DNA from: Octopus vulgaris
Lineage: Eukaryota
Direction: 5' to 3'
DNA: 64,000 nt
NCBI GenBank assembly: GCA_951406725.2
Contig: OX597816.1
Coordinates: forward strand, 156,054,001-156,118,000
Shown here one piece after another: positions 1 to 64,000 of the stretch. Position 1 is the first letter of the stretch. Each line of letters opens with the position of its first letter. Under the pieces are notes generated by a model that saw only the letters and a program-made list of their open reading frames with translations, ran no database searches and had not been told where the DNA came from. The position numbers were made by a program, and so were the translations under genes.

Positions 1-299
1 GAGGTAGTAAGCGAGCTCTTTGGGGTTTAAATAGCTCACCTTCTTCAGGGACATTTTCAGCGGGATGGGCCGCTCGAACTGAAGTGAGTTGTAACTGAAC
101 CCCTACTTGCAAGGTCGTGCGATGTTTATCATGATATGAGAACACCGTGTTGCGCATATATGGTTGTGATGTATGTGCCTGGTGTATCCCTATCAGGTGC
201 GTAGTCCTGATGGGTATATTGAGAGTCGTATATATATATATATATATATATAAACCACCGTCACTTTTATGACATGTACTGTTTTCTCACTGAGTAATA

Positions 300-490
300 A
301 TAATTCTTTCTACTAAAGGCACAAGGTTTGAAAGTTTGGGGGAGGGGGCTAGTCGAACAAATCGACCCCAGTGTTCCACTGTTACATAATTCATCGACTT
401 CGGCGGAATTTGAAATCAGATGTTATGACATGAAATATCGCTTAGCATTTTCTCCAACGCATTAATAAAACTTCCAGCTCGCCACCTTAA
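300..490 (-). mobile_element. tRNA-derived SINE family B, degenerate copy
   Basis: Reverse complement begins taaggtggcgagctgg and contains aattccgccgaagtcga and ctggggtcgatt, shared with copies at 11979, 35060, 52860 and 59673. Confidence 0.7.
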
Positions 491-939
491 CAATAATAAT
501 AACTGGTCAATATAACAAGCCACGTAACACAATTTTCCACAAAAGTAATTGAGTGTAGCTAATAACAGAACATCCCCCGATTCAATAACTTTCTACAAAA
601 TGAGTCTGTGTTACTTTCTATGAAACGTCATCTTTTATTCGATCGTCAAAACATTTCACTTCATCTTCCTATTATTTGTTTAGATACCAAATCGATTCTT
701 GGACTGGTTTGCTGCCATATTATTCCCCATAGGAGACCAGGCTCTTCTATCTGCACTGTATTTGCTTTATACTCTTTTAGATTTTTCTTTACAGAAGATG
801 ATCTATTCTAACTCTGTACTTTTGCGGTACAATGAAATTTATACTCTACAGGGTGTTGCGTGCTTCTTGAAGGATTTCGAACACATTTATATGTCTTTAA
901 CATAGAATAGTTCTGTCTTTTTTTCTTCATCTATTTGCG

Positions 940-1097
940 TTGGAGTGGCTGCGTGGTAAGTAGCTTGCTTATGAACCACATGGTTCCGGTTCATTCCTAC
1001 TGCGTGGCACCTTGAACAAGCGTCTTCTACTATAGCCTCGGGCAGACCAAAGCCTTGTGAGTGGATTTGGTAGACGGAAACTGAAAGAAGCCCGTCG

Positions 1098-1153
<56 letters not shown>

Positions 1154-1395
1154 TGTGTGTGTGTGTATGTGTGTGTGTGTGTGTGTGTCTGTGTTTGTCC
1201 CCCCAACATCGCTTGACAACTGATGCTGGTGTGTATACGTCCCCGTAATTTAGGGGTTCGGCAAAAGAGACCGATAGAATAAGTACTAGGCTTACAAAGA
1301 ATAAGTCCTGGGATCGATTTGCTCGACTAAAGGCAGTACTCCAGCATGGCCACAGTCAAATGACTGAAACAAGTAAAAGAGTAAAGAGTAAAGAA
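940..1395 (+). mobile_element. tRNA-derived SINE family A, full length with internal (TA)n/(TATG)n/(TG)n
   Basis: A-box-like gtggctgcgtggt, B-box-like ggttcattcc, body gtggatttggtagacggaaactgaaagaagcccgtcg, internal microsatellite, 3' half ending in (agtaaag)n. Many copies in the window. Confidence 0.85.
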
Positions 1396-2509
1396 TATTT
1401 CCCTTTTATCAGTTCCCGAATGTTTCCCATCTCTATTTTGTCTCTTTCTGACTCAAGAAAATGTGATAGATATAGAAAGGCTGCTGGGAGCACCTCCCAG
1501 GTGTCATGCTGGTGGAAATAACGTTCGACTTCTCAGTTCTCTATCTCATCGGCTTTCGTCCTGATGTCATAGAGAATAACTGGATTCCATTTGCTCCCGC
1601 ATTTACTAATATGATATCTGTGAACGGTGATCCCTCGAAACAGCGGTAGACGCAGGAAAAGTCATGGGTTTCATGTCAGAAACAAACTGTTTTCGCTATC
1701 TCGGGTACTGCTCATTATTGTCTTCCTCATTTTCAATCCCTCTAACTCTGAAAAGAAGAGTTCAAATGGTTCTGATTAAGCGTGGTAGCAAACAAATACA
1801 GCGAGTTGGCAGAATCGGTACCACACCGGACAAAATGCTTAATGACAAATCTTCCGGCTCTTTACGCTATGGTAAGGAACAGAGAGGTCGAGGCCGACGT
1901 TGGTCTTCATAGTTTCGAAAAACTATGAAGATAATGGAGATAATGAAATAAGAACCAGTTGAATATGGTTTCGATTTATTCGACTTGCCCATCACCTCAA
2001 AATTGTTGGCGTTGTTCAAAAATTAGAAATCAATCTTTTGTACAAAAGGCACGAGGCCTGATGATGATGAAGATGGTGGTGATGATGATGATGATGATGA
2101 TTTCTTTGAATATCAGCAAATAATAAAAGCCGAGATATTTTAGAATTAAGTGTTTTAATTATGATTTACGATGACAATAAAAGCAGAATTCTTCGTATTT
2201 TGTCCATTTTTGTACCTCGAAGCGGGTAGGAAAGTTTATTTTCAAATCACAACACGAAAGTTTCACCTTTACCGTCGTTCTATGATTTTTAGCTTCTGAT
2301 CTTTCCACCGATGCCAATCCAGCTGAACGTTTAATGACAGACAATTTCACCAATACTGAATTCGTTACCATTTTATTTCCTTCTGCCTATCAAATATACA
2401 TGAGTTTCTAAAGATCTTGCGGAAAATGCTGAAAAGTTGTGCAACACATTTTTAAAGAAAACATTTGCAACGAATGCGTGCGTAGGTGTGTATGTGTGTG
2501 TATACATAT

Positions 2510-2596
<87 letters not shown>

Positions 2597-2661
2597 GTGT
2601 TACTCTAAGTAACAGTTTTGTGATGTTCTTGCGGCTTTCATAAAGAGTATCTATCTATTTT

Positions 2662-2726
<65 letters not shown>

Positions 2727-2778
2727 ATATCTATCTATCTATCTAACCATTGCTCTCTCTCTCTTTATATATATATAT

Positions 2779-2840
<62 letters not shown>

Positions 2841-2970
2841 CGTGTGTGTGTGCGTGTGTGCGTGTATATGTCTGTGTTTTTGCGTATTCATGGTTTTGGT
2901 GTGATTACTAGCAGAACTATATGGTTGGAAATCAAAATTATTACCACACACACGCACACACATATACACA

Positions 2971-3031
<61 letters not shown>

Positions 3032-6000
3032 GCGCTGACGAATTCACGACATATCCTGCGCTTCATCATGAGACGTCACAAAATGTATCGTCTGTAATGG
3101 TTTAGCCAAATTTTTGTATTACTGAGGTGAACCCTTACATGAATCAATTTCCTTGTGTCTTTAACGCTTTGCCTAACAGAGTTAAAGACACAATTTTCCA
3201 TCGGGTTCTGTTAGCAGAAATGACTCCGTTACAAGGATCGGGTTAGGCCTGACTTGAACATATCTTCCTCCTTTTCCCATAGCAGCTTCTAATAACATTT
3301 GGAGCCATGGTAAATATAGTATAATATATTGGAATAACTATAATATTGCATCTCCCATTTGCTTCCAACATAACAATAAAACAAAAGCATAACTGGCTTC
3401 CTTATTGTGATTTCATCTCCACTCAAACTTTTTTATTGGTGTTGTCTCAACTTTCATTACTCCTGTTACGTTCAACTCGTTATTACATCTCTAATATATC
3501 GACATTCACTGTTAACACATATTTTTAATTAACTCTCCCAATTATTCCCTTGTTTTTCCTGTCGAATTTAGCTTTTAATTTACGTTCCTTTTCTATTTTG
3601 TATTTTAGATTTACAGCTCTGCAGCTCTCGGTAATGTTTGCTTCTTTCCTCATGTTTCATTGTTTCTCATTTGAGGTTGCGTTTCAAAGACAAAGTTTCT
3701 TAATGTTTTGTTGATTTTGTTTTGGCCATATTTAGTTACGGTTCTAGTTGAACTCCCGATGTTTCACACACAGCTCATTCTTATATTCAACATATTTTTT
3801 GCTTAATTTACCTTTATATTCATTACAGTCATCTTGTTAGTTCAACAACCTGAACTAACTTGCATATGTTGCTATGTTGATCTCAGCTTTCCATGAGAGA
3901 CTGTTTGTTCTCCATTATAGAGCCGAAATTACATTTCTATAATTCTTTTTGCGCAAATATCATCTAACTTTACATCGACGCATAACCACCGTTTTACTCA
4001 TAAATTTATTGAATATTTTGAAATGAACACAAGATTATTTTACCGACAACAAAATGTATGAATTCATGTGCGGTGCAATGAACATTACGCAAACGATTTA
4101 GAATTCTATTTTCTTATCAATTTTAGAGTCAATTTTGTAGTGTGTAAAACATACTTGTAAACGCAGTTCTGACAGTTGAAAGTCAATAATGTCAATATAT
4201 ATTGATTAATACGTGCTCATTTTATACAACCATTCTTTAAATGTATCTTAACATTCATCTGCTTCCAGTGGCAATGTTGATATTTATTACATCCCACAGA
4301 GTAACGGTAAGTAAACTTTTCTATAGTAGTGAGAGTTCAAACTTATCAGGACGTGAATATTTTATTAAAATAAATTTTTATAATCTTATTTCTTTAAATC
4401 GATTTCTTACCAAGATTAAGTGAGTTAGATTCTTATTGAAAGTGAAAACAAGATTATGCAACAGTCATGCCTTTCCCATTGGTAAATTGAAAGCGAATTA
4501 AATGAACCATTGTAAATCGTAATTCACTACTTGACTTGATTCTTTTAAACCAATTGCACAGGTATATTTTCTTTTCAATAATTGACATTCAGAAATTAAA
4601 TTCAAATATTAACTATGTGAATGTTTCTCACGTTAATTATACTTCTAAATGTAGTAGTACCTAAAAGGCCCCAGTGGAATGATCTACTGTCTTTTTAATA
4701 ATTATCATACTTGTCATTAATCTTGTTAAGGAAAAGAAACACTTCTAATTCAACTTTCGTTGACAGTACATAGGTTGAATGAAAGACAGATTGGTCTTAA
4801 AAGGCAAAGAATTGATACAATATATTACGCTGCTGTGTATGTTAAGTAAACATTTCTCTTAAACTTTCATATGAAACTAAGGTGTGCTGAGTCGATAAGA
4901 TATTGCAGTAATAATTCATTTTTGACAGTTCTTATTAACTTGGAGGCGTCTTTCTTAGAATGCATATTTCTAAGAATTAATTATATGACCATCGTCATAT
5001 CTCGATACCGGAAATGTTTACTAACTCTTATGAGATAAGCTACCAGAAACAGGCGATTACTCTCACAGGGGATTCTATTTCTATTCTGCTTAACGTAGTA
5101 GAAATTAAGGAGACATATCCGGAGCTATGGACCTCATATGTTATCTGAATAGAGTAAAATTTAAATACCTGATTGTATGAACAACACACAAGAATAGAAT
5201 GTGAGAGACAAATGCTTTGAAAATATGTGCCTAAATCTAACGATATCGAACACTGCACCAACATGAGGTGTGAACTATAAATGCACAATGCTGTAGAGAA
5301 GTCGTCATTTAGTGAGGAAGATGTTACACACAAAAACTCTTAAAATTCTCAAGAGGATATCAGAGAGAACTTGTAATAATCTGTAATAAAAATACTCTTG
5401 CAGATATATATTCCACTGGAAACGCTTTGATGATGTCTTCTGACAGTTCTGAAAAACAAACCAAAACGAGAAAACGATGTGCAAAATAGTTATCTTAATG
5501 TTCCTGAATCCATTCGCAGTTCGCAGACCACTTATTAACTAAACGAAGAGACACTGACTCGATATTTCCATTTCATTAAGGATTGTTATAATAATTCGTT
5601 TAAGTTCGAATATAATCAAAACTTTCATGAATTATAAACAAATTCCTCCTTGACATGATCGATGTTAATATGGTACAGTAAGTACCGGAGATTTGGGGTG
5701 GCTGTACTTTGGATGTAGTGTGAACCGAATAGTTCACTGTTAGTACATTGTACTTCCTTCTACTCATATTCCACAAGCCCTCCTCTCTCTGCCACACCCC
5801 CTCTTCCTCTGTTATTTATATAATCTGTATGTATTTATGTCTATCCGTCTGTATGTATGTGTGTGTGTGTTTATGTGCATTATAATTTATCAATTGAAAA
5901 TGCATGCAAGTTTCCTTCCCCGAAAGGGTACTTGTTTTCTGAACGCCGAAAGACAGAAGGGAAAATTCTCGGTGGAATTGGAACTCAGAGAATTGAAACT

Positions 6001-7382
6001 GCAAGAGAAACCTTGAAACATTCTATCCGACACTTTAACGATCCTGCCAAATTCCCCGCATTATACAGATACATACATATACACACATACATACACACGC
6101 GCATACGCAAGCACGCGCACACACAGACATGCACACACATACACACACAAACAAACACAGGTACCAAACACAGACGTAAAGTGATGTAGATAGATAAACA
6201 GGTCCAAAACGAAAAAGAAAAATATTTAGCATACTTCGTAAACTTTTCATTTTATTCGTCTGAACACGTTCGAATCAGTACTATTACTTATGCTTCCCAG
6301 GAGTGAGAAACACTCCTGAACATTCGGATGCATGGTTCTAACTAATAAGGCCTTCACAGCTTAAAGATAAGGCTTGTTCTCAATGGCTAGTCAACAGCTT
6401 CTAGGTAAGGCTCCTTCTTATTGGCTGATTGAAATCATGCTGTGGGACTGATTGGTCGGGACTGATGACTGTTGCTTGAAAAAAAAACCATTGTTACCGG
6501 TCACGCCATCAAACGAACGTCACCTAGTTGTGATTAACTTGTTCATGGAACCATGTCTCGAAATAATCAGAAATATCTTTTCCACTTCTTTGATTTAAAA
6601 ACCTGAGTTCTTTACAGTGTGTCTATCCTTTAAAAAATCTGTGGAGTGCCCTTTTCTTTGAATTGTCTTTCTGCCTGTCTGTTTGTCTGTCTATTTCTGT
6701 CTCCCTCTCTGTTTGTGTGTGTCTGTGTGTGTGTGTGTTAGTGTGCGTGTGTATGTGTGCATGTGTGTGCACGTATATATATATATATGTTTGCATCCAT
6801 GTGTGCGTTCGTGTTTGTGTTTACGTGTACACACCGATGTAAACAAGTCTAATATGTTGTGTCTTCTTCTGTCCAAGGTGTACCTTAGCATTACAGATTT
6901 ATCAAATGGGTTCCAGACTAAAATAAATATCGCAGGCTATGTAGTATAAGACCATTGAAAAATTTACTCCTGTATGGATGCACTTACAAGCACTTATATG
7001 TATAAAAGAGTAAAAGTATTTCCGAAACAGACAGATTTACTAATCGTTGTAGCATGCTACGTATATCATAGCCTCCTTTTTGTATTTTACATTTGGCGGA
7101 ACAATCTCATCGGAGAAGAAAATAGTTGATCATTCAAGCTGCCTTCAGATTTGAAAAACACGCAACTGAATACTAATTGGATGAACGGTAAATCAGTGTC
7201 TTGTTGAATATATATATATCGTATTATATAAATGTTAATAGTGCATGTCGCAGAGTCTTGGAAAAGTCTAAAAGTTTGCGACTGAAGCGTGTCATAAATA
7301 ATGCATTGAAAATTATACGTGATAAAAACAGTCACTTCTGAGGCTATAGCAGAAGATACTTGCCCAACTATCTATCTATCTG

Positions 7383-7453
<71 letters not shown>

Positions 7454-7508
7454 GTCTGTCTGTCTGACTGTCTGCCTCTCTGTATTTCTATCTACTTATA
7501 TATAAATT

Positions 7509-7546
<38 letters not shown>

Positions 7547-7553
<7 letters not shown>

Positions 7554-7730
7554 ATATTTCGGAATGGTCATATTGCCAGTTTAGCCAACAAAAACACACG
7601 CACTATATATTTGGTGTTATTTTGCTTCAGTGATATTTATTTTTACATTAATCTTAATCTTATTTCTAATATACCATTCCGAAATATAACAATATCTGTT
7701 TCAACACACGACTTCACATAAAAAATCTTG
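7547..7730. repeat. Short TA-embedded repeat with 22-bp inverted repeat; related to 28995-29100
   Basis: tattgttatatttcggaatggt ... accattccgaaatataacaata. Similar sequence (gatattgttgtatttggagatggtcatatt...gcactatatatt) occurs at about 29030-29100. Confidence 0.5.
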
Positions 7731-7749
7731 CACAACAAATATTTAAACG

Positions 7750-7784
<35 letters not shown>

Positions 7785-8011
7785 TCACACACATATATAT
7801 ATGTATGTATCTGCATTATATACATGTAAATGCTTATATGTGTATGTATGTATTTGCATGCACATACACGTACATCACATAACCATCACCATCTCCCATA
7901 ATTGGTAAAGCTAATTTTGAGGTGTTATACTTGACAGTTTGGCAATCAACCAAATCACTACAGTCAATATCCTCCCTCACATGCAAGAGTCGATATTTAT
8001 CCAATCTCAAC

Positions 8012-8071
<60 letters not shown>

Positions 8072-8082
8072 GCATATATATA

Positions 8083-8118
<36 letters not shown>

Positions 8119-8120
8119 TG

Positions 8121-8158
<38 letters not shown>

Positions 8159-9480
8159 GTGTGCGTATATATATATACGAATATATGTGTGTATATATAT
8201 ATACACACATATATTTATATATATATACACATAGGTATGTACATGTTTGTATTTTTGTATGTATGTATGCACGTATGTGTGTAAGTATTTGTGAGGTATT
8301 GGTGAATTATATAGATGTGATAGTTTTAATTTGTCGCCAGGGATCAACGTAACTGTTTTCTAAGCATACTGCCTGTAGACATTAAAAGTATTTAGCCAAT
8401 TAAATATACACTCATTCCCACTACACATCCCGACTAGATGGAAATGTTATTAAAAAGACATTTGAGGTTTTTTCAAAGCAATCTGTGTCGAGTAAATTAA
8501 ATATATTTGAAAGATATAATGCATCTACGTTTGCATACAGTTGACAGATTCTTTTCAATATCATTGAGAAAATAATTCGGAAGCACATTTTTATGGGTTT
8601 GAAATCTTCTTAATTTAATCCATACAGTTCAATAAAATATCCTAAAAAAACTAGAGTATTATATGTATATAGTGAAGAATAGAATGTTCTGTATACACGG
8701 GGGATAGATACATAAAAGAGTAAAGAAATGTAAAAGTCACTGAAAGTTTGTATAATAAACTTTATGGTGATATTAGGATCATATTATATCATTACATCAT
8801 TACAAATTAAATAAGTATCGGTCTCACGATCAGACGATTGTCAACTTATATATAGAAAACTCTTTTGCTGTGAATAGGACACAATCTTTGGTAAAAAAAA
8901 AAAAAGGTACATATATGAAGCAATATATCAAGGGGAACAACTCTCACTTTTTCATGAAGCTCTCCAGTGTTTTTTGCGAGCATACAGTTGGTGGAGTCAT
9001 TTCATTTTTTACACAATTAATTATATTGCCGTACTAGGTTTTAAAGATTAAGCATTAATGTGTGAGTGAGTGTATATGCGTGTATATAATGCTCTAACAT
9101 CTCATTCCCTCTCTTGTAAAGTATGAATAGTAATTTATACCTAGAAATTGTGACTGGAATACATATATAACTTTTTGGCATACGTTGAAATTCCATAATT
9201 GAATGAAATATATGAGTCCAATAGAAAATGAATAACAAAGCAATTGCCAAGATATGAATACTTTCTTCATAAGAGTCATGTCGGACCTCTCATGACTCAG
9301 GTTTGAGTATAAATGGGTGTTCAGGAGTTAAGTAATTAAGTGACAATTAGTAATACAATTAAAATGAATGGGTGTTAAGTTCAGGTTTATATTTTTGTGT
9401 GTATATATATATGTGTGCGTATGTATGTATCTATCCATATACATACATACATGCATGCATATGTATATATATATATATAT

Positions 9481-9596
9481 ATCACGTGATCACGTGACCG
9501 ACCAGACCATCAGATGTTGTTACACATCGCTGGTCACAATGCGTTCGCATTGTTTTAGCCTTCGAATGACGCCACCCCGCTGGCTAAGCGAGCAGG

Positions 9597-9600
<4 letters not shown>
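9481..9600. repeat. 120-bp GC-richer, highly self-complementary cassette inserted in (TA)n
   Basis: Near-palindrome atcacgtgatcacgtgac; pairings gaccag/ctggtc, acaatgcg-tt-cgcattgt and ttagcc/ggctaa; (TA)n on both sides. Confidence 0.55.
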
Positions 9601-9632
<32 letters not shown>

Positions 9633-10174
9633 GTTAATTAACGATGGAACACTGAATGTATATTAAAATTTTAATGGACGCGAAACGTGCTGATACAAAG
9701 ATTATTTATGAGAAAGAATAAAACAGCTTCAGAATAAAAACGGTTCAGTTATTGTTTTTTCCCATATGTACTCCCTTTATATCAACACGTTAAACTTTCT
9801 TGAACAAATATACATCTACATTCGTATCTTATGCCTACATATACATATACATGCATACACACATATATACATTCATACATATATTTATATATGTATATAT
9901 TTATTATTAGATATTTGGGATCGTTACCAATAGATACGCAACTCCTATTTGAGGATAACCTCATCGTATGGTATACTTAGAGAAAATTACATCAAACAAA
10001 ATAAATAAAATAGCATACACTAAAATTAGTTAAATAAAAAATAACTTACCTGTTATTAGTCTGTGGGGGAAGAATGTAGTACTAGTAATCATTATACTTG
10101 CTTCTGCGCTGGTGGGTTGTGTATTAAGGATATACTTAATACATAAATCCACCTGTGCGTCCTCAAGCTATGTA

Positions 10175-10249
<75 letters not shown>

Positions 10250-10327
10250 ATAGTTTTATTTTTATAGCGTGCTTTGACTTCACTAACGAGCGCAGCTCTG
10301 TGTGCCTTGGGTATGTGCTGTGATTTG

Positions 10328-10386
<59 letters not shown>

Positions 10387-10515
10387 TACGGGTAAAAGTA
10401 ATTGTTGATCCCTAATATATTATATATATGTATATATCTTTATACACTCATTTATAATATATATTGTATATTTTGTACTACATACGTTGCATTTTATACA
10501 TTATATATATAGATA

Positions 10516-10682
10516 GATCGGAAACCACTACACATTCTTTATTTTCTCTCCTTGCTCTTTCTGGGTTCCTTTCTGTAGAAGAGCGTAGGCTCGAAAAGTT
10601 AAAGACATTTTCACTTCCCGAGCGTTTAACTAATACATCTGTGTTGTCTACACCATCTCTCACTTTTGTGAATTCTCCTCCT
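10516..10682 (+). mobile_element. Non-coding repeat family H3 with variant hammerhead motif (10569-10604)
   Basis: cttt-CTGTAGA-a-gagc(gtag)gctc-GAAAA-GTT-aaag. Homologous to 58404-58575 (minus) and 36955-37025. Flanked by (TA)n. Confidence 0.55.
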
Positions 10683-10699
10683 ATATATATATATGTATA

Positions 10700-10761
<62 letters not shown>

Positions 10762-10894
10762 AGGGATGGCCACTAAGTGGACATCCATTATGCTAGAAGT
10801 AGACCCCCTATAGTCTTACCACGAATATTCAATTTTTCACCCTTATTATTTTGAATTATATAAAGATATATATAATATATATAATATATATATA

Positions 10895-10960
<66 letters not shown>

Positions 10961-11978
10961 TGTATATATGCATGTTTGTATATATACACATGTGTTTACG
11001 TATGTTTGTATATATATATATAGTACGCCACTACACCATGTTCAGTTGTTATATATATATATACACATATATATGCGTGTTTTTTTGTATGTGTATGCAT
11101 ATGTGCGTGCGATCTGTGTTTCCGGGACTCCATTTTTTATGAAATATTACTGCAATCATAACGACTGAAAATGGCGTAGCGGCGTACTATATTTCCCAAG
11201 GAGGAGAAGCTATTTCTTCTATAACTGTTATTAAAATGTCTTTCGAATTTTTCATAGTTATTATATTATACTTTGCTGAGGTATTTGTAGTAATTATATT
11301 AAATTTCGATATTTCACTTATATTACCGGTTAGTTGTTTACAATGTTTATATTCTGAGAGATAGTGATTATGTTTTAGAGGTGTAAAGAAATAAGATGAT
11401 ATTTACGATAAATTGTAAAACCATTAGAAATTATTAAAGAAATTATTAAAGACAAGAACGTGGGTTTCATAACTAAAACAGGCAAAATTATTTAAAACAA
11501 TAATGTAGGTTATAAACAAAGGAAATGGCAGGTTGTATATTCGCACAACAAAATAAAAATGAGTCAAAGATACAAAATATTGGTAAGAGCACTGGAGCAT
11601 GAGATAATGAAGAAACATTGCAGCGACCAACGGCCGAATGCAGTCTGCTAACATGCGAAAAGATAAGGGGATAATGACAAAGTTGTTACTTTAAGAAATG
11701 ATGCCAAAGGCTGATTGATCTTTAACTGAATACTTTGTCAAAAAATGTAGCTGATATCAGTCTTTATAATTTACTGATCTATTCTATATTTTTAATGTTA
11801 AAAATAAAGAATATAGGAAATTATTATTGTCATGTTAATTATGTTATCTTTTTAACCGGCGATGTGAATAAATATTGTAAAAGATGACCTCGTCTATATT
11901 GCATGTAGAAATAATAGTTTAAATAATATATGATTCTATGATTTTTAAAAATAGATTTCAGTATTGCTGTTGAAGAAA

Positions 11979-12190
11979 AGGCAGCGAGCTAGCAGATTCG
12001 TTAGAACGCCGGTAAAAATGTTTAATGGCATTTCGTCAGCCTCTAGATTCTGAATTTAAATTCCGCCGAGGTCGACTTTACATTTCGGGATAGATAAAAT
12101 TAGTACCAGTTGAGCACTGGGGTTGATATAATCGGCTTTAACTCTCTCACAAAACTGCTGGTGTTGTGGCAAAACGTAAAACCAGTATTG
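11979..12190 (+). mobile_element. tRNA-derived SINE family B
   Basis: aggcagcgagctagcaga...aaattccgccgaggtcgacttt...agtaccagttgagcactgggg. Confidence 0.75.
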
Positions 12191-12281
12191 TTGATAACGA
12201 AAAGGTGTCGAGTTGGCAGACTCGTTTCTGTGCTTTCCAACCCCTCACCAGTTATCGGCTATATCACATATATATATATAT

Positions 12282-12319
<38 letters not shown>

Positions 12320-12596
12320 AATAATAAAAGGGTAAAATTAATTAATTATTAATTAATTTTACCAAGTAGTGTCCAGTATGTAAAAAAACCATTTACGGTA
12401 TATTTAAAACATTACGTTATATAATTAGGGTTCAGTAAAATAATTTACTTTACCACACACCGAACTTTTGGAAATAGCAAAAAATCTTAGCTATTTCCTC
12501 TACTATAAGAAAAGTCTCCCAGACAACGTATACTCAAAAATAATTCACGCAAGTATAGAGGGAAAAATAACGAAAGATCACACGTACATCGATTCC

Positions 12597-12657
12597 TTGA
12601 GAACGCCGTTTCTGGATTAGTTGGATATAGAGATCAACATTTCCGTCATCAGCTCAA
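12597..12657 (-). ncRNA. Minimal type-I hammerhead ribozyme motif (mirror copy)
   Basis: Exact reverse complement of 12677-12737. Confidence 0.75.
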
Positions 12658-12676
12658 GATTTCTTTATATTTGGAT

Positions 12677-12737
12677 TTGAGCTGATGACGGAAATGTTGA
12701 TCTCTATATCCAACTAATCCAGAAACGGCGTTCTCAA
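12677..12737 (+). ncRNA. Minimal type-I hammerhead ribozyme motif
   Basis: Stem I ttgag, CTGATGA (12682-12688), stem II gga..gttg..caac..tcc, GAAAC (12722-12726), ggc, GTT, stem I' ctcaa. Confidence 0.75.
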
Positions 12738-13114
12738 GGAATCGATGTACGTGTGATCTTTCGTTATTTTTCCCTCTATACCTGCGTGAATTATTTTTGA
12801 ATATACATTGTCTGGGAGATTTTTCTTATAGTAGAGGAAATAGCTAAGATTTTTTGGCTGCTATTTCTAAAAGTTCGGTGTGTGGTAAAGTAAATTATTT
12901 TACTGAACCCTAATTATATAACGTAATGTTTTATATATATATGTGTGTGTGTGTATGTGTGTATGTGTGTGTGCATGTATGTATGTAAATTTGGCCTGTA
13001 GTCAACTTTAATCTGCCTGTACTCCATCTATGTATTTATTGGCTTATACACCTTTCTTTGGTCGTATTGTTACCCATTATACGCATTCACGCGCACGCAC
13101 ACACACTGTCGCGT

Positions 13115-13221
<107 letters not shown>

Positions 13222-13299
13222 TGTATACATGTATACAGTGTCATAGCTACATTTATTCAATCTCGCTCATATGGTGATTTTACCTTACTTTGAATAGAT

Positions 13300-14900
13300 G
13301 TCTAGTTTGCCTATTTATGCTCTTCAGGCAATTTAATTTCCAAGTCATTAAAGTAAAGCTGTTGTTTAATATTTATGATGTCTACAATGTTTCAAACTAT
13401 TACCTTATACCTGTCACTGAAGTTGCTTTTATTGGCCTACATTTCTCTAGTACTTATTTTGTTAACGTTCTCCATTATTTTTGCAATTTGTGTCTCACGA
13501 GTTTCTAAACCACTATTATCTTCTAAGTGATCAATTTTAGTTTCAAAATCTAAATTAATGTGTTGAGTTTTCATTCCATTGCCTATTTTTTAAAATTTGC
13601 GTATCATTGGCACATTTGCCAAATCCCGCATCAATTTTCATATTATATCTGAAATATTTTCTGTTTTTAGTATCTGCCGCCTCAGGATATTGTTTAGTGT
13701 ATAAAATATGACTTGGATGATATAGTTTGATATCAAACGGTTTATGTGTCACATATAATTTGCAGCCATTTGCAGTTGTATTCAATAAAGTTCTTAATGG
13801 ATTCTTTTGTGTATACAACTGTTTCCATACCCTCTCCTTTTTGCATGGATATTGAAGTTTTTTACTTTTGACATGACATCCTTGATATGCTACCTTAGTA
13901 TTGGGACTCTTTGGTTTGGTAAGGAGTGATATGCTGTCAAAAGCTTTTAGGCAATCAATCCATGCCATACGTAGAATTTTGTTTCTATTTCTGATGCATT
14001 CAAAAACAACCCCGCTTATCAATAGCTGTTCGTTATATCCGTATATTTCTTCCGAATACTTCTTTGTTGAGATGCTATTATTTTCAAAATGAGCAACCAT
14101 CCTGTTGCAGATTATAAATATTAGGGATATTTTTTTTTATATTGTTGCTAAGTAGTCTATTTATTTATTTTTTTTTATATTGCCGCATTACTATAGAAAT
14201 CCTATATTGCAGCTACTGGGGGAGTAAAACTACAGGATTGATTCTAGTCTCTGTGGAATTCATAGAATTCTGTTACTACCCTTTCATGTGTATTGCGTTC
14301 TTATTTAACCAGTTATTGAAGATTTTATTAATTCCAGGAAAGATTCAGTTACTCTCAGTCTTAGATGTGTTGGTAAAACTCTCGCTGTTTATACTGGGCA
14401 GTATCTACAGTGTTCTTAAGTCCCCTCTCCTACTCGTTTCAATTCGATTCTGCTTCTACTTTGTGCTAAGTGTTGTACATGCGTTCCTAATATTGGATTT
14501 CCACTGTTGTGTTTGTATATCACAGTGCTGTGTTCTTTTTTTCTTATTGCTGTTTCAAATATTTGATAAGAAGATCTCTCACCGTTTATTCAATAATCAT
14601 AACCAACTTGTATTTCTTCAGGATCCGTTGTTTCCAACGTCCTTTCACTTCCCGAATACCTTTTTTTTTTTTTCCTTGATAATATATTTTCTTAATGTTA
14701 CCTCCGATTTCTCTTTCAGTTATTATGAGTAAAGAGAGACATTTTATGCAAATTGTGTATAGCATATTTTTTTTCACAATTCTGTGTAGGATTGGATAAA
14801 GAACAATTTTCTCCACCTGTGGCAAACCCGGTTTCCATCGCCACTGTAACGATCTGGTTTTATCATGTACAAAGTATTTTCTGGAGTATCCGTGGTATCA
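13300..14900 (-). pseudogene. Old, decayed non-LTR retrotransposon RT (R4/Dong-like)
   Basis: ORF 13555-14100 contains GYNEQLLIS...LRMAWIDCLKAFDSI, matching GCKDQLLIN...LSTAWIDYKKAFDSI of the 46498 element. Many stops and frameshifts; limits approximate. Confidence 0.7.
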
Positions 14901-14924
14901 CATTCTGTAATCATTTTATCGTTT

Positions 14925-15120
14925 CTCTTTTACTTGTTTCTGTCATTGGACTGCGGCCGCGCTGACGCACCACAATCAATCGTTTCGTTGAACAAATCGA
15001 TCCCAGTTCTTTAAAATATGAATTCTGGTACTTATTCTGTTGATCGCTTTTGCCGAACCACTGTGTTAGGCGGAAATAAACAACCCAAAAGCGCTTCTAA
15101 AGCGTTAGAAATACAAACAC
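14925..15120 (-). mobile_element. SINE family A 3' half, degenerate
   Basis: tctcttttacttgtttctgtcattggactgcggcc...gaacaaatcgatccc...tttgccgaacc. Confidence 0.6.
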
Positions 15121-15127
15121 ACACAGT

Positions 15128-15470
15128 TGAGGCCCAGTCGTTAGGGCAGCGGACTCGCGGTCGTAGGAAATGCGGTTTCGATTCCCAGACCGAGCGTTGT
15201 GAGTGTTTATTGAGCGAAAACATCTAAAGCTCCACGAGGCTCCTGCAGGGGTGGTGGCTAACCCTGCTGTACTCTTTCACCACAACTCTCTCTCACTCTT
15301 TCTTCTTGTTTCTGTTGTACCTGTATTTCAAAGGGCCAGCCTTGTCACATACTGTTTCATTCTGAATTTTCCCTGAGAACTCCGTTAACGGCACACGTGT
15401 CAGTGGAGTGGCCAGCCACTTACACATTAATTTCACTAGCAGGCTGTCGTCGTAACCGACGGAGTGCCAC
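15128..15470 (+). mobile_element. tRNA-derived SINE family C
   Basis: tRNA-like head ggcccagtcgttagggcagcggactcgcggtcgtagga...ggtttcgattccc. Body is collinear with 58875-59248. Confidence 0.8.
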
Positions 15471-16019
15471 GATATATATAGATATATATAGTGAAAATAT
15501 GTAGAAAACGTATAAAAAGGGGAAGAGAAATGCCTTCGTTTCACATGGTTTTAATATCTTTTTTATAAAATAATATATACATATTATTTTATGGATGGTA
15601 AAAGTCTCATTAAATATGCTCAACCACATGCGCACGGCACGCACAAACACACATACGCATACACACTGAATTGAATTTATGCTTTACGAGCGAGAGGTAT
15701 TCATTTTTGTTTGTTTTAACAGTAGTTTGCTAATGAGATGATCTATAATATAATATAGTTTGGTGTATATTCTGAGGAATGGGGTTTAATCTAGCAAACC
15801 GTTTGTGCATATACGTGACGAATGGAGACCTATCAATGTTGCTGAAATAATACTGATACGATCTATTGTGCCATATATTGTATAATAACATTTCGGCAAT
15901 GATCGGGTGAAGTGGCAATGAATCGATTGTAGTATTGTGCAACAAAGTGTGTTGCCTAGTCCATTATCATTTTGCTAAAATACACACACAGACACACACA
16001 CACGCATACACACATATCG

Positions 16020-16165
16020 TCTTCATCACAATCATTTAACATTCGTTGTCCATGCTGGCACGGGTTGAACGGTTTGGCTAGAGATGGTAAAGTGAGGGGC
16101 TGCACCGGACTAAAGTCTGATTTGGCATGGTCTTTACGGTGGGAAGCTCTTCCTAACTCCACTAG
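16020..16165 (-). mobile_element. Short repeat resembling an RTE-type 3' end with (GAT)n tail
   Basis: tcatcacaatcatttaacattcgttgtccatgctggcacgggttg...cttcctaactcc. Recognised by pattern only. Confidence 0.4.
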
Positions 16166-16377
16166 CCTTTCCTATGTATGTATGCATGTATGTATGTATG
16201 CATGTATGTATGTATGTATGTATGTATGTATGTATGTATGTATGTATGTATGTATGTATGTATGTATGTATGTATGTATGTATGTATGTATGCATGTATG
16301 CATGTATGTATGTATGTATGTATGCTTGCATGTAAGTATGTATGTATTTAAATATGTATGTATATATGTATATATAC

Positions 16378-16530
16378 GACAGTCACTGCTTTCGCCTCCC
16401 AGTCCGACCCTCAAGGCATTTGTCGGCCCAAGGCTATCATAGAGGACACTTTCCTGAGGAAATGTGCAATGGTATCGAGCCGGAAACCACCTAGTTGCAA
16501 AACAGGATTGTCAATCGCATAGACATGCGT
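16378..16530 (-). mobile_element. SINE family A 5' half, degenerate
   Basis: caaggcatttgtcggcccaaggctatcatagaggacactt...gagccggaaaccac. Confidence 0.6.
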
Positions 16531-16910
16531 ACAATACTTTGTCCCTGAAGGTACTTACTCTTAACTTGTGAGGCTAAGTGTTTCTCTGTTCCCTCTTTGT
16601 TCATTTTCTTACGAGCACATTCCCATTTCACCAAAGTGTTCTTTGGAGGGCCTGCCGATTTTTCTTATTCTATTCTGGCATGTGTTGCTATTCAGTCTAT
16701 ATTGTCCGTGTAGCCGATAACTTTCTTTTTCGTAGTCGGGTATAATAGTGTTCATTTCTCTTTGCATTATGAGATTCTGTAATTTCCCTGTGTCTGTTTT
16801 TATTTATTCAAATTGCTTTCTTTCTTCATAAAAGAATCTTTTCTGTTATCTTAATTGCATTTTGAAGGTGCACCCACTAGATATATGCAATTATTTCTTT
16901 TGTCATTGTA

Positions 16911-17081
16911 CAGGGTGTTCAAAAAGTCTCTCCACAGTGCATATTTTCCATCCTGACTCTCCAAGAGGTATTTCAAAACTTATTTAAAAGAGTCAACTTA
17001 TGTACTAAAGTCTAATATATACCATCTTATAAATATTTTGCTACAAAATAATTACTGCGGAGAGACTTTTTGAACACCCTG
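16911..17081. mobile_element. Tc1/mariner-type MITE, 171 bp
   Basis: 28-bp TIRs cagggtgttcaaaaagtctctccacagt / actgcggagagactttttgaacaccctg (1 mismatch). TA on the left and TG on the right (decayed TA TSD). Confidence 0.85.
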
Positions 17082-17159
17082 TGTGCATTATGCGCGGTGG
17101 ATTTTCTCTATTTTTACAAATGCTCAGTGCTTTGATATTGTTTAAATATATCTTTATAT

Positions 17160-17781
17160 ACACACGTCAAGAACGTCGCCTAAACATCTTTCACCTGCGC
17201 TGCCTCCGAAAAATCCTCCGCATCAAATGGCAGAATCATATCCCCAACAAAGATGTCCCCAGGCAAGCAGGAATACCAAGCATGTTTGCACTCCTCACAC
17301 AAATACGTATGAGATGGCTTGGGCATGTTAGCCGTATGAAAGATGGCAGAATCCGCAAGGACATACTCTACGGAGAGCTTGCTAGGGGTACTAGGTCTGT
17401 GGGTAGACCGATCTTACGTTACAAGGATGTTTGCAAAAGGGACATGAAGGCCTGCAACATCAATATTAGCGGTTGGGAGGCAGTTGCCGGCAACCGTGGA
17501 GAATGGCGACGCACCGTAAAAGAGGGAATACAAAGGAGTGACAGAGAGAGAGAGAGAGGAGAAATGGAAAGAAAAGAAGAGACGTCAACAAGAGACTATG
17601 GCATTACAACCAGCCAGGAACAGTCTTCGATACATTTGCGGTACCTGCCAGAAGGAGTGGTTGTCTAGGATAGGACTACACAGCCACAGCATGAAATGTA
17701 TCAGGACATGAAATATAAAAGCCGGACTAGACTACTTTATGCGCAACTCCATTGTCTCCCGAGACAGAAAGGATGCCAACA
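17160..17781 (+). mobile_element. 5'-truncated RTE-clade LINE (post-RT C-terminus and 3' UTR)
   Basis: YTRQERRLNIFHLRCLRKILRIKWQ...RWLGHVSRM...ILYGEL...GRPILRYKD; 3' stem-loop tgtctcccgagaca; 12-bp TSD atatctttatat at 17148-17159 and 17782-17793. Confidence 0.9.
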
Positions 17782-18319
17782 ATATCTTTATATGAGTTAT
17801 TATTACAAATCGGCTCGGAATCGCTTATGCTTTTAAATTCAGCTTCTATTTGCGTTTGTTTTACTGTTTCCAAGTCTTCTCTTTAAAGAAGTTAACCAGC
17901 ATTGGTATCTGTATATCTATGTAACGAACCAATAATAAACAATATTGTCATGTGTTCTTCTTGTAATTGTTTTTATTTTTAGTGAACGCTAACCATATTA
18001 ATAGAAATATTTGTTGTGATTTAGCCTTTTGAGAACTCATTTCTAAAAATTGTATTATATGTGCATCAGAGCAATGTCATTAAACCACATTACGACAGTC
18101 TTAATAAACCCTAAGCAGAAAGACATCTTTCATTTTGTTTGTTACTAGTTTCGTCGACGTTTATGTATATATATGAATGTATGTATATGTATGTATACAT
18201 ATATATATATATATATAATGTGTGTGTGTGTGTGTGTGTGTATGTGTGTGTGGGTGTGTACGCGTGCGTGTATGTGTGTGTGTTTATGTATGATTGTGTA
18301 TATAGATATGCATCAAAAG

Positions 18320-18930
18320 GTATGATATGCCTAGTCCATAAAGAAGGAAATAGAACAGATCCTAAAAATTACAGCTCTACCTCCATCTGATTTCACATGT
18401 TAGCAAGGAACACATTCTCAGAATGAGTCTGATCATGTTCCTAGAATAAAATTTCTTGCCTAAAAACACATAACATGGTTTCCGTCTAGGAAGGAGCTGT
18501 CTCACACAGCTGCTACAGCATCATGGCTGGTTACTGAAAGAGTAGCTTAACCCCTCAAATGTGGATGTGATATATCCTAACAAAATCAATAATGGCATGA
18601 TATGTCATACACACACACACTACGTGACCTTGGTATGGCTGGATAACTAGGAGAGTGGCTGCATGACAATTTTAAAATATACAAATCAGACAGGCAGTGG
18701 TGTTCTCTCAAGGAGACATCAATACGCAGCTGAGTCCGTCAATTAGCTCAAATGAAACCTCTATTGCTTGTGGTAGCTCTCTCAGACATCTCCTCAGCCA
18801 TACAGTCAGCCACTCTCGGCAGTTATACTGATGATATAAAAGTATCACATGCGGTTAAGGAGTCTGAAACTGCCAAAACGAATTGAATGCAACATACAAA
18901 TGGGGTAATGAAAATAACAGGCGTTTCAAG
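18320..18930 (+). pseudogene. Decayed CR1-like LINE RT fragment
   Basis: LVHKEGNRTDPKNY, HGFRLGRSCLTQLLQH, VDVIY and a YTDD-like motif across broken frames. Confidence 0.7.
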
Positions 18931-19154
18931 CATTTTACTATCGACCCATAAACAGACTACCGCCGGAGTACTCTGGACCAGGGACTAGTGCAATCTCAGA
19001 GCCAGAATCGGTACTTGACGTGCGGAATCAATATAAGGAATTATACAACTGTGATCACCGCGGAACGTCAAATTTGTGGTGGAACTTGAGGCAAATCGGT
19101 ACCAATACACAAAGAAAATACACTCGGTGAAACGGGTTGAACTACTAGATGTTA

Positions 19155-19494
<340 letters not shown>

Positions 19495-20454
19495 TCTTTT
19501 GCTGGAGTACCGTTTTTCAATATGTTTGGGTTTCTTAACGAGTAAGATGATGGAGCTACACTTCGTTGTCTTTCTTTTCACGATGTAGATTCCTCTACTA
19601 TCTCAGATAGAAATTTTCTTAGATACCCTTTGAAGACCTACACCTCACAGCCCTCCACCCCAACATTCGAATCTGTCCGAAATAAAAGCAAAATGACGAG
19701 AAACGCGTTTGTTTTATATGAAATTTTGAGTTGTGGATGTATTTCGGACTGTCATTTTCAACTGACGGATGGATCTGGTTACCGACCCACAATCAATTCA
19801 CCATCTACCTTAGGCAGAAAGCAGCGATTAGTCTCCTTCTATCATGTCACTATGGTGACTTAAGTTATATGATGGCCAAGCGCTTCTTAACCTTTAGAGT
19901 ACCACTTGAAAGGCAAAGTGCAAGGAAAGAGAGAAATGCTGCTTTCTAGCAATTCATTTAAAATGTTGCTGAAAGTGTTGAAATTGGCGTTATCAAATGA
20001 TAATTCTATAATTATGCGGCAGTAGGTTGTCAACGACACCGGGAGACGGCATTTTCCTTGAGGATTTCAGATTAATTACAATGTATGAGTGTGCGAATGA
20101 AAGGAGGGACTTCCTTGTATCACTCTAATGGCTGCCTTCTAATTTATGCTTCTTTATTGTTGTTATTTTAGTCACAATAATTATTGTGTCTTTATTGTTA
20201 CTGTTGAATATGCCCACAGTTTTGTTATATTTTTTCTTCCTCATATTGTTACGGACGACTTAAGCCTATGTAGCCTTAAATGAAACGTTTATTTTTAGTT
20301 CATTAGTACCTGTATTTCATCAGAGCATTGTTAGATATCATTGCCTCTACTTCGTTTCCATATAACATTGTGTGGAACATATGTTTTTGTAACACCTTTA
20401 TAACGCAATTTCCATTGTATAAATAGGCTCTGAAAGCAATAAAAGAAATGATAA

Positions 20455-20512
20455 CTATCATTATTATTATTGTTATTATTATTATCATTATTATTATTAT
20501 TATTATTATTAT

Positions 20513-20553
<41 letters not shown>

Positions 20554-20673
20554 TTGTTGTTGTTGTTGCTATTATTATTATTATTATTATCATTATTATC
20601 ATTATTGTTATTATTATTATTAGTATTATCATTATTATCATTATTGTTATTGTTATTATTATTATTATCATTA

Positions 20674-20760
<87 letters not shown>

Positions 20761-20826
20761 GTAGTAGTAGTAGTAGTAGTGGTGGCAGCAAGAACAGCAA
20801 TAGAAGCAGCAGCAGCAGCAGCAGCT
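20455..20826. repeat. Compound trinucleotide array (ATT/AGT/GTT/GCA)n
   Basis: Directly visible; explains the poly-I/L/N ORFs in the track. Confidence 0.95.
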
Positions 20827-22829
20827 ATATTATGCATTTAATTTTAGTCTCTTATTGATTCTTAATATGTTGTTAGCGTTCACAAACACCACACTGAACA
20901 ACTTTCCTCCGGTACAATCACCTTGTTGATGATTAGCCGAATACGGCGTTGTGTCTTATTTTATGTTGTATGTTGCTTCATCTCCGTTATAGCCAACCAG
21001 TGATTAATTTCAATTTGCTTCCACATAGCGCCGCACTGACACGATCTCACTTAAATTTCAATCACTGTGCTGCTTAGAGTTAGTCGTTTTCCCATTCATT
21101 TTATTGTAATTTCCTTTTGACATTTTTCGCTCAAACACCTGCTCTCATTTATGCAGCTATCTCTTATTGTAGCTCACATGCCATATACCGTCATGTAGCT
21201 AATGAAATACTGAGTTTCATTTATGCAACACAAGTAATGTATTTTTTATGACCAGAGGTAAATCCAATACAGCAAAATTTCTTTACATTTCATCTATTCG
21301 CTGCATTTCATTTGTATGTTTGTTTGTTTTTGTTTTTTTTGTTTGTGATATCTTTCGTTTTCTCTTAATGTTAAATTAACTTCCCTTTTAATGAAGAACC
21401 TGCATATTACGGCGACGATGATCCTGATGGTGATGCCGAAGCTGATTTCGATGCTAATTGTGGTATCCATGTATATTTATATATAACTATACACATATAA
21501 ATCTAGAAACATACACACACAAACACACACACACGCACACAAACAGACACACTTACGTGCATTTGTATACATACGCATGTTTATGACATATACATATACT
21601 TATATAAACGCTTGTATCTGCATATGCATATGCATATACATACATACATACATACATACATACACTCACACACACGCACACACATATATATATATATACA
21701 TACATACATATATACATACATGTATATATATACATATATGTCCTTTTCTAAATGTTAAAATCTTATTTATTATACAAAAAATATCGTAATACATAAATTT
21801 TGTTAAATTCGGATATACATTATATATTATACAAAAAAATTATAGTAATATATAAATTTTGATGAATTTAGATACACATTCCCCACCCCGTACGCTTAAT
21901 GCCTATTTAGATTTCATTTTTACCTCTTTTGTTTTCTATTTTCGGCCCCTGTTAACTGATAATAATAAAATAGTTTATGTCACCCATATCCTTCCACTTT
22001 CTGGACATATGCCTCTATCTTACTGACATCTTCTGAGACATGTTTCTTCATGTGTCATAGCGAAATTATAGCAAAAAGTAAAATAGGAGGAGGTAAGAGT
22101 ATCTGATATCAATTTATTTATCATCAGCAGCTACAACTTTACTGTCAATTCCAAGTAGTTTAAATTCTTAGTGGACGTAGGATACTAGCTGCATTGGCTC
22201 TTTTGATTGGGATAAGGAGAAAGATAAATGTAGCTATGTTACGATCTCTTGACACCCATTGTTCTTCTCTTCTGCCACTCCAGATTATAGTTGGGGTATT
22301 TTCACCCTAAGTTCATTCTGCTACAATGATAGCACCAGGCACGTGATTCTTTTATTCGCTAGTTCTGATGAAAAAATTTGCTAAAAAAATTATAATGGAC
22401 TATCCTGTATGTTGAAAACCTATATGGTGTTATGCGTCCCATGAAGGTGGTGCATTTCAAATTGATGTAATCTTGCATTGATCGATTAAATAGAGCCGCC
22501 TGAAACAGCCGTAATGCACTAATACCTTGACATCCTTGTTACTTATTTGCTATATATATATATATATATATATATATGGGGGATAGTATTGTTTTATGCT
22601 TTCATCCTAGAGGCTGTGGCCATGCTAGGGAACCACTAATATTATAAGGCTTTCAAAGGTTAATATTTTGTGATTGGCTTTGGTTAAGGAAGAAGTTCAA
22701 TACTGCTGCCCTCGATAATACCCATCCACGAAAAAGAAAATTATTCGCTACACGGACAATACAGACTGAAGAGCAACACATGTCAGAATAGAATAAGAAA
22801 GATCGGCAAGCACTCCAAAGAACACTTGT

Positions 22830-23050
22830 CTGTTTGTGTGTGTGTGTGTGCCTGTATTTGTTCCATCCATCGCTCGACAACCGATGTTGGTGTGTTTAGG
22901 TCCCCGTAACTTAGCGGTTCGGCAAAAGAGACCGACACAATAAGTACTAGGCTTACAAAGAATAAGTCCTAGGGTCGATTTGTTCGACTAAAGGCGGTGC
23001 TCCAGCATGGACACAGTCAAATCACTGCAACAAGTAAAAGAATAAGAAAA
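22830..23050 (+). mobile_element. SINE family A 3' half
   Basis: Collinear with 1185-1395. Confidence 0.8.
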
Positions 23051-23689
23051 AATACATACATGCATCTATCTATCTATCAATCTGTCTGTCTGCCTCTCTC
23101 TCTCTCTCTTCGTCTTTGCCTCTGCCTCTGTCTCTCTCTATATATATGTGTGTATATAGATACACACACATACACACACACATATATTTATAGGCATATA
23201 TGCATATCTATAGGCACATACATAGATGATGCATAAGTACTTACGCATATATATGCATATAAATGAAAGTGAACTAAAGATAACCACTTAAGGATATTAG
23301 AATGAGAAGCAGCGAAAATAACGAAGGAACAAAAATGCTGTACCTGTCACGGTTTTTGATAATGGTGCTGTAACCTTGACAAGTGACAGGAACTTATTTT
23401 GATGAAATACCTCCATAACAATTCCAGTTTAGTGGAGCCTCAAAATGAAAGGATGGTGATGATGATAATAGAAACAATGAGATGACGTCGATGATGTTGA
23501 CGATGACGGTGACTATGGTGGTGGTGATAATGATGATTATGATAATGATGATGGCGATAATCATGATGATGACAACAACGACGATCAAGACGATGGTGAT
23601 GCCAAAGTATGACAAAGACGAGAACAACGATGACGACGATGAAAATAATGATGATGACTATGATGATAATGAAGATGATGAAGATGAAG

Positions 23690-23985
23690 ATACTTATTTT
23701 ATCGGTATTTTGGCGAACCACTAAGTTACGGAGACGTAGACACATTAACACCGGTCGACAAGTAATGGTGGGGGACAAACACATGCATATACACACTCAC
23801 GCCTGCACACACACACACATATACGATGGGCTTCTTTCAGTTTCCATCAGCTAAATCCACTCACAAGGCTTTGGTTGGCCCGAGGCTATGGTGGAAGACA
23901 CTTGCCCAAGGCGCATCACAGTGGTACTGAAGCCGGAGCCATGTGATTGGGAAGCAAACTACTCATCGCACAGCCACGACCGCTC
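23690..23985 (-). mobile_element. SINE family A
   Basis: gggcttctttcagtttcc...aaatccactcacaaggctttgg...gacacttgcccaagg. Follows a (GAT)n array at 23455-23690. Confidence 0.8.
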
Positions 23986-24734
23986 CTAAAAGTTCTTAAA
24001 CATCAGTTACATGAGAGAAAAGTCACTTCACGATTTCACTTTGTATTTATTTTAAATGTTTTCATATTCCTTACCTTCGCACTTTTCTTCTCTCTTTGTC
24101 TTAAATATATCCGTTCTCAAACAGGTACTTCAAATACATACGACCATGAACCTTTTATAAAACTTTGTAAATTTTATCTTTCATGTAGTACATTGTCATC
24201 TTTTCCCAATTTGGACGTAGTGCCTTCACCACTGTCTTTATATCAAACCTTATTTTGAAGGAAGCTGCAGAAATCCCGTAATAAGATATTTGGTTTCTTC
24301 AACTTACCAGGTGTTATAGAGAGCAACATTGTGAGAAGTTAAAAGGAGGTCTGTGGATGAATGTATATTATTTTTATGTTGAAGATTCCTAAGTATCGAA
24401 ATATTCCGGTTGCGTTTGGGTTCCCTTTACATTAGGTGCAATACGCCGTTTTGAAAGAATACTGCGCAATAAAACTGATAGTCTTTTGCAGTGTAGTACG
24501 ATGTCTGTGTTTCCTTCTATCACATACCTATCTAATTTGATGCTTCTAGCTTCCATTTTTTTAAATGTGTCTTCTGCAATAATTTGGCTCTGATTGTCAT
24601 GAGATTCTATCTGTATGACTGTGGAGCAATTGCAATAACCTCACTACGGCTACACGTCCACAACCTGTAGAATTATTCCTTGTTTAAAACGGGTAGCCAC
24701 CATTAGTATGCAATAAAAACAGAAAGAAGCAAAT

Positions 24735-24830
24735 GTGAGCTTTGTGGGGTCGCTCGACCAGCTAGAAATAGTAACTAAATCTAACTTTAATTACACACTA
24801 TCTGTTTTTACGGGGAATGGAATATCATGT
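24735..24830 (+). repeat. Old dispersed repeat (also about 27690-27780 +, 38150-38210 -, 50590-50660 -)
   Basis: Shared degenerate motif tcgaccagctagaaatag..ccaaatct...aatcacacc. Confidence 0.45.
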
Positions 24831-25489
24831 TAGGCATTCCTATTTATTCCTAGGAATAACGGTTTGATCATGGTTTGAATCTTCATGATTAAAGATTCGT
24901 TTCATCAAGAATAAACTTATGTCAAACAGCAAGAAGAACATCAAAAACAAAAACAAAATAATTATTACTTGTACATTCTGTATAATAACTATTATGAAAA
25001 GGAAAGTTTTCTTTGCTCTGTTCGTGTTTAGCAATAGTTAAAAATCAAAGTGGAACAGAAAATCATATTTCAGGTTATTCACTCTTAGTATTTGGTTTTG
25101 AAATTTTATGTATCCTGAGTACAGCACAAAACTCTGTCAGCTATTTTGAACTTGTGCTATGTTTACATTTGTATCCTCATTATTTACCAATCGATTTTCA
25201 ATCGACAGCAAGTGAGGCTGCATACCTTTGATAAATATTTTATAGTGGTCAGGTTTTATTATTTCTGGTTTGCGTCCCATAGTCTGTGTCAGAACGTTGC
25301 AACATAGTAGCAATATTTATAGCCTAATAAACATTTATGCTCCTAACGCCGCTGTTATCTTACCTTTACCACGACGGCAATAGTTTCCATGAACACAAAA
25401 AGCAGGTATTCACTCACAATGTTTACATTCAAAACAAGGAGACAGTCTCTAGGTGGACGTTTACTTTGCTAGGTATTCTTTTTTTTTCG

Positions 25490-25645
25490 TCTACTTGTTT
25501 CATGCATTTGACAGCGGTCATGCTGGAGCACCGCGTTTAGTCGAACAAATCAAACCCAAGACTTATTCTTTGTAAACCTAGTACTTTTTCTATCGGTCTC
25601 GGTTGTCAAGCGATGGTGGAGGGGAGACAAAGACAGACACACAAA
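25490..25645 (-). mobile_element. SINE family A 3' part
   Basis: ttgacagcggtcatgctggagcaccgc...acttattctttgtaaacctagtact. Confidence 0.75.
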
Positions 25646-25682
25646 TACATACATTATATATATATATATATATATAATGTAT

Positions 25683-25738
<56 letters not shown>

Positions 25739-25780
25739 TATATATATAATGTATATGTATATATAATATATATATATATA

Positions 25781-25965
25781 GCAAACTTGATGAGAGTGAT
25801 GAGGAATGTATTTCGCACTTGTGACTCTATGGAATTGGAAAGACGTATATAACACTTCATCCACCGCATGCAGTTCTCTGACTACAACCAAAGGGACAAA
25901 ATTAGAGTGTACAAAGAAGCCAGGGCTAAGTACAAAGCCACCATATCGCACGCACACATCATCAT
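25781..25965 (+). pseudogene. Probable Penelope-like element RT/thumb remnant
   Basis: One frame reads ANLMRVMRNVFRTCDSMELERRI*HFIHRMQFSDYNQRDKIRVYKEARAKYKATI, resembling the PLE thumb pattern (R.MRN..S...F..RMQ.SGY). Starts directly after (TA)n. Confidence 0.55.
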
Positions 25966-27076
25966 GCAAGTAGTTTATAATGCCCAATAGTGACAGATAT
26001 TTAATTCAATCTACGTTGCAAATATTTCTTGGGGATATACAATATATCCAGCAATTTCACTTTCAAGCAATCAGATAAAATTAATGCGGGTTTGTAACAG
26101 ACTAAAAGCTGAATTAAAGTGATTGGACTCATATCAGAAACAAAATTATGTAGACGGAGTGGAGGAAACTGTAAAATGGTATTTTCTTTACACAACATTA
26201 TTGTTCTAAATTCTAAATTTTGGCCGGAGTTAACCGTGTCGTTTAACCTTTTTGAGACGATAAAATACCGAGATTGATGTACCGACGTATGCTTTTCTCG
26301 AACTTTCAAACGCCCAAGTTAGGAATCCTGATTTACTAAACCGGGTGGAATGTTCATAGCGTATATAAATCGTTTCAATATTTAATCTAGTGTTCTGATA
26401 GGTTGACCACGAACTTTTCAAGGTCACTGTCCATAAAGACACGACGGAGACCCAAATAAGTTTCAGTGATAACACAGAAGAGAATTTCACTAATGTCTTT
26501 TATATTTGGAGAAGGCGAGATGATACATTGTTTGGATGCAGTGAGAGATGACAAGCACTCACAATTTGACCATTGCTGGGTGGGTTACGCTGCATTGTTA
26601 TTTCAGCGGTTGTAGTCGAAAAGGATAATATCTCCTCAAAGGTACGTCACAAAGTCACTGCCGTTAGTGGACACAAAGTTTTGATAAATAAATGTTTTTG
26701 TAGTTTATGAAGCCACATTTCTTCGGTTTTATTCGTATTCATTTCTTTCATCACCATTGATGCACTGATACACATACATTAGATTGACAACAATTGTACT
26801 CCTACAGAATAAAATATTGCAAATTAAGATAGGCACAATGAAATACAATAGTCAGAAATTAGTTTGGTTGGATCAATAAGTTTTCATATGAGATGTGAAC
26901 AAATTTAAATATCTTATACATTACAAATGTATAAAAGGATATATAGAAACATACAGATAAGCAGAAGCACGTATATGTAAATATAGACACATACATATAT
27001 GAATGTGTAAGTATCTACGTGTGTCTCCACTAGATTATTCTATATCCTTAGTACATGTTTACACACACACACACAT

Positions 27077-27111
<35 letters not shown>

Positions 27112-28496
27112 CATATATGTATGTATGTATGTATATATATATATATATGTGTATATATATATATGTATATATATATATTCGTGTATATATACGTAAATAT
27201 ATATATGTGTATGTATGAATAAATTTCATATGAATTAATATACATATGCAATATTCATATGTTAGTATTAATACACACAAACACACACATCTATTAATAT
27301 GTATATTTCTATGCGTATAAAAATAAATACGTATATCTATATATAGGTGATCTGTGAGTGATTGAGTGAGTGTGTGTGTATGTATGTTTATATGTGAGAG
27401 CCTGTGCTTATCTGATAGTCTAAAATAAATTGAATTTAAAGTTAAATCCTCTCATGCGAGAGGATTTATCTGATTTCATGTCTACCATATTGTAATAATT
27501 CTAAATCGGTTATCTAATTTCTTATTCATTCATCGATTATTCTTTCTTTAGATGTAGTTTTCGAACAATTCATAGACATTTCAATTTCATATCCAATTTT
27601 CTGTCGGTATTCTAGGAGACATTGATTTAATGAAGCTTATCTACCTTTAAGCATGATCATATACATCTGAAGTGAATGAGTCGACATGGAGCCTTTACAT
27701 GGTGGATTGATCTGAGAGAAACAAGAACCAAATCATCCTAAATCGTACCTTACTGTCTTAGGAAATAAAGGTCACTCAGGATAATATTATATTAAATTCA
27801 TTAATTTAGCACAATTCAAAGACGAGATGGTCTTGGATGGAAAGACTTTGAGATTGACAACAACAACAACTAGGTAGGTAATTAATACAGTCAGCACAAA
27901 TAAGCCGCGAGTATTATGTTTCCCTGACGTATTAGCTAATATACATGCTTGATTTATATTAAGAAAGATATCCAAACTTCTTCGGTCAATGAAATCGTCC
28001 ACGTCAGCATATTATCATGCTTAATTTTCGCTCAAATGCATAGTGGATAATAGGGTGGAAAGGCATCAAACAATTTCATTTCCTTTCTTAAATAACTTTA
28101 TTAATTTCGCAAACCAAAACTTAGTGAATTTGTGACATCTTAGAGAATATAATTTCTCTTTATCTGCACCTTTATATCTATATAGATTGCAATTGTTCAA
28201 TGGTACTTCTGCCCTTACTCAAAAATAGCAGTGAAACAGAAATACGCGCGGCTGACACCAGCGATCGTAAATCAAGAACATATCAGATATCAATTTTCTC
28301 ATGTAGACTGACAAAAATGCTTAACGATTGGAATGCGTTAAATACCAAGTATGACCAATCACTGGAGTTTGAATAACAATAACCATTTTAAGTTTCGTTG
28401 ATCAAAGTCTTGATAAATAATTCTTATGTGCGAATGAGGGGGAAATTCAAAAGATAATTTATATCTAAAATAGTTATGATATTCTTTTGCATTTTC

Positions 28497-28547
<51 letters not shown>

Positions 28548-29129
28548 GAAAGTAAGAAGGAAAATAAGTGAAAATGCATATTGGAAATAAAAAAAAGTAA
28601 AGGCATTTTATGAAAAGCAACGATAGATATATACAACGAGATGAACTGAGGTAGGAACAAAAATAATCAAAGTCATTATTATGATTGTTTCGTAATTACT
28701 AATCATTGCTTTGAATGCACACCGATTAATGAACGATGTCAGGTCTATTAGTTCCTGAGAAAAAAGATTATGTGTAAGGGAGGTAAGTAGTTCTGGATTT
28801 GGTGCAATTGGGGTAGTCATAGATCTGTAAAGTGAATGGTGTATGGGATATTTGGGGGTTAGTGGTATTGATTGAAAGGTTAGTAGTGTTCTATATTATG
28901 TTATGTGTTGGGGAAGGTATTTATTGATGAAAGTTGGCGCTTTATTCACTTTTTGTTGCACTGAGGTGTTCTGATACGTTTATGAATTTGCGTTTGAAGA
29001 TTCCTGATGTGAAACCATGTGTTGAAACAGATATTGTTGTATTTGGAGATGGTCATATTTCTTTTTAATTTGCAAACTAAAAACATGCACTATATATTCG
29101 TCCTACACTCGTTTATTACTGTTTCGAGA

Positions 29130-29900
29130 AGGCTAATTTCTCAAGATTGGTATTTAGGTAGTGTGTTACATAGCCCAGCGCCCCTAATAATTACAGGTCT
29201 AAACATGAAGTTGTAATCTGGATAGAGTAGCTGCAGATTTCTCAATAGTTCAGCATAGGTGATCTCTTTTTCACTGATCTTCACCTTTATGTTAACATCC
29301 GCTGGGCAGCTAATTTCCTCCACATTGCACAGTTTCTCTTGTAACAGGATCAGTTTCGGTATCACTGGAGGGGTGTCCGATCTGGTCCCCTCACATTCAA
29401 TTTTAGTTAAAATAACAGACAAGTCAGGCGAACAACGAACACAGCAAAATGTTGTTTATTTCTCGTCGTAATGTAGAACTGGTGTACTTGTTCTCTGGAG
29501 GGAAACCGACAGCCGAATCTGTAGTACTGATTCTTGTTTGTTAGTCGAAATGATTCGTCGTGGTTCGCTGCTAGGTTGGTATGAAGTCCTCAGAGACTGC
29601 CAGTACACGTCCGTTCACGAGTGCTGCTAGGGCCAGAAAGAATGAATGAGCGAACCGCGTTTTAGGGGTCAGTTTCCCGCACATGCACATGGGGAAGACT
29701 TCCGGTGGCCAACCGGAAGTAATCCCATTCTGCGCATGTGCGCTGAACCTTACACAGCAGCATCACTACACTCTTCTCTATGCCAAATCATTTTATCAGG
29801 TATGTTATGCTTACATTTTCTTGAGGTCTTCACTGGGTCATGTATGCATGTATATTATGTAGCTGATATGAACATTCGTTTCCTTCAGACTTTCTCCAGT
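29130..29900 (-). pseudogene. Decayed non-LTR REL-endonuclease C-terminus, split by a solo LTR
   Basis: PVKTSRKCKHNIPDKMIWHRE (about 29775-29840) continues as EKLCNVEEISCPADVNI...KEITYAELL (below 29340): PD-(D/E)xK domain of R2/R4-type elements. Confidence 0.7.
29340..29770 (-). mobile_element. Solo LTR, 431 bp (Gypsy-like 4-bp TSD)
   Basis: Ends tgtaaca...cactaca (TG..CA); TSD ctct at 29336-29339 and 29771-29774; AATAAA on the minus strand; interrupts the LINE reading frame. Confidence 0.75.
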
Positions 29901-30833
29901 CATGAATCTTCTACACATCATGTTAACAGTACACATTAAACCGTTATTATTTCCATAAATAAAACCTTGAAAACGTCTTTCCATGCAGCCACTCATTTGA
30001 CACTTGATTTTATTGACTCAGAAATAGTGAAAGTCAAACCTGGCCATGTAGAGATATGCAAACCATTCTACCAACGCCCAAACGATTCTGACAGCTCACC
30101 GTTTTACACTTATATTAATACGCGTTTCTATTGCGTTCTATTTTAAGTGATTATTTCTCCTACCTCTCATTTGACTCCAACTTTACATACACGAATACAT
30201 CCTTATCTCTAATTTGTTGAACCCTTTCTGTCATTTATCTAATTCATGAATATTTAGTATGATCTCTTCGACACCTACGCATTTTCCCAACTTCTGTTAT
30301 ACAGCATTTTTTGACATTACTCTTAACTCCTTAGATAGCAATAGCTCATTTTTCTTTCGCTTTCTTCACGTGCATTAATTTTTGATCACTGCTTTTCTTT
30401 GAACCATAATCTCTCCCAGTCTTTTAATCTCTTCCATTTCAATTATTTCTTATATGTGTGAATTTCATTTTTCGATTTACTGTCAGAACAACAATGAACC
30501 AGGGGTTCACTAAAGTCTTTGAGGCTGAGGCTTGATGATAAAGCAAGTCCAGACGCTACATCAAGCTACAATGTGCCTTGAACATGTAAGGAACATCCAT
30601 TCCTTGCATACTCGCCTTAACATAACTGACTCTGAAAAATCAAATATATATATATATATATATATACATGTGACATGTGAATATGTATATATATATATAT
30701 ATATACACATAAACACACACACAAATATATATATAGATATGAATATGTATAGAGATATATAGATATATACATATATGCGTATGGGTTTGTATAAATACGC
30801 ACAAACACATCTGTCTATCTATCTATCTATCTA

Positions 30834-30872
<39 letters not shown>

Positions 30873-31302
30873 TGTTATACACACGCTTATATGAATATAT
30901 ATCACATTATATATATATATGAATAATATATATGTGTAAATATATATGTCTATACATTTATACAAGTTTTATTCATTCATATATAAATCTGTGTACTTTA
31001 TATTGATAGATATGTATTTGTATGGATATATTATACATATGCGTGTGGGTGTTTGTATTATAATATCACAAGGCAAACTATTCCTTTATATAATGAATAG
31101 ATTTCTTTTAGAACATCTATTTCTGGTTAATTTCACAAAGTGTTCATTTCAACACATTTGCAAGACAACTTTCAATGAAATATTTGAATATTCTTGTGTT
31201 CACACACACACATATATATATATATACGCCAACACATGTGGTTCATACTTCATTTTACACCAGCTTAACAGGTAAGTAAACAAACCTTTTAGCTATGCTT
31301 GC

Positions 31303-31335
<33 letters not shown>

Positions 31336-31341
31336 TGTATG

Positions 31342-31373
<32 letters not shown>

Positions 31374-31474
31374 CATGTATTGTATATATGTACGTAAATA
31401 TATGTGTGTGTGTGTTTGTGTGTATGTATATATATATATATAAATAGATATATTTACTTATATATATATATCTG

Positions 31475-31507
<33 letters not shown>

Positions 31508-31531
31508 GTATATATACATATGTATATATAC

Positions 31532-31586
<55 letters not shown>

Positions 31587-32330
31587 TATATGTATATCAA
31601 AATGGTTTAGCGAAAAGTGAACTACCAAAAAGAATTTGTCATTCAATAAAGTTGTTATGTATATTATTTACTCATTTTTTTTTTCGTTTCGTTTCACACC
31701 TTTTATATAACTTACGATAATTTTATATCTTAATACATTTATGCCATATTACTTCTACCAACCCAGCTCCCAGCTGCGAAAAGTAAATGATATACATAAA
31801 TACGAAAGTTGGGGGAAAGATAAATAAATATTTCAATATATAGATAGATGGATGAATAAAGAAATAAATTAGACAGGAAAACGTGTATCGAAACTTTAAT
31901 ATATTCGAAGCAGCTGTAAAATTGCGAGAGTGACAGATGTGTTCATGCTAAAACGTCTCTCGCCTCCCATTCGCTCTCCTCGTCTCTGTGCACTTCTCTC
32001 GCTTCACATTTTCAAATCACTATCGTTTTCTCCATATTCAGATTAGCGATTTATGCTTACATCAATGTTGATATTTATGGATGTTATTATACATTAGTCG
32101 GCTAGGAATTCATTTTACTGCCGAATATACTCTACATTTTCAATGCATATATGTAAATATGGATGGTTGGGTTATTGTATCTATACATGCATATGCATCT
32201 ATAGATGTTTGTGTGTGTGCATATATATATATATATATATAGATATAGATACACATACCTATATGTATATACATATTATATAAATACATATACGCATAAA
32301 TATATGTATATACATATATTCATATACATA

Positions 32331-32376
<46 letters not shown>

Positions 32377-32549
32377 TATAATATACATATATACATATAT
32401 ACATACACATATACATGTATATATATATATGTGTGTTCGTGAGTGTGTGTGTTATATTGCTCTAGCATAGCCACAACTTTAGGGCTCAAATGTATAATAA
32501 ATAAAAGAATATATATATATATGTATATGATCCATTAAAAGATAGATAA

Positions 32550-32594
<45 letters not shown>

Positions 32595-32595
32595 C

Positions 32596-32676
<81 letters not shown>

Positions 32677-33154
32677 TGGGATCAATTCAAATCCACTGTG
32701 CAATTTTAAATTGACCTAACACTTCAGTTGTCATATGACAAAACTATATGTGGGAAGGTTAACTGAAATGAATTAATAGCTTTTAAAATATTTTCGTTAA
32801 AGCTTGAATTTGTGTACCATTATTGCTCATAGATATATAAACCTTTCCGCATATTCTTATCCTAAACTGAGAATTATCAGTAAAATGATCGTTAGTAGAA
32901 AAGCTGCCATCGCTCCCGGTTTCTATAAAATAAATCTGAAGTATTAATAAATATTTTAAAATTCAATACATATTTTCGTGCTCGTTTTTGTTAAGCGAAA
33001 GATTCGTCTCAGATTATTTGTTCAAAATATCTATTGTATCAAATTGTCGACTTCTAAATTGTACAACCAAAAGACAGTTACGCTTTCGACAATGTTGATC
33101 ACAGAATCTCCTGTAAGAAACTATTCCCCCTTGGATTACGAGTGAAACATGTAA

Positions 33155-33552
33155 ACTGAAAGAAGCCCGTCGTACATGCATACATACATACATGCATACA
33201 CACACACACATCTGTGTATCTTTGTGTCTGTGTTTGTCCCCCACCACCACTTGACAAACGGTGTTAATGTGTTTACGTTCCCGAATCTTTGCGGTTCGGC
33301 AAAAAAATACCCTGTGGTCGATTTGTTCGACCAAAATCCCTTCAAGACTGTCTCCCAGCACGGCCGCAGTCAAAACAACTGATAGAAGTAAAAGGCTTCT
33401 TTCAGTTTCCGTCTACCAAATCCACTCACAAGACTTTGCTCGACACGGAGCTATATCAGAAGACACTTACCCAAGGTGTCATGCGGTGGGACTGAACCAG
33501 GAACCACGTAGCTGGAAAGCAAGCTTCTTGCTACACAGGCACAATTGCGCCT
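33155..33552. mobile_element. Two abutting SINE family A pieces in opposite orientation (33155-33390 +, 33393-33552 -)
   Basis: aaactgaaagaagcccgtcg...cagcacggccgcagtcaaa, then ggcttctttcagtttccgtctaccaaatccactcacaag. Confidence 0.75.
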
Positions 33553-35059
33553 ATATTGAAATTTTTAAGAAATGGTTTTGGATTCCAGTAGGTTCGACTT
33601 TAATTGTAGTACTCAATACTGCGTGCCATTCCTTTTGTCCACACTAGCATTACTATATATGTATACGCTGTCTCCAATCAACCATCAAGATTGATGCGTC
33701 TGACAACGCCAACGAAATATTTTGTAATATGGAGCTTTTGAGTTTGTGCGTGTGCGCTCACGCGCGCATGTATATATGTTATGCATGTATGTGTGCCGCT
33801 GCATGTATATATATGAACGCATACATATAGCGGCGTGTCGTTTGAATCAACGAAACCTACATCGCCATTGCTAGTACTAGTTTACCAACTACTCACGTAG
33901 CAACTCTAAAAAACTTTGAGTCAAGGACAACAGTGCGATTATTCACGCTTACTCTGTTCGTGTGTTCTATGGTATTATGTGCTTAGTATGTAGCTTTTTT
34001 TCATTAAGTAAAGGGTAAGAACAAATATAATGGTATTACTATTATCATGTGCTTAATATATATTTTTTAAAAGTAAGAAATAAGAACAAACATACAGAAA
34101 TTACTATGAGAGTTGAAAAAAGCCACTTTTCGTTACTCCATCATGACTCTTTATTTCAAGAGCGAAGTGATTAAAAGGCAATAATATGCACCGTAAGTAA
34201 TTTCCTGTTATTCATTCCGCCTTGCTTATTGACGCCATATTGTATGAAAAAAGAAATAATAACGAATGATAATAACAAAAGTCGCAAAAAAAGAAACGAA
34301 AAATACACTCAGTCGTTCCAACTCTTTTATTTATTGTAGAATAGCTGAATAATATTTCCAGTTAAGATTGTTTTTATTACCTTTTTGTTATTTGTATCAC
34401 TGCCATAAAGAATACAACCGTAAACGGAAATTAACTAGATCGCGTTTGTCATTAAATATATTAATGTTTATCAGAAAAGTTTCGTGATAATATTAATTTC
34501 TTTCATGAAATCAAGGCTTCCCCCTCCATCGCCAGCAGGTCGAACAGAAGAACTATTGTTAAAATGTTCGCACATTTCACACTCTAAAACTTAGGTGTGA
34601 TCTGAAAAAGAGGAAAATACGCTTGAATTGGGAATTGTGAATCGAAACTGGAAATTATTTCAGCTCTACGACTGTCATTTCAGACGTGTGGCTTCTTATT
34701 CATGTACACAAAGATGCATATTTTTGGTTAGATTAATTTTAAATGGGAAGTTGTCATATTTCTGCATTTCAAAAGGGCATCAGTGGTGCTTACATCTCTT
34801 ATTTGAACACCCATGAGGGAGAGTACCAAATAACGATTTCCTGTATAGTAAATTTCGCCAACCTCAATACTTTTTTAGTGGGTTTGAATCTGCTATCATA
34901 TCAATGTTGGTCCCTCAATCCGTCATTTTCTTCAATTTCACCGCGTTAAACAATAAAAATGTTGTTTCCCATCCCTAGGCATAAGGAAGATTACTGTCGA
35001 TTACTGGTACTCTGTTGTGTCGTCTTTTAGCTGTGCTTCATTTTATCGTTCTTTACTAT

Positions 35060-35418
35060 ATTTTAGGCACAAGGTCCGACATGTTGGGGAAAGGGGCCAG
35101 TCGATTAGATCGACCCCGAAAGGATGAAAGGCAAAGTCGACCTCGGCGGAATTTGAACTCAGAACGTAACGGCAGACGAAATACCTATTTCTTTATTACC
35201 CACAAGGGGCTAAACACAGAGGGGACAAACAAAGACAGACATAGGTATTAAGTCGATTACACCGACCCCAGTGCGTAACTGGTACTTAATTTATCGACCC
35301 CGAAAGGATGAAAGGCAAAGTCGACCTTGGCGGAATTTGAACTCACAACGTAACGCAGACGAAATACCGCTACGCATTTCGCCCGGCGTGCTAACGTGTC
35401 TGCCAGCTCGCCGCCTTC
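35060..35418 (-). mobile_element. SINE family B, young copy plus partial tandem copy
   Basis: cgaccccgaaaggatgaaaggcaaagtcgacc..ggcggaatttgaactc occurs twice; head aaggcggcgagctggcaga. The central block resembles the Meta/MESC SINE domain (from memory). Confidence 0.85.
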
Positions 35419-36049
35419 CACTTCATTTTATCGTCCTTTGAGGGATAGAAAGCATCGTTCCACTTATCTGCATTGAAAGAAATAACTGAAATGAATGTAA
35501 CTAAATGAAACAAAGAAAGTTGTTGCTGCAACGATTTTGTCAATTCACGGCACGGAGTTACATAAAAAATAAAATGTGGCAGCTACATAACTACAAAATA
35601 TATCTGAAAAAATTGAGCACAGCCACTGAAGAAATTCACATCATCTGGCAGGATTCGAACTTAGCGAGTTGTATAATAAAATTAAATTCTGTACAGATAT
35701 TTGATTGTTCTACATTAAGTTTCTTCGAAAAACAACTCATACCAATAGGAAACCAATTGTTCAGACAACAACGGCGGTGCCTACAATTGCAGAACACAGA
35801 ATTTGAACAAAACTTCAGGAACAGCAGCCGCAGCAGTAGTAACAATGATAGAGTATTGCAGTTGTGTGTGTGTATTTAATAAAATATAGAAGATTCAATT
35901 TAGAAACATATAATCAATTTATTTATATTGCATTTCTAGGAAGTATTTGAGACAAATTCCCGATGTAATCTTAGAAACGAAAAAGAGAAAAAACAAACAA
36001 GAAATACAACAAATAGTACCAAATAACGAATATGTGTGTGTGTCTGTGA

Positions 36050-36113
<64 letters not shown>

Positions 36114-36567
36114 ATGAGAGAGAGAAGCAGAGAATGGATGAAAGTAAAATCTGAAAACGAATTTGAACAGTGTTATCGTCGATGAAGGGGAAAATATTAC
36201 TTGAACACGGAAAGAGAGTGGAGATGGCAAACGATTTTTTAAGCTAATCAAAGATAATATAGGCCAATTTCGTTGCAAAACTAAGCATATGGCATGTTAT
36301 ATTTGATTAAACTAGCTTTGTAACTATCACGTGAGTAGTTTAAATAGAAACTGCTATCAGCTACAAATTTTGTTTTCGGTAGTTATTCGCACCAATAAAA
36401 TCAAAGACTAAAAGACACCTCATTCAGAATTAGTTAAATACGGTTTAAGGTTGAAAGATAGATCTGTTGCCTTAAGTGAATAAATACACGAATACGCAAT
36501 CACAAACACAATATGTATACATGTATATACATGCAATCATGCAATATATACATACAATATATGTATG

Positions 36568-36604
<37 letters not shown>

Positions 36605-36739
36605 ATGTGTGTGTGTGAGTGTGTGTGTATGTGTGTCTGTGTCTGTTGCGCGTATGCAAGATGGGTTGAAACGATCTTTGTGAGCAATGAAGTTTCTGAT
36701 ACATCCCATTTTCCGATACATCCCATTTATAATATACAT

Positions 36740-36897
36740 ACGCATGGTTACGTGGTAAGCTGCTTGCATTTCCACTACCTAGTTCCGGGTTCAGTCCCAC
36801 AGCGTGGCACATTGGGTAAGTGTCTTGTGCTGTAGCCTCGGGCTGGCCAAACACTTGAGAGTGGATTTTGTAGGCGGAAACTGAAAAAAGACCAACG

Positions 36898-36900
<3 letters not shown>
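36740..36900 (+). mobile_element. SINE family A 5' half
   Basis: gtggtaagctgcttgc...gggttcagtcccacagcgtggcac...gtggattttgtaggcggaaactgaaa. Confidence 0.8.
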
Positions 36901-36955
<55 letters not shown>

Positions 36956-37023
36956 GAAGACAGGCGTATGAAGACAGACGCATGAACAACAAGCAGGTGT
37001 ATTACTTTGACACTCGGGAAAGT

Positions 37024-37261
37024 GTTTATAAGCCATTTAAAGATCCACAAAAGACCGTTAGATTCACTTCAACATTTAAATTTAATTTGTGTCAAAATAT
37101 TTTCCTCGCTGTGAAGTCAGAACCGTTTCACTGACAGCACGAAGTTTTGTCAGTGAATAGGTCGCGCCTTCAGAACGACGAAAATGTTTTGACACAAATT
37201 AGATTTAAATTTTTAAGAGAATCCAATGGTTTTTTTGTGGGTCTTTAAATTGTTTATAAAC
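37024..37261. repeat. Imperfect 238-bp foldback (palindromic) element
   Basis: gtttataa..tttaaagatccacaaaa..aatttgtgtcaaaatattttc..cactgaca / tgtcagtg..gaaaatgttttgacacaaatt..ttttgtgggtctttaaa..ttataaac. Confidence 0.8.
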
Positions 37262-37262
37262 T

Positions 37263-37700
37263 AGGTTTCTCATTCCTAAGGTATTTTTCGATATTGTTGT
37301 TGTTGTTATTATTATTATTATTATATTCAGGTCACTGCCTGGGACCGAACTCGGAATCTTGGGGTTAGTAGCCCGCGCTCTTAACCACTAAGCCATATAC
37401 TCGTGGGCGAACGGTCATATGGCTTAGTGGTTAAGAGCGCGGGCTAGTACCCCAAGATTCCAAGTTTGGTTCCAGGCATTGACCTAAATAATAATAATAA
37501 TAACAACAACAATAATAATTATTATTATTATTATAATAGTAATAATAACAACAACAACAACATCGAAAAGTACCTTAGGAATGAGAACCCAGGTTCGAAA
37601 TTTCTCCAAGACACCTGATGAAGACTGGCGGGTATATCAGCCGAAACTTTGTATAAATAACAAAGATGAGGGCAAATATTCGTCAAATGTAAATAATGTA
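37263..37700 (+). mobile_element. Family H2: tRNA-like head, (TAA/CAA)n and hammerhead tail, with inverted 5' duplicate (37263-37397)
   Basis: Head tggcttagtggttaagagcgcgggcta.. with B-box gagttcggtccc (intact in the inverted copy); hammerhead gacac-CTGATGA(37615-37621)-agactg..cagcc-GAAAC(37643-37647). Confidence 0.8.
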
Positions 37701-37908
37701 TGGTGAAAGTAGTTGTTTGTCAGCACATGATAGTCATTAATATAAGCTTTTGTTTTACTTCGTAATAAGTCTTTGCATTATATAGAATGAAAATGTTTGT
37801 CAACGACACTATATCACCTAATAGTTTTGACAGTTTATAAAAGACTGCGTTATTAAGAAGTGAACAGAAAGTGGATATGATCATGTCTGTTTATTCATAA
37901 ATGGCAAA

Positions 37909-37967
<59 letters not shown>

Positions 37968-39158
37968 TGCTTAAAGAACAAGAGATGGAAAGAGTGAGAG
38001 AGTGAGCGTTTAACCCTGCCATTCGTTGTTGCAGCGTAGACAATTCTAATTGACAAGTCTTGTGATCAATATTATGCCAGAGCTTCCCATCAATTTTGTG
38101 AGGGTGGTATATTAGGGCTGTACTAAGGAGTCTGTCCTTACTTTAAGTCAGCAGGGTGTGATTTGAGGGACATTCGACTACCCTCTCTAGGAAGTCGACT
38201 GGACAGTTAAAAGCTCGTTCAAAGTATTCAAGAATTGATGTCGATTTTCATGTTTCTATGCGTCTGTAAGTATGTCTGTGTACGCTAGTGCAGATGTAAG
38301 AGACAGAGAGAGGCAGACAGAAGGAAAGAAAGATTGAGAGAAAGAAGGGGAGAGAGAAAGGAGCGAAAGAGAGACAGAAAAATAAAAGGACTGAAAGAAG
38401 AGAAAGATAGAGAGGTAGAATGAGAGGCCATCGCCTGCTTATGTCCGTATTCAAGACTAGGTAGATACGTTGGTTGGAGAAAGGAATTGCATCAGAATAC
38501 CAAAATGATGAAGATACAAATATCTGTTGTGATTCTACCGAACTATCAGAACAAGATTATATCGGAGATTAACAATACTACAGATGAAATATATCAGATC
38601 ACGAATGACTGGCTATTTTCAGACCAATGGATTGTCAAGAATTGGTGTAGAGTTAGGTAGATAGCGGAAGTATGCGGAGAACTTCTGCACCGAATAATAA
38701 GCGGAAATTAAATAAAATATATAGACTAGAACAAGGTACACAATGAAGACCAGACCAGGGCTAAAAATACCGCACCAAATCAGAATATCGGAAGGTTGTT
38801 AGCACTCGTGCCCACCACCTCCGTGCCTATGCGACAATGTACACATACACTCACAAGTTCACTTAAACACATGTCGATGAATGTACGCGGGCGCGTTCTC
38901 ATGTCTAAACATATATGTACACGCGTATAAATATGCGTACGCGTATGATAGTAAATGTCTATGCATGTATGAGTCTTTATATATATGGGTGTGTGTGTGT
39001 ATGTGTGTTATATATGCGTATATTTATATTCATATGAGTGTCTTAGTAAGAAACAATGTATAAGCATGCAAAACGCTCGCACACAAATGCATGCGTGCAC
39101 ACACATACATATGTAAGTACACACATACTATATGATGCAGTTGTGTGCATATACATAC

Positions 39159-39212
<54 letters not shown>

Positions 39213-39296
39213 ATATCAATATCTACATCTATATCAATATCTACATCTATATCTATATATCTATCTATCTATCTATCTATCTATACACACACACAC

Positions 39297-39330
<34 letters not shown>

Positions 39331-39505
39331 AAACAGAAACACGCAAATGTGTGTGTCCGTGTGAAAAGAAAATAATAGGAAGTGATCCAGACAGAAAGTA
39401 CAAACGTAATTTTGGGACCTTTATCCAATAACAATACTGTAACAGAATCAGAAGCAACAGTAGTTATATAAATACTTTTAGATTATTTTGTATGTCTTGT
39501 GTGTA

Positions 39506-39545
<40 letters not shown>

Positions 39546-39647
39546 AGTGTATGTAAGCATGCTCGTCTAGACATATGTCTTTGTCTATATGACAGAATGA
39601 TAGAGATACAGAGGGGGGGGGGGACAGAAGTGTATATACATATACAT

Positions 39648-39693
<46 letters not shown>

Positions 39694-39837
39694 GACGGAG
39701 AGAGTCAGCGAGGGACGGGAAGATAAAGAAATAGAAATTCCATGCTTTTCTTCTGCAAGCCGACAGGGCTCGCTCTAAGCTCTCTAATATATACATATAT
39801 ATATGTGTGTGTGTGTATGTATGTATGTATATATATA

Positions 39838-39913
<76 letters not shown>

Positions 39914-40292
39914 AAAGAATTTTGTGCATGTGCATGTGTATATATATGTATGAGCGAATTCTAAACCAAAATGTGCTAGGATGAAAATGGAGTAAAGTAT
40001 GAGGTAGCCATTGTTGGGATCTGTTGCTCTAGGATCATATCACTTTCTGTTAACATTAGACCAATTATTAACATATAGATTCTATCTTTTTATTGCTAAA
40101 TGATGATAACGCATTTGATGTATATATATATGTTAATGTATCTAACTGTTCTGAGTAAAACACAAGCAATCACTCTCCTTAGTTGCCAGACACAGAAACT
40201 GATGCGAACAAAGCATCTCTCTATATTTGTACACACACATACATACACAGAGACACGCACACACATACACACACATGTATATATAAGTAAAT

Positions 40293-40467
40293 ACGGCGAG
40301 CTGGCAAAACCGTTTGCACATCGGAAAAAGTGCATAGCGGCATTTCGCCCGCTTTTACGTTCTAAGTTCAAATTCTCCGAAGGTCATCTTGTACCTGTTA
40401 ATACTGGAGTTGATGTGGTTCACTAGCCACCTACACCCCAAAGTTTCAAACTTTGTGCCTAGAGTAG

Positions 40468-40470
<3 letters not shown>
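40293..40470 (+). mobile_element. SINE family B, internally deleted
   Basis: ggcgagctggcaaaaccgtt...agttcaaattc...tttgtgcctagagtagaaa. Confidence 0.7.
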
Positions 40471-40501
<31 letters not shown>

Positions 40502-40509
<8 letters not shown>

Positions 40510-41559
40510 CAACAATTGAGGGTAAAATTAATTAATTATTAATCAATTTCACCAAGTGTTCAGTATGCAAAGGGACCATTTAAGGCGAATTCAAATTATT
40601 ACATTATATAAAAGGGCTTAGTAAAATAAATTACTTTGCCGCATACTGAACTCATTAGAAATAGCAGCTAAAAAACTTTTTTAAAACTATTTCTAATACT
40701 TAAAGAAAATCTCTCTCATATATAGTGTTTGCTTAATTCAACTCACAAAAGTTTGGGGGTAAGGACATCAAAAAATCAAATGCTAAGGTTATTTGAGAAC
40801 GTACGTTTCAAGATTAGTCAAAACAACACTTCTATCATCAGCTCAGAAACTCCTTGGTTTGGATTTGGAAACACTGAAAGTAAGAACATACCCTTTCGGC
40901 TTCTCATCGCTCTCGAAGATCTGCTCGTAACTAACAGTGCCAACAAACCCAAATAAGCAAGCGAAGAATTTCTGTTCTCCCCTTTCCACCAGCGTGGGTT
41001 AAAATCATCAAACACTATGCTTATTTCGGTAAAATCCGAAGCATTAATTAGAGGGAGATTAATTATAATTTCAACAATTGAGGGTAAAATTAATTAATTA
41101 TTAATCAATTTCACCAAGTGTTCAGTATGCAAAGGGACCATTTAAGGCGAATTCAAATTATTACATTATATAAAAGGGCTTAGTAAAATAAATTACTTTG
41201 CCGCATACTGAACTCATTAGAAATAGCAGCTAACAAACTTTTTTAAAACTATTTCTAATACTTAAAGAAAATCTCTCTCATATATTCTCTCATTAATTTT
41301 ACCCTCAATTGTTGAAATTATAATTAATCTCCCTCTAATTAATGCTTCGGATTTTACCGAAATAAGCATAGTGTTTGATGATTTTAACCCACGCTGGTGG
41401 AAGGGGAGAACAGAAATTCTTCGCTTGCTTATTTGGGTTTGTTGGCACTGTTAGTTACGAGCAGATCTTCGAGAGCGATGAGAAGCCGAAAGGGTATGTT
41501 CTTACTTTCAGTGTTTCCAAATCCAAACCAAGGAGTTTCTGAGCTGACGATAGAAGTGT

Positions 41560-41565
<6 letters not shown>
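40502..41565. mobile_element. Family H1: 562-bp tandem unit (about 1.4 copies) plus inverted partial copy; retrozyme-like
   Basis: 40502-40723 is repeated at 41064-41285. 41292-41565 is the reverse complement of about 40820-41094. (TA)n on both flanks. Confidence 0.85.
40794..40845 (-). ncRNA. Minimal type-I hammerhead ribozyme motif with palindromic stem III
   Basis: Minus strand reads tgag-CTGATGA-tagaagtgttgttttgactaatctt-GAAAC-gtac-GTT-ctca; aacgtacgtt is palindromic. Confidence 0.8.
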
Positions 41566-41598
<33 letters not shown>

Positions 41599-41637
41599 AC
41601 TTATAAATAAGGGCTAAAGAAAATTATTTCAATGCCA

Positions 41638-41671
<34 letters not shown>

Positions 41672-42196
41672 ATGTATGTATACATATATATATCTGTGTG
41701 TGTATATATATATATATGGGTGTGTATATATATATATGTGTGTGTATGTATAGGCATATACAGGGTGGAAAGAAATCAGCGTCTCAACTCTGTGTGAGTA
41801 TGTGTGAGTATGTAAATTGTCAATAACCATTGACAATTTTGTCTTTTTTTTTCGGCATATTTGTCATTAGAATTTTTCTTTTGCCCTTATTTTATAAGTT
41901 GTTTATAAATTTAACCTTTAAAGGTATTTTTTGATATACTAGCCATTCATAAAATTTGTTTTCGAAAAAAATTTATCCTACATTAGTTATATTTATACAT
42001 ATTTATATATGTAACGATGCAACACTATGTTTCTACTACTGTATACTTTTAGTTGTATAGGTAAGAGGTTACCCAAAATTACATTGAAGAACATTCTGCT
42101 ATTGAGAAGTAAAAGCAATTTTTGTTCTATCATGTGACTCAGTCATTAGAAGAATCATATTACTTGGGAAACAGGACTGATTTTCAAATATAACAG

Positions 42197-42246
<50 letters not shown>

Positions 42247-42464
42247 CAAGGTGATATATATATATAGAGAGAGAGATGGATGTATATATATATATATATA
42301 TATATAGATATGTTTGTTGAAATGGAAAGATGTATTATCTTGTTACGGATTACTCAAAAGTTTAACCGATACCTGGGTAGCAAAAATCACAGCAGAAAAA
42401 ACACGGTTGGAGATATGACGATATGGTGTTGCAACCGTGCGTTGGCGCGGATAATTGAAGTTTA

Positions 42465-42664
42465 ATATAATTAGTGAATAGAAGAAATGGAGTTGAACGA
42501 AGATTGTACAGAATTCCTTTTATTACATTCTACACATGTTTCAAAGGCCACAATTTAATCAGAATTTAACCAGAATTTGGAAAATTGTGGCCTTTGAAAC
42601 ATGTGTAGAATGTAATAAAAGGAATTCTGTACAATCTTCGTTCAACTCCATTTCTTCTATTCAC

Positions 42665-42673
<9 letters not shown>
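42465..42673. repeat. Perfect 92-bp inverted repeat with 25-bp spacer, abutting (TA)n
   Basis: 42465-42556 is the exact reverse complement of 42582-42673. Confidence 0.9.
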
Positions 42674-42727
<54 letters not shown>

Positions 42728-43020
42728 GATAGATAGATAGATAGATAGGTAGAGAGATAGATAGATAGATACATATGCGTGAAAGAGAGAGAGAGAGGGG
42801 GGATATTTGCATTTTCGAACACGAATCACCAAAAACCTGAATAATTCTATCAATCAATCGCTCCATCACTCTATATATGTATGTATGTATGCTTGTATGT
42901 ATGTTTGTATGTATGTATGTATGTATGTATGTATCTATATATCTATCTATCTATCTATTACCGTCTCTCATTTTGTTTATCTCTCTCTTTGTATGTAATG
43001 TATGTATGCATGCATGTATT

Positions 43021-43059
<39 letters not shown>

Positions 43060-43514
43060 CCATGCATACATAAATATATACGTGTGTCAGTGTGTTTAGT
43101 AAGAAATGCAAACATTTTAAATACTTAAGCATAAACGTATCCACCATTTATATAACATAACACTTTAAATAAAATCATGCTTATTTCAATCAAATATTGT
43201 ACGACATCAATTCTTCGCAAACATTTGTAATTCAATAAAAAAAATTATCAATCTCTCTCAAATTAGATACTTACAGGTACTTTTCTATTATTTTTTAAAA
43301 CTGATATGTTTTTATCTCTGCTAAGTAATTACTTACTTAGCGATGCAGAATAAACACCGCCACTCCCATACGCACGAGTCCATACAATGTATACATTAAT
43401 ATCTGAAATACATGTATATTCATGATTCGAGTCGATAGCAACGTTAATAGTATTTCCTAGCTTTGGATATAACGACTAACCTTTCACACACACACAATTT
43501 ATATATAGAAAAGT

Positions 43515-43554
<40 letters not shown>

Positions 43555-43615
43555 CTTTGCATGTACCAGATCCTCGCATTGTTGTGTTTCCTTGTGTGTT
43601 TCTCTTGGTTTTTTT

Positions 43616-43660
<45 letters not shown>

Positions 43661-45289
43661 CATATACATGCATACTGCATAATTTTGTGATCGTGTTTAT
43701 AAGAAAATGCTAAATAATAACAAGCTCTAAACAAATGACAATAATCCGAAAAGTAGATTTCCTCATGGAATTTTATTGGTGACTAGGTTACAGACAAATT
43801 TCGTTCGGGTCTTGCGATTTCGTTACTGCTAGAATTTCCATGAACATATATAAGGCTAGAAACTTAACTATACATCTACAAACTACAGACTAATAAACTT
43901 CTACAGAAGCAGGCACGGACACACATACACACACGCCTCAGACACACACAAACAAACAGTGATAAAACATATTAAAAGGAACGGTTACATGATTTGCAGA
44001 AAACCGTCCGACATCGAGAATCGCAGCTATGCTCACTCTTTCAATGTACGCAATGCAAAAACTTCCAATGCGACATTTGAATAAAACTGTACATCGTAGG
44101 ACAAGATTAGACATTACGAATAGAATGGTACTTATATTAAATCACCTCGGTAAGTTAGCTGTGTATTTTTTACATGTGTAGTGGGATGAGGTCACATAAT
44201 TTTGAATACGTGAGAATGAAACTGAAATGTTAACTGCAACTGGAACTACATTTTGATAGATATGCGTTGTACACCAAAAGAAACATTTCAATCGCATCAA
44301 AGAAGAGAGAAAGAGAGTAAAAGGAAAAAGAGAGAAAGAGGAGAACAGACAGAGAGAGAAAGAGAGAGATAGACTAGAGTGAAGATGAAGCACTCTTCAT
44401 TTTTGATATAAATATGACATGAATTTTTCATACACATGAGAATTCGTAATGACAAATACATAATATATATACCTATAAATTTGTAGGGAGGTGAAAATGA
44501 TAGCGACTGAAGTAAGATTTCAACTCACAATATTAAGAGATTTGCAGTGATATTTCGGCAAATGCCTTGTTATTTAAATGGCTTTCTCGTTGTCGATAAA
44601 CCTGTGAAAAATAACTGACAAATCTACGTCAAATTATAGTCTAAGAAAAATAGTTGATTGATGTTGTCCGACATAAACTATCTTGGACATAAAAGAGATG
44701 GTCACGGCTGAAACGCCTTTGATTCTTGATGAGCTTCATTAGAATTGATAGGAGGAAATAACAAGAGCAACAACAGCATCAACAACAAAATAAACCAGCG
44801 GTGTACTATTTGTGAACTTCTCCAGGAGTCAGCAATTCGTTCCAATATTGAAACTGAGAAGCCAATTTTTTAATATATATATATATATTACTTGAAATTA
44901 AATATTTCCTGAGAGTCATAAATAGGTAATCCTGCAAAGATTGCATTCTTTCATATCAAACAAAACTGAATAAACAAAGAAAGAGAATAAAGTCTGAAAC
45001 ATCTAACCGAAGCTCTACCTTTCTCTGTTAAACTGGGTTTAATTGCGTACTTTACTTCGATCTTTTGTCGTGATAAAACAGACTTCATGCCTTTTTGTGA
45101 GTGTTTCGTTTGTGTTTCAGAGGAAACCCGTTAAACGTAATTGCCTGTAGGTTCACACAGTAGTAGAGACAAATACGCCCTCATATATGATACATAACTC
45201 TTTATTTTCTGTATCACCAAAAAAATTTCATTTTGTATATATTAATCAGTAACAATCATGTGATACAGTTCTATATTTAAGAGATGAAG

Positions 45290-45496
45290 AATTATGTACA
45301 TTATTTACATTCGACGGATATTTGTCCTCATCTCGTTTGTTGTTAACACAACGTTTCGGCTGATATACCCTCCAGCCTTCTTCAGGTTTCTTGGGGAAAT
45401 TTTGAAACTGGGTTCTCATTCCTAAGGTATTTTCCGATGTTATTAGTATTATTACTATTATTATTTTATTATTATTATTATTATTATTATTACTAC

Positions 45497-45555
<59 letters not shown>
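45290..45555 (-). mobile_element. Family H2 3' module with hammerhead (45345-45390) and (TAA)n; probable matching head remnant at 49060-49166
   Basis: Minus strand reads gaaac-CTGAAGA-a-ggctg(gagggtatat)cagcc-GAAAC-GTT-gtgtt. 49122-49166 (caggtcactgtttggaatcgaactcagaatccttggggttagta) matches the H2 tRNA head. Confidence 0.75.
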
Positions 45556-46292
45556 TATGTTTGACTTTTGCTTTATGTCTGTATAAGTTGGCTTTAAGTC
45601 TCACCCAGAGACCTCAAGAAACAACAGGTTGGAAGTTCACATTGTTGTTATGTCTAGTGTGCCATATATTTGGGGTTTTTTTGGTGCTGTATTAGTGAAT
45701 GTCTAATACATAAATTTAGAAAGAAAGAAAAAAGTTTGTTTTAAACCTTGGGATTACATAGAAAGTATTTTGCGTAGGATATGAGAAGTTCCCATGAGCA
45801 CTATATTTTGAATTTCTGCCATTTTGGGGTTTCCTGGTTTCTGAGTTAGGTAGCAATCAGCCCCTTTCGCTATCATTCCCAGGGCACCTATGACAACAGG
45901 TATTGTTTTAGTCTTCAGGTTCCACATTTTGCTGATTTCTATTTCAAGATCTTTATATTTGCTCAGTTTTTGGTAGGTCTTGACAGATACGTTTATATCG
46001 ATTGGGACAGTCATATCAATGAGGAGGCATGTTCTTTGTCTGAAGTCTTTCACTATAATGTCTGGCCTATTTGCATCTATCTTTCTGTCAGTTTGAATGG
46101 TGAAGGTCCAGAGAAGTGAGATGTGGTAATTTTCAAGCACTGGAGGTGGATTGTGTTCCCACCAGTTTTTTTCATGGGGCAAATCCAGGTTTTTGCAAAT
46201 TACCCAGTGAATATATTGTGCAGCTCTATCATGCCTGTTGAGGTACTTTGTATGCGCTAGAAGACTGCATTTGGAGACAACATGATCAATGG
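45555..46292 (-). mobile_element. 5'-truncated R4/Dong-like LINE #1 (CCHC end, REL endonuclease, 3' UTR)
   Basis: TIDHVVSKC...RHDRAAQYIHW...LLWTFTIQTDRKIDANRPDIIVKD...CLLIDM...KLSKYKDL; ends in (TAA)n. Confidence 0.9.
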
Positions 46293-46497
46293 TTATTATT
46301 ATTATTATTATTATTATGAATATGAAATTTTTTTCTTCTTTCAAATTTTCTTCCATTTCTTGCCGAGTGTCTTCCCGACTCCTAGGGCAAAGAAACTCAT
46401 AGTGTATATTGGTAGGCCATTAAACCAAACTCAGTAGTTCGTTCATTTTTTTTTTTTTTTTTAAAGTTAAATTAAAATACATGAGCAGCAACAGTTC

Positions 46498-48597
46498 TCA
46501 CATCGACAATGCTCTTCTCAATACGTGTGATGTACCAGTTAAGACAATCTTTTGCACTTCTTGCAGGGATGGTAAGTCAGGGATCATTCTCATATAATTT
46601 TCGGTTCCCTTCTTGATCATTCCTAGTGCTCCTACGATCACTGGTATTGTAACCGCCTTGAGATGCCACATTTTCTCAATTTCAATGAGTAGGTCTTTAT
46701 ATTTTCTGAGCTTGTCAAACTCTTTCGCTGAGATATTATGATCACAGGGGATGCTCATGTCGATCAATAAGCAAACTTTATTGTTTTGGTCTTTCACAAC
46801 AATATCTGGTTTATTGGCCTTGATGGTTCGGTCTGTATGTACTGGAAAGTCCCACAGGATGGTTACATTTTCTCCTTCAGTTACAGCCTCAGGGTGGTGA
46901 TTATACCACTTGTCGGCAGTTTTGATATTGTAATGCCGACTTATTAGCCAGTGGAGATATTGGCCAACTCTGTCATGTCTTAATTTATACTCCACTGGTG
47001 CTAAGACTTTACATCCAGAGATTAGGTGGTCCACTGTTTCAATCATGTCGTTGCAGAATCGGCATTTTGGGTCTGCTCCATTTTTCATCACATTGGCCTG
47101 GTAGTTCCGGGTTAATAGGCTTTGGTCTTGAGCAGCCAGGATGAAACCTTCGCTCTCTGCTTTTAGCCCTGAGCTCCGCAGCCACTGATGGGTTTGCTTC
47201 TGGTCAACATCAGCTTGTTTGCTGCGGGTCACATATTTGCCGTGCAGAGGTTTCTCCTCCCACCTATCAGCCAATTGCTCGTGCGCTTTTTTTATTGCCA
47301 TCATTTTCACCTTCTTTGCAACAATAGTTGCCGTACTTCCCTCGGGTTGTTCAGTTTGGGTATCCTGCACGAGATCAATAGCAAATTTTTTGCTTTCCTT
47401 GATGATAGAATGAAGCTTCTTTCGTCTCTCGTGATTTTCCACGAGCTTTAGCATCCAGTCATTCGATATTTCGAGATATTTGGCCAGTCCAATTGTGGTT
47501 GTTTTGTAAGCTAGTTCAAATTGGATCAGGCCTCGACCTCCTTGGGCTCTGGGAAGGTAAAGGCGATCTACGTCTGCCTTTGGGTGGTGCATCCTATTAC
47601 AACTCAGCAGCTTGCGTATTTTTCTATCTATATTCTTTACTTCACTCATATTCCAGTTCAACACATTGTAGCTATAAGTAACAACTGGAACTGCTAAGGA
47701 ATTTATAGCTAACACCTTGTTACGTGCATTTAGTTCAGATTTCAGGACTGCACGAACTCTCCTATAACATTCCTTCCTGATTTTCTCTTTCATGCTTGCA
47801 TGCTGAATACCAGAGCCTTCATTTATCCCTAAATATTTGTATGTCTGTTCTTGCTCAAGCTCTCTTATGACTGTGTCAACATCTAACACGACTGAATTTG
47901 TGGTCTTCACTTTCCCTTTCTGGAAAGTGGCCTTGGCACACTTCTCAAGTCCAAACTCCATCCCGATGTCATCGCTGAATGCTTTCACGGTGCGCAATAG
48001 GCCTTCAAGTTCATTATTGTCTTTACCATAAAGTTTTAAGTCATCCATATAAAATAGATGGCTTATTTTTTTATTGGCAATTTTATACCCATACCCTGTT
48101 CTGTTTAATTCACTTGTAAGGGGTATTAGGGCTATGCAGAATATTAAAGGTGAAAGTGAGTCACCTTGAAAAATTCCACAGTTGATGTTTATATTTTCTG
48201 AGGCAAGTACTCCATTAGAGTGGTATAATTGGAGATTCGTATTCCACAATGACATATTGTGCTTCAGGAAGTTTGAAATCACAGGGGAAATTTTAAAGAT
48301 GTCCAGCGATCTCAAGATCCATGGATGCGGTATACTGTCGAAGGCCTTTTTATAGTCAATCCATGCGGTGCTGAGATTTCTGCGCTTGTTGTGACAGTTC
48401 TCAAGGATCATACGATTGATTAGCAGTTGATCTTTGCATCCGTAAGAGCCTCGGCGGCACCCTTTTTGTTCAATGGGGAAAATATCGTTCTTCTCCATGA
48501 ATGCATATGTTTTCTCCGCCAGGATAGATGTTAGGATTTTATACGTGGTGGATAGACAGGTTATAGGCCGATAGTTTTTTGGAAGGTTGGTTTCGTT
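46498..48597 (-). CDS. Non-LTR retrotransposon RT, CCHC zinc finger and restriction-like endonuclease (N-truncated; the track's N-terminal extension to 48735 is an inversion artefact)
   Basis: NYRPITCL, QKG, WIDYKKAFDS, GIFQGDSLSP, FYMDD, YKYLG, CRFC..ETVDHLISGC, RHD, KPDIV..LLID..KLRKY. Confidence 0.92.
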   Translation of the reverse strand, partial: NETNLPKNYRPITCLSTTYKILTSILAEKTYAFMEKNDIFPIEQKGCRRGSYGCKDQLLINRMILENCHNKRRNLSTAWIDYKKAFDSIPHPWILRSLDIFKISPVISNFLKHNMSLWNTNLQLYHSNGVLASENININCGIFQGDSLSPLIFCIALIPLTSELNRTGYGYKIANKKISHLFYMDDLKLYGKDNNELEGLLRTVKAFSDDIGMEFGLEKCAKATFQKGKVKTTNSVVLDVDTVIRELEQEQTYKYLGINEGSGIQHASMKEKIRKECYRRVRAVLKSELNARNKVLAINSLAVPVVTYSYNVLNWNMSEVKNIDRKIRKLLSCNRMHHPKADVDRLYLPRAQGGRGLIQFELAYKTTTIGLAKYLEISNDWMLKLVENHERRKKLHSIIKESKKFAIDLVQDTQTEQPEGSTATIVAKKVKMMAIKKAHEQLADRWEEKPLHGKYVTRSKQADVDQKQTHQWLRSSGLKAESEGFILAAQDQSLLTRNYQANVMKNGADPKCRFCNDMIETVDHLISGCKVLAPVEYKLRHDRVGQYLHWLISRHYNIKTADKWYNHHPEAVTEGENVTILWDFPVHTDRTIKANKPDIVVKDQNNKVCLLIDMSIPCDHNISAKEFDKLRKYKDLLIEIEKMWHLKAVTIPVIVGALGMIKKGTENYMRMIPDLPSLQEVQKIVLTGTSHVLRRALSM

Positions 48598-48942
48598 ATA
48601 GGGAAGGAGAAAGTAACCGTTAAAGACCCCCCTCCCATGGAAGAAGTTCAAAACTTTTGGGAAAGGATTTGGAGTGACAAGAAGACGTACAACATAAATG
48701 CAGACTGGATTATACAAACTGAAGGATCCTACCAAAATTTACAACAACAAGCATGGGAAGACATCACAATAGCAGACCTAAGAAAGGTACTCACGAAGGC
48801 CCATAATTGGAAATCCCCCGGTAAAGATAGGGTGCCGAATTTCTGGCTCGCATCGCTCCCGTGCGCACACGGTAAGCTAGTTCAGCTGCTCAATGGAATT
48901 TTGAGAGACCCAAAGAAAACACCTGAATGGTTAGCAAGTAGA
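48598..48942 (+). CDS. Inverted upstream segment of the same ORF (RT domain 0 region)
   Basis: GKEKVTVKDPPPMEEVQNFWERIW...NWKSPGKDRVPNFWL...PEWLAS, which normally precedes G.T.LLPK..P.NYRPI. Confidence 0.85.
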
Positions 48943-49059
48943 GGCAGTTGTGGGTATTAAAGTTTTTAAAGCCGATCGGATGTATGTTTGAAAGCTGTAG
49001 ATACGTAAATTTGTAAATTTCTTAACCCACTTTGAAGAGAATTTCAAATACTCAAATAC

Positions 49060-49100
<41 letters not shown>

Positions 49101-49799
49101 CATTATTATTATTATTATTGCACAGGTCACTGTTTGGAATCGAACTCAGAATCCTTGGGGTTAGTATGTCAATAATGTAAATCAAGTCATACTTCCTAAT
49201 AGTCTGTGTATTTTATGAACCAGTTGCAATTACTAAGCTGCTACACGATTTTTCTTCGATTTTACCAAAGAGCGACTTGTTCAATAGATATATTTGATTG
49301 GTCGCAAAGAAAAAAAATGATCTATTGACATAAACCTATTTGAAAATATCTACTTGAATTAGATAAATGATTAGGTGTAGGAATTTTAAATAACCGTGTC
49401 CTAATACTAACGACATTGCACAAAATTTTCATCACTTTGAGGTTGATATAATGAATGGAACTAACACAATTGGATGAATCATAAAAAGGCAGACTTGTGT
49501 TATACGTGAAATCAGGCTGTGTGTGTGTCAATGTTCTGCTTCATCAAAGAGCGACGAGTCAACCTAACAAAGCATCGTTAGACAGCGTCGTCGTGATCAT
49601 CATCATCATCATCATCGTCGTCGTCGTCGTCGTCATGATGATGATGATCATCATCATCATCGTCATCGTCATCGCCATCAGTGTCGTCATCGTCGTCATT
49701 CCCAATCCCATTTCACAGCAATGAAAATATGCACGACCACATCAAAGACTTCTTTTCTAACAGCTAACTGCACACATACACGCATACACACACACACAT

Positions 49800-49839
<40 letters not shown>

Positions 49840-52800
49840 ACACGCACACACATACACACAACATTGCAACAATTTCCTGCATTAAACCTAATGATATTCG
49901 AAAATGTAATACGTAATGTGACTGGATAAAGATATAAAAAACATTTAACAGAATCCCGATTACGTCTTACTTTGCACAAATATTACGGAACTGAATGCTG
50001 TGGTCAATAGAATTCCTAACATTCCCGCATTGATCTCTTCGATGGCTAATCAATCCCGCTGCAGATGTGCATGTTTTGAATCATAGGTGATAAGCAAGAG
50101 TAGTAAAGTCATTTATCCAAGATGTTTCGCGCTTCGAGATATATTTCTGAAGCGAAATTCTTATTCACTCAGTTATACCAGCGTCCATATAACCATGTGT
50201 GCTCCAACGAATATTCGTGTTGGATATTGAACTACGTATATAAGTAAGTGTGAGTGACTGTGTGTGTGTGTATGTGTGTGTGTGTTTGTGTCTGTGTGTG
50301 TGTGTGAGTGTTATGAGTTTCGTTGTCGAATGATATTAGATAACTTCGGAATGGAGTTTAATTAACTCATTCACAATATCATTCTAATACCGCTAAGTTA
50401 ATAACAATGACCTAGGTTATAGCTTCCGTGACGCCTGTAATTTTCGTTTCCCTGCTACGGCTGTATGAAGCTGTTGTTGTTGTTGGTTTTGTTTAGGTCA
50501 ATCATAAACACTCCGCCTATGACCATTCCATCTTAAGTGTCATCTAGATCTACGTTTTCTAATAAGTACTTTTTATTTTTAGACGGTACTTAGGGATCGG
50601 ATCTGAGAGAGATCTGGTTGCTATTTCCCTCTGTGTGAGCGACCATATAAAGGTTTCATCGTATATATTATTTGTCTATGTTTTAATGTGCATTGATCAT
50701 GAGTTGATTCGCTCAAACAAATCTGTTTCAAATGTTTTATGAGATATAATTATCTTAACATACATATAAAAGTACATGTTAGCATTCGATCTTTTCTCAA
50801 TACCTTAATCATTTCCTGTGGAAATCATTATAGAAACAAGCAGATGATTATAGTTTAAATCAATGGTAAATGCTACGGAATGTAGATTCTACGCAATATT
50901 CGTCTAATAATAATATTGAAATAGCTCCAAAGTATACTCGTGTTAGATATTGAACTAAAGTAAGGTAAATTCTCATAAATTATGTCACAAATCAACAATA
51001 CCATCCTATGAAATCTAAAACTCGCAAAATACATATTCTATTATTTCACTGATGAACTCATTAAATTTCAGACTTTGTATCTTAGTATATGTGTTTCACA
51101 CACATACTTCAACGGGGAGGTTGGCGTGCAAAAACTTCACATCTAAATTGAAATTCCTTTATACCCCAGCTGTAATGTGAGGCAAGGTAAGCGTTATGTC
51201 TTAGGTTATCATAAACTATCAGATCAGTACTAAGCTCCAACTGAGATTTATAATTACGTTACAAAACCCATCGCATGATATTGCTTTGTCATTGTCAATA
51301 AATCTTTCTCTTTTTAACGGTAACTAAATATTTGATATTTTCATGGGGAAAATAAATAGCTACGAGTATCGCCGTGATTAATATAAAATAACATCAAACA
51401 AGTGTTGCAGCGATGTTATGCTGCAAGCCTTCAAAGGGCTTTTGCCGCCTTTGACAGAATACTTCTGTGAATGGAATGCCCTAGTAAATTTTAATTGTCG
51501 AAAATGCATGTTTACGGTATTAGTATGTGGGAACATTCTGTGCAAATCTAAATTATATTTGTATATCGATTTTGTGGACTTGGACGTAACATGAAGTAGC
51601 GGCTAAAATACAAGACATCTAAGCAACTAATCAGGTTGCACCATTGTGGAGGCATGATAGGTAGTATACGCTATAGTTCGATCTAGATCCATCCATTGTA
51701 TTCTTAGATTTGAGGAAATGTTGTTCTCTCATTAAAGAGAAGGCTAATAATCTGTGCGAAATGATACAATAGTGTTTTGATTTCTGTTGTAGAGTGAAAC
51801 AATTAGATGTATTCACTTATATTTTATGTTCTTATTTCAGGGATTACGTCAACAGCCCTTTTTGTATTCGTCTATAAACAAGACCATTAACAGTATTTGA
51901 AGACAACCACACACTCGTTTATAGAATTAGTTTGGATGCGTACGCTTATCATTTCTTCGAAATCGAGAAAAATTCAAATTTACTTGCCTAATGAATTGTG
52001 ACCCAATTAATAAGTCATTATCTATTCGTAGTGACAAATTGTTAAGAAAACTATGAGTTTCACTTCATCATTGACAAGATAAATGAAGCAGACAATAACA
52101 ATGAAAAAAGATAATGAATCAATTACAAACACAATCATCAGAAGCAGGATATAATGAATATATGGAAATTGTAAAAAAGTAGATTGTAATTGCTGACAGA
52201 GTTTGAAATCGTCAACATTCTCAAGAAGCAAAGAAAGCAAGTTTGTCGGGAAGCATTCATTATATTTCCGAGTACTGTAGATGCATTCAATTCCAACTGG
52301 ATGTTATTTTACTTCAAAATAGAAGCAATAATCTTGGAGAAAATTGTTCATTCATTTATGTATGATTTATATGTTTCAGTTGGGTATGATTTCCATGCGC
52401 TAGTTGGAAAAGGAACATAAGCGAATCAATTAAGTTTAGATGTATTTACATTCTCTTTCTATACGTAGGCCCGCGGGAAAAGCAAACTCCCAGACTTATA
52501 AAAAAACCCAAGCCTTTAGTTTATTGAGATAAGGTCACATTTGTCAATGACTATAAAATATATATGCATTTAATGTTTACCAAAAGTCCTTAATCATAAA
52601 ATACTTTTGCAATACATATTTTAATTCAGACACTTAGTAGTACTCCATATTTCATTTCAAAAGCATTATATTATAGTAATAATTCAACGATCGACCGGTC
52701 TATTTAGAACACGGGTGTCCCAAAATTAATATTTAGAGAAAGTACGGTGTCTGCCTTTCACAGTAATATAGCATTCTAATCCAGGCTTCTGAAACTTTAA

Positions 52801-52859
52801 ACAAATGTTCTGACTGCTTAAATTTTTGTAGACTTGTGATCAATATTTATGGAGAAATT

Positions 52860-53060
52860 AAGGCGGCCAGCAGGCAGAATTCTTAACAAAACGCTTAGCG
52901 GCATTTCGTCAGTCTTTACTTTGGGGGTTCAAATTCCACCGAGGTTGGCTTTGCCTTTCATCCTTTCGTAGTCGATAAAATAAGTACCAGTTAAGCACTG
53001 GGGTCGATATTATCGACTTACTCTGCCCCAGAAATTGTTGGGTTTGTGGCAGAATTGAAA
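52860..53060 (+). mobile_element. SINE family B
   Basis: aaggcggccagcaggcaga...gggttcaaattccaccgagg...ttgcctttcatcctttcgtagtcgataaaataagtaccag. Confidence 0.8.
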
Positions 53061-54884
53061 AGCAATACTTATGGAGAAAATTCCAACTATCGCTGGTTTT
53101 CATATTTTATTTCCTGAATCCCAACCGCAGTGTTTCAATTATAACGCCTGTACATTTATGGGAAGATTGAGTTAAACCTATATTCAGAAAAATTGTTTCA
53201 TTAAAAGTATACTATTGAATATTCATCGAAAATAAGATTCTATAAAGAATAAATCTTTCTCCATTTACAAGGTATTTTGTATATGAAATAGGATGGATAA
53301 AAATATTACTGGTTTTCCCACTTGAATATATGAAAATAGTTTGTATTCTTGAAGATGATAATCAAAATACGAAACGTTTACGAGATGATTCTTTAGCCAA
53401 TTAATCGAATAACGGTTACATAAAAATCAATCGTATTTCGATATTGTTTAAGAATACTACTTATAAAATGCCATGGCGCCATAATTTGTGAGTTATAAGA
53501 AGAATTAGAATAATGCAACGCAGATTTGCAAATTCTGAAGCTTCGATATCTAATCAAACAAACTCACTCATTTGAAGCAGGGGAATGGAGCAAATTACTG
53601 CTGTATAAGATAGATTTCCCTGTAGTATTTCTTCTGATACTATGCGCTCTAAGTTCAAACAGACAAGAAGCGATAAAGACACTATTTGACGTAATCAATA
53701 CTACCTCATTTAAGAACTCAAGCGTTCACTAAACTGTAAAATCAGTTATGCTACTATCAGTACCAGTCAAAGGCTGAGGCCACGCTGGGGCACCTCCACT
53801 AACATCTACCAACCGGCATTATATAATAACATGAAGATGAAAATTCCATCCCAGGAATACAGGTTGTGATCTTAAGAGACATGTGATTAGGAGAAACGCG
53901 CGTAGCAATGCGTTTTATTGTTTATACATTCCACCCAAGGATTACTGTTATTATTACTATGCATATACACACACTTAATACCTTAATGTTTCTTTTTTAA
54001 GCTGGGTAACGTTAATCTCAGTTTCATTTTAAACAAAAGAATTGTGTACAGTAAATATTATAGTTCTACAAGATGAGAGGTAACACATTGACATCGAATT
54101 TTCCTAGCTTTAGTGAAAGCATCTGATGAAAGCTCGAAGGGCCGAAACATTGAAGTCACCTGCACACTTCTTCACGTAAAAGTATAATATAGATACATAT
54201 ACCCACCTACATATATTTTGTTTATGTATGTATGTATCCTTGTATGTAAGTATGTATGAATGTATGTATATATGTATGCATTTATGTATGCATGTATGTA
54301 TGTATGCATTTATGTATGTATGCATTTATGTATGTATGTATGTATGTATGTATGTATGTATGTATGTATGTATGTATGTATGTATGTGTGGGTGCCTTGT
54401 GACTTTGTGCAGAAAGAAACACGAGGTTTTATTTTAATGGGCAAATCTTTTACGTCATAGTGATTTGATTTAGCAAATATTTCAATAAAAGTTTCCATAA
54501 TTTTCTGTCGCTTGTTGATCGGTAGGTACGTGGTTCATAGAATCTAGCAGTCAAAGTAAAAGTAATTTAATGATCACTCATTTCACGAGAGTCATTAGAG
54601 CGACTGATATACTTTGGTCTATTAACGACGAATATCAAAAGCACATTTGTCAAATATACGCTGATTTAATTAACTTCTCTCTTATTCAATTACAGTTAGT
54701 CCGCGCAAATAATCAGTTTGCAATAATGACAATGCGCGATAGAATTAAGAGTGTGTTCGGAAATAAAAATAATACTAATCACAAAGACTAACAGTAATGT
54801 CTTTTATAGTAGTTGCCTGGGCAGTAAATGAGTGATATTATAAACCTCTAACATAGAGGAGATGTCTACACTGATTTCATGACA

Positions 54885-55242
54885 AACAAGAGCACTCAGA
54901 GAACGCAAACCTCCGCTATGGCAAAACCAACGTTCTCTCAACGATTAGCCAGAGATGATCTTTTAAATGAAAATATCTTAAATAAATTCTACTGCTCTCA
55001 CAAACGAGAATATTACAAATGAACCCGACCGCTCTCAAAAATTAAGAAAAAACTGAATCCAGAATCTTTGTCCGGTACCGGATCAATCCCAAAATCTAAC
55101 CGGCTCGTGCCAGTTACGAGCTCAGACATCCCTGAAAGTTTCATCCGAATTCATTCAGTGGTTCTTGAGATATCTTGTCCAGGGATAAGCAAACAAACAC
55201 GAGTGAAGCAATACCCACACCCCTTCGCTAAGGTGGAGGTAA
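54885..55242 (+). mobile_element. Non-autonomous Helentron/Helitron2-like element
   Basis: Starts aacaagagcactcag; asymmetric subterminal IR acctccgc (54909) / gtggaggt (55232); 3' hairpin cctt-cgct-aagg. Confidence 0.55.
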
Positions 55243-55510
55243 TAATAGTGGAATGAAAAGAGCACAGAAGTGGATGTGCACACACTCCAATAGTCAAAGA
55301 GAGAGAGAGAGAGAGGGTGTTAGTGAAAGTGAGAAAGAATGTGTGTGTGAAAAAAAGATAAACAGAGTGGTTCTCCATATGCGGTCGCTGCTCATATGTA
55401 TATCAATATATTTCCTGTCAAAATCTGATTTTTTACCATTTTTAAAATCCTCATGCCGATCTCCTTACAAAAAGCATATATATAGTACAAGTTCGAACTA
55501 TTTATTTGGA

Positions 55511-55577
<67 letters not shown>

Positions 55578-55967
55578 CTCTCTTTACTCTTTTACTTGTT
55601 TCAGTCATTTGACTGCGGCCATGCTGGAACACCGCCTTTAGTCGAGCAACTCGACCCCGGGACTTATTCTTTTTGTAGGCCCAGTACTTATTCTATCGGT
55701 CTCTTTTTGCCGAACCGCTAAGTGACGGGGACGTAAACACACCAGCATCGGTTGTCAAGCCAATGCTAGGGGAACAAACACAGACACACAAACACACACA
55801 CATACATATATTTATATACATATGTACGACAGGCTTCTTTCAGTTTCCGTCTACCAAATCCACTCACAAGGCATTGGTCGGCCCGGGGCTATAGCAGAAG
55901 ACACTTGCCCAAGATGCCACGCAGTGGGACTGAACCCTCAACCATGTGGTTGGTTAGCAAGCTACTT

Positions 55968-57944
55968 TATTTCAAAACATTTGCCATAAAGGCAGTACAC
56001 AGATTAAGTTAGCTTTGCGGGCTGGACGAGGACATTAATGAGGTGAATGATAATGAAAGAAAGATGATAAGGATGGGAGAAGACAGAAAGCGCCCGCCGA
56101 CTTTTGCTTCTCTAAAACATTGTTCTTTTTAAAAAAGATTAACACAAAACGAGGTATTAAACCTCTTACAATTTTTCCAATTTTGGGCTTAGCAGTCCAT
56201 TATTAATACAAAACGAGGTATTAATCCTCTTACAATTTTTCAATTTTTGGACTTAAGTCCATTACTAATAATACATATTGTCCTCGAAATAGCTTGTGCC
56301 CGCGCCCTCCACCATCAACCACGCCTCCCTCAGAACGTAGTCAAGTTCCGAGTTCGCATCGCCCGGGACCAAGTTATAGTCTTCATTGAGCTCCTTTAGC
56401 CCTAGCGTCACGTCGAACGCCACGGCCTCCACAGCTACCTGCGGAGGCCATTCGGGGTCCTGTGTGAAGGCTAAAGGTGCTCCCTTGTAGTGCTCTTCCA
56501 TCACTTTTTCAATTTCTCCTCCTCTATAGAAGAGGACCAATACATTCAGTTCTTTCGTTGGCGGCACAGTTTCCGCCAACGGTATTCCTTCTCTTGTCGG
56601 TGGCACAACCCCAACCGACGTAGTTCCGCGACATTCCGGTGCCACACTGACAGCCGGCAACGTCCCGTTTTTCTTCCTCTTTTTCTTTTTTTTCCCTTTT
56701 CAACTGAGGGAGGGTGCGTCTCCTCCGTGGCTGGAAGATTCGCCCTCCTCTCCTCATCCCTATTATCCTTTGGTGAGCACCCATTGTTGCTCACCTTCCT
56801 CTTTCGGCCTCTGCTTGAGGAGTCCTCTGCTTTCTCGGCCGTTATCGTTCCCTCTTCTAGAGGGGTTTTACTTAACTGTTCCGGGATCCTATTTTGTTCC
56901 CGAGGACAGTTCTTCTTTATGTGGCCGGACTCCAAGCACCGATGACACTTAGGGGGCGACCCTCAAGCATCACCGGGTACCTGCACCCGGCCATTTTCAA
57001 AAAATCTGGAAAAACCAGATTGGCTGATTGGGTCCACAGGGTCAAAACTGCTTTCGAGCCAACCCAAGCAGCCGCAGGAAGAACTTTTACATTGAGGAGC
57101 TTAGTTTCGCTGTCACCCAGACCCCGGCGGATAGTCTCCTCTATCCACTCGGGTTCTATGTCGGGTGGCAGTCCGCAGATCCAAGCTTTCATTAATTTCT
57201 TTTTTTGTAAGTGGGCAGGAATAAGATTTCCTTACCCTCCAAGGGTTCGCTAGCAAATTTGCAAGCCTCTTCAGGGGTGTCAAACAGCAACCACACCGTT
57301 CCATATTTGACACCCCTGGAAATGAATTTAATTGTTGGCAAATACTCCTCCAACTCCTCCTCAATTGCCGTCTTTTCGAATAGGGCGATGGTGTCAAGTG
57401 CCTTGGAGTAGGTTCTCAACACCACCGTCCTATCTTCACGGTCCTTCAACCACTTTTTGGGTGGTATGATTTCCCACTCCAAAACTTTGTTATTTTTCAT
57501 TGCCATGTTTTTTAAAAAATATATTCAAATTAGGCTCAAAAGCAGGAAGAAAAAAGTTCAAAAGTCTAAATAAATTTGATAGATTTTTGAAAAAACAAAA
57601 AGGAGAAAGCACAACAGAAGGGAAGAAATTAACGGAAAGTCGCAATAAAGAAAAAACAAAAGGGGGGGGTAAATGAAGTTCAAAAGAAAGTTAATAAACA
57701 GAAAAAACACAGCAAAAATATTCTGCGGTACTCCCGGCCTGGGTTGAACCTGGAACACCGCAACTGCAACACAACCTCCACAAAAAGGTCCGAAAGGTAA
57801 TCCAATAGTGGCTTATTTTTATACTTTTCTTGCGAAGTACTCTGACAAGGGAATAAATTCAACAAATCCAAACACAGCACTGGCTACCGCCAACGGTGAT
57901 TTTAACAGTAACTGTATTGAATTCTGAGGATACGCCCCTCCACT

Positions 57945-57975
<31 letters not shown>

Positions 57976-58196
57976 TTTTCAATGAACACAAAAACGGCAG
58001 CCGCCTAGCGCAGGCGAAATTGTCTCAGAGTTGGACACAACCTACTGAAATAATAATTGGCACGCAATAAATTATGCCCAACTCACAATAAACAAAATCA
58101 CTTACCTCGACAACTTTCCGTTTTTGGTCTTTGTTCTTTAGTTGGACTCACGTCCACTCTAGCTCAACAAGAAGCAACCGACTAACTGCGCATGTC
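55968..58196 (-). mobile_element. ORF1-only L1/Tx1-like non-autonomous retrotransposon with 17-bp TSD
   Basis: TSD tggttagcaagctactt at 55951-55967 and 58197-58213; about 690-bp 5' UTR; ORF1; about 300-bp 3' UTR ending at an AATAAA; no RT. Confidence 0.8.
56265..57506 (-). pseudogene. Frameshifted ORF1/gag-like protein (RRM-like region, CX2CX4HX4C knuckle, basic stretch)
   Basis: Pieces 57192-57506, 56917-57192, 56546-56935 and 56265-56660 join across frameshifts: LLFDTPEEA, WICGLPPDI, YPVMLEGRP, CHRCLESGHIKKNC. Confidence 0.75.
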
Positions 58197-58230
58197 TGGT
58201 TAGCAAGCTACTTACCACACAGCCACTCCT

Positions 58231-58267
<37 letters not shown>

Positions 58268-58403
58268 TATGTATGTCAGTATTTGTGTGCGTGTGTGTGT
58301 GAGCGTGTATGTACATTATATATATATATATATATATACGCATGTATATACGTACATCATATACATACATACATACATCCGTACATACATATATATGTAT
58401 ATA

Positions 58404-58575
58404 GTTGAAATTTACAGGAAAACAAAAGATGAAGACAGGTGTATGAACAACAAACAGGTGTATTAGTTTAACACTTGGAAAAGTGAGAAAGACCTTTACG
58501 TTTCGAGCCTACGGTCTTCAACAGAAAGGAATAAGAGAAAATAAATAAAGAAATTTTTAAAAACGTGTGAATTTA
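58404..58575 (-). mobile_element. Family H3 copy with variant hammerhead motif (58493-58529)
   Basis: Minus strand reads ccttt-CTGTTGA-agaccgtaggctc-GAAAC-GTA-aagg. Confidence 0.6.
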
Positions 58576-58874
58576 GCGATGAAGCATGGCGACTGGCTGG
58601 GGGAAAAGAGTTCGAGAGGAGAGGTAGAAAGAAGGGGAGACAATAAAGTATTAGTAATCCCAAAACGAAAGTGCGCATGCGTTATGCGTATGTGAGAGTG
58701 TGTGTGTGTGTGGGTAGGGGTGTGGGGTGGTAATGTATGTGCAAGATAGAGGTGTGAGGGTAGGGCTGGGACATGTGGGGTATAAATATATGTATTTATA
58801 TACATGTGTGTGTGTGTAAATATACATATATATATACACACATATGCATATATGTATATATATATAAATATACG

Positions 58875-59248
58875 AAGGCGCAATGGCCCCAGTGTTTTGG
58901 ACAGCGGAGTCGCGTTCGTAGGATCGATGTTTCGAATCCCAGACCGGGCGTTGTGAGTGTTTATTGAGGAAAAACTTTTTCGAGGCTTCGGCAGTGAGCG
59001 GAGGCGATCCCTGCTGTACTCTTTCACCACAACTTTCTCTTTCTTTTTCTTTTTGCTTCCGTTGTACCTGTATTTGAAAGGGCCAGCCATGTCACACCCT
59101 GTGTCACGCAGAATCTCCCCGAGAACTACGTTAAGGGTACGCTTGTCTGTGGTGTGCTCAGCTACTCGCACCTTAATTTCACGAGCAGGCTGTTCTGTTT
59201 AGGGGATCAACTTGTACCCTCGTCGTCGTAACCGATGGAGTGTCACGA
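58875..59248 (+). mobile_element. tRNA-derived SINE family C
   Basis: Collinear with 15128-15470; head aaggcgcaatggccccagtg...gtttcgaatccc. Confidence 0.8.
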
Positions 59249-59672
59249 TATATATGTATATAATGTGTATATCTATCTCAATATATTTGTGTGTGTGTGC
59301 GTATATTGATAAAAGGAGAGAGAGAGAGAGAAAGAGAGGGAGAGAGAGAGGAAGAGAAAGAGTGAGAGAGAGAAAGACTATTGATAAACATGCTATTGAA
59401 AGTGCTGTTATGAAATGCAATGTTGAAATAAGAGGAATTTAAAGTAAGATTATTGTGGCTCAATTCTTTCTCTTCTGATACCTTTATAAAGAGTTCTTTC
59501 ATGAGAAATGATATTTCATATTAGCAAGTACCTCAGTTTTTATGAAAATTTTAACTCTGCATAGTCAATAATATTTAATTTAGCTCAAAATTATGAAACG
59601 ATATGGGATTTAACGTGGTTTGAAATCAGAACAGAAAACTACCAGCCAGTATTGTAATATTGCCACAACTAT

Positions 59673-59878
59673 AAGGCGGCGAGTTTGGCGCTACGTTAAC
59701 TCGCCAGGCGAAACGCTTAGCGGTATTTCGTCTGTCTTTACGTTCTGAGTTCATATTCCGCAGAGGTCGACTTTGTCTTTCATCCTTTCGGGGTCGATAA
59801 ATTAAGTACTGGGTCGATCTAATCGACTGGCTCCCATCCCCAAAATTTCGGGCCTTGTGCGTGGAGTAGAAAAGAATA
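59673..59878 (+). mobile_element. SINE family B
   Basis: aaggcggcgag...gagttcatattccgcagaggtcgactttgtctttcatcctttcggggtcgataaattaagtac...ccttgtgcgtggagtagaaaag. Confidence 0.85.
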
Positions 59879-60746
59879 TTTCCACAACTAACCCAATCTT
59901 TCTAATCTTCGTATAAATCCTTGTTTCCAGGCTAGGCATATTGCTTGATAGTATACTTCATCGAACCCTTAAAAAGATAAAAAGCAATGTTCCACTTCAG
60001 CAGAATTTGAACATATAATATAAAGAGTCTGAAGGAATACAAGAATATATTTTTTCAACACTTTAACAATATTGTCCCTCTGCCGCTCTTAGCCTTCACT
60101 GTAAATATGAATAATTTCTGATCTAGGTATATGCAATTTACAGAGCAGCGGCTTGTCGACACTGTCACCCCCCCCCACCAGTAATTGAGTGGTACTTTTT
60201 TATTATCGACTTCGGGAAAAGGACAGAAAAATCAGACCGTGAAGAGCCGCAAAATATACTTCAGAACATATTTTCCGATGATTTAACGGCTCTGCCAATT
60301 CATCGTTCTTAAAGTTCCCTATAAATGTAATTTAGATTATTCACGATAAATCATTATTTCTGAGCGAAAAAGATAACAGAAACAACAAAAAACAAAAGAG
60401 AGAGCTGTTGGTATTTCATAACTTTCTGTAGAATAGATGGGACCCATGCTGTTAGGATCATATACAATAGATATTTAGGAAGAATAATACGGGCTCAACT
60501 ATGTATATTCCTGGTGTGTGAGTGAGTGTGTGTATGTGTGTGTGTGTGTGTGCGTGTGTGTGTGTGTGTGAAGACTGATTTTTTCTGATACTGTGACAAC
60601 GCTCAGAAAAGCTTTTCGCATATATTTTTAATGATACACGTTGCCTCCGAGGGCTAACATCAATAAATTGGATACACGTACCCATCTGCATTCATGTGTA
60701 CTCATATTCGCACATCTGTCTGTCTGTCTGTCTGTCTATCTGTCTG

Positions 60747-62347
<1,601 letters not shown>

Positions 62348-63679
62348 ACAAACTTCAAAAACTTACATATCTATACTTAGTGAATTCGAATTCTATTAGA
62401 GTTGATTTCGCATCCTTCCTTCTCTAGATAAAAAGTGTACAGGTATCGAATCGATATTATCAAACTCTACCCCTTTTTCCCCCCATTCCCGTAAGGATAT
62501 GTTGCTATGTTAGAAATCGAAATTAAATACCAGATAATATGAATAAAGCTGTTAAATTGATGGCCACATTATTTCCAGGACGAAACAATTGTTAATATAT
62601 TTTCTCAATGTCAGCGTATACAATATGTCTGTGGGGAAACGTGTTACTGTATTAAGTTTCCATTTAGTATTTAGATTTTGTCTCGATATCTATATAGCAG
62701 GTGCGTTATGATAACAGCTACTCGGCTTTTCATATCTGCAGATTTCCAACATATCCATGTAACGAGTAAATGGAACACTGTATAATCTTTGAAAATCAGC
62801 CATTCTCAGAAAAATAACAAACAAACCCGAAACAGCAAATTTCTTTATAAAATTCTTATTTTTACCCATGCAGAAACGTATATCTGCCTGTCTCTTTCAT
62901 ACAGGTACACATAGACACCCACGCACACACACATATACATATATACACAATATACACATACATATATATGTTTATATATATATATATATATATACATACA
63001 TACATACAAACATATTGATATGCGTTTGTGTCTCTATGTATGCATGGATGGCATACCGTATAGCAATGATTTACATTTACGTAAGATAAGCATAAAATCT
63101 GCTACTTAAATCTGCTATATACAACACAACATAGTAAAAAAATAGAAGAGAAAATACTCGACAAAACAACATGTTATAGATTTTAAGAGATAATTCCACC
63201 CAACGCATTAGTAGGATTGTTATGGAGCTTACTGCTAAAGGAATAAAGAGACAGATGAAATCATAAAATACCGGGATTGGAAAATAAAAAAAATAGCAAT
63301 CGATACTAAAAGTGTTGGTTGAAAGTGTGTGGAAAATCAGAGTAAAAATTTACGAAATACATTTCGCATTGAAAGATGTTATGAAGAGAGTGTCTAGTTA
63401 ACACACAACACTGGTCATACACAAACATAGACCGAGAGACATATGTTAAAGTATGGTTATGTAAGTATATATTTAAATACAAATGGTGTGAGATTTGTGT
63501 GCCTGTCACTAAATAAGTAAATGTATGCAAGTGAGCTTGTGTACTTACGGACTAAGTGAATTGTGTGCAGTAAAGTAGGAGCGCAAAAAATATAAAAGAC
63601 ACCACCTAAAAGTAAGTAGATGTTTTTGTTGACTAGAAACTTTTATGACTAATATATCATATGGCTTACATGCCTGCAC

Positions 63680-63684
63680 ATATA

Positions 63685-63722
<38 letters not shown>

Positions 63723-63731
63723 TGTGTGCAT

Positions 63732-63789
<58 letters not shown>

Positions 63790-63868
63790 CATATATGTAT
63801 AGATATATATATATACATATACATATGTATATATATGTATATGTATATATATATACATATATATACAT

Positions 63869-63939
<71 letters not shown>

Positions 63940-64000
63940 TGTATGTATGTATATGTATATATATGTATATATATACATATACATATATATACATATGTAT
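63680..64000. repeat. (TA)n/(TACA)n microsatellite, representative of dozens of such arrays across the window
   Basis: Directly visible. Confidence 0.95.

What the first reader, a model, noticed from the sequence alone, without database searches (positions are those of the whole stretch)
12317..12933. Long foldback with two mirror-image hammerheads; diverged relative of the 40.5-kb family
Seen: about 253-bp inverted arms with a few mismatches, centred just 5' of hammerhead stem I, so ribozyme-sense sequence runs outward on both strands. It shares agggtaaaattaattaattattaat..accaagt and agtaaaataa.ttacttt..gaaatagca with 40502. Stem II and loop III differ completely, but (t/c)tgag-CTGATGA...GAAAC..GTT-ctcaa is retained. 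Inference: retention of core and stem I between diverged subfamilies indicates selection for ribozyme function. Read-through transcription would give a long dsRNA, a possible ADAR substrate (relevant in coleoids). Caveat: the first pair of stem II is a C-A mismatch.
Basis: partly seen in the sequence, partly recalled or inferred. Interest (0 to 1): 0.75.

Follow-up and report, generated by a model that had tools for sequence, protein, structure and literature searches.

The report
Two-armed copy of a hammerhead retrozyme
The palindrome is real but ordinary: it is one truncated, two-armed copy of a thousands-strong 560-base non-coding jumping repeat whose conserved hammerhead motif is predicted to self-cut, the mirror shape was likely left by a borrowed Penelope-type enzyme during insertion, and in this copy the foldback is predicted to mask both hammerheads.

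Summary
The palindrome (arms 12405-12657 / 12677-12933, five substitutions, one 4-nt gap), both hammerhead motifs and kinship with the 40.5-kb element (76% identity) are confirmed. It is one 5'-truncated copy of a non-coding ~560-nt tandem-unit family (3,347 hammerhead-pattern hits genome-wide) that inserts into (TA)n. A 5' inverted arm is routine (38 of 84 copies), its outer end recurs ~90-105 nt short of the fixed 3' end (32 of 38), and the centre position varies: the Penelope inverted-repeat-plus-tail signature. At family level the hammerhead fold is under selection: 15 of 22 pairs show compensatory change, and positions 3/8 read C-G 3020, U-A 169, U-G 129, C-A 29. In this copy a read-through RNA is predicted to bury both motifs; no A-to-G excess is seen in genomic copies; editing and expression are untested. 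Best reading: a non-LTR retrozyme mobilised by a Penelope-like enzyme that primes on both cut target strands; the partner was not identified. The kind is published (PMC7229834, PMC4209133), and this scan reported the same architecture for other repeat families in this genome. Low-to-moderate interest.

The parts
12268..12316 (.). (TA)n target microsatellite, long-end side
   Evidence: sequence; 30 of 30 top relatives are followed by TA-rich microsatellite sequence at this end
12317..12681 (-). Direct arm: 5'-truncated retrozyme monomer, unit positions 192-563 of 563, ending at the family's fixed 3' end
   Evidence: 93% to the unit of L014; 223 exact hits to the terminal 22-mer
12317..12404 (-). 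One-sided 88-nt tail between the long and the short end site
   Evidence: absent from the inverted arm; arm ends are bimodal, none of 74 between 67 and 130 nt from the anchor motif
12471..12497 (-). Conserved GAAATAGC/GCTATTTC stem-loop, left copy (4-nt deletion); candidate protein-binding element (inferred)
12597..12657 (-). Type I hammerhead motif, direct arm; predicted cut after GUU between 12602 and 12601
   Evidence: cleavage not tested
12658..12676 (-). 19-nt unpaired centre; native sequence upstream of stem I (holds the 5' strand of distal stem I)
   Evidence: matches relatives' upstream sequence
12677..12681 (.). 5-nt microhomology (TTGAG/CTCAA) shared by both arms at the junction
   Evidence: hits overlap by 5 nt in L001; relatives read CTCTCAAATCC here
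12677..12933 (+). Inverted arm: unit positions 216-~473, ending at the short end site
12677..12737 (+). Type I hammerhead motif, inverted arm (lacks the 5' strand of distal stem I); predicted cut after 12732
12837..12867 (+). Conserved GAAATAGC/GCTATTTC stem-loop, right copy
12934..12943 (.). (TA)n target microsatellite, short-end side, followed by (TG)n
   Evidence: sequence; junction list
40506..41565 (-). Relative from the most abundant subfamily: 557-nt unit + partial tandem + inverted arm

Best explanation
This is one 5'-truncated, two-armed copy of a non-coding ~560-nt tandem repeat family that carries a conserved type I hammerhead motif and inserts into (TA)n, and it was likely copied by a Penelope-like reverse transcriptase/endonuclease supplied in trans. 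Shown: family, fixed ends, tandem arrays, target, covariation. Inferred life cycle: tandem source arrays are transcribed, hammerheads (probably as dimers, since stem III is short and often palindromic) cut the RNA to monomers that may circularise; the enzyme nicks both strands of a (TA)n tract and primes cDNA from each, one at the long site (unit 563) and one at the short site (unit ~455-474); the two cDNAs run toward the template's 5' end, stop at variable points and are joined by short microhomology (here CTCAA). The palindrome is thus an insertion by-product; in this copy the antisense arm is transcribed first on either strand and is predicted to mask the ribozyme. Confidence 0.85 for identity and by-product status, about 0.6 for two-strand priming as the route for this copy.
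For: 223 exact 3'-end hits and 2,172 + 3,347 hammerhead-pattern hits, reversed-pattern controls 0. Arrays of six units at ~560-nt spacing. 38 of 84 copies picked by 3' end have an adjacent inverted arm; outer end at unit 455-479 in 32 of 38. 74 arm ends from sets not picked by the 3' end are bimodal; 12 of 17 divergent pairs are long+short. In 19 of 37 the inverted arm reaches >15 nt further 5' than the direct arm, which simple foldback of the first cDNA cannot give. Arms share common minor alleles 83 times and differ at such sites 9 times, so both come from the same or a near-identical template. Junctions: 2-6 shared nt in 42% of 40 vs 26% of 399 simulated, filler in 23% vs 3%. A purified Penelope-type protein cleaves and extends both strands and starts at two internal RNA sites that define the tail (PMC11167929). 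Inverted 5' copy, tail and (TA)n bias are PLE hallmarks (PMC8557442, PMC3846280). Intact RT+GIY-YIG ORFs of 781 and 775 codons exist in this genome.
Against: No autonomous partner shares sequence with the unit: blastn and a family profile over 76 loci around GIY-YIG ORFs (42 + 30 + 4) hit only three separately inserted family copies and one chance 24-mer; only 150 of 6,136 GIY-YIG candidates were scored. The tail (~90-105 nt) is longer than the 30-40 nt reported for PLEs, and the unit longer than the 170-400 nt of published retrozymes. 5 of 17 pairs are not long+short, and 12 of 17 is only modestly above the ~8 expected from independent ends. In this copy the direct arm reaches 24 nt further 5' than the inverted arm, which foldback also explains. 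Asymmetric deletion after insertion could mimic longer inverted arms. Cleavage, circles and transcription were not observed.
Confidence: 0.8

Rival explanations
1. Same element, but the inverted arm arose by self-priming: the truncated first cDNA folded back at CTCAA/TTGAG and was copied until it met the TA-like stretch at unit ~474 and annealed to the target.
For: 5-nt microhomology at the centre; inverted arm is wholly contained in the direct arm here; 9 of 37 loci are near-perfect palindromes; arms share alleles; self-priming was proposed for PLE palindromes (PMC3846280).
Against: 19 of 37 inverted arms hold sequence absent from the direct arm; some arms are multi-unit on both sides; single-armed copies also end at the short site.
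Confidence: 0.3
2. The palindrome is a selected functional RNA element of the host: a dsRNA substrate for ADAR or a hairpin source of siRNA against the family.
For: Predicted 617-nt hairpin, -438 kcal/mol; inverted Penelope copies gave matching siRNAs in Drosophila (PMC3681739).
Against: Arms have decayed independently without compensation (3 substitutions and a deletion on one, 2 on the other); 45% of copies have such arms; no host protein domain in 84 frames tested; no A>G excess in copies.
Confidence: 0.07
3. The unit is the pseudo-LTR of an autonomous Penelope element not yet found, and these are just its truncated ends.
For: PLE ends give the same architecture; dual hammerheads on opposite strands were reported for truncated PLEs (PMC4209133).
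Against: In every copy that extends past unit position 1 the upstream sequence is another unit or target DNA, never coding sequence; pure six-unit arrays exist; no ORF in the unit.
Confidence: 0.1
4. Assembly or read artefact (foldback chimera).
For: No contig of 4 runs spans the centre (uninformative for a repeat).
Against: Arms differ at 5 sites plus a 4-nt gap, and the outer end falls at a family-wide recurrent site flanked by (TA)n.
Confidence: 0.03

Closest known systems
Metazoan non-LTR retrozymes (Cervera and de la Pena 2020, PMC7229834; Li, Clavereau and Pollet 2026, 10.64898/2026.07.22.740005)
   Same: Non-coding tandem monomers, one type I hammerhead per unit, thousands of copies, low GC, coexisting with autonomous PLEs; axolotl HHR_Amex2 also has a mismatch (U.U) at the base of stem II.
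   Different: Unit 557-563 nt versus ~170-400 nt; mostly dispersed truncated copies with inverted arms and two fixed ends, which the passages I read of these papers do not describe; cleavage and circRNA not tested here.
EN+ Penelope-like elements and their pLTR hammerheads (PMC4209133, PMC8557442, PMC3846280, PMC11167929)
   Same: Partial tandems, inverted 5'-truncated copy, one-sided tail, (TA)n targets, short palindromic stem III, U3-A8 core variant, dual hammerheads 100-700 bp apart on opposite strands.
   Different: No ORF in cis; tail about 90-105 nt instead of 30-40; G10.1-C11.1 is not kept; stem II has a conserved 3x3 internal loop; no sequence link to the PLE families sampled.
L1 twin priming (recalled; search listing only)
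   Same: Two priming events at one target, joined by microhomology, giving a 5' inversion.
   Different: Here the second start is at a recurrent site and the arms duplicate each other, as expected from a tandem or circular template or two RNA copies.

Membership tests
Metazoan non-LTR retrozyme | No protein coding capacity | tested here: met
   No long frame in six-frame translation of the unit; 0 Pfam hits for the three frames of 55+ aa inside the element
Metazoan non-LTR retrozyme | Tandem monomers, each with a type I hammerhead | tested here: met
   Met for the family: six-unit arrays at ~560-nt spacing. This copy itself is less than one unit
Metazoan non-LTR retrozyme | Monomer of about 170-400 nt | tested here: not met
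   563 and 557 nt; size is descriptive, and Li et al. allow periods up to 1000
Metazoan non-LTR retrozyme | Self-cleavage and circular RNA | not testable with these tools
   No listed holder on record as RNA; contigs only
Type I hammerhead ribozyme | Core C3 U4 G5 A6 N7 G8 A9, G12 A13 A14, A15.1-U16.1, H17 | tested here: met
   All present, H17 = U; 3/8 pair covaries genome-wide
Type I hammerhead ribozyme | Stems I, II, III around the core | tested here: met
   90.8% of 469 cells paired, 15 of 22 pairs with two-sided change, slid controls 31-42%; stem III is 2-3 bp and would need a dimer
Type I hammerhead ribozyme | Paired 10.1-11.1 closing stem II | tested here: not met
   C.A here; unpaired in 19 of 20 scored rows; A-U and G-C occur in other subfamilies; U.U precedent in PMC3088659 and PMC7229834
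Type I hammerhead ribozyme | Match to an Rfam hammerhead model | tested here: not met
   None at E<=10 on 12660-12780; none among the 150 of 242 rows shown for the window
Type I hammerhead ribozyme | Catalytic cleavage | not testable with these tools
   Needs in vitro assay
EN+ Penelope-like element (autonomous) | RT + GIY-YIG ORF in cis | tested here: not met
EN+ Penelope-like element (autonomous) | Partial tandem, inverted 5' copy, one-sided tail, (TA)n target | tested here: met
EN+ Penelope-like element (autonomous) | Sequence shared with the pLTR of an autonomous partner | tested here: inconclusive
   None in 76 loci sampled; most PLE copies unsampled

The most novel reading that the evidence does not exclude
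This family is a natural mutational scan of a new hammerhead architecture (unpaired 10.1/11.1, a conserved AAU/URA internal loop in stem II that docks on the stem I internal loop, and a C-G to U-G to U-A walk of the 3-8 pair), and its thousands of long+short two-armed insertions record Penelope-type enzymes reverse-transcribing a circular retrozyme RNA from both cut target strands at once, leaving foldback copies that silence their own ribozyme and feed the host's dsRNA pathways.
Probability: 0.3. Interest if true: 0.6.

Novelty: new member of a known kind. Interest (0 to 1): 0.3.

Why it matters
The single palindrome matters little. The family gives (1) thousands of insertion footprints that test how retrozymes are mobilised, a link to Penelope elements so far argued mainly from phylogeny; (2) a hammerhead variant series with covariation in the catalytic 3-8 pair and a tolerated open 10.1/11.1 position, ready for assay; (3) a large pool of potential hairpin RNAs in an animal group known (recalled) for heavy A-to-I editing. 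All three are extensions of known systems.

Tried and rejected
Rfam found only miRNA-hairpin noise and no hammerhead model. Sequencing runs: no RNA holder listed; contigs of four DNA-type runs cover family sequence but no listed piece spans the centre; contigs of four runs guessed to be RNA cover the family's 3' two-thirds, but the stretch I laid also took in flank and an unrelated repeat, and contigs cannot show strand, ends or expression: no evidence either way. Partner search: three family hits near PLE ORFs (L158, L177, L267) are separate insertions in neighbouring (TA)n; a 24-nt hit in L262 is chance. First conservation test (95 sequences) showed no core excess (0.50 vs 0.53) because truncated and inverted copies were included; after dropping 35 of 95 by a filter that does not use the core (and that also removed some genuine copies) the core scored 0.75 vs 0.50 (31 of 100,000 random draws), with 3 non-spanning clusters still in. 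Stem I/III counts were mis-parsed and replaced. The idea that 10.1/11.1 is never paired was dropped (A-U, G-C exist). A centre hotspot at stem I was rejected. Two-template origin of the arms was not supported. A-to-G strand bias: none. A paper on dimer-cleaving PLE hammerheads (Lunse et al. 2017, recalled) was not held.

Full report
Observation. The foldback is as described: 253 matches, 6 mismatches, one 4-nt gap; true arms 12405-12657 and 12677-12933 around a 19-nt spacer, each starting at hammerhead stem I. The motif is present on both strands and the 40.5-kb element is 76% identical (268 of 352). Stem II is homologous between the two, not unrelated. The arms differ by five transitions and a 4-nt deletion spread over both arms, which argues against a chimeric read; independent contigs neither confirm nor deny it.

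Family. The genome is 2.8 Gb in about 30 large contigs; an octopus is my inference, given by no call. The direct arm is positions 192-563 of a 563-nt unit that occurs in partial tandems; the 40.5-kb subfamily has a 557-nt unit and arrays of six. The 3' end is fixed and followed by TA-rich microsatellite in 30 of 30 top hits; its 22-mer has 223 exact hits. Hammerhead patterns give 2,172 and 3,347 hits, reversed controls 0. The unit has no long frame and no copy examined runs into coding sequence.

The palindrome is routine. Of 88 loci picked only by the 3' 22-mer, 4 had no usable anchor; 38 of the remaining 84 have an adjacent inverted arm. The outer end lies at unit 455-479 in 32 of 38 (BLAST ends of 474-478 run a few bases into (TA)n) and is nearly always followed by (TA)n; the finding's 12933 is this site. 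Inner ends range from unit 1 to 491, so a centre beside stem I is incidental. In the first 100 hits I count by eye 22 close divergent hammerhead pairs. In sets not picked by the 3' end, 74 arm ends fall 27-66 or 131-183 nt from an anchor motif, none between; 12 of 17 divergent pairs are long+short, 3 short+short, 2 long+long. This is the inverted 5' copy with a one-sided tail described for Penelope-like elements (PMC8557442, PMC3846280), and dual opposite-strand hammerheads 100-700 bp apart were already noted (PMC4209133).

How the arms form. In 19 of 37 loci the inverted arm reaches more than 15 nt further 5' than the direct arm, in 9 the two are within 15 nt, in 9 the direct arm is longer (a few of these loci have further downstream units). 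Arms are more alike than the median other copy in 16 of 18 loci but match or beat the best other copy in only 8, and share common minor alleles 83 times against 9 discordances: one template or near-identical templates. Junctions show 2-6 shared bases (42% of 40 vs 26% simulated) or filler (23% vs 3%); here CTCAA is shared. The anole PLE protein cuts and extends both strands and starts at two internal RNA sites bounding the tail (PMC11167929). Two-strand priming then joining explains all classes; foldback self-priming explains this copy equally well but not the 19, unless deletions followed.

Ribozyme. Across 22 chosen variants, 90.8% of cells pair, 15 of 22 pairs have two-sided changes, slid controls give 31-42%; RNAalifold finds stems I and II independently but not stem III. 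Related sequences inflate the shuffle control, and rows were picked with core-containing patterns, but stem I, distal stem I and distal stem II were not fixed by the patterns and all covary. Positions 3/8 read C-G 3020, U-A 169, U-G 129, C-A 29; independence would give about 18 U-A and 180 C-A, though copies are not independent events. In copies picked by a motif 150 nt downstream, the core scores 0.75 against 0.50 (after the filtering told under Tried and rejected); a 3' stem-loop block is at least as conserved, partly by construction. 10.1/11.1 is unpaired in 19 of 20 scored rows, so C.A is a family trait; U.U has precedent (PMC3088659, PMC7229834). H17 is U in this subfamily. Stem III is short and often an exact palindrome; here AACGGCGUU gives a dimer duplex of -8.2 kcal/mol with a G.G mismatch, against -11.6 for the 40.5-kb form. 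The finding's subfamily keeps only 2 of 4 distal stem I pairs, so it may be a weaker variant.

This copy. Isolated, stems I and II are predicted at 0.95-0.99 for most pairs; inside the 617-nt palindrome at about 1e-65 and 1e-36. Rare substitutions hit the core of genomic copies about as often as flanks (1.7% vs 2.2%), and there is no A>G strand excess. No host protein domain was found in 84 of 205 filtered frames tested (two LINE-type RT hits elsewhere). Read-through, editing and siRNA remain untested; inverted Penelope copies did yield siRNA in Drosophila (PMC3681739).

Partner. Intact RT+GIY-YIG ORFs of 781 and 775 codons occur in many near-identical copies; the 781-codon family ends in (TA)n, forms partial tandems and has a U3-A8 hammerhead-like motif with a palindromic stem III. 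Neither shares sequence with the unit, so the mobiliser is inferred, not identified.

Literature seen. PMC4209133 and PMC11167929: parts 1-2 of 4; PMC7229834: passages and part 3 of 6; the 2026 preprint: part 1 of 5 and passages; PMC8557442, PMC3846280, PMC3088659, PMC3681739: passages. Searches listed no paper on octopus hammerhead retrozymes; supplements (for example the invertebrate hammerhead alignments of PMC4209133) were not seen and may list this family. The scan's earlier notes report the same two-ended architecture for 355-495-nt families in this genome; no note matched this sequence. My reading was written before that look-up.

Verdict. Real, explained, a new member of a known kind. 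Interest 0.3.

Noticed in passing
window 40506-41565: Relative with full unit, partial tandem and an inverted arm that stops at unit 243, inside stem II, instead of the usual short site.
   Followed up: partly
window 42456-42670: Another long palindrome with a short spacer next to (TA)n, holding GAAACATGT; likely an inverted end of a different Penelope-type element.
   Followed up: no
window 37615-37646 (+), 45354-45385 (-), 54123-54147 (+): Three further hammerhead-like motifs of other repeat families, with an extra A after the core as in PLE minimal hammerheads; the first two look decayed.
   Followed up: no
window 46498-48738 (-) and 61416-62165 (-): Open frames of 746 and 249 aa with RVT_1 hits; LINE-type retrotransposons.
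   Followed up: partly
L181-L186 (e.g. G000:C16:20834500-20841500): Young autonomous PLE, 781-codon RT+GIY-YIG frame with a Cx4Cx2C motif (Neptune-like by inference), ~4.8-kb tandem unit, U3-A8 hammerhead-like motif about 100 nt from its (TA)n end.
   Followed up: partly
L253-L286: Second young PLE family, 775-codon frame, many near-identical copies, long microsatellite-rich 3' region; L285 shows tandem plus inverted ends; no canonical hammerhead found by my scan.
   Followed up: partly
listings; L193-L252: Distant subfamilies (35-55% diverged) keep the fold with U3-A8 or U3-G8 cores, GUC cut triplets and different stem I sequences; one (L250) has the canonical G10.1-C11.1 pair.
   Followed up: yes
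L032, L038, L045, L050, L090, L100, L101: A sub-lineage carries a 21-nt insertion in loop II that leaves the stems intact.
   Followed up: no
window 12028-12144: Very high summed contig depth just left of the element: another abundant repeat.
   Followed up: no
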